From Raja brachyura (lineage: Eukaryota), in assembly GCA_963514005.1 (NCBI GenBank), contig OY740797.1, positions 42,470,001-42,534,000 on the forward strand: a stretch of DNA of 64,000 nucleotides, written 5' to 3'. A program made the translations under genes and the position numbers. Numbering within the stretch: the stretch's first letter is position 1; each line of letters starts with the position of its first letter. Below the pieces are notes generated by a model. It had not been told where the DNA came from and made no database searches. It saw only the letters and a list, made by a program, of their open reading frames with translations. This document shows positions 1-64,000 of the stretch, piece by piece.

Positions 1-78
1 TGAGCAAATGCCAGAAGTGGGCTTTGACATTCACTCTACATACTGTCTTTTTCTTCCCCCTGCTTGCCACCATCTCGT

Positions 79-240
79 AGCATGCAAATAGGAAGCTGCG
101 ATGATCACAAGTGATCACAAAATGGAGGATTTCAGCAGAGCGAGGGGAGTGAGGGGAAAATAATATATAATATAAATGGTTGCTGACGTGCTGTCAGTGG
201 AGAAATTGCTGTTCTGAAGCCATTTGTGTTGAAATTAGTA
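79..240 (+). promoter_or_regulatory. Candidate Pol II core promoter/TSS with TATA, Inr, octamer and YY1-like sites
   Basis: ATGCAAAT octamer at 82-89, TGATCACAA direct repeat at 102-120 and YY1-like CAAAATGG at 118-125. TATATAA/TATAAA lies at 164-176, with Inr-like TCAGT at 194-198, 25-32 nt downstream. The sequence GAGAAATTGCTGTTCTGAAGCCATTTGTGTTGAAAT (200-236) resembles my recollection of the 5' end of distal SOX2-OT transcripts (unverified). Confidence 0.5.
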
Positions 241-1583
241 GAAATAAAATTATCTCCGCACATCTCTGGCCTGTCCTCCATTATAGCCAGCCATTTGCAA
301 TTTCCCTATTTGATGCTGTTGATAATTATCCGACAGAAGCGTATTGCAAATGTCTGAAAAAACCCAAAAATTATCTTGGAAGTGTAATGATACATAATAC
401 AGCGAGAAGCAGCAAATTTAGATCCCACTAGTGCATAAATAGACAAATTCTGCAGGAGTCCGTAATGTCAGTGGTGTCGTTTATGGGTGCACCTTATTAG
501 TTCTAACAGGCTGGTTAGCATGGGGTCACCTCCACGGCTGCTGCACGCCACAGCAGGGTCATGCATCTTCAGGCTAAAACCAGGCAAAAGCAAGCTGAAG
601 ATTCTGTCAGATCAGTCCAGCATGCAAATGTTGTCTTATTTTTTTTCTTTGTGCATGTGTATCTGCGTGTATGGGTGCGTGGACGAATGTGTCTGTTTTC
701 TTTTCTCTTTCTCCACCAGCCTCCTCCCCCCTTGCTCTATATCTGCAGGACCATGTGATCCTGTTCTGGGCACGGGAGATAAACGAAGCACAACAACATG
801 GAAGGAAATAAAGGGCATCAGTTATCTTTATTCCTTACATCTCCCCCACCCCATCAGACATTTGGATGAAATTTAAAACCTTTTAAGAACTTTGTGTTTT
901 TATTCAAAACAAGTTTTCTGTGGCTCGTTTATGTTTTCTTAAATTGACGAGTTTAAAAATAAAAATGTGGCTTGCTTTCAATATGGTCGCCCTCTTTTAA
1001 AAAACGGTTGTGTAATTTAATTGGCTCTTCCATAATTCGGTTCAGAATTATGTTTTATCATTTAAGCAGCATTTATTCTCAGTAAAATGTGAGGTTGCAT
1101 TTATTTTCTGGGGCTGGAGTGTTCTGATGTAGCTGCACCCTCTGTCATGAATGTTTTCATCAAATTCAGTTACCCAGAAGAGAGTCGGCAGACATGTGAT
1201 TAAAATTATGTTTCTCTTATAAAGTGTTCAATCAGTCCAGACTGGACCTTTTTGAATGACAATTTCATCCGAATTTGTGTCCTCGACTATTACTGAGTTA
1301 TTTTTACACGAAGCAATTCCGAGTTTGAATATATGGAAGACATTTGCACTGCTTTTAATCCCAGGCACATGCCTGCAATGTGGTTCTAGCCCCTAACCAC
1401 CAACTCCTCAGAGCAACGTCTGGAAAAGTGACTCTTACAAGTTACGAAAGCCTTCAGGTTTTCCTTTGTAAAGCGTTTAACTGTGACCCACCCCTCCTCT
1501 CTTCCCTCCCCCTATCCAAGGCTTCATGATGTCTTGCCTGCTGGCTTAACATGTAGTTGTCTTTTTATTTTTTTATATACCAG

Positions 1584-1691
1584 TCACAACTCGGAGAGAG
1601 GAGGGGATAGCAAAACCTTGAAGGATGGAGCTCAAAATTCAAAGCAGCCACAGGGAATTCCAAGGCAAGAGCACAAGGCAAACAAGCTGAG
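1584..1691 (+). ncRNA. Spliced exon (108 nt) of a probable lncRNA, tentatively the Sox2ot/Sox2dot orthologue
   Basis: T-rich tract and CAG acceptor (ctttttatttttttatataccag|), strong donor GAG|GTAAGG, and a purine-rich body. Recalled similarity to a conserved SOX2-OT exon was not checked by alignment. Confidence 0.6.
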
Positions 1692-4600
1692 GTAAGGCAG
1701 TTCTATCCTTTTCCTCGTTTTATTTATGGCCTCGTAGTGCGAGACTTTAAAAAACTTGTACTTGACTGCCAAAGCAGATGAGCATGGAAATCATGTGAAT
1801 ATGCAAAGCAGGCACACAGGCTGCGTTTGTGACACGTGTATGTGTGTATCCACCTCCCCTCCTCCTTGCCTCAGCGTCTGATCCTCAACAGATTGCTGTT
1901 GTTTCTTCTGATCACCAGCCCTGTGTGCAGAGAAGGGCTTCAAGCTCAGAATCATGACATGATTGCAGTGTTTTTTAATGTGTGCTTTTCTAGCTCATTT
2001 GCATGTCAAAGCCACGGAGGTGTGAGGGCAGAGATTAGTATGGATATGACATAATGATGTAATGAATTGAATGTGATCGCTTATGCAAGTAAGCAGGCAA
2101 GGACTTCTGATTTACTGTACAAGGTTGATTAGTGCCAGGGGCTGTCAGAATGCATTCTTTATTAGGGATGATTTTTTTGAAAAAATGATAGTGCTTTTCA
2201 GTTTTATTTGTTTTCACTGCAGCTTCATTTTTTAACCTGATTTTATTTGCATGGAATTTTATGATCATTAAACATGAAGCACAGCTTGACAATCAGACAT
2301 TTATTGCCAAAATTTATTGAATCCACAGCAGAATTTGTGAACAAAAGATGCCTAGTTAAAAATATGGCGCACAAATATTTCTACTTATTATTACTTGTTA
2401 TTTTTATTTATCAATACAGGGAAATCTAGAGCTTTACATTTAACAGAGGTGAAGTCAAATCAGGGATGACTTAAACTGAGTTGCGTTTGCATTCAGTTGC
2501 TGATGATATGATGCAGCAGCCAAGTTTGCAATTGCCAGTTTATTAATACTTCACAGAATTTAATTTAAATGTTCTTTTATTAAAAATTATTCGACTTTTT
2601 AATTTTTAAATCACATTTTCATTGAAGCACATGGCCTACTATTGAACAATGCTGTAATTCAGAAATATTGAAGGCAAGAAAAAGCACATTAACCTTTGTT
2701 TTTCATGGATTACATCCCAGACATTCATCCGCTTTTATACAAGCCATGAGTCGAGTAAAATAAAACTTTGCTTCTGTAAAGCAGTGAGATGCTGTTTGTT
2801 CTCTAGCTGGTGTTTTAACTTGTAGAACGCTTGCTTTGCTGCCCCTATAAGCTTGCAATTGCTACAGAGCTCCCACCGAAACCCTAGTCTGTAGTCCCAA
2901 TAAGAAAGAAAGGCAGAAAAGAGGATTATTACTATTGATCCACCCAAGGGGATCATTAAACATCAGTATCAATCCACAAATCAGCAGTCTGTGGTAGTTG
3001 CTTGGGCAGTCATTGGCAATTTGTCCCTATTAGATGGCCTTGCCCGAGGTGTCGATGATGAGAGTGTGTCTTTATCAGAACTTCAGATAGTAATTTTAGA
3101 ATTTTTTCAAAAAATTCCCGGGTCACATCAGAACATGGAAGAACAATATTTTGGTATTTTAAAAGTGATATAGGCTTAATAATGTACTGGAGTTGCCAGA
3201 TCTTTCGTCCCCATTATTACTTTATGGAAGTAGATTATTCTTCCTGGGGATAGCAGTTTACATTTTATTATCAGTTAACTAGAAATTCATTTTAGATTGA
3301 ATTAATAAGTTAAGTTAATACATATAAAATTCTCACACAATGCAATGTACAAATAAAATAAATGTCACATCCTATCATTTATATGTATTATGGAAAGGGA
3401 AATACACAACTGATTGTATCAGTAATTTACTGATCAAAAACTGATATTGATCTTCAGTAATCATAAATCCATAGTGGTTATTTCTTACTTCTCTGTTACT
3501 TTCAGGTTTTGATCATTGGCAATTTGGGTGTCTAAAATACAACATGGTGAATTACTTTCTACCATGTATTTTATTCATTTTCTTCAGGGCATCGATTTAA
3601 TGTTTGGCTCTGTGAAGTTAACGATATAACTGCATGTAAAAAAACACTGTTAAAAGTAGATTTGTAATTTTTTTTTCCAGATAAAATGCTCTAAAGAAAT
3701 GCTCTCAATATTAAAGCAATGATAACTGCATCACAATGGTTCAGTATCATACACATTTGATGTAAATTCCCCTTGATCAGTTCTTGTGCTTTTTCTATTA
3801 TTTACAGATGTGTCTTTGGCTCTCGATATCTTCATTTGCGTTTCTGTATTTATGAAGATTTTTTTCAGACTAAAAATAATTCAGACTAAATCTTCCATCG
3901 CTCACAACACAATGTCAAAACGTGAAGAAATATCTGTGAAACCGTTATTATTTATCAAGGCAGAGGTGATTTCATTCTCAATCTCATCATTGTACAGCAA
4001 TAAATAGCTAAAGTTAGATGTACACCTGAGCCTCATTATTGGGACAAATGATTTGACTTCAGTGAGTTAATTGAAGCCCATTACTGATTAAATAGTTTCT
4101 TTCAACCTTAGTACATACATAAGCATTTAGAACAAAATGTTATATAATGAATTTTTATTCTTGGATAATTGTTATGCAGCATAATCTACACATTTTATAG
4201 TTTTGTTTTCATTGTGAGCCCATACACGATGATGGCCATTTTTATCCACAATTTCCTGGGGAAATATAGCACAGATAATAAAAAAGAAAAAATATTATAA
4301 AGCAGATCAGAATTCTGAATGACCACAAACTAACTAACACTTAGCTACTTATATCACCAAATTATCACTTATATCACATCCTTATTTTAATCAGGACCTA
4401 AATGGGGAAGCATTAACTTAAATGCAGCATTTTAGAAAGTTTACATATAACAAAAGATTTTAGTGGTTTCCTTTTAAGGTTAAACCAAGCATTGACTTGT
4501 TATTAACAAAATATTAATACTCGTCATTACTTTCTTTATAAATTTAATCTATTATTTAAGTTGCTGACATTTCCAATAAATTCTAATCAGTACTTTAAAT

Positions 4601-6325
4601 GTTGCAGTTAAAAAAAATGGCAGTACCATTTTTTACTAAACAGCACGTATGTGCATAAAACTAGGCATTATTTGCTCATATTCTCTTTGGCTAAAGTAGA
4701 TGTTTTAGTTAATGTTTGATTCAAAGTAGACGCTTTACATTGATAATTTGCTCAATAATTTAGAAGCTAGATTTTGCTTTATTTTTACGTCTTATTCCTG
4801 GGTCTTTACTACAAATATGATTTCAATGTTATCTATGAGAAAGTGTTTGAACATAAACTGCAATTCCTGTATGAATTGCTAATTATTTGTTAATTTTTAC
4901 TCTGGTAATAAAAACTGAAATGCCACAAATTATTTACCAAAGGTCATTCATGGAAACATTCAATATTATTGTAACTACAGAATCAACTAAGAACAGGGGA
5001 TTGAAGATTAATATTACACCGTGATATCTAATCAGAAATTGTGATGTTACAACATGGAAAAGAGAAACCGTAGAATTGTTCAAACATAATGAAGGGAAAT
5101 AAAGTAGTAAATGCGGTACAAATGTGAAGGAAATTAAGTACACATTCTACCCTTGTCCTTTGTAACACGCCACATATTTGCAGCAAACCTTTTATTGCAT
5201 GCTTATTTACAAAAAATAATCAAATGCACATTAGCTTTGCATTAATGAAACATACACTTTGGATGAATATTTCATTTAATTGGATCTTTTAATATAATGC
5301 CACCTGAAATCCACCATTCCAGGAGCTTTATTCCATGGATTTGCATGTTTAGTATATGTTGAAGAGGGCCTTATCTGTGAACGATTTATGGAGTGTACAG
5401 TAATTTTCTGTTAATATGACTGTAAAAAAAAGTCACAAGCCTTAGTGTGCACAGTTTTCATGCAGATTTTTATTATATTAATTATAAACTGCAAATTACT
5501 GACAAGATCAGAAGTAATTCCATAATGCTGTCAAAGACTTCATTTTCTTGGGCAGATGATGGATGTAGCAGAAGAGGTGACTTCCTGGATCATTAATGTA
5601 TACTATAGCTTTTGAGTTTTATTAAACTCAGTGCATATTATACACTGGTAGTCACTCTCCTTTCCATGACCGTGATTTCTGTATTACCATGAAATAGCTC
5701 AGGGTAGGCCTTTTCTTGACTACAAAAATGGTACTACGTAAAAATAACTGAAAGGAAATTAATACTGACTACTAGTCTGGCGCAGCCAACCCCGGCTCAA
5801 TACCTTCCAGATTTCCCTTCCTACAACATTTTTGGCTTCCTCAGTTACAGTATTATTATTTAACTCTGTTAACCCTGGGTTTTCTCATTGAAAGTTACCA
5901 TGCATTCATAAGATCCTTCGATGGGTCTGGAAATTTGGATTTAATTATTATTCCATCTTTGAATCTGAGCAGCTAAAATTTTGCAGAATTAGCTTTTTAC
6001 AATTCAGATGAATCAGTGTGCTTGGGTAATGCATCACATGTGCTAAATAGTGAGACTGGGTGGATTGCAGATGCAAAAGTAATTTTATTTATGAAACAAT
6101 GGCGTTCCGTGCTTTGTACATCCAAGACAAGATGGTACAAGCGAAGAAAAACACTTCATCATTTTGGTTCAGTAAAACATTTCAGAGCCAAATAACACAA
6201 TATACTCAGAAGAAATTTGATATCTTCTAAGTTTGTTTCTCATACCCTTATTTCTTAAGCAAAGAATATTTAATTTTAAACACTTGAGTTTATAATTTGA
6301 AATGGCTGCTTTTATGCAGTATTGC

Positions 6326-6339
6326 CTGTAGATGGCAAT
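6326..6339 (+). promoter_or_regulatory. Candidate CTCF site
   Basis: CCTGTAGATGGCAA closely matches the CTCF core CCWSYAGRKGGCRS with one mismatch, in unique sequence. Motif match only. Confidence 0.3.
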
Positions 6340-9300
6340 GCAGTCTATCGTCTTTGCTTTATCAAACCATTTGATTTTAAGGCTGTACGTATCTCACTAT
6401 TGTGTAAAATGATAGCTTTTTAGACAAAGGATGGTTTTTATTGGAATCTAATGATATATTTGTAATTTTTTAGTGTTCTTAAAATTTGTTGACTGTAGAG
6501 GCATGTTTGCATGATTTTAAATTTTTTTTTGGTTGCGATTCTGAAATAGCAAAAATATAGAGGGATTCTAAATTTGACTCCTGCAAACAAAGGAATCTTT
6601 TGACTATTATCCTTGAAAGATTTTGTAGTTGCATGCTTAGATGCATATGTATATTGGACGATAATTTTTAAGTGCAGGGACAGGTTCGTAGAGCTGACTT
6701 TCTTAAAAATTAACTTTTCAAAAAGATTTTTCATGCAATTTTTTTTAACAGGCTTCAATTAATTGAGCTGCTTTTCAAAATCTATGTCATTTTCGTTACT
6801 ACTTCCCCTCTATTTTATAGAAGTGGTTTTCAGTGTAATACATAAATGACACTCTACTTTTCCATTTTTTTTAATGAAATTTCATATTTCTCACAGGCTT
6901 GACCCACAGTTGAATGCCTTTTATGTCTGGTGCTTTATGCAAGTGTTTTTGTTAAAATTGAGCTTGGATGTACATTCCTTGAAGCTTCATATTTCTCACA
7001 TGGAAATGAAACAAAGGAAAGCTCGGTTAATTTTTGTGTGTTCCGGTAATTAAAGAATGAACTCTCTCCTTTCAAAATAAGCTCTCGTTTTTCCTTACTG
7101 TTGTAAAACAAAATGTTGATTACTTTTGAATTAAGCAAGCTTTATATTTTTAGATCGCATTGTCTCCTTGACGCCTATTGATGTCAGTTCAATTTTTGAC
7201 ATTTTCTCATTTGGTAAGATTTCAAAATTGCCGTCATCCTGCCAACGTGTCGAAAAAATTGTATGAAAAATCTAATGGGTGTCTGCACTGATCGCCTTCA
7301 CCCGTGGCAGAAAAGACAAAACTGATGAAATGTGAAATGTATTCAGAGTGGTTTGAGACAACGGTGTGTCAATAACCCCTTTCGTCTTGTTATGCTCAGT
7401 GCAGCATACACGCTTGTCGTGACACGTAGGTTTGTAGAATTTAGATTAACATTTTTCACATTCACCTAATGTACTGATTTATTCCTAAATAAACGCACTA
7501 AAATATGTAATATCAGATAAGAAAATGAATAATTGTTTCACGTTTGAGGCTCCTGTTAATTTTGTTTTGGTTCACGTATCATTTCAAACAGTGCCTGTGC
7601 AGCATGGGTGCTGGAGGATGCAGTCAAAAAAAGGATTTTACTTTTCCATTCGTTAGAACATGATTTATTTCTTACGGTTTTCGTTTTAATGTTCTGGTCT
7701 CCACATTGAAGTAAGAAATTCTAGATAGTCCTACAGTTAGTTTTCTGTGGCAATTCTTAATATGAATAGAAATTGGCCTATTCAACAACAAATTATTTCT
7801 ATAGCATGCCTTGATTTCAGTCTGAGGTAAAAAGCATGCTGCTGTTATCAATTTTATATTGTTTTATTTCTACTGCTTACCAAACTTGGCTGCTGTAATC
7901 ACCTTTTGTGTTAAATGCCAATCTGATACACTTCATTGCTACTTGATGCAAGTTTCTTTTAAATGTAACATAACCATTACCTTGAATCTTAATAAATATA
8001 CAGATGGACTCTGGTTTTGAATAAAAAATACATAAAATAATAGTTTATTTAATTTCCACTAGAGAAGCAACTTACAAAATGGAGGGACTGACATTTGTGT
8101 CTTGCAGGATATAAATGCATGCAACACAAATATATCCTTTTGGTGTATTTGCATTTTTTGCTTCTATTAATAAGTGTGGTATTAACTGTAATTAAATGGC
8201 AAAATCAGAAAAAAGCCTTTGATGAAAATTTAACAAAAAGGTTAAGAAAAAGCCATCTAAAGGTGGTCATTATCTGTCAGCTCCAGATTCACTTGAGATT
8301 TAATATTGCATACAAATTTATATTTTGAATGATATTAAAAAAAAATCTAATAAAGAGCAATAGAGTATAAAAAAATTAAATGCAATCGATGATTGCTGAA
8401 ATATTTCTTTTGAAATATTTAATATTTATCACGCAATATGGGCAATATTTATGAAATTATTACTTTGTTGCATTTTTATTTTTTAAAGTTATTAATTTTA
8501 TTTCATCAGACATTTATTAGCTCAATTTGATTTTAAATAAATGTAAAATGTGCTGTTGATAGAAAGATGTATTTCAAATTCTAGTGTAAATGTATGTTTT
8601 ATTTCAGTGGGTGAAGCTGCAAGACTTTCTTAGTCGATGCAGCAGATTGCATTGTATTCAAAAGCTCATGTTTTGTTGCACACGTTTGAATTAGCAGGGA
8701 AATTCTGCAGCTTGCATGCGACAGTCTCATTCATTCCATTTATTTTTTTCCTCATGAATTCAGTGAATGGTCTGCGAAGAGAAAATGACAGCTGATAAAG
8801 CATTTGTCTTTATTTGTCAACCAGTGAATCAAATATAAGAATTTGGAGGAAGAATTCCATCACGAGAATCGTAAGGGAATGACCATAAAGAGGGCGCAGT
8901 GCTGAGACCAAAGATGCATCTAGTGCCTTCTAACATATACCTTATTCATTATTTTTCTTTGAACTCAGTCAGGGGTATAATTGGAATTCAGACATCAAAG
9001 AATTCCACCACTTATTCTATCTCTTTCATTGTGTATTTCAGTCGTTTTCATAATTCTATATTAATCTTATATTTGTTCGATTTTCCCCTTAATTTTTTGC
9101 CAATTCATTTTGTTTAGTAATTGAAATACAGTCTATGAATTATTTTTCCAGCATTAAACAAAACTGGTGGAATGTATGCTTGTGTTGTCTGTCTGTCTGT
9201 TACTGTGAATTGTTTGCTTAAAGCACGCTGTTACAGACTTTGTGTGTTGCAAATTTTAGTATTTTTATAAGAAGATTAGTAATAATGAGACCAACTAATT

Positions 9301-12300
9301 CGAATTTGTAACAGAGGTATAATAATGGTTGAATTCTGGGTTTCGTACAAATAATGTTATCATTTTCTGTAAAGACTGAATACCTATTTAGTCTTATGAA
9401 ACAAAGCATGTTTGTAACAGATTAAAGAAATATTGAATCATCATTTTATTACACATAGGATCACTGGAACAATATAGTTTTGGTTGTGCGTATGACAGTT
9501 TCATTCTATCATATGATGAATAACACAAAGCTTTATTTTATCTATTATATACCGACTTCCTCAGTGAAAACGGCATTCGTATAGTTCACAGTGACGCTAC
9601 CAATAAAATGCAAATGCACTGCATCCTAAGCTATGGTACTGTGAACTGGATATGAATCTATGCAATGACACAAGTGGTATCTGTCCTTTTCATTTGAAGT
9701 AATGCCCTATTATGAAGTAAGATATTTACAACATTGATATGTGGCTGGCCAAAAAAAGAATTAGATATGGTATCTGATATGAAAATGCGAGTAATAAACA
9801 AATGCACAGTTCCAAATTTATTAAAGCTAATCTGACAAAACTCATTCCTTAGAAAGGCTGAGATTACAACAGACTTGCAAGGAGAATAAAATATTTGTGT
9901 CACTTGAGGCTATTTGGGGGGGCATATAGCAACGAGTTACTTTTATCGTTCTTACAGTGAGTAGAATTTGAACTTAATATTCCATGAAATAAGGCAACAC
10001 CATCAAGCTATTGTAATCACTTCAGGTTAATAGAAGAAGTAAAATTGTCTTTCTCGCACACATTAGAGCAAGACAGCATTATTAAAGTTTTGTGGACAGG
10101 CAGTTAAAATATATCCTCTGTGGCTGACGCAAGTCTTTTCAGTTTAGATGACAGCTTTTCAAATCTTAATAGGCTGCTCATTTCTGGTCTGAGAGTTTTC
10201 AGCACTTCTTTCAAATGTGGGCTGTAACACGAGGTAAAAACTGACATAACGAAGTGTCATGTATCGCAGAAACCTTTATTCAGTAAGTGCCCCGTGATAA
10301 ATTGGTGTCAATAAGCAAACAATTAGAAATAGTTTGTGCCACCCTCAGGGCTGTTTTCATGATTTGATTTCTAAACCTTTTCTCCTACTCTCGTTGGTCA
10401 TTATGCAATATAAAATTGTATGAAGAAGCAATGAATTAACACAAAATATATTTAATATATTTATTTATGCAGATATGTGCTTAGGAGGTTCATGGCAAAA
10501 CAATATTCCCTTCAAAGGAACAAGTTTGTATCATTTTCTTTTCACATACGGCTCCATGTTACACAGTGAGATGCAGATTAACACTATCTCTGATGTTTGC
10601 TCGAAGCTAGTAATACTGCAGAGTAACCTTGTTGTAGAGGTGTATTCTGAGATTCCTAAAAACAACGTCATGCTTTCAAATATAAAACAATAGATTAAGG
10701 TTCAGAGTTAGAATTATATAAATTTCAGAAATCAGATTATACCTGACAATTGATTTGATAACTGAAGTAGGGTTTAAATTCTGCGTACAAGATGTACCGA
10801 AGAGGTACGTTTTGATATCAGCTTTTTCGTTGTGCTGTTTATCCAGTGTGGCACTTAGCAATATGCAGTTTTGCATTACACTCTTAGCAAAGTTTCCATT
10901 CTGATATGTAGCTATAAAAGGTTTGTACAGCTTCGCTTTCCTCACAAGCTTACAATGAATATCTTCCCAGAGTATCATGGACGCTTCTATTAGGATGGAT
11001 GCAGATTGTGTGTTGTGCAGGTTACAGGTCAGAGGCATTAAATACCAGGCAATTTTCTACTCAAAAATGCAGTAAACCACAGCTTAAACATGTAAAAGTA
11101 GCAACATCAGTAGAGAATAAATGTATTTTTCATCCCAATGCTGCCACATTTCTGTCTGATTTCATATAGCATCAGTGAGAGCGCAAAACAGGAAGGATGG
11201 TTGTTGGCTACAAATATTTATCAAATATAATTTCCGCAGGACTACAGTCCACACATTTTTTTCCTTATTCTTCATGTGCTAAACTGTAATGTTTTGCATT
11301 TGAACTTCGTTAAACGACATATCACAAAATTAATATTTTGATAGTATAGCTCCTTATGCTGCAGGCCTTGGGACAATGTATTTACTTATTTTTACATCTT
11401 GTACAGCAGCGTTATTTCATTACTTCATTCTGATCTGAATGTTGAATTCAAAACCAGGTCATAATCAAATATATCAGATATGTCCATGGGAAAGCACAAA
11501 TGATTCTGTTTTCTGAAATTATTCAGGCAAAGGATGATTCGACGTTCAATAAGGAACATTTAATACTAGAAAAGGAAAATGTTGGTATTGGAATGTAACC
11601 TGAACCTTCAGCGTATTTTACAAATGATGTGAGACTGACATTTGAGCAGCCAGAAATATGTTTAATTCTGGGGATTGAGGCCTGCTTGTGGGGGTTTGGG
11701 TTCTCATTATTACCATTGTGATGCTTTAATGGCAAGAGACTACACTCGTTACAAAAAAGCAATCTCATCTTATTTGCTATGACCAATAATTTCAAAACAG
11801 TGGAGAAAAAAATGTGAAAATTAATAAACACGATCATTTTTATTTTCATTACATTGAGCAGTAAAATCCGGTTAAATTAGATTTTTTTTTTCCTTTTTGA
11901 GGTGGATTTGTGGAAAAGAATAACCACTGATGCCTGGATCACTCTCAAAATGTAAACTTAATAGACTGTTTCCTACTGAATATTTCAGTAAAAAGCTAAA
12001 ACTACCTCAAAAGACAGCCACAGGATGCACGATATTTAGTGTGGTTTTGATTAATACAATTCATTCAAACACTAAAATATGTAATTTGGTCGAGAGCTTG
12101 TGTTTCTAATAACACAGTAGCAATGTTCAACTGTTCCATTAAGTAAAACTGACTGAAAAGCTTTCTGCTATTCTGGGACTGATGGAAATTTCAATAGCTT
12201 ATTTATACAACATTCACTGCAGCAGACAAAAAATAACTTTAAGATAAGAGTGACCACAATTGAAATAAAGCTTGAAAGAAAATTCTGGAAGCAGAAAAGT

Positions 12301-13159
12301 TGGCATATTCCATGAGTCGACATTTAGTTACTATTGTGCCAGTACCAAGGTATTTTCGTTGCAGAAATACTGTATGTATCAGGGTAACTTAAAAATGCTT
12401 GCACATATTTACACTATGCCTTTCAACCTGCTTATGGTTTCATTCATAATGCATCATTTTAGGATCAGTAAATCATCTCTTTAGCTATAAACAGTTTCAA
12501 AAAAGAATAAATCCTGATTTTTTCCAATGTTCTTGCAATAATGTCAATCACTAACACATGGAATGATTTATTTAATAGATTGATTATTTCATTTCTGGCC
12601 TTTCTAGGGCTCAAAAAGCACTTGAAAGAATAAATTTAATGTGGCCTTGTGCACCGGGAGCTGAGGAGGTGACAGAAACATGAAATAATTTATACGTCTC
12701 ACACTCCTCTATCTGTCTTATATCTGCCTTGTGGTCATCCATAGAGCAGCATTAAATTCTTTAAGCAAGTATCCATTTGCTCTTTGGTGTACGGTTTAAA
12801 TTAGTAAAATGTAAATTGATGGTTTACCATGCAATGTCTTATCATAATTTATTTATGAGATGTGTCGTGTAAATGGCGAGAGAACAAGCGAATGCAGAAT
12901 CCCACATAGCTGCATGGACAATAGCATGTAAGACCATGTTATTTTATTCGCATCCCAGTGCATAATAGCACATCTGAGCTTCATTGCAGAAAGAAATGAA
13001 AAGGTGCTGAAACATGGAAGCTTCTGTTTTTTTTAAAATCAGAAGTCTTGCATATTATCAGGGAAGTACTGTAATCGTTTCTTAATGATATCTTTTATTG
13101 TCGATGCGGCACGCACTCAAGCAATTTTGAGTCGACAGGACAACTGCGTTTGAATCTAA

Positions 13160-13500
13160 AAACAGGAGCACCAGCGCTCCGTCCACATGGCCTTTGAGCC
13201 GCTCCATCACTGTACGATCATTGCTGAACCTGTGGCTCGAGTCTGTTTTTTCTGCTGAATATCCTTGTCCTCGGAATACCACAGCGTCCAAAAAATCTAT
13301 CTGTGTCGCCCTTGAATATACCCAGTGACTGAGCATCTGCTGTGTTTGAGCTGGAGAATTCAAAAAGATTTATCGCTCTCTTCATAAAGAAATTTCTCCT
13401 CATCTCGTACCTAAATGACTGACCCCTTATCCAGAGACCATACCTCCTAGTTCCAACTAGAAGATATCGTCTATCCATATCTATCCTGTTAATAACGAAC
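13160..13500 (-). mobile_element. Old degraded CR1 (HER1-like) LINE 3' fragment
   Basis: The minus-strand translation resembles the CR1 ORF2 C-terminus (GTRRYGLWIRGQSFRYEMRRNFF...). Confidence 0.7.
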
Positions 13501-16299
13501 CTTTGGAATTGAACATCATTAGTGGTCTCTCGATTCTGCCATGACATGTCATTAACTTGATTTTCCTCTGTATTGAGAAACATTCGGGACAGTCTCTTGT
13601 TAAATCAGAGAATTGCACATTTTCAGAGTGCAGATTTTAATATCTGGGAACCTAATGACCTGGTCTAACAGCATACGTCAATGCTAAACCACAAAGTAGC
13701 TACATCTGTTTTGGCTTTGTTCAAGATACTGAGGGAGGGGGAGCAATCCATGGTCAAGGGCCAAACTGCATGTCATATTTCATTATCTTCATTAGCTATT
13801 ACAGAAGGGTCTATTATGAGGAAGATAGCAACCTCTGTTAAAAAAATAATTTCAACCTAGAAATCACAAAGTCAAGCACAAAATCGTTTTGTTAATGGAA
13901 ATACTATTTTTGAAAACACTTTTGCACTGTACAGTGACATTACATTGATTTGGATGCACAGTTTTAAAAGTGAGAAGGGCTGGAGAAGAAAAAAAACCTA
14001 GCGTTATATTCTATGATTTGTAACGATAAAATAACACCCTGGACACCCTCACATTTATTTTTCCATTAATATATGTAGTAACACAACCTCTCTAATTTAA
14101 ATAATAATCCACTATCCAAATAAGTAATTAACCTTTGATTTGTGGAGGTAGGAAAAGCCTGCAACAGAATTTGTAATCAATTGTTAGATTTACAAATTGC
14201 ATCTTACACATCACTTTGATTTACATGGTAATTTTGGCAAAAAAAAAGGCCTCATTATAGACGGGGGGTGGGGGGGGGGGACATTAAAAAAAGAAAATCA
14301 AAACAGCAAAGCGTCGCGTTTCAGGTAAGCGTTTTCGAGCGGGATTCGACATTGGACACATCTTATGCACCTGCGATTGCTATGGCGCTTTCCCCAGCCC
14401 CCCCACTTTCCCATTCCTCTTATCTGATTGCCTCCCCCTCTCTTTTTGACATATGAAGTTTTTATAACTATCCTGCCAAAATTCATCACGGGCACAATGT
14501 TGGATGTTACTCCAATAATTTACAGCCGTGGTCTGCACAAAGCGGTCGCGGGAAGGTCCATTTACTAAGTTGCTTCTTGTTGTGATTCCAGAAGAAGACA
14601 ATGCATCAATCAACAGCTGTAAGACCCCCGAAAACCTATCAGATTTACTGCATAATAAAATTATATTGCAACAAAACTACCTGTAACTTATTCTATAACT
14701 TGCACTACAAACGCACGTTGAATACCACATCGGAGTGATTCTATTCCCTGTGTTAAATGATTCAAATTGGAAAACTGAAAGCGTTTTTAAAATCAGTTGA
14801 ACGAGGCATGGGGTACATGAACTATGCATTTCAATTTAGCCGGGAAGCTGCTTTTGACGGAATCTTTTACCAGCTTGGCGTGTGAGGGTTAAGCAGTGAT
14901 TTTCTCCCAAGGATCAAAATTCCTGTTGTTTTGTAGATGAGACGTTTATGATTATCAAAGTATGGGGATGGGTGTCACGAGAAAAAAAGGGGGGGAAAAA
15001 TATTTTCAGTGTTGATTGCTTTTTTGAGCTTAGGCACCTTAAGGACTGGAAAGGATCTGGGGAATATAATAAGACAGGGACATCAGCAGCACAAGGGGCA
15101 TGACCTTTATTTGCAATCATAGCTGAGATTTACAGTTTATTACTGATAGCTTTCATAAAGAGCCATTCAGTTCTGAGGTGAGCGGTTTGTCATCTGGAAA
15201 TGCAATTAACTTCGTCCTTATCCCAATCCCTGGTCTAGATGTGAACAGCGCTCCAATAACATCACATTTTCCCTAATTTCATTTTATTCTCACGGACCTA
15301 TCCTTTGAGCATTAGTGGTGTTGCATATTATTATCCATCTACGGTATCCTAAAAGGCACTTGTGAATATTTTTAAAATTGATTACATGATTGTTCAGGGT
15401 CATTGTGGCATGCACTTTGCCTTTCTGTGATTAAAAAAAAAGGTGAATCATGCTTAGAGTAAATGCTGGGTGTGTTAATTAAAAAATGCCTGGACGGGCT
15501 TTTACACATAAAAAAACAAAAATATAGTGATTCGGCTTTTATACAATACAGAGTAAGTTGGCTCTCTATCCCCTGTATATATAAAGCAATATCAGTTTTA
15601 TGAAGCTTTTTTGGCAGGTAAATTAATTTGTAATAATTTAAACAAGGTCCAATCAGCCAATATTCTTGTATTTAAAAAAACCCCATTGTTTTTTGAGTAG
15701 GACAATGAAATCTTGCCTAATTTTGTTTCACACTGTTCTGAAGCATAATTGTTAATAATAATCTAGTAATCAATTTATTATGTTTCAATCAAAATCATTT
15801 GGCTGCAGAATTTGACAATTCTTACATCAGTATATGTTTGTCAATGTAAATCTGTTTTACATTTTCTAATTAACTACAATAATCGCCCCTCACATTTGCC
15901 TTTTATGTTTAATAGGTTTGCCTAAATTCTCATATCTCTTCCAATTAAACCTTGAATTTCTTTGCTAATGCAATCCCATAGTAGTCTGAAATGCAAGATC
16001 ATAAAATGTGATTATGATTTGCTAATGTTTGGGGAAATTGATGGGAGAATACGTTAATAATTTTAATCCTTCGCTGATATTTCTGTTGATTTTTTTGTTG
16101 GTAGAAAGCACAATGATAGTGAGATATATGATCACCCTTCTGCCTGATGTAATGATTGAGTGGCATTGTTTCAAGATGATGGTAAATATGAAAATTATCT
16201 CAAACATTATCCATCTGCCAATCTTTTGAAGCATTGTTCAGATTAACTAAATGTTATACCAATTATCAGTAGAATAACCTAAATATAGTATATTCTTGA

Positions 16300-18012
16300 C
16301 ATATGTATGGAATGACATACCATGCCCTGACAGCCTTGGGTGTGCCTGTCCCCAGGATTATTGTCACAGACATTATATTGGCCTTCCTGAGGGTGAACTC
16401 GCACAAAACAAATGGCCTGGGTGGAGTCCCCGGATTTAACCTCTCCCTACACCAGTCTGAGGTTCCCACCTTCTTTAAGTAGATCCCCTACTGCCTGGTG
16501 CCTTTGATATCCACCATCATGAAGTGCTTTGAAAGGTTGGTCATGGCACACATCAACTCCAGCCCCCCAGGCAGCCTTGATCAGCTGCGATTCACATATA
16601 CCATGACAGACACAATTTCCCTGTTGCTACACTCATCCCTGGAACATCAGGATAACAAATATGCATACATCAGACACACATTTACTGACTATAGATCCAC
16701 ATTCAACATCATAATTCCATCTAAACTCATCTCCAAACACCTTAGCCTAGGTTTCAGCAGCTCCCTCTGCTACTGGTGGCACAGTGGCGCAGCGGTAGAG
16801 ATACTGCCTTACAGCACCAGAGACCCGGGTTCGATCCTGACTATGGGTGCTTGTCTGTATGGAGTTTGTATGTTCTCCCCGTGACCTGTGTGGGTTTTCT
16901 CCAAGATCTTCGGTTTCCTCCCAAACGCCAAAGATGTATAGGTTTGTAGGTTAATGGGCTTGGTATAAAACGTTAAAAAAAATGTTCCTCATGTCAATGT
17001 ATCTCTAACGCTGTAGCTCTAAACTAAACTAAACTAAACTGGATCATTGACTTCCTGATCTATGGACCATAATCAGTAAGGATAGGCAACAAACAACATG
17101 ACTATGAGCTCAATTCTGTTCCAACACCCTTGTCAAGTTTGCAGATGACACCAGTGATGTTGGTCGGTTCTCAAAGAATGATGAGGTGGAGTACAGGAAG
17201 GAGATAGAGATCTCAGTAGTATTGAGCCAAGCAAACAACCTCTCCCTCAATCTCAGGGAAATGAAGAGGCTGGTGATTGACCTCATGAAGCAGGGTGGAG
17301 TACATGACCAAGTCTGCAACAATAGTACTGAAGTAGAGATGGTTGAGAGCTTTAAGATCCGAGGTGTAAATATCACCACGGATTTGTCCTGGTCCAACCA
17401 CATAGATGCGAGAGGCAAGAAAACACACCAACACCCCTACTTGCTCAGAAGACTCATGAAAATCTGTACGTCTCCAATGACTCTTACCAATTTCTACAGA
17501 TGCGCTATAGCCAGCACCCTGTGATGATGCAGGCAAATGCTCTGCCACAGATTGCAAGAATTTGCAGAATTATGAATGTAGCCTAGTTCATCACACAAAC
17601 CAGCCTAACCACTCCCATCAACTCCATTTACAATTCACACTGTCTCAGGGAAGCAACCAACATAAACAAGAACCACTCACTCTCTGCTCATTCTCTGCCC
17701 TTTCCCATCAGGCAGAAGGTACAAAAGCATATACGCTAGATTCAAGAACAGCTTCTTTCCTGCTGTTATCGGACTCTTGAATGAATCACTCGCATGCCTA
17801 GAATGACTTTCTGATCTTATGTTCCTCCGCATTGAGCCACTGCACTTTTTCACCTGCACTTTTTCTGTAGCTCAATATTTTACACTCTGTTTATTTTCTC
17901 TTTTGCACTACCTGTTGTATTCATGTACAACATGGCTTCCTAGGTCGCACGCAAAACAAAGTTTCACACTGTGTCATGGCAAGCGTGGCAATAATAAACC
18001 AATACCAATACA
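16300..18012 (+). mobile_element. Rex1/Babar-type LINE, 5'-truncated and degraded RT region plus 3' tail
   Basis: RT motifs ISTIMKCFERLVMAHINS, F(T)DY(R)S(T)FNIIIP and KFADDT (aagtttgcagatgacacc, ~17135), VESFK..GVNITTDLSWSNH, and a tail ending aataataaaccaataccaatac. Interrupted by an HE1 SINE. Confidence 0.85.
16775..17040 (+). mobile_element. HE1-type tRNA-derived V-SINE nested in the Rex1 LINE
   Basis: A box GGCACAGTGGCGCAGCGG, B box GGTTCGATCC, V-domain (ggagtttgtatgttctccccgtg...ggtttcctccc) and (TAAAC)n tail. Rex1 sequence resumes on both sides. Confidence 0.9.
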
Positions 18013-18286
18013 TATAATTCTGTTGACGATACCTTTCACGGTTATTTCTTGTCAAATTTTGCAATCACCATGCATAGCTCGTGTTAACTATTTTTCATGG
18101 AAGCGCTAATATGTGATGAAGATGCCATCGCCCGTGTAGCAAAGATGAGCAGGTTAGAGTGTTGTATTGGAAAATAAATGCTCCTCTTAAATGTACTAAT
18201 GGCTTCCTCCCATTCTCTTAAATTGTAAACTTTGCATATTACTTTCTCATACATCCTAAATGATATTTGTTCAGGTGTATGAATAG

Positions 18287-18502
18287 GAAGGTAGACACAA
18301 AATGCTAGAGTAACTCAGCGGGACAGGCAGCATCTCTGGAGAGAAAGAATGGGTGACGTTTCAGGTCGTGACCAGAGTCTGAAGACCCTTCTTCAAACTC
18401 TGACATCCGAAGAAGGGTCTCGACCTGAAACGTCACCCATTCCTTCTCTCCAGAGATACTGCCTGTTCTGCTGAGTTACTCCAGCATTTTATTTCTACCT
18501 TC
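18287..18502. mobile_element. Penelope-like pseudo-LTR foldback (two inverted copies) inserted in a CR1 tail
   Basis: Arm gaaggtagacacaaaatgctagagtaactcagcgggacaggcagcatctctgg... with its reverse complement ending ...ccagcattttatttctaccttc. Same family as the GIY-YIG-bearing copy at 57.9 kb. Confidence 0.85.
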
Positions 18503-18622
18503 AATAAGAAAGGCTTACTGGGATCTGGGCCAAACGTGAGTAAATGGGACTAGCTTGATGTGGCATCAACGTAGATGATTTGGGCCAAGGGTCTTGTTTC
18601 TATGCTGTATGATTCTATGATT
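18503..18622 (+). mobile_element. CR1/HER1 3' tail fragment
   Basis: gggatctgggccaaacgtgagtaaatgggactagc...gggccaagggtcttgtttctatgctgtatgattctatgatt. Confidence 0.7.
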
Positions 18623-19307
18623 CCAAATTGCTGTCCGAGCTACAATACAATCACCTCAGCATACAAACAACCTAATGTTTAGATTCATTTTTAGATGATA
18701 TTGATAGTCTACTTTCTATTCATTTTTTGGTGATATTACTCTTATGGTTGTCATTGCCATCAGCTGCTTATTGATAGTTATTGTTTTCTCCAATGGTGCT
18801 GTGATTAACTATTCAGGAAGAATTCTAGGCTCCTCCTGAAATTATGGTGTTGCTCCATTGATAGTCCGATGACACCTCATCCGTCCCCTTCCCCAATCAG
18901 TTGATTATCTTGTCACCAATGTTGCCAGTTTCTATTAATTTTGCACTCACTTCCCATTTGGTTTCTATTGTTTCTACTTTAGGTGCTAGTGAAACTAATA
19001 ATTCCAAGTTCTAGAGAAAGCTTAGATGTCAATATCAGTCAAATATGTTCAGGTTTACTGGTAAATTCAAATTCCCCTATCTCCTGTGAAAGTCCCAGTT
19101 CCTTGTTGTAAGAGAATGGTAAATTTAATTAACGCACACTTGGAAATCTAGCAACTCTCTCATCAAGCCTCTGTTTCTTTTAGCAAATGTGGTCACGATT
19201 GATCCCTTTCAGTGAGTGGGGCATTCCGCGATGAATCTTCATAATTATGAACTGGGAAACACAAGTTAAGTGATACCAGGTCAGTCCTGCTGGACACATC
19301 AGCTGAT

Positions 19308-19735
19308 CATAAGTGATAGGAGCAGAATTAGACCATTTGGCCCATCAACTCTACTTTGCCATTCAATCACGGCTGATCTATCTCTCCCTCCTAACCCCAT
19401 TCCCCTGCCTTCTCCCCATAACCCCTGACACTCGTACTAACCAAGAATCAATCTATCTCTGCCTTAAAAATATCTATTGACTTCGCCTCCACCACTTTCT
19501 GTGGTAATGAATTCCACAGATTCACCACCCTCTGACTGGAAATTTCTTCTCATCTCTTTCCTAAAGGAACTTCCTTTAATTCCGAGGTTATGACCTCTAG
19601 TCCTAGACTCTCCCACTAGTTGTAACATTCTCTCCATATCCACTCTATTTCACTATTCAATATGTTTCAATGAGGTCCCTCCTCATTCTTCTAAACTCCA
19701 GAGAGTACAGGCCCAGTGCCATCAAAAGCTCATCA
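19308..19735 (-). mobile_element. CR1/HER1 LINE 3' fragment
   Basis: Minus-strand LGLYSLEFRRMRRDLIETY and a typical HER1 3' UTR. Confidence 0.85.
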
Positions 19736-20426
19736 TGAATGATATGTAGTGGATATAAGGAGCAACTCACCAGCTTTTCCCTCTGCAGATGATGTTGATA
19801 ACATGTTGGCATGTGACAACAATTGTAATATAACAAAAGAAAAAACAAGTATCTGAAATTAATTCACAAAAAGAAATTTGCATTTGGTCACAAGTTCTAA
19901 AACTGATGCAAGAGTTTTGGTCACTGGTTATCCATTTGGCTCCAGGGGTGTCTGAGGATGAGGATGTGCACAGTGTGTGGCTGATACCCGAACATGTCTT
20001 CAGTGCTGGTGAGAAAAGATGAAGATTTTCCCCTTAGAGCGAAATCATTTATCTTTCCATTTGAATATCCCAAAGTAGAACTAACACTTGATTGGGTTAA
20101 GATTATAGTTGCATTGATAACTTATGTTTATTATTTTAAAGCAACTTTTATTTGCAGACAAGTTAGGTTTTTTATTATTTGAGGCAATTATAAACTGCAT
20201 TACTTTTCTGGCAAATTGTCCAATATTAAATTTGCACACTTTCCCATTCTCTATTGAAGTAAATTTGTTAAATGAAACTATAGCTGAAGAAATATGACAT
20301 TTTAACGCCTGCTTAGAAAACAGATTTTAGGTAACAAAATATTTCACAATGATATTGGATCTGCTGAAGAATTTCATATCAATTTTACAATTATTAAAAA
20401 GGCTTGAGTATTTTGAGTATTTGAGC

Positions 20427-20989
20427 ACACACTGGAGTATTGTGTGCAGTTTTGGTCCCCTAATTTGTGGAAGGACATTCTTGCTATTGAGGGAGTGCAG
20501 CGTAGGTTTACAAGGTTAATTCCCGGGGTGACGGTACTGTCAAATGCTGAGAGAATGGAGCGGCTGGGCTTGTACACTCTTGGAGTTTAGAAGGATGAGA
20601 GGGGATCTAATTGAAACATATAAGATTGTTAAGGGTTTGGACACGCTAGAGGAAGGAAACATGTTCCCGATGTTGGGGGAGTCCAGAACCAAGGGCCACA
20701 GGTTAAGAATAATGAGTAAGCCATTTAGAACGGAGACGAGGAAACACTTTTTCTCACAGAGAGTTGTAAGTCTGTGGAATTCTCTGCCTCGGAGGCCGGT
20801 CCTCTGGATACTTTCAAGAGCGAGCTAGATAGGGCTCTTAAAGATAGCGGAGTCAGGGGATATGGGGAGAAGGCAGGAACGGGGTACTGATTGGGGATGA
20901 TCAACTATGATTACATTGAATGGCGGTGCTGGCTCGAAGGGCAGAATGGCCTACTCCTGCACCTATTGTTTATTGTCTATTGTCTATTG
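20427..20989 (+). mobile_element. Young CR1/HER1 LINE 3' fragment
   Basis: LEFRRMRGDLIETYKIVKGLD...GESRTKGHRLRI...FFSQRVVSLWNSLP, ending in a (CTATTGT)n tail. Confidence 0.92.
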
Positions 20990-21667
20990 AGAAATTTCTG
21001 CAAATAAATATAAACAAGTAAACAGCATCTTATTTCAAACATAAACAAATAATTTTAATTAGCCGATTACTTCATCATAACTTTTGTTTGAGTAAATAAT
21101 TTTAATAAAATATAAATATTTTCCACCATTCAATGAATTTGTTGTTTTCTGAGGTGTCTAGATAACGCAGTATCAAGTGACGCGCTCTCCATTTTATTGC
21201 AGCTGAAAACAGAATGAAGGATTAAACTATAGTTTGTTATACAGACATTTATTTGTGTTCTTCAACTGTGCATATCATTTAATATGGTCATAGTCTCTTA
21301 TGGGTTTAAAGGTAAAGAAACAATACAAAGATTGACAGGTATTCACGTTCAGAGTTATCATGCAAATTTGTCTTCATTTTACATGAAGTTTGGATAAATG
21401 TTGAGTAATTTTAAGTTTTAATCATATTATTTAAGAAAAAAAATATTTTTGAAAATGTGATCTGTTGCGAAAATCCTAAGGAGCATTGATTGTAATATTT
21501 TTTTAAAATCAACCCACCTGTGGTAGGATGTTTTTCCAAATATATTATATACTACGAGAAGATTTCATACAGTAATGTTTTTTTATGTAGAGCAATAGTT
21601 ACGATGCCTCTGAAATATTGTCCAGGAAGTACTTTGGAAAGTTTGGAAATTCTCACTCTCTATATAG

Positions 21668-21878
21668 AAACAAAGAACTGCAGATGCTGGTTAATACACA
21701 AAAAATATTATAAGTGCAGGAGTAACTCGGCAGGTCAGGCAGCATCTCTGGAGAACAGGGATAGGTAACGTTTCGGTTCGAAACCGTTCCTTCAGTCTCA
21801 TCTCAAATGACAACACACCTATCCATGTACCCCAGAGATGCTGCCTGACATGTTGAGTTACTCTAGCGCTTTGTGACA
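21668..21878. mobile_element. Penelope-like pseudo-LTR foldback, diverged
   Basis: gagtaactcggcaggtcaggcagcatctctgg... and the inverted ...ccagagatgctgcctgacatgttgagttactc. Confidence 0.75.
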
Positions 21879-22069
21879 TTCTCTATATAGCTGGAATGTC
21901 AAAGGACAAATCTGAAGCAGAAACCAAAATAAATGTTTTTATTCCACCTTAGGATCCATACTGCTTTCTTTCCTCTCCTTACCAGTAGGTGCAACCTCAG
22001 ACAGTGAGTCCATTTCTCAGCCATGATGCCACTCCAATGATGCACATGCCAAAGATACAGTTGATTACC

Positions 22070-22395
22070 ACATCGTATACATGGCATTCCAGATGAACAA
22101 TCTATTGATCCCAACCCACCCTCTCCTTATAACTCTCCACCCCACACTTAGGCCCTCAAACATGCCCACCAACTCCCATGTTGTCTCTTTTTACTAATAG
22201 CATCTGCTATGTGGGAAGTACAGTAACCAAATAGTATTTTGTAATGTGGTTGGAAACCGGAGCATCCAGAGGAAACCCATGCATTACGGAGATAAGGTGC
22301 AGAATTTACACAAGCCAGCAACCAAGGCCAGGACTGAACTTGGGTTGTGAATCTCTGAGGCAGAAGCACTAATAGCTGCACCACTGTGCCATCCT
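22070..22395 (-). mobile_element. Degraded HE1-like V-SINE
   Basis: ggaaaccggagcatccagaggaaacccatgca...gctgcaccactgtgcc (reverse V-domain and A box). Confidence 0.7.
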
Positions 22396-22835
22396 ATCTT
22401 ATTCAAGTCCACCGGCATTTATGGTTTTCAGAGACTTGAGCGTATTTTCTTGTCAATGCAACTTTAACTGGAAATTAATGGGTCAGCTGAGCACTTGATC
22501 ACCTGCTGTCAATGTCATTGATCGTCCACATATGATTCTCAGCCTAGCAGCGCCATTAAAACTGCACAGCTTTCTCTCTGCTGTGCACAATTAGTGAATG
22601 GACTTTCATGTACGGGAGTGGATGGGTCTGGTTTCTCACTTTGCAAAATAAGCCATCACTATGTTCACTCAGGAATTGGGTAATCAAGGTGCATCAGTAC
22701 CATACAAGGAAAGGTTTGATCCAAAAGTATTTAAATTTATATTCTAAGTAATCACTTTTAGTTAAGTGAAATCTTTATTTTTGTTATGCTGCACTTTCAT
22801 TCTCAGTTAGAGAATTTAGTTTAGTAAAATAAATT

Positions 22836-23185
22836 ATGTGAGGAATAGATCGGGTGGACGCACAGAGTCTCTTGCACAGAGAGAACCAGAATCGAGAACC
22901 AGAGGGCATAGGTTTACGGTGCAGCGGGAAAGATTTTATAGGAATCTGAGGCATAACTTTTTCACGCAAAGGGTGGTGGGTTTATGGAAGGAGCTGCCGG
23001 AGGAGATGGTTGAGGCAGGGTCCATCACAACACTTAGGAAGCAATTAGACAGGTACATGGATAGGACAAGTTTAGAGGGATATGGGCCAAACACAGGCAA
23101 GTGGGATTAGTGTAGATGGGACATGTTGGTTGCTTTGGGCAAGTTGGGCTGAACTGCCTGTTTCCACACTGTATGACTGATTCTA
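22836..23185 (+). mobile_element. CR1/HER1 LINE 3' fragment
   Basis: ESRTRGHRFTVQRERFYRNLRHNFFTQRVVGLWKELPEEMVEAG...LDRYMD and a 3' tail. Confidence 0.9.
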
Positions 23186-23381
23186 TTTATTTTAATATAT
23201 ATGGTGTGAACAGTTGCCATGAATTGTCTTGCTCCAGAAAATCCTGGACTGTTATAAATCCAGTGCATGTCACACTCATACAATACAGAAAATGTCAATA
23301 ATTTGAGCTCCATCCAAGTTAGAGACTGGCTGTCGTATTGTAATAGCTGCATTAGTGCTCAGAATTCTTCATTTGTTACTG

Positions 23382-23675
23382 TGTTTAGTGATACAACATG
23401 GAAACAGGACCTTTGGCTTACTGAATCCATGCTGATCATTGATTAGCTGTTCACACCGATTCTATGTTATCCCACTTTCCCATCCATTTCCTGCACACTA
23501 AGGGCAATTTACCGATCCACCTTGTGTCTTTGGGATGTGGGAGAAAACCGGATGAAACACATGCTGTTACAGGGAGAAACTTCACGTAAACTCCACACAG
23601 ATAGCACCCGAGATCAGGATCAAACCTCCCTCTCTGTTGCTGTGAGCTGGCAGCTCTACCAGCTGTATCATGGTG
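23382..23675 (-). mobile_element. HE1-type V-SINE, diverged
   Basis: tttagtgatacaacatggaaacagg...gtctttgggatgtgggagaaaaccgg...actccacacagatagcacccgagatcaggatcaaacc. Confidence 0.8.
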
Positions 23676-24376
23676 TTGGACTCACAAATGCCATTAATTA
23701 AAAGATTTTCCAATAACATAAAGTTGCGTTTGGTCCTGTAAGTTCACCAATAATGCGTTCAAATCTTGAATCTGTTTGCATTTAAGCTAGAGTTCCTTAT
23801 CGAGTTAGTTGGTAAATTCACCCAGTCGATGTTTAACTTATGTTTGACAGAATAGGCCTACCATATCACAGATTAAGAATTAAATCCAATAAAATTGTTA
23901 CACAGCATTTTGTGAAATAAATAGTTCAACTTTCTTTACGTGACGTTATACAACTTCAACCAACTGCATTATGCCCCTGTGCTTTATCTGCGCCCACAGT
24001 TCACATTGAGTTGATTGAGATGGATTGGCCTGAAATGCACGCAGTTACTTGTGGGTTGGAGGAGAGCTTGCGGTAAGGAAACCCTCATGGGTCAGCATCT
24101 ACGTGACTCTCATGCTTGTACATTGCAGTGAAGAAGTGAGACCATGCTGGAGGACAGGAGTTGGGACATTTGACCTCTATCCTGAGAGTCACCATGCGGT
24201 CGATGGAGGTTCTTGGTGCTGGATACACTTTGTATCTGGCTCATTGTTTTACATTTGCTGGCCTGGATGGGAAAGGTGAGCAGTTTTCATTTTGTTCATA
24301 TTTTAATTAGCAATAACGTTTTAAATTAATTTACATTTTTATTACTCATTATGTTTTAATTGAAGTATATTTATTT

Positions 24377-24515
24377 CTTCTTCTTCTTTCGTGTGGCGTG
24401 CACAGCCTAAAGTTGTTGGACAACTTGTTCTATTTGATTTTCCGTATGTGCACGTCGAGTTGATTGCATTAGTCGAAACAGGACGGACCACGTGAAGGTT
24501 GCAATCTTCCACCCC
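24377..24515 (-). mobile_element. 139-bp non-autonomous retroposon with an HDV-like ribozyme head and Vingi/Ingi-like (GAA)n tail, copy 1
   Basis: Perfect 14-bp TSD AAGTATATTTATTT at 24363-24376 and 24516-24529. The tail reads ...ggctgtgcacgccacacgaaagaagaagaag. A homologous copy lies at 35202-35334. Confidence 0.85.
24462..24515 (-). ncRNA. Minimal HDV-like self-cleaving ribozyme (54 nt), structurally intact
   Basis: GGGGUGG(P1)-AA-GAUUGCA(P2)-ACC(P3)-UUCACGU(L3)-GGU(P3')-CCGUCCU(P1')-G(P1.1)-UUUCGA-CUAA(J4/2, catalytic C)-UGCAAUC(P2'). G1-U wobble at the cleavage site. Confidence 0.82.
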
Positions 24516-24632
24516 AAGTATATTTATTTGGACCTGGTTTAAATGTCACTCATATCAGACTTATGAAGAGCTAGAGTTGAGCATCAGAATTGTCTGGGGG
24601 TGAGAGTGAAGGGGAGGTTAGATAGGGCGATC

Positions 24633-24937
24633 TAGTTTAATTTAGTTTAGTTTAGACATACAGCGTGGAAACATGCCCATCAGCCCCACCGAGTCTACAC
24701 CGACCAGCGATCCCCGCACGCTCGCAGACTCCTACACACTAGGGACGAATTATAATTTTATCAAAGCCAATTAACCTACAAAGTTGCACGTCTTTGGAAT
24801 GTGGGAGGAAACCGGAGTGCCCGGAGAAAACCCACGCGGTCACAGGGAGAATGTAAAAACTCCGTACAGACAGCACCCGTAGTCAGGATTGAACCCAGCC
24901 CTCTGGCAACTCTACCGCTGCGCCACCGTGCTGCCCC
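24633..24937 (-). mobile_element. HE1-type V-SINE, near full length
   Basis: Reverse complement of the A box (ctaccgctgcgccaccgtgctgccc), V-domain and (TTTAG)n tail. Confidence 0.9.
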
Positions 24938-25641
24938 AAAAGATTCCTTAGGGCATGATATCTGATTGGCACATGCAGAAAACTCTAGCTTGTAGTAGGA
25001 GTGATTAGCTTCCACAAAAGGTTATTGTGGCCATAGGAGAGGGCTGGTGGTTGGGGCAAGCCTGATGCATGGGCTTGGTTCAGCACAATGAACCACCATG
25101 GTAAGCAGCTTTCATATGAAGCTCTTAAAACATTTGTGATGTACTGAAACTGTAACACACTCTACAGTTTCCTTTATGAGTTATTATCAGTAGCAAGCCT
25201 AATTAGTTTGAAAGCCACTCATTCTAATTTTAGATTAAAATGTAATAATAGCACAAACCTTCAAAACAGTGTCCATTAGGCGGTCAGTGATTTACCTCAG
25301 CCGTTTGATAGATGGTTAAAGCAATATAGCACTCCAAGGAAGCAATTCTCATGTCATATTCTATTGTCTCGTTTGTAAGACTGACCATCATACAGAGTGT
25401 ATGCAATCAAGTTTGAGCATTCATCATCCATCTGCAGTAGTCCTTCAACACCTTGAATGTGGAGGTGAGGTGGCCTTCAGATTTTGCCTTCTCCATGAAA
25501 GAAACTCAATTTTGGGACTGTTTACCTTTGTTAGACCTCTAAACCCAGTGGTGAAATGGCCCCTCTCGTGTACAATAAAGAAATGTAGTGAAACAGATTT
25601 TTTTTTAGCGATGTCACGACAAACTATTTGAATCCAAACCT

Positions 25642-25906
25642 GACCCGGGTTCGATCCTGACTATGGGTGCTGTCTGTATGGAGTTTGTAAGTTCTCCCCG
25701 TGACCGCGTGGGTTTTCTCCAAGATCGTCAATTTCCTCTCACAATCCAAATACGTACAGGTTTGCAGGTTAATTGGCTTGGTATAAATGTAAATTGTCCT
25801 TAGTGTGTGTTGGATAGTGTTAATGTGTAGGGATCACTGGGTCGGTGCTGATTCGTGGGCCGAAGGACCAGCTTCTGTGCTATATCCCTAAACCAAACTA
25901 AACTAA
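25642..25906 (+). mobile_element. HE1-type V-SINE, 5'-truncated
   Basis: Starts at the B box gacccgggttcgatcc, followed by the V-domain and tail taaaccaaactaaactaa. Confidence 0.9.
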
Positions 25907-26244
25907 GCTGACCCAACAGGAATCTGATGGGAATGAACTGACTATGCCCTTCTTTCTCACATTATAGGCATTAAACTTGCAAAGATAGTTTCACCATACA
26001 TAGATTATGTTTGATTAAAATTATAACGAGTATTTTTTGCCTTCAGTATCTTTTATATTCTGAAGTGCTTAATTTATTAGCAATTTATTCTGCTTTGGTG
26101 AGTCCATTTCTGCCTCTATCCAAATGTTCTTCCATTCCCCCTCCTAGGATTGTTTATTCCTAAAACTTTATTTTTATAATATAGCAAATTCTGCATCATC
26201 AGGTTAGCATCTAATATGTAGTACACTAAACATTTTTGGTGCAT

Positions 26245-26786
26245 CAATAGACAATAGACAATAGGGGCAGAAGTAGGCCATTCGGCCCTTCGAGCCAGCA
26301 CTGCCATGCATTGTGATCATGGTTAATCATCCACAATCAGTACCCCATTCCTGCCTTCTCTCCATATCTCTTGACTCCGCTATCTTTAAGAGCTCTATCT
26401 TACTCTCTCTTGAAAGCATCCAGAAAATTGGCCTCCACTGCCTTCTGTGGCAGAGAATTCCACAGATTCACAACCCTCTGGAGAAAAAGTTGTTCCTCTT
26501 CTCCGTTCTAAATGGCCTACCCCTATTCTTAAACTATGGCCCCTGGCCCTGGACTCCCCCAACATCGGGAACATGTTTCCTGCCTCTAGCTTGTCCAATC
26601 CCTTTATAATCTTATATATTTCAATAAGATCCCTCTCTTCCTTCTAAGTATACAAGCCCAGTCACTCCATTCTTTCAACATATGACAGTCCCGCCATCCC
26701 GAGAATTAACCTTGTGAACCTACGCTGCACTCCCTCAATAGCAAGAATGTCCTTCCCCAAATTTGGAGACCAACACTGCACTCAAT
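26245..26786 (-). mobile_element. Young CR1/HER1 LINE 3' fragment
   Basis: Minus-strand DKLEAGNMFPMLGESRARGHSLRI and a (CAATAGA)n tail. Inverted homologue of 20427-20989. Confidence 0.9.
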
Positions 26787-26789
26787 CAA

Positions 26790-27162
26790 ATTTGGAGTCC
26801 AAAACTGTATCCTGCTTCAAAAGTATCTGCACTCATGTCGGTGAAAGAAATGTCTCACCTCCCAGTGCCAACCTCTTCTATCTTCATGGCTCCCCCTGCC
26901 GGCCTTCTATCCTCCCTGGACTTTTTTATTTCCAACTGCCAACGCGGCATGACACATCTTAATGTCTCCACTCCCCTTACCCACTTCAATCTCCCTCTCT
27001 CTGAAAGCACAACCCTCCACTCACCCAGTAACAATCCCAATTTTGTTGTCAAACCTGTACATACATTGAGTCTGACGAAGGGTCCCGACTCAAAGCATCA
27101 CCGACCCATGTTCTCCACAGATGCTGCCGGAACCATTGAATTACTCCAGCACTTTGGGTCTT
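26790..27162 (+). mobile_element. Degraded Penelope-like element 3' part plus pseudo-LTR
   Basis: Ends in tctgacgaagggtcccgactcaaagcatcacc...agatgctgcc...ttactccagcactttg. The upstream part loosely parallels the 58.1-58.4 kb copy. Confidence 0.6.
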
Positions 27163-30100
27163 TTAAAATATATCTGTTCATGTTTGCCTGAATCTTGCAT
27201 TTGTGATTGCCTCATGGTGCTTAAAATGTTAAAGTAGATTGCTGGACATTAGTTATGGACTAGCGCTGAAAGATAATAAAATAGGAAATGGTTTAGATTT
27301 GTAGTTAATGCTAAAAAACCATTCAACTTTTATTATACCTAAAACTTCCCCAGACTTCCTATCCATTCATTGACGTCAATTTGCTACCTTTTTAAAGTCC
27401 TTTTTTGGTGTTGTGCTTTTACACGTCAATGATGTGGGAACAGGAGAAGCTAAACCGTTACTGCATCTCCTATCGGCCTTAAAGGACCCTAAGGTGCCAA
27501 TCAGAGTCCAAGGCAGGAAGAATGAATTAGATTACAATCAATGCTCCTTCTTAGGATTTTACCAACTGAACACATTTTCAAAAGGAAATGTATTTTTGAA
27601 TAATATGCTCAAAACATAAAATTAATATTTATCCAAACTTCATGTAAAATGTAGACAAATTTGTATGATCAGAATGCCTGATCATCTTTGTAATTTTAAT
27701 GTACCTTTAATCCCATAAGAATACTTTATTCAACCTGAAATTATTTGCCGGAAGGGAAATAAACAGAAAGAAAAGATTAAAAGAAATAGAAAGCAAAAAC
27801 CAAAAGAAATACTGTTTTAAACATTTGAAGAAATGGGTATGCAAAACCTTTGAATGTTCAGGGCCAGAGAAATTGTTTGGCTGTCACTTCAGTGTGAAAC
27901 CAGTATGTGAATGTTGCAAATTCATGCCCTTGTGCACTTTGAATGGGAAGTCTATTGGCAAGGTATCGGTTTAACAAAGCTCATGGAGGAGCTGGACAAA
28001 TCACAGCAAGTTCCAGGTTTCTGCTTTTAACTGCACTCACTAGTCGATGTGGAGCTAGATGGTTCATTAAAGCAGAAAGCTGATGACTCGTCACTTTTTC
28101 TATCACTAAAGCTGGCCCTTCAGAATGCAACTTTTCTTTTAACTTTGCAACAAATTGATAATTGGAAATTTCATCCCAGTCGGGTGGACCAAACACAGTC
28201 TACAGACATTATTGTCAATAGAATGAATTTCGGACACAGAACAAGCTTTGATACAAATATAATGTGAGTGCTACTGACACGATGAATTGCTAGACATTAC
28301 TGTTTCTTTTAAAAACTTTTTCTTCACAATTTATCATCCCAATGATAGTTAAGTAGTAAATATTACTGCACAAAATGCCCTGCCACCTGAATCTTTGTTG
28401 TCATTTACAGCCTTATTGCAGACATTTTCATATACGGTTCAGCAAAACGTGATATATTTCTTAAATTTGCCTACTTGTTACTCAACTAATTGCATGGCAG
28501 TAAAATCATGAAAATTAAGCTCCAGAAATTTACGAAAAAAAATTTTGAATAGAAAAATCAATATTGCCAAAGATTTTATAAAAATCAATGGAACCAATTT
28601 TACTACATATTATTTCTGATTAGCTTGAAATGACATTTTAGTTTTTGCAATATCATTCAAATAATAGAACAATATCAAATTATGTTAAACTAGGAACAAG
28701 CTTTAAAACATTGAGAAAAACTTTGTAGGAAAATCTTATTACTAACTGTAATCAAGGGTTTGGTTACTATTAAAGATAGCAAATTACTCACGTGAAATAG
28801 CACGCGTCATTCTTTTTCTGCATTAAGATTGGAATTGTTCTAGGAGCTATAGTTATTTAATTTGTGTGCATTGAATATCATTGTATCATAATGCAAATGA
28901 TATAAGAAACAGATTATGGCTGACTGCCAGCTTGGTTCTAACTTAACTTTAAACACAGTTATTGAAACAGAATGTACTAGATTAACTAAAGAACTGCATG
29001 TTAAAGGCGGAAAGAATCAAATCAGTTTAATCCTTCCTTATATTTTATATATTTCCTATCCTTCAGTTGAAAAGAAGCCTTAACAGGTGACACACGGTGG
29101 AAAGTAGCTGCTCACAATGTTACATGTAGATGTGTATATAGTTGTGGAACTGAGATATGTGAGAACACATTTATTTATTTATTTACCCCTCATGAGTGGG
29201 TTAAAAAAATAAATTGTTACTCGTTTACTTGGGAAGCAATCAATAGAGTATTTAGTACTGTGAGGAAGTATTTTATGGGTTATTTTTTCCAAAATATTTT
29301 TGTGGGTAAATGAATCCTTGCTCCTGACTCCACTCCCCCGCAACTTCCTTTGAAATAGAGAAACCTCGACCTCACCACATACAGTTTACTACCACGTTCA
29401 GTCTATTTTGTTGTCGATTTAAGAACTATCTTTAGGAAATTCGGTAGCTTAATTTAATGCATTGGAATTCTGCGATTCAAATTGTTTTCTTCCCAATAGA
29501 GGCACGATCTGTCTGTGTTTAAAGGTAGGTAGAGAAAAAAAATCTAGGTTTTGATGATGTCCATCATTGAAATTATTGAATAGTGAAATAAAAGTCAGGA
29601 TAAAATACTGAAGATTCATAATTAATTGGATTCACATGCAATAGGTGTTAAAAACAATGTTGAACTATATAGTTTCTGATAGTTTCAGATTGTTAAAGGA
29701 TCTGGTTTTAAAAGGAGATAGAGTTTAAAAAGTAGTAAGAATAATTTGCAGAAAAAATAATTCTAAAAATATCAAATTTATATTCTGATGATCAAAGCAA
29801 GTTTTATGTTGCTAAAACTACGGGAACATTTTCAGTGATAAAACATGGGTTGAAGAGATGGAGGCTAGTGCATTGGCAGAAATGATTTGCTTTAAAATGT
29901 TTTAACCCTTTTATTTTCTATTATAGATGTGAACACTGCATTTGTATTGCTGAAAAATGTCAAGTATATTTGATTTTTGGATCTGGGGTTAAAGTATTTT
30001 ATTGAATATCATCTCCTCTGCACACACTTAATTTGTAGAAAGCTTCAACTTTGCAATTTGCAATGGTTTAAAGATACAAATCTGTATACAAAATGAATCC

Positions 30101-31124
30101 CTTCTATTAATAACTTTGTGTAATCCCCTGTTCATGAAACAGGGAGACTTCATTTGATTATAAATACTTGGTAATTATTAGGTGCAGCTTTAGTTTAATA
30201 TGATAACGTTTGAAATATTTTGAATGCCTGGTTTGCTTTGGCTGGTTTTGAGAATCAGTTTGTAAACTAGAAATCATTATGATATCTGCTCAAAATCACT
30301 CAATCAGAATAATATATTTTAATTGCAATATATATTAAATTTAACATTTCTCATTGCATTTGGCTAACTTTATTCATGAAACTTAAATCCCCTTAAATTG
30401 TTTTTTTTTTTTTAAATAATATCCGTTCATTCAAGATATCTAAAGCATAATGCCACTATAATGAAGGCTATATAGTGAAATTCTTCAACAACACTTTTTC
30501 TCGAAGAATTGCACAGTTAAAATGGATCTGTGTTACCGTGTTTCCCTTCTGATCTGGGACTGCAACCATATTTCTTAATTAAAATGAAAACAACAACAAT
30601 ATTGAATAAAGCAGGCTGGCAGAAGCAATTTTGTGTGAGCCATGGGTGCATACTGTAGAAGCAAGATTTTTTGCAAGGGTCCATTTTGGGAATTGAATCT
30701 ACCTAAAATCACTCCAGCCTTTCAGTCGAATTAAGGCCATACATGTTCTTCTTCAGGCATTCTTGCTAGTTGAGTTGCAAGATAAAATCACAGAAAGTTT
30801 TCTAGTTCATAATTACATTGAAATAATTAAAAAGGCATTTCCCACAGCTTTTAAAAACGGATCTTCCTTTTGAGCTCACCTGTTCAATCTGTGCAAGCTA
30901 GTCAGCTTTATAACTGATATACTTTGTATACTTCAGGAGATGAGGATTAACGGGAGTTGGTACTCAACTTTAAACCTTTGCTGCATTGCCCTTTATCCTT
31001 TGATAAAGATTTTTTAAGGGTGTGTATCTGTTAATATGTTTCAGAGGGCTTGCAGATAAGGAATGTGTGCTTAAATTGTGGAGCTTTGTGTTCTTGTACT
31101 TGTTCTCATTCTGTTCTCTTCCAG

Positions 31125-31326
31125 ACTGAAAGCTCATATCCTATAGTTGGCAGGCTGGGATCATCTGGACAACTGGCATCTCTTTGACCACCATCGTTGC
31201 TGCTTCATGATCTGCCAGCACCAGCCATAACTCACCAGTGCAAGATAGATTATGTCTTTTGCTTTTCTCCCATAACACACAAACTAGATAATCTGGCCAA
31301 AAGCCAGTGACTTTTATCCAGCAAAG
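31125..31326 (+). ncRNA. Candidate non-coding exon (202 nt), probably of the same lncRNA as 1584-1691
   Basis: Long pyrimidine tract with CAG acceptor (ttctcattctgttctcttccag|) and donor AAG|GTATGT. No through-going ORF. Lies in a TE-free block. Confidence 0.5.
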
Positions 31327-33359
31327 GTATGTGGCAGATAATACTGCAACGATTGATTAAGAAACAAGTATTCTGATCCTTGTAATCTACATGATGCAAC
31401 AAATAAAATGAATAACTTAAATGGAAATATACTCGGCAATACAAACTCATGTTATCCAGTGTGCTAATAATGGTATATTTCTGACCACTTTATCCTTGAT
31501 ATCATTAGTGGTAGGTTGGTTGGGAATCATTAGCACATGTCTTATCCACCTGTAAAATGTATTGCTGCTTTTTTAATTAGCAAATAAATAACACGTCCTG
31601 CAAAATCTGTAAATGGCAAGAGACTTCACCTTTTAATCGTGTCCATCTTTCATCTGCGTGCATTCTGAAACAGTGGAACATTTTCACAAACTGCGAGCTA
31701 GACTTCGCTCCTCCACACACTATCAGGCCCATGTCGCCTTAAACCAGAGCACCATGGATCACAGCCGCAATCACTGCAATGCCACAAACACATTAATGGA
31801 TTAACAACCACGCAGAGAGAAGGATGTATTCCTCAAACACTCTTTCCCCCCAGGAATGTCGGAAATCATTCATCCTCTTGCTGATATTGATATTTGGATC
31901 AAAACATCAAAACAGCCAATATTCCAAATTCAACAAACTTGTGAATATATCTTAATTGACCCAGATTACAAATTCTGTTTCTTTCTACAGCTTGTAGAAT
32001 TTGATAAGATATTTGCTCGGTGTCAGTGAAATATCGAGTAAATCCGACGTTAGTGCAAACAGTTAACATTTAAGAATCTTGACACACAGTGAGTCCACAT
32101 GTGTATGGCAGATGTGTGGACATAAGCTTGGCATTCTCTGAGAACCACCCGATAGTTACATGGCTGCTGGTAGTTGATTTTATTAATACATAAAGGTCAA
32201 TCACTATGGGACTTGCATTCTCCCATACAGGGAAGAGAGGTTCTCCTGAATGCAATTCTGAGGTTACTGTTTAACTGATCATGTAGATTATTGAGTGCAA
32301 TAAATCTGACCGTTAACCTGCTTTTGCGATCTTAAAAGATAGCTTTTTTTAAAAAATCCAGTGTAAGAATGAATGATGCCGATGAACACGAGGAGAAAGT
32401 AACATATCTTCATCCATTGCTGCATTTTGTTTTGCCAAGAAAAACCACTGTATTATGGCAGATTTGCCAGATTCCACTGTTCTAATATTCCTAACTTCTT
32501 AAATAAGTACATGCACTGCTGCTGGCATATGATTGATTGAAATGCCCTATGGAGTATTGAGATGATTCCAAGCTAGTATAAAATGGAAGCTCGTTCTTTG
32601 TTTTCTAAAGGAAATCTAACAAACTCAACTAAAATATTAACCATGTGTGATTGGACAGTATCTATTCCAAGTACTTGTGATTTTACTCGCTTTTATGGTC
32701 TCAATTTAAAAAAGATGCCTGCTTTTTTTCACAGATGGCAAATGGTAGTATTCGAACACATTGAGAGTTTTAGTAGGATGACAGTAATATACCAATAATG
32801 ATTCTTATACCCCTGCTATATCAGTGCAGCATATCGGCACCTGTGGTGAATGGGACACTTATGTTGTATTTGTTCTGAACTATAATGAAACATCACAAAA
32901 GCTTTTTTTAGATCCCAGAGAAGTCAGAATAATAATTTGATAGTGAGATTCCACCACAACACCCGTACGTTAACGAAGGTACCCACATCCACTTTCGTAC
33001 TCTGACCTGCTTCTTCTCGAGAATGGATTTGTTTACAGCTCTCAACTTGCATGCGAGATACAAAAATATTGATTTTTACCATGCATGCATAATCGTTCTA
33101 GCTCATCTTAACTTTCTCCTTCCTTTGTTGTAGACAGTAAAGAGAAAACCTTGCCCTCTCAGAAACATAATATCTCTATTAGTAATATTTTCATTAATAA
33201 TTTAGTGCAAATTGATTTGATTTTTTACCCCAATCATTAACCAAATTCCAGGGGTCATTTCCTGTACTTCAAAAGTATTGAATTGTAGTGAATGTTGTGA
33301 GTCAAGTTATCTTACAGCATGAGAACACATTTCATCTTTCCATACTTCATTACAACATT

Positions 33360-33660
33360 AAAGGAGGCCATTTTGACCCATTGCATCTGTGCTGGATCAT
33401 CAGAACAATCCCATTCTCCCAATACTTTTCCCTATAAACCTATTCCTCCCACCTTCCCGTCAATGCTCCTGGATTCTTCCACCCATCTGTATACAAAGGG
33501 ACAATTGACAATGGCCAATTAACCAACCAACCGGCACACCTTTGGGATGTTGGAGGAAACAAGAGCACCTATGGGAAACCCTTCACAACCGCAGAGAGAA
33601 AGTACAACTCTGCATGGACAGCAGCTGAGGTCAGAATTGAACCAGGTCACTGGGGCTGCC
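33360..33660 (-). mobile_element. Degraded HE1-like V-SINE
   Basis: gccaattaaccaaccaaccggcacacctttgggatgttggaggaaac...gaggtcagaattgaacc. Confidence 0.65.
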
Positions 33661-33873
33661 TACAACAAAGGAGGGAGAAAGTTAAGATAAGCTGGACTGA
33701 TTATCCATGCCTGGTAAAAATCAATCTTTTTGTATCTCCCATGCAAGTTGAGAGCTGTAAACAATGTGCAAGAGTTTGGAATTTTTGCAAATATTTGCGA
33801 ACAACTGCATCTAAATTACCTTCAGATTTAGTGTCCATATACAAACAATCAGACCGTGAGTAGATGAATCCTG

Positions 33874-33980
33874 TACAATACGATACGACACAATACGATA
33901 GAACTTTATTAATCCCACGAGGGAAATTGATCTGACAGCTGTGATAAAAGACAGGAAAATACATGAAACATGAAATAGAC
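33874..33980 (-). mobile_element. LINE (Rex1-like) extreme 3' tail
   Basis: The minus strand reads caatttccctcgtgggattaataaagttctatcgtattgtgtcgtatcgtattgta, a hairpin followed by AATAAA and a microsatellite tail. Confidence 0.55.
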
Positions 33981-35201
33981 ATTCAGGGAGCCTATAGGCC
34001 ATCATATTAGTTGTCGATTCCTTTCCCTCCTAATTACGATCATTTTCATGTTAGCACCATTGTAAGATGTAGGAGGAGTGCAAAGGCAACAGAAATTAGT
34101 ATAGAAGCTAAAGATAAAAGAGATGTATACCCATTCTAGAATATGCCACGTGCTTAATAGTCAGAGAAACTACTGTTATAATTCTTAAAGACAAAAAAAA
34201 AGTTCTTATATTTGTATTTTGCAAATAGTTTCCATTGGAACAATGGCCAGAATCATAGGATTTAAATTGGTTATCTCTTGAGAATGGATAATGGGATCAC
34301 AGAGTGCAATTAACCTGTGCCAGCTGCATTAATACTGACACCAACTTCTTCCTTCCAGCATATTTGTGTGATTGCTATGTAGAGCCAGTGTTAACCACTT
34401 TATTCATTGGCTGAGTGCCTCAACGGGGAACAAAACCATGAGTGACTGGTACCACTTAAAGCTACTTGGAGCCAAGAGCAGGGACATGCATTGTGATGGT
34501 TGTAAGTGCTGGTTGCTCTGGAACTCATTCTGTCCTGGGATACACCGAAGATGGAGCTGTTTGCGAGAGAGAGAGGACTCTACATGACTTGACATCACTT
34601 CCTTGGAAGACTTTATTGGAGGAGAGGAGGAAAAAGCAGAGGAGGAAAGATATGGGTTCTTCACAGAAGGGGCAGGATATCCTCACAGTTAGCCATGGAG
34701 TTCAACACAAGAATCAAGCCCCATGTTCCTGTAGCCAGGAACGTTTTTCAGATTGGAAAGAATTGTTCCTGAACCATTTCTTTTTCAGTGACCTCTGCAG
34801 AAACATTTAATAATTGCATTGATCTCACTTTTCTGAGAAAGATCTTCCTGACTGAATAGATTTTCCTATCGCCATGTAGAAGAACATCCAAATGTAATTT
34901 GTCTAATATTCAGTTTAATAAAAGCAGAACTTTGATTGAAAATCTCCTATTTGGAAATATTATTTTTCATGAAATTTGCAATTTTGTTTATGAGTAAAAT
35001 GAAATATTATAAATAGTATAATATGAAGGGAACTTAGGCATCTTTGATATGAAGACAAACACCATACTGATCTGTGCATTTGGTGAAATTTATTTCCCCT
35101 TGGCAGCAGGTTGTTTATTTTGGGTGGATTATTTTGGTTACCAATTAATCTCAGTGCTTGGAGAAAACTTGGGGAAACAAAACTGGCCTTTATTAACAAC
35201 T

Positions 35202-35334
35202 GGGGTGGGAGATAGCAACCTTCTCGTGGTCCGCCCGGTTTTGACTAATGCAATCAACCTGACGTGCACAAACAAATAGATCAAATAGAACACATTGACT
35301 TACAACTTTAGGCTGTGCACGCCATACGAAGAAG
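35202..35334 (+). mobile_element. HDV-ribozyme-headed short retroposon, copy 2 (ribozyme 35202-35255, partly degenerate)
   Basis: ggggtgggagatagcaaccttctcgtggtccgcccggttttgactaatgcaatc...ggctgtgcacgccatacgaagaag. Flanked by ATTAACAA(C) duplications at 35192-35200 and 35335-35351. Confidence 0.82.
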
Positions 35335-35416
35335 ATTAACAAATTAACAACCAAGAACCAAGAACAAGGTGCGGTTAAATAAAATAAAGGCCTAGAAACA
35401 ACTCCGTGATGTTTTG

Positions 35417-35625
35417 TGTAGGAAGGAACCGCAGATGCTGGTTTACACTAAAGATAGACACAAAATGCTGGAGTAACTCAGCGAGACAGGCAGCATCTCT
35501 GGAGAGAAGGAATGGGTGATGTTCCAGGCCTGAAGAAGGGTCTTGACCTGAAAAGTCATGCATTCCTTCCCTCCAGAGATGCTGCCTGTCTCGCTGAGTT
35601 ACTCCAGCATTTTGTATCTATCTTC
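35417..35625. mobile_element. Penelope-like pseudo-LTR foldback with hammerhead core at 35530-35557
   Basis: agatagacacaaaatgctggagtaactcagcgagacaggcagcatctctggag and the near-perfect inverted ctccagagatgctgcctgtctcgctgagttactccagcattttgtatctatct. Confidence 0.88.
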
Positions 35626-36434
35626 TATGATGTTCAGTTGTGGCCTGTACAGAATTGTGGACCATCTCAATCCTGTATGTAAAAAGCACACAGAATGTGT
35701 TCAGAGGATGACAGAGGAGCTTTGTTGACTTTTCTCTGTGATGCCAATGTTATGTTGATAATCACATTTTTAGTTTGAGTGTGGCCATCTCAACTGATGT
35801 TCTGCAAATTCTTACTGTCTCAACATGGAGTACAGCATGTATGATTTTTGTGTTCAGGTTTTAAAGGGGGAGACCACTGTACAAGCAACACTCTTCCAAC
35901 TACTGAGGAATGTTGCAACATAATAAATAAATGCTGCAGTTAGGGAAATGATGAGAGATGGGGGGAGAGTCCTAGTGGGTCAAGGAGTCCTTGAGAAGTA
36001 GTGAAGATTAATGTCTGCAGGAGGCGTGCCTTTTGTCGACGTGGTCACACTCCTGGTTGCTGAGGACGTTTCCCTGTGGATATGAGTACAATCTCAAATA
36101 CCTGTACTTTCAAGAAACCTGCAATGCAAGAAAATACCTGGCTAACTAACTATGCCCCTGGGCTGCAGGCAAAGTAGATGAAATCTCCACTCCTTAAGTG
36201 TGCAGTTTGTGTAACTTCCCTAATGTAGCAGTGTGCAGCAACATATGGTGTGGCAACCAGGAATAATCCTAAAACTGGAAAGCCGATAGTGATCCTGATG
36301 TCCATGTTCTAGGCAGTAATGAAACGTGTGATGTTGGTTAGGAGATCAGAAGGCAGTTCGAGTTTTGCCTTTTTAAATTATGCAATTTCTGGCAAAATGT
36401 GTTTGGTAATGCCTAGTTATTATTATTTGAGTAG

Positions 36435-36553
36435 ATAAAAGGAACTGCAGGTGCTGGAATCTTGCATACAACACAAAATTGCTGGAGTAACTCAGCGTGA
36501 CAGGCAGCATCTCTGGAGAGAAAGAATGGGTGAAGTTTCAGGTCGAGACCCTA
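36435..36553 (-). mobile_element. Penelope-like pseudo-LTR fragment
   Basis: ggaactgcaggtgctgg...gctggagtaactcagcgtgacaggcagcatctctgg...tttcaggtcgagaccc. Confidence 0.8.
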
Positions 36554-38900
36554 ATAGGAACTGGCATTTTTCAGACCATTTTGGTTGCAAATCTCACTGC
36601 AGACATGTTGCACTAGTGTTGATGCCATTTGAAGAAAATTTATTTTGGGAACAATTGCAATGGAAAACTTTCAAAATATGTGGAGCAAATGTCTCAATGG
36701 AAATCTTCCAGCCCAAAATATCAGTTGAACAATAAAATTGTGATATCTAGTAACTTGAAATTAATTTCATCCTAATTACTATATGCAATGTAATTGCAAG
36801 GAAGTTGTACAATATGGACAAATATTCCTAAAGATATGATGTTGACACAAGACCATCAAGTGGAAGAGGATAGTAATTGGATTCTACCATTCAATTCGGG
36901 CCATATGATTTTGGATACTTCAGATCATTTAAAAGTAGCAGTGTAGAAGAAGTGTAAGTGATTCAGAATCTTATCTGTGAGATGGATAAAGAAGCTGGTA
37001 AGTTTATTAAAATTAATCAGAAATATTAAATAAGGGAACAAAGCCTTTATCGTCAACTCAACAACTAAACTACTCAGAAGAATAATTCTAATTAACCTTG
37101 AGAATAGCAAATGCTTGACCAAATGCTAGTTCATTAGATACATTATTCATTTTATTTTAAACTCCAGATCACAAATTAAAACACCTTTCAACAATCAAAT
37201 CAAAAGTTACATCTCGCCCAGGACTAGATTGAACATACTTTTAAAACAATAAATATCTGTTACACCCTCAAGTCAGAATTTTATCTGACTGAGAAGTGAT
37301 TTCATAGGTTAGTGTGTATCTGCCAAGTTTATAATATGCAAACGCACTAACAGATTAGAAATTTTATTGGCAGCCCTATTTTTCTTAATTCCTTGAAATA
37401 TGGAAGGAAAGCATAATATTTTGACATGAGTAAGTGAATTGTCAATTGGATCTGCAAAGCACAAGTGGTTATAACTGTCATCTGAACCCTGAAGTGTTAA
37501 TCGCGATATGTTCGAGCACTCTTTAGCTTCTGATTTACTTCATGAGTGCGATGGAAATGGATACGTTACCCCTCATTTGATCAAAGGACAAGTTTAAGTT
37601 TCCAACTCCTGTGGCACAATATCAAAGTCTGCTGACTCTCCCAAAGAAATTACTTGCAGGAAACATCATAGACTTGGTGGCCTGGTTGGAAATACTGATG
37701 TTTCTATTGTGTGAGAAGAGATTTTGCAATTTAAAATAGGAAATGGATCAAAATCGAATGCAACTTTCACCCCCTCTCAATTGTTGCTGCCTCCTGTTCT
37801 TCCGTCATAGTCCAAACAGAGGTGGAGGCTTTGAAAGAAAATAATAGAGGGGTACAAAACTGAGGAATGACTTAGTCAATAATGAAAGGAGGGGAAGCAA
37901 ATGAATTTTTGACTAGCTGATGGTTGGAATAAAATATGTTGAAATTTTGCAATACTTACAGGAAACGTGCAACATATTATGTTATGCATTTCTTGCTCTG
38001 ATGGATAATATTGTCAATACATTTTAGTTCATTGCAGAAGTTCAAATAGCCACAGACAATGCAGAGGCCAGTTTCTCGTAATAAAATAAAACTGATAACT
38101 TCTTTCACACGGCTTCTAGTGACCATCCCAGCAGCAGCATTGCCACGAGGCTCTGAGATCATTGGCTGTCCATTATCTCTCTTGGATGACAGCAAGTGTG
38201 TGAGTGAAGATTAGGACTTAGAGCAAACATTAATTTTAAATGGCAAAATGCGTGATAGAAAACTGATGAATGAAGGTATAAAATAATAACTCAGACAAGA
38301 ATAAACCGATGAGAAAGAAATGACTTAAAGCAAGAGAAAACAGAAACAATTTTAACCTTTAATGCCAAGAGCGAAAAACATAGATTGGCAGCTTATTTTA
38401 CACACTGGCTTTCTTTCACAATAGTGCCAGGTGTGAAACCAATTGCCGACTGCTCTTGTCCTTTTTAAAAAAAAACAAATTTAACAACTAATTTCTCTCT
38501 GAAAAGGCTTAAACAGAGATTAAAAACAGAAAATGTTGTGAATACTAAGCAGATAAGGAGCCATTTAAAGAAGTAGGGAAGCACTGTAGAGAAGTGGAGT
38601 TAACATTTCAGGTTGATGAGGTTCATCAACCTGCAATGAGAAGTATATGTGACAGAATGCTAATATTTATCCAGCTGTGGTACCGTCTTTGTCAGAAGGT
38701 GGTAGTGTTTATTGTGTACTTTTACAAAGGTGCAATCTGTGCATTATGGTGCTCTTCCTATCCACAGTATTTTCCAACTGAAGTTGATGGGATACCTGAC
38801 CGCATATAAATTGCACATTTTGAGCACCTATTGTTTCCCTTCATCTATGGTACGTCTAGAAACTTAAACTACAAATCATGGATTATTGGATTATTCAATT

Positions 38901-39170
38901 TTAGGTTTAGTTTAGTGATACAGTGCGGAAACAGGCCCTTCGGCCTACCGAGTCTGCACCGACCAGCAATCCCCACACATTAACACCATCCTACACACAC
39001 TAGGGACAATTACACACACACCAAGCCAATTAACCTACATACCTGTACGTCTTTGGAGTGTGGGAGGAAACCAAAGATCTAGGAGGAAACCAACGTGGTA
39101 CAAACTCTGTACAGACAGCACCCGTAGTCGGGATTGAATTAGTGTCTCCGGTGATGCAATCGCTGCAACT
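38901..39170 (-). mobile_element. HE1-type V-SINE
   Basis: tttagtttagtgatacagtgcggaaacaggcccttcggcc...gtctttggagtgtgggaggaaacc...cagcacccgtagtcgggattgaa. Confidence 0.88.
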
Positions 39171-39182
39171 TCCACAATACAC

Positions 39183-39237
39183 CTCTCCCCCCTCTCCCCC
39201 CTCTCCCCCCTCTCCCCGCTCTCTCCCCCCCCCCCTC
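39183..39237. repeat. C-rich tandem repeat (CTCTCCCCC)n
   Basis: About 5-6 imperfect 9-bp units, directly visible. Probably part of the adjacent Penelope-like 3' region. Confidence 0.8.
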
Positions 39238-39289
39238 TTCATCCAGTAAAAGTTTGTTAATTGGTTCCACAGTTCACATCTATTTATTT

Positions 39290-39530
39290 CTCTTGGGCTC
39301 ACATCATCTCCAGCCAACAACTAGCCTATCAGGGAACCTCCTTGCCTGAGGTCATCTGTTGCCGGCTCTAATGTTGCCATTATTTTTCATTCTTCACTTC
39401 CACAATTTTTCCCCCAACTCTAAATTCTACAAACAGTCTGAAGAAGCGTCCCGACCCGAAGCATCACATATCCATTTTCTCCCGAGATGCTGCCTGACCC
39501 GTTGAGTTACTCCAGCATTTTGTGTCTATC
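39290..39530 (+). mobile_element. Penelope-like 3' UTR plus pseudo-LTR
   Basis: cagtctgaagaagcgtcccgacccgaagcatcac...gagatgctgcctgacccgttgagttactccagcattttgtgtct. Confidence 0.8.
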
Positions 39531-40049
39531 AAGTCATGGATGTTGGATAACAATGCGCTGTAAAGTCTGAGCCTGGAATCTGGACCAGAATCAGGGCCTG
39601 GAGAAGGTCATGGTCTTGGGTATGGAGAATATAGTTGGATAGAGCAGAATCTAGTGTGGAAAACTGTAAACTTCTTGGAAAAGCGCTAATGGACTATTTA
39701 AATGCAGATGTGTTCTCACAGTGAACATTACACATGGAGAATTTTAAATGTTTGAGTCACAGTTAATATGTTTTGCTCAGCTGGTTAAATAAATCTTTGC
39801 ACAATGATAGATGGCAATTATTATTCTGCAATAACAATTCACAGTGGACTTATCAATAATCAACAGGAAATTAGTTCTTTCTAGACCTCTACACGATGCA
39901 GCCTTTTCTAATGACCACATCGTAAGAATTTGAAGCTGCTTGGCAGGAGGGAGCTTCAATCCTGGAGCAAATGGTTTGTTATTTGAAAGGAGTGTGGTGG
40001 CAGGACAGATGGTTAAACATAGAAGGAGATGGAGATGGGTTGAACTAGG

Positions 40050-40167
40050 CATAAAGTCATGTGATTGGAGTAGAATTAGGCCATTTGGCCCATCAAGTCT
40101 ACTCCCCCATTCAATCGTGGCTGATCTATCTCTCCTTCCTAACCCCATTCTCCTGCCTTCTCCCCGT
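40050..40167 (-). mobile_element. CR1/HER1 3' tail
   Basis: gtgattggagtagaattaggccatttggcccatcaagtctactcc...cctgccttctccccgta, homologous to 19308-19425. Confidence 0.85.
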
Positions 40168-40275
40168 AGTAGAATAGTGGCACATTTGTTGATGGGATGA
40201 ATGGACGAAGAATGTTTGCTGAAGATAACTGAGGTCATTGTGTAAAGATGAGGCTGAATGTCTGGAACCTGGAGA

Positions 40276-40538
40276 CCTGAAGAAGGGTCTCAACCCGAAA
40301 CGTTCCTACTCTCCAGAGATGCTGCCTTTCCCGCTGAGTTACTCCAGCATTGTGTGTCGACCCGCCTATTTGTCGCACCCCAACGTCTCTTTTACGGCTT
40401 TCTCCCACTACTACAAACAGTCTGAAGAAGGTTTCTGAACCAAAACATCACCTATCTCTGTCCTCCAGGAATGCTGCCTGACCCGCTGCATTTCTGCAAC
40501 ATTTTGTGTTTATAAAAAAAAAGCATCTGCAGTTCCTG
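40276..40538 (+). mobile_element. Two Penelope-like pseudo-LTR units in direct tandem
   Basis: ctgaagaagggtctcaacccgaaacgtt (40277-40304) and ctgaagaaggtttctgaaccaaaacatc (~40422-40449), each followed by a ...atgctgcct... block. Confidence 0.78.
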
Positions 40539-40904
40539 GAGCCCACGCTCTAGAATTTATCAGATGTCATGCTTGCAATACACCTGAAACCTGATCCAAA
40601 TTAGAGCTGTGCATGTCATCACACTGCTCAGGTGGTCTGGCAATGGAGTCTAGAATTAAATCAAGGACATGATAGAATCAAAGTGACTCCAAAATGCATG
40701 CTGCAGAACATCTCCCGTATGTTGTCTCATGGGCCTGCCACCACCCATTGATTCCCCATCAACCTCTAGCCACATCTCCAACCTCCTCCACCTATCCACA
40801 CTACCTCCAGCGGAACAGGAATATGAATGCCTACCCTTTCGGGGAATATTGATGACTAGGTCTCAGTATCAATCAACTCAATATCATGCCGTCTGCATTG
40901 AGCC

Positions 40905-41020
40905 AGAGTCGTACAGCACGGAAACAGGCCCTTTCAGCCCAACTTGTCCATGCTAGTTTCATTTGCCCACATTTGACCCATATTCTTCTAAACCTTTCCT
41001 ACCCACGCTCCTGTCCATGC
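40905..41020 (-). mobile_element. CR1/HER1 3' tail fragment
   Basis: agagtcgtacagcacggaaacaggccctttcagcccaacttgtccatgc...ctaaacctttcctaccc. Confidence 0.7.
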
Positions 41021-42084
41021 ACATTTATACAATTTGAGTCGGAATTGGCCCATATTTCTCTGGGTAATAACGATGGAAACGTTAGTGGTGTTAATTGTCA
41101 TTGTGCTGCAAAATTGACTGTGACTTTGGGATTTCCGTGCATGCCTGCTCCGATGTGGAAATGCAGACACTGCTGTCAGCAGTTCATCACTGGCTGTGTT
41201 CCAACTCCGGACTCAACACTGAGTTCACCAATTGAGTGAGAATTTGGGCTAATGGCCCACATCTTTGGAGAGAACTTGCCCCAAGATCCTGTACCATATT
41301 TTTGGAGGGAAAAGCAGTGTTTCCCAAATGATTTTATAGGAAGGGAACGGATGTGAGTAATTCATGTAATTAGAATGTTAATTTACAAAAAATATTTCTA
41401 TGGCTGGTAATTTAAAAATACCTTTATAACATCGTTCCAACCTTTTATATATTAAAAATCTACAATGTCTTGCTGTTTTAGATACCTTGGTTGGTTTTAA
41501 AAGTAATAATTAACAAATATATATTTTCTTCCTTTTCAAGTTTTAAAAGATTTTGAAAGTTTCTGAATGTTTATGAATGTCTTGGGAAAAGGGTTTGCAG
41601 TGTTTTAGAGAGATTAAACTATTCGGCATTTCTTGCCCAGCCTGGGAGCATGACTTAGACTTCATTTGGTTTCTTTCTTCTCATTTTATGGGCAGGGAAT
41701 AGCTCTGGCCAGTTCAGAGATGGATTTTATACATCTGTAGGAGTGATCAAATCAGCATGCAAGGTGTCGCAGTGGGAAAAAGTCCCAGCACACTCTCTAA
41801 ATCCAAGCTGGAAGAGACTCTGGAGTTAAATACAAATATTTAGCTGAGGTCGATGTGCAGTTCTGTCAACTCGCTGTTAGCTAAATCCCAGTCATGAATT
41901 AGCAAGTTAGACAGAAGGTACCTCACATGCCATGTTCACTTATAGAAAGCACTATGTCGCAGTTTCAAGTGATTTTATGATTAATCTGTACACTAATTAA
42001 TCACCTTTTATGACTACTTAGCAGCAGAAATAATAAAAACTACTGTTCCGGGCTGTAGTGAATCGTGGTTTTGTACAAAAATTG

Positions 42085-42445
42085 GCATGGGAGTGAGGTA
42101 GTAAGATGGTTAAGTTGTGAACAATTATCCAGGCCTTGACTATTGATTGACTGACATGAGCTTAAAACCCAACAAAGCATCTGGGGAATTTAAATCCAAG
42201 TAATTAAATAAATTTGGAATTAAAAAGCTAGTTTCAATGACCATGAAAATATATTGGATTGTCACTTAAAAAAACATCTGGTTCAATGATACCAGTCAGG
42301 GTGTGTCTGACTTCACTGGCTGAATACATCGCTTCAGTATGGTTGGCTCTCTGTCCATTGAAAAGCCCCAGCATCCACTTAATGCATAGATAAATAAGCA
42401 TGGCTAATAAATCCATGCCCATTAAGTGAACAAAAACATTACGAA
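42085..42445 (+). mobile_element. Old tRNA-derived SINE of a second family (CR1/L2-clade tail)
   Basis: ggggaatttaaatccaagtaattaaataaatttggaattaaaaagctag, shared with 56740-56795 and, reversed, with ~60830-60870. Confidence 0.6.
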
Positions 42446-43108
42446 AAAAATTAACAATGCAACAGAAACACTAAACATTTTCATGCCTTAAGTAATAATA
42501 TGATGCAATAATAGGACCAGAGTGTGTTTTAAATTTGTTTTCTGTGCTAATAAATGCAATAAATAAATTTGGTTATTTAGATATGAGCTGCGGCATTACC
42601 TACCACTGAATCCTTACGAATATCATCCCAAGATTAATTACTCAAAGCCACACAAAGCAGTTTGGTTTGCTGCACTTTTCCCTTCATATTTTTTTAAATC
42701 TCGCCACATCTCACCGTCATTCCCGACCAACAATCTCTTGGGTGATGTTTTCAGATAATATACAGAGAATCGTAAGCTGGCTGAGGAAGGAATCATAGTT
42801 GCAAATCCTTAACCTACCGCTTTGCTGTGCTCTACTCTGGTACATGAGCCAGTCCTGTAATTAACCCATTTTCTGAAAGAACATTTGCTTAATTAAAAAA
42901 CAAAATCTGCTCAGTCATGGAACTAATTGTTTTAACTCTTCCCTTGAGGGAGCCTAAAAATAATTTAACCTAAATTCCCTTTTAACGTTCAGTATATCTT
43001 GAAGGGGTTTCATGATTTTGGGAGTAAATAATAATATTCTCTGAAATTGGGAAGTATTTATTCACTATTTGGTTCTGTTTTTATTCGCCTTTTTCCTGAT
43101 TATTTTAG

Positions 43109-43994
43109 TAGCAATGTTACAAAATGTTGAGATTTTAAAAATCAAGTCTGCAATTTATCCCATCAGATAAAGCATAAAAAGAAGTTTAATTTGACACCTA
43201 ATTCACTTTCATATCTTCAGTATTAAGAAAGCTATGGCCATTTTCATGCTCGGAAATTAGCATCTTGTTCCCCATTGCCTTTCAATTGATTTAACTCAAA
43301 AGCTGTGATCTGGATCAGTTAAAAGCCCATAACTTTCTTAAAAATTAATAGAACTCAATGAAAATTTCACTTATGATAGATTGAAGCATTCTGAAATAAA
43401 TATGAAACAATCTTACTTGGATGACCTGAAATTAAAGCGTATAATTAGTTAGTTATCTAATTGTAGCTAATTACAAAATTCAATGAGTAGATCTAAACAT
43501 CTATCCATTTCTTAAGAAAAGATAAACTTTTTTTTAATTGCCTATGTGTCCAAATAACATTCACACAATAATCCACAATATAACATAATTTTAAAATCTA
43601 ATTTCCATAAATTTCTGGACCAAATGGAAGGAATTTAGTGTTTAATGCCTGTAAATTAATGGCCATTTAAATCAACTAGCGAGTGGGTTTTAGTGGAATG
43701 CGGTGAATTGGAACGTTGCAAAATCCTTCCGGTTGTCGGTTCTCACGGCTTTTGAAGGTGATTTTTAAATTACTCTAGTTAATAAATAATTTAGAGTAAT
43801 TTAAAAATACCTTCATTCATGAAATGTCGGAGCGATTTTTCTTCCGCAACGAAATCGCCCGACATTCATCGATTTTTCCTGCCTGTGGAAAAATGGCACT
43901 TTAAGCCCGCCCTCCTCTGAAAGGCGCCAAAGTCACGCACACGGGGAGCGGCAGAACTGCAGCACTGGTCAAGGTAAGTTTTGTAACATACCTA
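43109..43994. mobile_element. Non-autonomous DNA transposon (hAT-like), 886 bp
   Basis: 16-bp TIRs TAGCAATGTTACAAAA and TTTTGTAACATACCTA (2 mismatches). ATTTTAG is duplicated at 43102-43108 and 43995-44001 (8 bp if T43109 is counted). No ORF. Confidence 0.8.
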
Positions 43995-45719
43995 ATTTTA
44001 GTGTTCGCAAAAAATTAGGTATAATCACTTTATTAAAAAAATCTTCAAACGATGCATCAATTTTGTACAACTAGACAACAATTGGTAATAATGAAACAGA
44101 CGAGTTCAGATTTAACCGTAAATATTTATTTACCACAATTTTCCATTTTGTTTTGTTTAATCTCGAACTTTTGGTCCATTTCTGTTTACGCTTTGACTCT
44201 TTCAGACACTTTCACTACCTGTATGCCATCATCCCCAAAGATCCTATGAACAGATGTGATTACTTGGTAGTTGACAAAGAGCATTTTGAAGACCATGTGC
44301 AGCGTCTCAAAATTAATGAATGCAAATATAAATTCTGCCTGGTTAACATTTACTACTGGCATAGACTTTTATTGGTAAGAAAAAGACTACTTCCCAGCTA
44401 GGAGGTGTTTTTTATTCTATCAGTTAAAACTGAGTCATTCTAGGCTTAATAACAAAGAACAGCATGCTTATCCTCTTAACTTACCATAAAACAAATAAAC
44501 TTTCCTTTAAAAATAGCCAAGAAATTCTGGGTTGCTTTAGATGGTGGCGGAGTAGTGCATTGGCAGCTTTTTTGGCTGTAGGCTTTCTGCTGAAGGTTTC
44601 TACAGATCTCCGGTCCAAGGCTGCTGCTGTGATTAAAAGTGCTTTGCGTATTTCACTTGGTGAAACTGTTCCTGCTGGGATAGAGGGCAGGTCAGAGACG
44701 GAGGTATCAATGGCCATATGAACCTGATGGTTCAGGTGCCTCTTGGATTTGTGAAAGGAGCTGTGGTGTAGTGGACAAAAGTGCCTTCGATATCATGGAC
44801 CTTGAAATCAGGGTTTGGGAATATAATTCGTGATCAGGTGCAAAACTGAAGTATTGAGAACATATCCGGCCCAATGGTAGAGTGTTTGGCGGTTTGGAGC
44901 AGGATTCACTTTTGGGAAACCGATTGGAGGTCAGATACATGATTGGAAAGTTGGGAGTGCGATTGGGGGGTCCAAGGCCAGATTAGTTGTTGGGAAGATT
45001 AGCGGATGAGGATAAGGTTTTGTGTTCTTGGGGGGAATTATTATGACTGGGTTTGGAAGTTGATCAGTAAGTCTGGAGTAAGATCAGCATTCAGGAGCGA
45101 GTGAGAATTTAGTTTGGGAGGATGCTGTAACTGGGGACATTGGGACCTGGTTAGAGGTTTGGAAGTGAGAAGGAATAGTGATTGGGTCTCCAATAATGGG
45201 AGGTTTGTCACTCTTGGGACAACTTTGTCTAGTCTGCTCAGGGAGTGATGCCATCCTACTTCAAATATTGACATAGTTATGATATTTTATGTCAATCGTG
45301 CAGGCGATGATGTGAAAGCCATTTTACATATTTTATATATAACACCCCTTCCTTAAGGTGCGTATTTTGGATAAATGCTTGTCGATGATATTCTGTCTCC
45401 TCTTTATAGTTATACAAACAGTTGAACAAAGTTTGAGATTGGCTAAAGTCTTCTTGGTATGATCTGCTACTTGCAATTTCTGTCCACCATCACCAGTTCT
45501 TACTAACTAGTTAAGATGCAGAGGACTTACTCTGCTGATGTCAATTGACCCAAGCTCCATCAGTGTGGCCTGTGCAACTACCAGTGTAATGGTGTACTGG
45601 AGAGTCATTCAGTGCGGTGATGTCTTGAGGTGCGGTTAAAGTAGCTGGTATTTACATCACTGAAAACCCAACATGGCAGCAGGAATCACAAACGCACTAG
45701 AAAATACCATCCATGGTGT

Positions 45720-46090
45720 CGTTGGCCCAATTCATCCATGCCGACCCACAAGTCCTATCTAGGGTCCACATGCCACATTTGCTTGTGTCCCTCAAAACCT
45801 TTCTGATCCATGTACCTGTCCAAGTGTTCTTTAAATGCTGTTACAGTACCTGCCTCAACTACCTCATGCGGCAGCTCGTTCCATTCAGCCACTCAGATTC
45901 CTATTAAATCTTTCCTCTTTCACCTTAAACCTCCATCCTCTGGTTCTTGACACCCCCTCCACTGGGAAGAAAACTATTCATTCACCTTATTTATTTCCTT
46001 CATGAATTTATACATTTCAATAGGATCACCCCTCACCCTCCTGCGCTGCAGGGAATAATGCCCACACCTGCCTAACCTCTCCCTAAAGCT
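45720..46090 (-). mobile_element. CR1/HER1 LINE 3' fragment
   Basis: Minus-strand FRERLGRCGHYSLQRRRVRGDPIEMYKFMK plus 3' UTR. Confidence 0.8.
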
Positions 46091-47034
46091 CTGAATGCAG
46101 AAACCTTTAAGCACTATTAAAAGTGAAGTAAGTTGTTTCAAATAAAATTTCATAATAATCGAATTGAAACATTTAAAATGATAAAAAAAAGTTAAAATAT
46201 TTATAAAACAATTTGTTTGAAAGGAACGCTCGCCCTGTTTCTCCACTGTTGCTTCTCTTTTCTCCAGAGATGTGCAATCCATGGTTTGCCGATCCCAAAC
46301 CAGGTTTTGGTCGATACAGGGTCTGAAAACTGATTCAACATTCAGAAACGTTGGCATTTACCAGTCAAATCCAAGCAAACATTCACAGTAAAGGAGCAAA
46401 ATTAAGGTAATTAGTGAAGCTGGTATGTAGTTCGAGATGGAGAACATGTGTATTTCTGCAACTGAGAGATGTAAAATGGTCCCTTTTGTGGAAAAGTGCA
46501 ACAACATTGTGATTAGTTTACTTAGGGAATTACTATTATATGTGAAGCTAGGAATTTATAACAGAGGATGTAATCCTGATGTTCAAGAAAAGCATGAGAA
46601 CGGAAAGTAATGTTTGTAGACAGGAGAGTAATTGCTAAATTAATTTTTAATACATTAAATACAATAGACTCCAGAGAGTGACTGAACAGCACCAAACTCA
46701 GTGAAAAGTTTAAATGATGTCACAAATGTTTTGATCACTTTAATTTCCCTTTGGAAAACGTGTACAAATACAAATAAATTATTATTAAAAAAATAATAAT
46801 AATTAAAGGGAGATCATTTTTTTTCCAATGAACGATAGCAAGTAGCTCTTTTCCAAACCTTTCTGCAGTAGAATGGTCTGCTGGTACATTGTACATAATT
46901 ATTAACAATTATGCATAATTGCTCTAGTTAAATGAAAAATAATCAGCTATTGCTGGCCAAGAAATATTCGGTTCCGATCACTTTTTATTCTCATATCATT
47001 ACGCAATTCCCTTTTCATTTCTCAAGATGTCACA

Positions 47035-47356
47035 AAAGGCCATTCCACCCATCATGTAAATGCTAACTCACAGAGCAATGCCATTCACCAATATTTTTTT
47101 ATTGTATCCTTTTCTCTTCCCATTCCCATTAACCCCTTCCCTTGATTTGACCGGACACGTCTGTACTCGAGGCAATTTAGAGGGGAAAATGGACCTATCA
47201 ACCCACAGTTTTGGATGTGAGTGGTTACCAGAGCAGCCATAGGAAACCTATACAGTCACATCGAGAACATGTGAACCCCACACAGACAGCAGCGTAGGTT
47301 AAATTTGAACCTGGGTCCTGGCATAGTGAGACAGCAGCTGTGTCACTGTGCCACCT
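47035..47356 (-). mobile_element. Degraded HE1-like V-SINE
   Basis: ttttggatgtgagtggttaccagagcagccataggaaacc...cacacagacagc...gaacctgggtc...cactgtgccacc. Confidence 0.7.
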
Positions 47357-47527
47357 CTGTTATTTTATATATCTACGTCTGTGCTATCTTCCCAGATACC
47401 ACTTTGCTCTTTATATTTGCTGGCCTGCTCATCCTGTGGCATGCTATATATTTTAGAACTAAGTCATAATGTTCATCAATATGTAGTATATGAATTATAA
47501 GAAACATACACACACATTATAATTCAT

Positions 47528-47682
47528 TGAGAAAAGGAATGGGTGAAGTTTCAGCCTAGGGTCTCGACCCCAAACGTTACCTATTCCTTTTCTCCAGAGA
47601 TGCTGTTTGACCCACTGAGTTACTCCAGCTTTTTGTGTTTATCTTCGATTTAAACCGCCAACTGCAGTTCTTTTCCTGCACA
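47528..47682 (+). mobile_element. Penelope-like pseudo-LTR with a short inverted 5' piece
   Basis: gagaaaaggaatgggtgaagtttc is inverted against gggtctcgaccccaaacgttacctattccttttctccagagatgctg...ctgcagttc. Confidence 0.8.
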
Positions 47683-49409
47683 TTATTATATTTTATGTTG
47701 TTTCCTGTATTGGGCTTTCTGAATGACAAATTCCCTCCAATGTTGAAATTAAGTAAATCCATAGAAAGTAGTTCATCACTTTAGCCAGCAGTTCCTGCTA
47801 TTAACACACTTGTTAAATCACTATCACCATACACAACACCTCTGCATGGTGGCATGATTGATGGCACAAAAGTGACCTATTTGACCATTTTCCAGGAAGC
47901 TCTCACCTGCCTTCTCTAATCAAGTTGTATCAAGTCTAGAAATATTTTGAGCATGTACTATAGTCAATTGATCAACAGCCCCATTGCCTGAAGCAATGCT
48001 TGGATATAGTTCAAGCTCATTATTCCCATAATTTCAGATCTTGTACAAAATAAAGGCAGTTCCAACAGCTTTGGCTGATAGATTGATCAGCGATGTAATT
48101 TAAAGTTTCAGACTTTGTGTTCCCACTGCAGGTCAAAGGAACCCGGTTGTAAATAATTGCTGGGATAACCCTTAATTCTTTAAGTGGTCATTTGAGGCGT
48201 GACCGACCGGTGAGGCTACAGCTGTAATATAAAAAGCAAAGGCATTGAATCATAAACTTGGAATATTCTTAATCTGAGATTTTTATGCCTTTCTTTGGTT
48301 TATCTTAACAATGAAAAATGCAAACAAACAAATTGGGTTGAGTGAAAACTTAGAAACAGGTTACGACTGAATTGCAGGTTTGGTTCAGTTTATGTTTTTA
48401 GATGGGATGTTAAACTTCTATAGTCTTATTCACATGGGGATAATTAATTATGCTGATCTCATTTACATATTCTTAACATTTAAAAATAAATTCTTAGAAC
48501 AAGTAAATGTTTTTTTTAATTAAATATCCTCAATGCTTGAATTATTTCATGGGCAGAATTAGCTATGCTCTCTCTAAAACACTCTAGTTTTAAAACCGTT
48601 TTTACATTCAGGTGGGGCTTGTTTGCTCAGCCATGGTATAACTGATTTAATAAGTTTTTAATGTAATATAAAAGTGGTGATGTAAAGTCCATCACATTTT
48701 AATAGCTGATATGAAAACCTTTAATTAACTAAAGTTGACAAATTCTGCCTTTAGTTATCACCTTCTGGCATCCAACAGAATCTGTTTAAAATTCTGTAAA
48801 TTCAATTCACTAAAAATGCACAATACTAGTAATATTATGAATGAGCTAAGATGCTAATTTTCACAATTGTGCAGCACATTCTCCTTACAATATTGATATA
48901 AGATATATGCTTTTGATTGCTTCAGGTTCCTTTCCACTCTCTCCAAAGAGATTGCTTTACATAGGTTGTGTACTCAACATTGAATTGGTCTGCAAAAATA
49001 TTTTGCTGATTTTGCAATTTATTTCTGCACTTTCAGCTAGATATATGATTAATAGGGAATATCATGTACAGTGCACCATCTCCCTATAATGTCTTAAGGA
49101 GCCAAACAAGATAGTGTTCTGCTGAAATGTGTATAATAATTAGATCCTTTAGCAACAATGTACATCTTCGTGCATAAACCACTGGAAACAAATTTCAGTA
49201 AATTTTACTTCTATTTTAATATTTTGTAACATTTATTGTCCATATCACATTTTTCACTCTCAAGCAATTTATTTGATCATATTTGTTAATACAATGATAC
49301 TGATGCATATATGTTGTGCTAATATCTATTCAACTGACTGAATAGATTATTTCTTTTAAATGCAAGTTTAAATGTTATAAAGAACGTCAAATAATTAAAA
49401 TTAAAATAC

Positions 49410-49560
49410 TGCAGTTTGTAGAAGTCTGAAATGAAGGCGGAAAACATTGGAGCCAGTTTACACAACAGGGATCTGTGACGTGAGAAAGATAGATTTAATA
49501 TTTCACACCGAAGATCTTCAGACAGAAACATCAAACTAACTTTCTGCCTGCACAGATGCT
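49410..49560 (-). mobile_element. Highly degraded Penelope-like terminal fragment
   Basis: aaatactgcag...gaagatcttcaga...cacagatgctt is a weak match to the family. Confidence 0.35.
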
Positions 49561-51588
49561 TATGACTTGCTTGATGCTCCTGGAACAGTGTCTTTTTTAA
49601 CTTATTGAAATCGTTTCTATTTTAAAGGACTATGGATGTTAGCATTTTAACATAAAGTGGTCTTTTCATAGAAGTAGGTGATATAGATCACAGTACCACA
49701 CTATTCACATTGATCTGATTACTTGTTTTTCTCAGATTGCAGGCACCTCTGTTGGCACAATCACATTTATTTCAGCTTTGATTATTGACTGCTGTGCTGA
49801 TGTACATGAAGGAGACAGAGTGAGGCTAGTATGTCAGCATAGGTAAGGTTATATTGCTGGGGGATATCTTAGTGGGGTGTTACCCATGGTCATTAATGCT
49901 AAATGGGTTCGATTATCAGACACGTTGTGACATACCTCTCTTCACATTCCACTCTTTAATTTCTGTGGCTAGTTTTGCACCACCCGAACAGAGACACTTT
50001 CTGGATTCTTCACACATGAGCCAAGATTTTCTGTTTTGTGCCTGCTCATTCATCTAAGTGTAAATTACTCTGAATTGGCATTAAGAGTCGTTATCGCCCC
50101 AAATTTCTGCTCAGATTCCTTTGTGCATCTTTAAATGTAAAAATCATCTGTGCAACCTGCAGCATTTTAAAGGAGTGTATAAACATATTTTTCTTGTTAT
50201 GAGTGCTAGTGGATGCTCTTTTACTAATACAGTGTCTTAAAATAAAATCCTATCTACTGCTGCTGTATCATAACTTTGTATAACTGAAAATAATTTTCAG
50301 GAACTATCATGAATGAATTAGTTCCTGCATCAATGTACAATTGTGAAGCACTTGTCAAATATTTAAAATAGCAAAGGTTTTTATACAGGCCTATTGGTAT
50401 CCATGTAGCTAAACAAAAAGCTTGATTTTAAAAGTCTAGTGAAGCTGCAAAAGGATCCACAATTAGCAGGAATATGAATGGTGCCTGATTTTATTTTGGA
50501 TGTTGCCAACTTTGCCAAATTTCAGTGCAGGTTTTATAAACTAATGGACAAAATCAATTTAGACTTGACATGGCTCGTTCTGTTTGATCAGCTTCTGCTG
50601 AATTGTGCGGAAGCAGTCCCGGGTAGAAACAATAAAACATTGTGTTTTCATAAATCCAAATACTCCTATAGTGGTCAGTTGTAAAATATTTATTTGTCAT
50701 ATGAATATAATCACAATTTTAAATCCGTAATGAGAAAAATAAGTGTAGTGCACCCAGATAGAAAGTATGCAGGAACAGATTATGCTCCTAGCTATTCACA
50801 TTATACAATGCAAAAAATTAGTGAATGATGTATTGATCAGGTAGCAAACAAAGTCCTGCAACACTCCATCTTCTGCCAATTACAGACCAATATCGAAGAG
50901 TGGGGTCAGTCTACAAGGGTGTTTGGAAGTTCTAATCATTGACAATTCACTGTGAATCTGCTATTTTTATTATTTGAAAGTAAATGAACACAATAAAAAC
51001 TTACTTGGAAGTTAAAAGAGGCTTAGAATTCATCATTGATTTCTACGAATCATTAAAACTTTGTGCACAACATGTGTGAAGCTGTTTCAATCTATTGATT
51101 TTCCCACTCCTTCTCGCTCAGTCCTAATTACTGGTCTGCTTACAAAAATCTATTAATTGCTGATCACAATATACACTTAATTATTCTTTTTACTGCTACA
51201 GTAGGTGACAAATGTGTGGCGGACAGGGAAGCTTGATACAATTTAGCAAAGAATCAACTAATTCACTTTCTCAAGCTCATTTGCTTTATGCATTCTCAAT
51301 GAAGGGCTACTGTTGCAAAGACTTGTACTTCACGACATGGCACCAGGCTCATGTTATTGTATCTTCCTTATCTTGTTCATTGCTCACTAACTGTTCTTAC
51401 TGGCCATGTAAACGCTGAGTACCAAACTACACCTTTAAATCACACAAAATCGGCAGATATATTTGACCTGGAAACATGTCTGTGGTTATGGGGCTTTTGT
51501 TAACTTTTACTTTTTAATTAGTGAAGTTCTTTTCATTAGCGCAGTTCGCTGAAAGTATGCAGAAGCACAGGCAGCCTATTGCAACGGC

Positions 51589-51982
51589 ATCACGGTGGAC
51601 CACTAATACTCATCGGTTTTCAAATTCCTCCATGGTATTTTCTCTTCCTTCCATTGTAATCTCCTTTAGCTGCATTAATTTACCTGATATCGTCACTCCT
51701 TTAATTATAATCCCTTCATCGTTCCCTGATTTAATTGTTTCACCGTTGAATATCACAGCTCCAGTTGTCAAGATCATAAGGTCAGAATTTCCTGCTAAAT
51801 CTTTATGCCTTCTTACCTTTCCTCTCTCCTACGGGGTGCTCCTCAAAGCAATATCTCTCGGACCAAACCTTTCATCATTTGTCCAGATATTATGTGGCTT
51901 GTGTCAGTTTTTATTTGATAGCAGTCCGGCGAAGTGCCTTGGAATGATTTGCAGCGTTAATAGCACCGTATACAGGCAGTCT
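51589..51982 (+). mobile_element. Ancient L2 LINE 3' end
   Basis: ttttcaaattcctccatgg...ctcctcaaagcaatatctctcggaccaa...ttatgtggcttgtgtcag...gaagtgccttgg...cgttaatagcaccgtata follows the L2 ORF2 end and 3' UTR layout. Explains the 178-aa ORF at 51521-52057. Confidence 0.65.
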
Positions 51983-54900
51983 CTGGGTAACGAACAAGCT
52001 CAATTTTTACAGACATTCACAAGTCTGAAAATACGCAATAATTATGCGATACAGTAACTGTACCTCCACTGTAATGAATGACATCAAAAACACATAAGAC
52101 TGATATGAATTAACAATTACTTAAAGTCGAGAGGGAAAAGCAACCAGTTTTGCCAAGGGGATTAACAGAGTTTTGAATTGAATATTATTGTGGGAGCGCG
52201 TCAGTATGTATTGGTGGCTATAAGTTGAATGCTAGTAACCTACAGATGGCCTGTATATTGAAATAGTTATCGTGCTGAAATGCTAACTCCGAAAACTATC
52301 AATTCTTCCCAATGCACTGCCAGGAGTTAGATTGCTCCAGAACGGGGCAAAGCATGAGAGGTGGGTTGTGCATTCAGTAAATCCTATAAAGTTTCAAATC
52401 TGCTTTACCAAAATATGTTTGCTGACAAAATGTGAAGGCAGAACTTGCTTACATGTTCTGCAGAATCAACAAAATTCAAATTTTGTGTGACATACCACGA
52501 TGATGTGGTACGATTATAACACATTCAATAAAGATTCACGAGGAAATCACGATAACAAATATACATCCACAATCAGAGCATGACATCTCGGTTTTATAAG
52601 GGAAAATATATGATTTAATTTGTGGTGAATTTTTACAGAGCAAAAGAAAAAATGATAATGATGAAAATAGTCATCATATTGTAAGTGGGTAGAAATGTTA
52701 TTTGTTCTGTTTTGGCATTTCAGTGTTAGTGTAAGACCTCTGAGTCAACAGTGAGATTTTCTGGCAAGATTATTTGTCACAAGTTTTTAATTTTCAAGTT
52801 TATTTATAAAGGTCACCTTCTGATTATGTGGCTTTTATTTGGTTGTTTGCCTTTTATGACTAGTGAACCAATTTCAGTTTTTGTTTTTTGGAAAAATAGG
52901 CATTTAATTTTATTGCTTACATTTTCCACACTACAGCCACATTGATAATTATTATATGTATAATATTTCAAAAGAAGCATCTTATGAATTTGGAAGCATT
53001 TTGCTCATCCTCTGCTGGTCAGAGATTTGTTTGTTTTTAGTCAATAATATTGACATTATTGTTACCTGAACCTTAACAAGACATGTAACTAGAATGCATT
53101 TTACATATGTTTTGTCTTGCTGAACACTAACTGGTAAAATGTTTTACATTTCATAATCAAATTTATACAGTGGATTGCATGAAAAACAAGAGAACAATTC
53201 ATCTATTTTTTATACCATGTGCATGTCTTGGTTACACGGAAGCTTCATTTTAAAATAGCTTCCTTATAAATCTATATTTTTTCAAATGACTGCAAATGGA
53301 AATGCTGGAGGTGCTTGTAAACTTTACAATGGAAGCCTGCAAGCCTTCATTAAATTAGAAAAACCATTGTTATCATGCAAATACTCCATTTAATGCCATC
53401 GCTGATTATGAAAAGTTAGTTTTCAGATTTCACAATAGAATTTTTTGAATGAGAACAGATCTGTCACATTATGACAGATTTTTGCATACACTATGCTTTG
53501 ACTTAAAAAAAAAAAATCTGTTGACTCAATTGAAAAGTGACAAGGCAATATTTAACCTGAATAGAGGCAGGTTGACTTCTCTTATTAAAAGTGACAGTTA
53601 AGGACATTTCTTTCTTTGTTTTCCTTGATGTACGCAGACAACTGTGCTCTTCTAACTACGGCGTGAGTCTTAATAAACACAAAGTCAGATGACTTTTTAA
53701 AACAATTTTATAAACAATCTGTTTTTTGAGTGCCTCGTGCTGGTTTAATGTAATGAGGCGACGTTTCCTTTTAAGTATCAAGTTTTTTCCCCCTCTGGGT
53801 TGGACTTCAGTAGATGAGCTTCAAGAGGCTCGCTAATCTTCCAGAGGTCAGGAGTGACAAGCCCCGAGGTTCTTACTTTTGCATGTCCTATTTTCCACAA
53901 GTAATTGTTGACAATCTCATTTCATTCGGAAGCTACCACTTGAATTTCCAAACCTCATTTTCAATCCTTGCTTTTGGAAAAGCTGGTCTTCATACAATAT
54001 ATATATATGATATATATCGGTGACGCACCAGTCAGATTCTATGTTTCTATCCCAATTAGTATTCCGACAGGGAAAGTATAGCACCATTTTGTTTGACATC
54101 AAAACAAAAAAAAACACAGAAGTGTCTGCGGCAAATTAAAAGTAAATTAACCTTCACAAACCATTTCCTTCTGTTTCCTGATTACTTTGTTACCAGGAGG
54201 CATTAAGAATAATTTCAGTGGTGGACACTGCCATTCTTCTCTGTAGCAAGGTGAAAATAATTTTATTTTCATCACCTTTTTTCTGTGATGGATTTACTTG
54301 AAAAAAATAATGACAGCCTTCCTCACAGCAGCTGACAATCCTGATGTTGAGAGTGGGCAGACTGAACAGGCCAGAGAGGTACCTCTGTACCTATTATGGC
54401 AAAAATCGATACTGCACTATCTAAATTGCACCTCCCATAGGAGCAGATCAAATCCAGGAGGGGGAAGTCATCATTCTCTGTGAAAGCTCCTGCAAATTCA
54501 ACCAGCACAATTATGAACAGATTTTCAGAAAAAAGAAAACTCATCCACCATAAAATTAATTGTGCACTCAGATGCTGTGAAGTGTGCAACAACACATGTG
54601 CCTGATTCCAAGGGAAAAAAACATTTCATGAGCAAGTCTAGCCGCAGGTTATTGTATGCCTTGTAAAATCTGCAATGTACAATCCTAAAAAACTGTTGTT
54701 ATGTGCGAATGAAGTAAATGACCAATATTTCTTATAATAGAAAGAATGGGGGAAGAAACCTTGAAATAGTGATTTTTTTTTTTTTTTTTGCTGAGTGAGT
54801 CTGTAATTATCAACAAAGAGCTGCCTTTGTTCTACTTGGAATAAAACACACAAACACTGGGACACAGACAAACACACACACACACACACTGCAGAAAATA

Positions 54901-56644
54901 AACACCGCGTGAGCATGTTTGAAATTTAAATTGCTTAAGAAAAGATTATGAAAAACTGTGCTGATGATTATTGGCAATGAGTAAAACCCCATCTGACATA
55001 ACACACTGTGGATCGGAAAGGGGCATCAGACAAGATGTCATCCATCAGGCTGCAACCACCAGCTGGCTATTGCCGATCTGTTTCCGCTTGCAGTAGTTAT
55101 CCCACTGAAGGAAAATCTCTAAACAAGGCTGTGAATTGGTTTTCATGCTTGCATTGACAGATTGGAAAAGCAGTTTGTTCTACCAAATTTAACAATGATA
55201 TATCATTATCACAACTTTGGGAGAAATCTATAAAATCAATAAGTTTGTAGCCTAACTAGGATTTGTATTGCTTACATGCTGAGCTTCTGTCAAAGTAAAA
55301 GTGTATAGATTGAGTCACAGGCAGATCAATGGCATTTGTGGACACTAAGCTCAATAACAACCCTTCTGAAAAGAAATAGATGTAAAAAGCAAATTTACTA
55401 GGAAAAATAGCTAATATCCTTTCTGTTTGTAGCTGAAGCACTTTTCTGCCGCTATTGGCGCTGGCAGCTCTAATGCTTGCATCGTATGTGCTTGCCATTC
55501 CGAGTGTTACTGCTGTTTTAGATTCTTGCTCTCTGTGTACACTTGAATGCTCCCATTTGCCGGGCTTGTAGGAAACTGGCCAAGAGAAAAAAAGGGCCTT
55601 TATTGTAAATTGAATAAAATCCGCAGCCTCACGAAACTAGGCAGCTTTTATATACTTTGTACTGGCAAGGATTGCTAATGGAGAAAAATAAAGACATGTA
55701 ATTAAATAGTTTAATGAATTTGTATGTCTTTTGTTTGAGTGTGACGTGGAATGTGTGTGGCTGCAGGGTGACACAAAGAACTTGGCTGGTACTAAGTAAC
55801 GTAGGAAATTTGTTCTTTGAATGATACCAAAGGTTTTTATACTTCATTATCACAGCATGCAAAATTGCTTGTAGTAAATGATTTGGATTTTTTCCTTGAT
55901 TAAACAAAAGAAGCATTCAGTCCCCAGATTGTATTTTTCTCTGCAGAAGACAATAAATCAGGTCTTTTTTTTCTGTGGTGCCATGCCTCTGAATGCTCAG
56001 ATGTTAGTGATTTTTTTTTAAATCTTCCAGTGAATATGTTACTTTCCATTCAAATGATAAATATAGATAATTTATATATTTTTTATTTTTTAACTGAATT
56101 AATTTATTTCAGCATATTGCTGTTCGTTTTCTAGTAGCTCAAAGTCTTGCAGTCAGTGGGCTATTTAAAAAAAAATTAATGCGTGAGTTTCAAATGATCA
56201 GGTGAATTGAACAATGCATTGTTGAGTGCGTTTGCACCTTGTGAAGTCGTTCAGTTTGGTCCCTTACATTTTGCTTGCCGACCTTTCCACTTAACTGCCT
56301 GAGGTTTCTTAAGTTGCACACTTCTACCCAAGTCCAAAATTACGGTGTTACCTAACTTGCATCTAACATGGTTTAACTCCATCATCAGGTATCATTTAAA
56401 AAAAGCTCAAATCGTCCCAATGAAATTGGAAGAGCATCATTTTCTATCTACTGGTTTTAATTAAACTGATAATGTAGAAAAATAAACTTTTTATTGAAAC
56501 TCTCATACAGCACACAGGTAAGACGATGGTTCCTTATTCAATTAAGTTGTACCAATAAGAAACGGATTCATTTTGTATCTTCAAGGAGATTAGGAATGAG
56601 TCTTTCCATACTAGTCCAACAACCTGTTATGCTATTCCATGGTA

Positions 56645-57140
56645 AGAGGTGCAGCAGCATGGTAATTCAATTACTCGGCCAGTATCCAGAGGCTTGGACC
56701 ATTGATCCACAAACGAGAGTTCGAGACACACCGTGTCACTTGGGGAATTTCAGTTCAAGTAACTGAATAAACCTGGAATAAAAAGGCTAGAATCAGTAAC
56801 AGCATGCCTGCCTGGAGGAACTCAGTGGATCAGACAGCATCTGTGGACAAACGATGTTCGGGTCAAGGGCCTTCCTCAGACTGTTAGAGGTTGGGGAGGA
56901 GTGGGAGGAGAAAGCTTGAAAAGAGGTGGGGGCAGGACAAAGACTGGCAAGTGATAGGTGGGTACCATTGAGATGACGGTTGCGAGACTCAACTTGCTCA
57001 CTAAGGTCCACCAGAGCACGAAATCTGTAATCCTTACCCAGTATGGTCTATCTGTAACCCCCAAACCAGGGGCAATTATGGATGGGTAATAAATCTTGTT
57101 ATATCAGTTATATCATATCACATTGAATAAATAAAATAAA
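56645..57140 (+). mobile_element. Old tRNA-derived SINE (second family) interrupted by a minus-strand Penelope-like fragment (~56805-56970)
   Basis: B-box-like gagttcgagac, ggggaatttcagttc...ctggaataaaaaggctag, and tail ggggcaattatggatgggtaataaat. The insert reads ggaactcagtggatcagacagcatctgtgg...cccttcctcagact. Confidence 0.65.
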
Positions 57141-57912
57141 ACGTAAACTGGATAACCTAGCTGGATAATGAATGGTTCTATCTTGTCCTTGTGACTGCGG
57201 GATCGTTATCAGCATCAAAGGTGAATGATTTTCACTGATAGTACTTATATCAGGTCATCTTTTGAATTAAGCTCAGAGCCCACCTATACATACAGGCAAT
57301 ATGATTTAGCCTTGTTGAAGTGTAAAGATATTCCCACCGCATCAGGTAAGATCTGCCGCTTACATGGATTTTTTCCTGGGCAACAGGAAGAAAATAAATA
57401 TGTAGCATAGAATAAAGGCCAGGCACCTTTGCCATCCACAACCTTTTCTTTTCATGATGAGACCTTTTTAATCTTTTTTTTCACTCCAAACTCATACCCT
57501 TCTATCCTTTAATAAATCACGAATTGATCCAATTCCCCTGTGAATGGTTCAATGAGGTCAGTATTTACTGCCGTAGGTGGCAGTCTATTTCATAAGGCAA
57601 TGATTCTAATCGACGTTATTTCAGATGCTAAGTCACAATTCGGTATTCAAACTTTTATTTGATATTCCCTGATTTTGTTGTTTGCATTCCCTTAAGAAAT
57701 CACACCTTGCATTCACTGTATTTTTCTAGCAGTTTGATTGCAATTATATAAACATTTTAAAGACACTTATTTAATAAGGTTTAATTTACTTAGGGTAGAA
57801 TCTTGCTGGTGCAAAACAAGCTGTATCAAAATGGCTGCCTGCAACGCACTCGATCCATCGACCGACATTGACAGATATTAACAAACATCGATACAAGTTA
57901 CAGTTGAGATAA

Positions 57913-58368
57913 TAGACACAAAATGCTGGAGTAACTCAGCGGGCCAGGCAACATCTCTGGAGAGAAGGAATGGGTGATGTTTCGGGTCGAGACCCTTCTT
58001 CAGACTGATGTCAGGGGAGTGGGCGGTACAGAGATAAAATCAAATCTTTGGATAAAATGTAGACGGAGACAGTAAGACTGGTCGGAGAACTGGGAAGGGG
58101 GAGGGGATGGAGAGAGAGGGAAAGCAAGGGCTACTTGAAGTTAAAGATGTCAATGTTCATACCACTGGGGTGTAACCTGCCCAAGTGAAATATGAGGTGC
58201 TGTTCCTCCAATTTGCTCTGGGCCTCACTCTGACAATGGGGGAGGCCCAGGACAGAAATGTCAGTGTGGGAGGGGGAGTTAAAGTGTTGAGCAACCAGGA
58301 GATCAGGTAGGTTTAGGCGGACTGAGCGGAGGTGTTCAGCGAAACGATCGGCGAGCCTGCGCTTGGCT
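57913..58368 (-). mobile_element. Penelope-like retroelement 3' fragment: GIY-YIG endonuclease C-terminus, 3' UTR and pseudo-LTR with hammerhead core
   Basis: KRRLADRFAEHLRSV...VAQHFNSPSH...SVLGL...KLEEQHLIFHLG.L.PSGMNID (58131-58368) matches PLE GIY-YIG C-terminal motifs (R..EH, HF, E...I, GxN). It is followed by the pseudo-LTR seen throughout the window. Confidence 0.9.
57976..58003 (-). ncRNA. Minimal type-I hammerhead ribozyme core within the PLE pseudo-LTR
   Basis: CUGAAGA-A-GGGU(CUCG)ACCC-GAAA-C-AUC. The family consensus ends GAAACGUC, with a palindromic ACGU stem III. Confidence 0.65.
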
Positions 58369-58974
58369 GCAGTTGATATGATTGGACATTGGGAGGGGAA
58401 CATGCAGATGGCAGGTACTAATGTGCCATTTTAGTATGAGCAGCAAAGATGACGTTTACCCCAGAGCCTTGTAGTTTTTTCCACTACCTGGGTATCTTGC
58501 GCATTATGAACAAACCAGCACAGAGCATCCACTGGAGCTTTATCAGGCAATAAAATAGTATGGATCTGTCACTGTGTTGAACTGACCCTTATCAAAGTCA
58601 GTGTTAACATTCTGGGCGACTGTGATTATGGTAAGTAATCTCCCCACATCATCTCAGCTCAAAAACGTAAGTCTGACCATCTTTGGAGGTGTTCTTTTGA
58701 ATATGCCTATTATACACATGAGTGCATATTCATTTGCCTTCAAAATAACTATCGGCAAGCAAGTGTGCTTCTACTGCACTCCATATCACTTATGAAAGCT
58801 TCCATCCATTGATGAAACATTCATTGGACAGTACGGCCAATGAATAGTTTACTGTATAGCCCATCCAGCATTTATAGCCCATCCCAAGTTTCAAAAGATT
58901 CTAGTAAGGGGCCTTTTTGATTTACCAGACTCTATACAATGAAATTATTCGCAGATGACTGGCCATTCATGGAG

Positions 58975-60075
58975 CATAGAACAGGACAGCACAGGAACTG
59001 GTCCTGCAACCTACAATGTCTGTGCTGAAGATGATGCCCCAATAAACTAACCTCAACTGCCAACGCATATTCTATTTTCCTCCATTCCCCACATATTCAT
59101 GTGCCCATCCAAAAGCCTATGAAATGCCCCATCGTATGTGCCTCCACCACCACTGCTGGCAGCACATTCCAGGCACTCCCTACGCTATGTGTAAAAACCT
59201 TGCCTTGCACATCTTTAAACTTTGCCTCTCTCACCTTAAAACTATGTCCTCTAGTTTTTGACATTTCCACTCTGGGAAAAAGGTTCTGACTGTCTCCCCC
59301 ATCTAAGTGTCTTATAATTTTATATACTTCTATCAGATCCCCCTCAACCTGTATTCCAGCGAAATTCATCCAAGTTTGCACAACCTCCCCTTATAGCCAA
59401 CACCTCCTAATCCAGGCAGCATTGTAGTAGAGTCTGAAGAAAGATCTCGACCCGAAACGTCACCCATTCCTTCTCTCCACAGATGCTGCCTGTCCCGCTG
59501 AGTTATTCCAGCATTTTGTGTCTATCTTCAGCATTCTAGTAAACCTCCTCTGCTCCTTCTCCAATGCCTCTGCATCCTTCGTGAAATGAGGCGACCAGAA
59601 TTGCACCCAATATTCCAAACGCGGCCTAACTAATATCTTAAGAAACTGCAACATGAATTCCTGACTCATATTCAGTGCCCCAACCAATGAAGGCAAACTC
59701 TACATATTCCTGCCTTCTACTTGTGTTACCTGATAGATCAGCCATGATTGAATGGTGGAATAGACTTGATGGGCCGAATAGCCTTATTATGGTCCTAGAG
59801 ATTATGAACTTACCACTTTTTGGGATCTTTGGGCCTAGATCCCAAGAGCCCTCTGCACATCAATGCAGTTAAGAGTTTTGCCACTAACATATTCTTTCCC
59901 CTTCCATTCCACCTTGCAAAGCCTAACACCTCACACTTGCTCACATTTAATTCCATCTGCCATTTCTCTGCCAATATCTGTAGTTGCTCCATGTCCCTCT
60001 GTATAGTTTGACAGCCACTGTCCACAATTCCCGGCAATCTTACCAAATTACTAACTGACCCTATACATTTACGTC
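58975..60075 (-). mobile_element. CR1/HER1 LINE 3' ~1 kb with nested insertions
   Basis: Minus-strand IQRDMEQLQILAEKWQMELNVSKCEVL, LVRPRLEYWVQFWSPHF..D.EALEKEQRRFTRM and GDLIEVYKII...SKTRGHSFKV. Contains a PLE insert (59430-59528) and a short + strand CR1-tail piece (~59735-59800). Confidence 0.92.
59430..59528 (+). mobile_element. 99-bp Penelope-like pseudo-LTR insertion with 13-bp TSD
   Basis: TSD CAGCATT(G/C)TAGTA at 59417-59429 and 59529-59541. Hammerhead-like core at 59434-59461. Confidence 0.85.
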
Positions 60076-60129
60076 CATGTCATTTCCAATCCTTTTTGGA
60101 TCTAACTGAATGATTTATTTTCTGGTTCC

Positions 60130-60732
60130 ACCATGCTGAAAGATGGGAGCAGGGGTTTGATATGAACAACATCACCTGTAAGTCCCCATCCAAGTCACAA
60201 CCCATCTTAATTTTGAAACACTGTATCATTTCTTCACTCTCATTGAGTGAACATTTTGGAACTCTCCATCCAACAGCTTCGTGTGAGTAAAGGGGCTGTC
60301 CCACTGCGACCTAATTGGCAAGTTAAAAGAGTTTAGGAGAGGTTGAAAAAAATGTCAGGTTGAAGACATCCTTTGACTATGCAGAAGATCTCCTTCGACC
60401 TCTTTCGACTATGTTGAAGACTAGCTTTGACTAGCTTCGAATAGCTTCAGGAAAATTGGACACCGAATAGTGGAGAGTGAAGATGACCTCCTTCGATCTC
60501 CTTCGACCTCCCTTCGACTATGTTGTAGACTTACAAAGACCTCGTAGGACCTCGTGATCGACCATGCCGTGAGTATGAGTCGAGGGCAAACTCGCCAGAA
60601 CTCGCTGATTATTTCGCCGCAATGGGACAGCCCCTTAACTTCACCTAAAGACAGCAGTAATTCATGAAGAGAATCCAACAGCACCTTCTTATGGAAAATT
60701 AAGGAAGGGTGATAAATGTTGGTTTTGCCAAT
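60130..60732 (+). mobile_element. Old CR1/L2-clade LINE 3' end, interrupted by a MITE
   Basis: catcacctgtaagtccccatccaagtcac...ggaactctccatccaacagc | cagcaccttcttatggaaaattaaggaagggtgataaatgttgg. The tail resembles that of the second SINE family. Confidence 0.6.
60291..60635. mobile_element. PIF/Harbinger-type MITE, 345 bp
   Basis: 18-bp TIRs AGGGGCTGTCCCACTGCG and CGCAATGGGACAGCCCCT (1 mismatch). TAA TSD at 60288-60290 and 60636-60638. Internal CTTCGAC and GACTATGTTGAAGAC subrepeats. Confidence 0.88.
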
Positions 60733-60774
60733 TAAAAAATATATAGTTCAGGTGAGGTAAAGTTGCCAAAAGTC

Positions 60775-60900
60775 CTTCTCTGAAAGGATATTAGTGAATC
60801 AGAGCATTAGGATGAAGCATTATTGGTAATATTTCAGATTTATTTGGTTATCTGAATACGAATTCCCCAGCTATTGTGGATCAGTCTCTGGATCTTTAAT
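60775..60900 (-). mobile_element. Fragment of the second SINE family
   Basis: aaaggatattagtgaatcaga...ttcagatttattt...gaattccccagct is the reverse complement of the conserved block at 42180-42290. Confidence 0.45.
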
Positions 60901-61526
60901 TCAGGTTGGAATAATATGTCCTGCACAAAACTGGTGTTGCTCTGAACTATTAGTAATGCTCTCTGTGGATTTGGACTGATCTGAACAATGCTGCAATTGG
61001 TAATTGGGAAACTGAGAAGAAACACTTACTGTGCTAATGTTCAAACAAGAAGTGTTCCCAAACTCGGTTGGTATTAATGAACAGTGTTAAGATGGCACCT
61101 TCGACTATGCAGATCTTCTTCAGTAGTGCACTCGATCATTAGTACACTGTAAGGATATTTGTATTCAACACTGTAATGGTATGGGTCAAGCAACGGTTCA
61201 ATGTTGAGCAGGTCTGTAAAATATCAGATTAAATAAAATGTAATTTACAATAACACTGGCATACTTTTATCTACCAAACATAATTTATAAATTAAATTTC
61301 TAGCTACTATTTCTTTAAGTCTACGGTCTCTTGATAGTTTTATTTTTGTATGGAGAAGATATTTTATTAAGAAACATTTTGCTACCTTCTGCAAGATACA
61401 AGTTTAAAGTATCAATTTCTGACCAAAACCTATAGAAGGGATTGAACAAATGTTCAGGTCCAAAAAGAAGGTGAGCATGGCACCACGTAAAGATTTAATA
61501 TGAAATCTATTTCAAATTAGACTTTT

Positions 61527-61944
61527 GGTTTAGTTTAGTTTTGAGATACAGGCCCTTCGGCCAACCGAGCCTGCACCGACAGCGATCACCCGCCAACTAG
61601 TGTTGTACTAGTTTTGTCCTTCACACTAGGAACAATTTACATAAGCCAATTAACTTACAAACCTGTTCAAGAAGGAACTGCAGATGCTGGAAAATCGAAG
61701 GTAGACAAAAATGGTGGAGAAACTCAGCGGGTGTGGCAGCATCTATGGAGCGAAGGAAATAGGCGACATTTCAGGTCGAGACCCTTCTTCAGACAAACCT
61801 GACTTAGAAACCTGAACGTCTTTCAAGTGTTGGAGTAAACTGGTGCAACCAATGTGTTCACAAACTCCATACAGGCAGCACCCGTAGTCAGGATCTCTGG
61901 TGCTGTAAGGCAGCAACTCTACCATTGTGCAACTGTGCCACCCT
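61527..61944 (-). mobile_element. HE1-type V-SINE interrupted by a Penelope-like pseudo-LTR (61666-61792)
   Basis: HE1 tail, V-domain and A box all in reverse. The insert is flanked by ACAAACCTG at 61657-61665 and 61793-61801. Confidence 0.85.
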
Positions 61945-62470
61945 AAAATGTTTTACTTAAAAAATGTTGATATTCAGAAACATTATGTTATATAAAACAA
62001 ATAATGATGCTATGTTATGTAAAAAAATTGTTATGTAAAACAAATAATGATGGTGAATACCTGTGTAACTCAATAATGATCAGCAGTCAGCTTTCAACTG
62101 GAGGGCCAAGCGGAGGAAACAATGACACATTCGTTTGTGATTCCAGAATCTATTTAATAAGAATAAGTTTATTTCATTATTTTTTTCCAAATAGAGGTGC
62201 AATTTATCTGCACAACTTGTGCCAGATAAATAATACTTATATTTGGAAAATATTGGTTCTGTACATTTTGTTCCTAAAAAAAAATCAAAATAGCAATGGG
62301 TTCTTGATGTAGTTTATGGTTAATTTACAATATTTGGCAGTGCAAGTCTACCTCATACCGAGTAGCATTGAAACACCAATGGCTGGTTTTATTGATTATG
62401 TTGGCCACAGACAACATCACCTTTGCTACATCAGTGAGCAGAAAACCCAATAATTGACCAATAATTGTTG

Positions 62471-62568
62471 GAGATAGGCACACAATGCTGGAGTAACTCA
62501 GAGGGACAGGCAGTATCTCTGGAGAGAAGGAATGGGTAACGTTTCGAGTCGAGACCATTCTTCAGACT
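62471..62568 (-). mobile_element. Penelope-like pseudo-LTR fragment
   Basis: cacaatgctggagtaactcagagggacaggcagtatctctggagagaaggaatgggtaacgtttcgagtcgagaccattcttcagact. Confidence 0.85.
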
Positions 62569-62625
62569 TTGTTGGAGGTTGTACTAGCTGACTCTTGGGG
62601 ACTGCTGAACCAGAAGGGGGATCTA

Positions 62626-62759
62626 GTCAAGTCAAGAGTCAAGAGAGTTTATTGTCATGTGTCCCGGATAGGACAATGAAATTCTTGCTTGCTACAACAC
62701 AACAGAATATTTTAGGCATAAATACAGATTAGATCAGATCAGTGTGACCATATACCATA

Positions 62760-62760
<1 letters not shown>
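62626..62760 (-). mobile_element. Rex1-like LINE 3' tail
   Basis: The minus strand reads gcaagcaagaatttcattgtcctatccgggacacatgacaataaactctcttgactcttgacttgac. Confidence 0.6.

Positions 62761-62761
<1 letters not shown>

Positions 62762-62822
<61 letters not shown>
62762..62822. repeat. (TA)n microsatellite, about 30 units
   Basis: Directly visible. Confidence 0.97.
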
Positions 62823-62828
<6 letters not shown>

Positions 62829-63039
62829 AATACGCTATCTGTGCAATAGGCTGTTAATTATGATGTGTCAATTATGCCTGTTGGACTGAATCTAATTGTT
62901 CATATGGAAACAAGTGCTCTGATTGGGGACAAAAATCTAACTGCATCAGTTAGCTCACTGAAAACGTCTCGAGCAAAACCGCCAGCAGATGTGGTTGGAA
63001 TGGCTTAATAAAAATATACACTTACAAGTTGATTCATTT

Positions 63040-63253
63040 GTAATCAGAAGAGGTATATACTCATTTGACGCCTGGGATGGGCTAGGTTGTCGATGGCTTA
63101 GTACTATTAGCACCGGGATATAAAGATACACCGATGGGCCGACCCATCTGAATGATGGCACCACAAATGGTGGCGCCCGCATGTGTAATATATGCAAAAC
63201 GGATTTCACTGTGCAGTTGCATATGTGACAAATAAGACACTATTGACTATTAT
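63040..63253 (+). mobile_element. Short element ending in a Rex1-like tail
   Basis: GC-richer body followed by atttcactgtgcagttgcatatgtgacaaataagacactattgactatt. The 5' boundary is uncertain. Confidence 0.4.
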
Positions 63254-64000
63254 TAATTTATTATTCTTCCAGTTTGTTTTCCGGCAGAGTGGGGAATGCG
63301 CCATTTCATGTATTGCTGTGATCCAAAGAAGAATGCAGATGTTGGACAAGTGGGAAACGTCCACTTAGAAAACTATAGAAAAAGAACCGTGAAGGATGAT
63401 ATGTTCCTTCAGGATGGAAATCGCTCAAATGCTGAGCATGTTTAACAGCAACCATTGGGTATCTTCCATGTTTAAGAGCTAACTGTATTTAATCACACTG
63501 AGATTTTGTCGACTCTCGATAAATAAAGATGTACCCTTGGATCTGACATCAATTTCTTTAGACGCCATTTCTTTTCGATTGTCTCTCTGTGGGTTTTTAC
63601 TTCATATGAAGCAGTGTGCCTGCTGGCATTTTAAGTAGTCGTATGGGAATTCAATACCTCGTGGAGGAATAATGACCATAAGCTAGTCAGTGAGACTAAG
63701 TGAACTTGCACTGGTGCAAAAGAGGGCGTTTCCCTTGTTAGGATTGTGGTTGAAGAATTGCTGGATGACTGCTCTGAAGACTCTGTGAGCACATAAACAG
63801 TCCAATTCATTACCAACCATAACAACTAAGAGGATCCCAACCCAAATGCTTACTTTCAACTGTTAGTTATCTCAGTCCAAATATTGGGAGGAGCTCTATC
63901 ATTTATCTCACTGTCCTAAAGTTAAAGAATGAGGGAAAATTAGCCAGAGTTTTAATCCTAGCCTGGCCACCGTAAAAGTCTCTCCAAATCTGCTTCCAGT

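Follow-up and report, generated by a model that had tools for sequence, protein, structure and literature searches.

A 139-nt LINE derivative in Raja brachyura headed by a predicted P4-less HDV-like ribozyme fold

Introduction

A stretch of only 139 nucleotides that opens with what looks like a ribozyme and closes with the tail of a LINE raises the questions of what it is, where its two ends came from and how it was multiplied. This non-autonomous element lies on the minus strand at 24377..24515 of a 64,000-nt stretch of the Raja brachyura genome (contig OY740797.1; the whole stretch analysed is called the window), and all features that an earlier note had claimed for it are present there. In the following, position 1 of the element (G1) corresponds to 24515.

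The general scheme of ribozyme-headed internal-deletion elements is known, and R2 SIDEs and NARTc precede the element described here. In vitro cleavage has been shown for the ribozymes of R2 SIDEs (Eickbush and Eickbush 2012; PMC3414825). A single stretch of 77 nt serves L1Tc both as promoter and as ribozyme (Pr77; PMC4035085, PMC8256844), and NARTc has the L1Tc ribozyme in common (PMC6765202). Vingi is counted by Kojima 2018 (PMC5786205) among the clades with bipartite derivatives and, in the available portion of that text, not among the ribozyme clades. HDV-like ribozymes without P4 also cleave in vitro; nearly 99% of these minimal ribozymes were found in Caudoviricetes phages, beside tRNAs, in a search that covered human, mouse and protists as eukaryotes, and their origin and function are called open (PMC10879173).

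Results

The fold at the head of the element

The first 54 nt (24462..24515) were checked pair by pair on the minus strand and agree with the secondary structure proposed earlier. P1 pairs GGGGUGG (1-7, 24509..24515) with CCGUCCU (30-36, 24480-24486) including the G1-U36 wobble, to which two further G-U wobbles, G4-U33 and U5-G32, have to be added; P2 (10-16, 24500..24506, with 48-54, 24462-24468) is perfect in all 7/7 pairs; and P3 (ACC/GGU) with its loop L3 (UUCACGU) occupies 17-29 (24487..24499), including the core letters U20, U21, C22 and G25. At 24469..24479 follow G37-U38 as partners of the single-pair P1.1, a 5-nt loop in place of P4, which had rightly been called reduced (UUUCGA stands where it would be), and J4/2, which reads CUAA with the predicted catalytic C44 (24472). 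The model thus contains the nested double pseudoknot of HDV-like ribozymes (P1, P2, P3, P1.1) as well as their core letters, namely the G1 wobble, U20, C22, G25, G37 and a J4/2 that begins with C and continues N-A-A, and cleavage is predicted 5' of G1. A canonical P4 helix is missing: P1 and C44 are 7 nt apart as against 16-26 nt in five relatives, and with P4 replaced by a short loop the predicted fold therefore falls into the minimal (P4-less) HDV-like subgroup as defined in PMC10879173. With one G-C plus U-U, P1.1 belongs to the weak type known from CPEB3, and no P4 is available for stacking (10.1101/2022.09.22.508989).

An HDV-like descriptor, composed with the window copy in view, matched a single site in the 64-kb window, which is this fold, and returned 19 loose and 0 compact strict matches in 30 Mb of Markov-1 random sequence. 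The fold is not a product of chance. In Rfam, a 91-nt stretch gave only two matches at E<=10, both to HDV models, on the same bases and far under gathering (13.5 and 13.3 bits), and a 2-kb stretch gave no ribozyme match; nested folding of the 139-mer was no better than that of shuffles (z-score -0.09) and preferred a rival stem in which C44 would be engaged. These low scores, together with the short length, the high copy number, the simple-repeat tail and the lack of any run of four T in the 139 nt, would also be expected of a Pol III SINE of the ordinary kind, or of a fold that arose by chance. Such an explanation is nevertheless highly improbable, for the head is the 5' end of a LINE, strict descriptor matches are absent from 30 Mb, pseudoknots are beyond the scoring of the folding program, and, as noted earlier, neither a tRNA nor an A or B box motif is found in the element. 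A tRNA-derived head is thereby refuted, and the element is no tRNA-derived SINE.

P1 and P3 together amount to -12.8 kcal/mol in a parent copy and to -6.8 in the window copy. On this structural model, catalysis by the 54-nt fold is probable, and cleavage 5' of G1 by a fold without P4 would probably be slow.

No host gene was recognised in the window, where 0/135 unmasked frames matched Pfam. At 24263-24280, ~100 bp from the element, the plus strand has a splice-donor-like site (GT at 24276) and the minus strand an acceptor-like one; no exon was confirmed.

Copies, ends and subfamilies

The target-site duplication of 14 bp reported earlier to adjoin G1 is an exact match between 24516..24529 (5' copy) and 24363..24376 (3' copy). 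A second, older family copy, 85% identical and with its fold damaged through point changes, lies on the plus strand at 35202..35335. Beyond the window, the suspected genome-wide family is real and dispersed, with at least 8,065 copies: a 25-letter pattern spanning the linker had 8,065 exact matches in the 2.7-Gb genome (control 0) and a ribozyme core pattern 5,246, both figures being lower bounds. The 5' ends cluster at G1, as predicted, in 26/30 copies picked by their tail alone; among 30 loci taken in genome order, two of which are one copy, the 5' end lies at G1 in 20 and at most 9 nt off in 28. Duplications of at least 8 bp, mostly 10-14, surround 68/81 copies (swapped-flank control 0/81), and no upstream flank common to the copies was seen. 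With many uniform copies, duplications of their own and a variable tail, the family has spread by independent retrotransposition, starting at G1. The descriptor is still passed by only 13/30 unselected copies.

Among 106 copies, a sample biased toward the two query copies, four subfamilies were distinguished, with a divergence of 6.0, 4.7, 3.2 and 1.2% from the column majority of each; the youngest (U33) includes the window copy. All 4 subfamily-level changes within the 54 nt fall on tolerated sites, one in J1/2, two as wobble conversions in P1 and one at the N of C-N-A-A. At this free position of J4/2 the first 100 matches of the core pattern show 63 U, 28 G, 9 A and 0 C. Three natural alleles differ at positions 32 and 33: A32/C33 in the parent, G32/C33, and G32/U33 in the window copy. 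P1 becomes weaker stepwise toward the younger subfamilies.

This weakening, together with the loss of P4 and the single G-C of P1.1, could also mean that the fold no longer performs useful catalysis in this lineage and was kept as a module for protection or protein binding at the 5' end, which full-length copying would pass on; the fold of the R2 ribozyme helps insertion as a structure (PMC11331408, PMC13708176). We consider this unlikely, because in 4/4 subfamilies the majority keeps C44 and the rest of the core letters, the sole change in J4/2 sits at the free position, and read-through RNAs with neither cleavage nor promoter should carry upstream flank, of which none is shared.

Part of the element was also found in 24 sequencing runs, in all of them as contigs; those of 4/24 runs, from four organisms, have the same G1 boundary and structure-compatible variants. 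Viral contigs held no relatives of the element.

The parent LINE

An autonomous-type partner sharing both ends, as envisaged earlier, is present in the same genome as a ~3 kb LINE with a single ORF and Vingi-type architecture. The clue to it was a bystander in locus L083, in which the same ribozyme continues into an endonuclease-like frame, and it was through L083 that the parent was reached instead of through Pfam PF14529, which gave 150 endonuclease matches. Searches with unique parts of the bystander yielded 41 and 626 candidates, among them the ~3.1-kb copies L143 and L161. When the parent is set against the older short copy, positions 1-80 and 94-134 are common and nothing between them is. 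The short element hence consists of the first 79 nt and the last 47 nt of the LINE with a 13-nt linker between; both ends stem from one LINE whose ORF was deleted, which makes it a bipartite element (SIDE).

The ~85-nt LINE tail assumed in the earlier note has to be replaced by three parts. LINE 5' UTR continues for 25 nt after the ribozyme (55-79, 24437..24461). The linker (24424..24436) does not occur in the LINE and starts by repeating the 8 letters that precede it in the older subfamily. The LINE 3' end of 47 nt (93-139, 24377..24423) holds the last five codons, the stop (24407-24409), a short 3' UTR and the (GAA)n tail. Of the notion of a ribozyme fused to a LINE tail, both the ribozyme and the LINE 3' end are retained, while the fusion gives way to internal deletion within one LINE. 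Likewise, the family is P4-less as claimed, and the fold is no property of the short element only, being already present in the parent.

Fragments of the parent match endonuclease (APE), RT and zf-RVT (C-terminal zinc motif) families, so that it has the compact single ORF with APE and RT; the closest intact protein is P0001 (1019 aa, 66%). For RNase H no Pfam match at E<=0.1 was obtained in P0001 or in 4 parent fragments, and the lack of this domain separates Vingi from Ingi (PMC13708176). From its architecture the parent likely belongs to the Vingi clade; no named Vingi reference occurred among 35 homologues, the PDB or the Atlas.

No intact parent ORF was found in a genome search of reduced sensitivity. 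Parent copies (27) diverge by 4.9%, and the two letters of the youngest short subfamily occur together in 0/73 parent-type tails. L277, L283 and L286 belong to another related LINE family, whose open frames are long and whose tail is similar; this family, the 5' end of which was not found, is a candidate non-cognate driver of the youngest short copies. In L143 a young short copy (L143:502-640) with its own duplication sits in the start of the parent ORF and must therefore have moved after that parent copy had landed. Among 20 long parent copies selected by their 5' UTR, 10 (L146-L150, L154, L155, L157, L159, L162) have the 5' segment inverted against the 3' segment, and in most of these the inverted piece reaches to within 14 nt of G1. 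We take these copies to resemble the products of twin priming, a term known from L1.

Related LINEs and the nature of the 5' end

Related LINEs were collected from 80 metagenome loci, 26 of which include the ORF start. The fold was seen in only 10/26 (8 distinct elements, 2 of them degenerate). Descriptor matches upstream of the ORF came from 5 loci (3 distinct elements), the controls being 14,211 nt of reverse strand, with 0 matches, and 131,524 nt of ORF interior, with 8; Rfam, run on 14/26 of these loci, added L163 and L192; and the folds of L164, L168 and L175, recognised by eye, were excluded from the pairing counts. The expected covariation in P1, P2 and P3 was found: 117/119 cells are paired in the window copy, the parent and five distant relatives, and in 37 of the paired cells both letters differ from the window copy as reference, counts that are biased upward because relatives were chosen for folding. 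P1+P3 exceeded 500/500 shuffles in paired cells and every slid register. Pairing is thus conserved, and the relatives differ from the window family, with its 7 nt, in that all five retain a P4 region of 16-26 nt. The relative L198 has the fold at its very start and is flanked by a duplication.

L3 of the HDV-like fold in L164 (424-560) is interrupted by a long hairpin. A second LINE family of the same genome, ~39% identical to P0001 (L284:565-655 and L309-L328), carries an HDV-like 5' fold of its own, in which the P4 region is long (P1 and the predicted catalytic C are 42 nt apart) and J4/2 reads CAGA; several copies of the family begin at or beside the G1 of this fold.

L198 (3117-3189; the same element in L199 and L200) reaches 55.6 bits on the Rfam CPEB3 model, with gathering at 35. 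It is a full-length, duplication-bounded LINE relative of 37% protein identity whose P1, P2 and P3 are nearly those of CPEB3 letter for letter, whereas in the other relatives these letters vary freely. As judged from this likeness, the mammalian CPEB3 ribozyme may descend from the 5' end of an L198-like LINE. The window copy gave no match to the Rfam CPEB3 model; it agrees with the CPEB3 ribozyme (RF00622; 10.1101/2022.09.22.508989) in its L3 letters, the U20-U26/G37-U38 numbering and a P1.1 of G-C plus U-U; CPEB3, in contrast, possesses a P4 and occurs as a single copy within an intron.

A single start at G1 need not result from cleavage. It is rather unlikely, though a serious alternative, that an origin by the same deletion was followed by transcription from a Pol II promoter internal to the first ~80 bp, which would set G1 as Pr77 does, the ribozyme being a second or back-up route; a 139-nt RNA copied in full with one start fits this model too. 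In the sister group Ingi both functions are combined in Pr77, Kojima 2018 (PMC5786205) expects bipartite elements to be transcribed by Pol II from their 5' ends, and 25 nt beyond the ribozyme were retained. On the other side, the letters of the helices are free among relatives while the pairing is kept, which indicates RNA structure rather than a DNA motif. The 5' junctions of 84 copies were exact in 30; in 20 a G is common to element and target, and 5 carried an unexplained extra G, which is what a promoter could leave. Capped L1 RNA gives a strong extra-G signal. The counts of 30 versus 5 therefore lean against a capped template, and a promoter such as Pr77 is compatible with them.

Pairing between the two ends

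Within the 139-mer, positions 62-69 of the 5' UTR part (24447-24454) are predicted to pair with 112-119 of the 3' UTR part (24397-24404), strands that the parent separates by 3 kb. This end-joining helix is free of subfamily-level changes, and one older subfamily lengthens it. In six elements with both ends, the own 5' and 3' segments, chosen once the pattern was known, pair better than in 719/719 other assignments. Interior windows as good as the own pairing numbered 3/95, 2/98, 2/96, 0/100, 13/96 and 44/96; the helix is accordingly weak in an L284 copy (13/96) and lacks support in L168 (44/96). Two families of the same genome gave own-pair medians of -14.8 and -13.7 kcal/mol, compared with -8.9 and -7.7 when crossed. 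A G predicted to restore the 3' helix strand of the L284 family occurred in 0/20 copies, of which 16/20 read as L284 and 4 were outside the pattern. Recurrence of the predicted helix, in other letters, among several relatives has to be regarded as a lead and no more; such a helix may explain why both ends are retained.

Single copies of ~95-120 nt with the tail and without the 3' helix strand were observed as well (L146:2967-3080, with duplicated flank, L126 and L251). They may be later deletions, or the helix may be dispensable.

Discussion

The reading that we prefer, with a probability of roughly two in three, is that the 139-mer is an internal-deletion derivative of the ~3 kb LINE, likely a Vingi; its fold likely frees the RNA from longer host transcripts at G1, and the LINE protein would then copy this RNA into new sites. 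A master copy would be transcribed by read-through; the 54-nt fold would cleave 5' of G1 and then stay folded on the RNA; and the 5' and 3' UTR strands would pair beside the tail and so offer the RNA as template to the LINE protein. Starting at the (GAA)n tail, target-primed reverse transcription, a step taken from LINE biology, would yield the full-length inserts with duplications of 10-14 bp that are observed as products. The shared ends suggest mobilisation in trans by the parent protein, and at least four subfamilies would have spread successively, the youngest after the decay of the sampled parent copies. The narrower proposal that an active 54-nt ribozyme sets the 5' end and a conserved helix, free in its letters, clamps the ends by the tail, which together would form a minimal template for a Vingi-type RT, is tentative and somewhat more doubtful than probable.

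Like R2 SIDEs (PMC3414825), the element is non-coding and combines a 5' HDV-like ribozyme fold and a LINE 3' end with an unrelated middle; it differs in its size (139 nt versus 529 bp), in thousands of dispersed copies instead of a location in rDNA, in its APE-type parent and in the lack of P4, and cleavage, shown for R2 SIDEs, is a prediction for the 139-mer. With NARTc and RIME of L1Tc and Ingi (PMC4035085, PMC6765202, PMC8256844) it has in common that a bipartite derivative of an APE LINE is headed by an HDV-like ribozyme within the first ~77 nt, unlike these in an animal host and with a parent devoid of RNase H. The non-autonomous derivatives of Vingi-1_EE (Kojima 2011, cited in PMC5786205) are likewise internal deletions of a compact single-ORF LINE. 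The minimal ribozymes drz-Mtgn-1 and theta (PMC10879173) resemble it in lacking P4, in a catalytic C first in J4/2 (predicted for the 139-mer) and in a G1 at a meaningful boundary; unlike those of phages, the present fold heads an animal retroposon.

Descriptions of the 139-nt family, of a Vingi ribozyme, of the end-joining helix or of a retrotransposon origin of CPEB3 were not met with in a literature search of article listings, and the family may already be catalogued with its ribozyme overlooked. The novelty lies in the size, in the copy number and in the P4-less ribozyme fold, as modelled, of an animal retroposon.

A P4-less HDV-like fold, so far almost confined to phages, is thus predicted at the head of a highly successful animal retroposon, whose thousands of natural variants are open to testing. 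Predicted 5' ribozymes are extended to the Vingi-type group of LINEs, together with a testable reason for its bipartite derivatives. Vingi-1 serves as an RNA-only gene writer with templates that carry both UTRs (PMC13708176), so that a natural template of 139 nt points at the smallest cis signals. If the minimal template reading is true, the element would be the first animal, retrotransposon-borne home of minimal HDV-like ribozymes and would explain why derivatives in this group of LINEs retain both ends.
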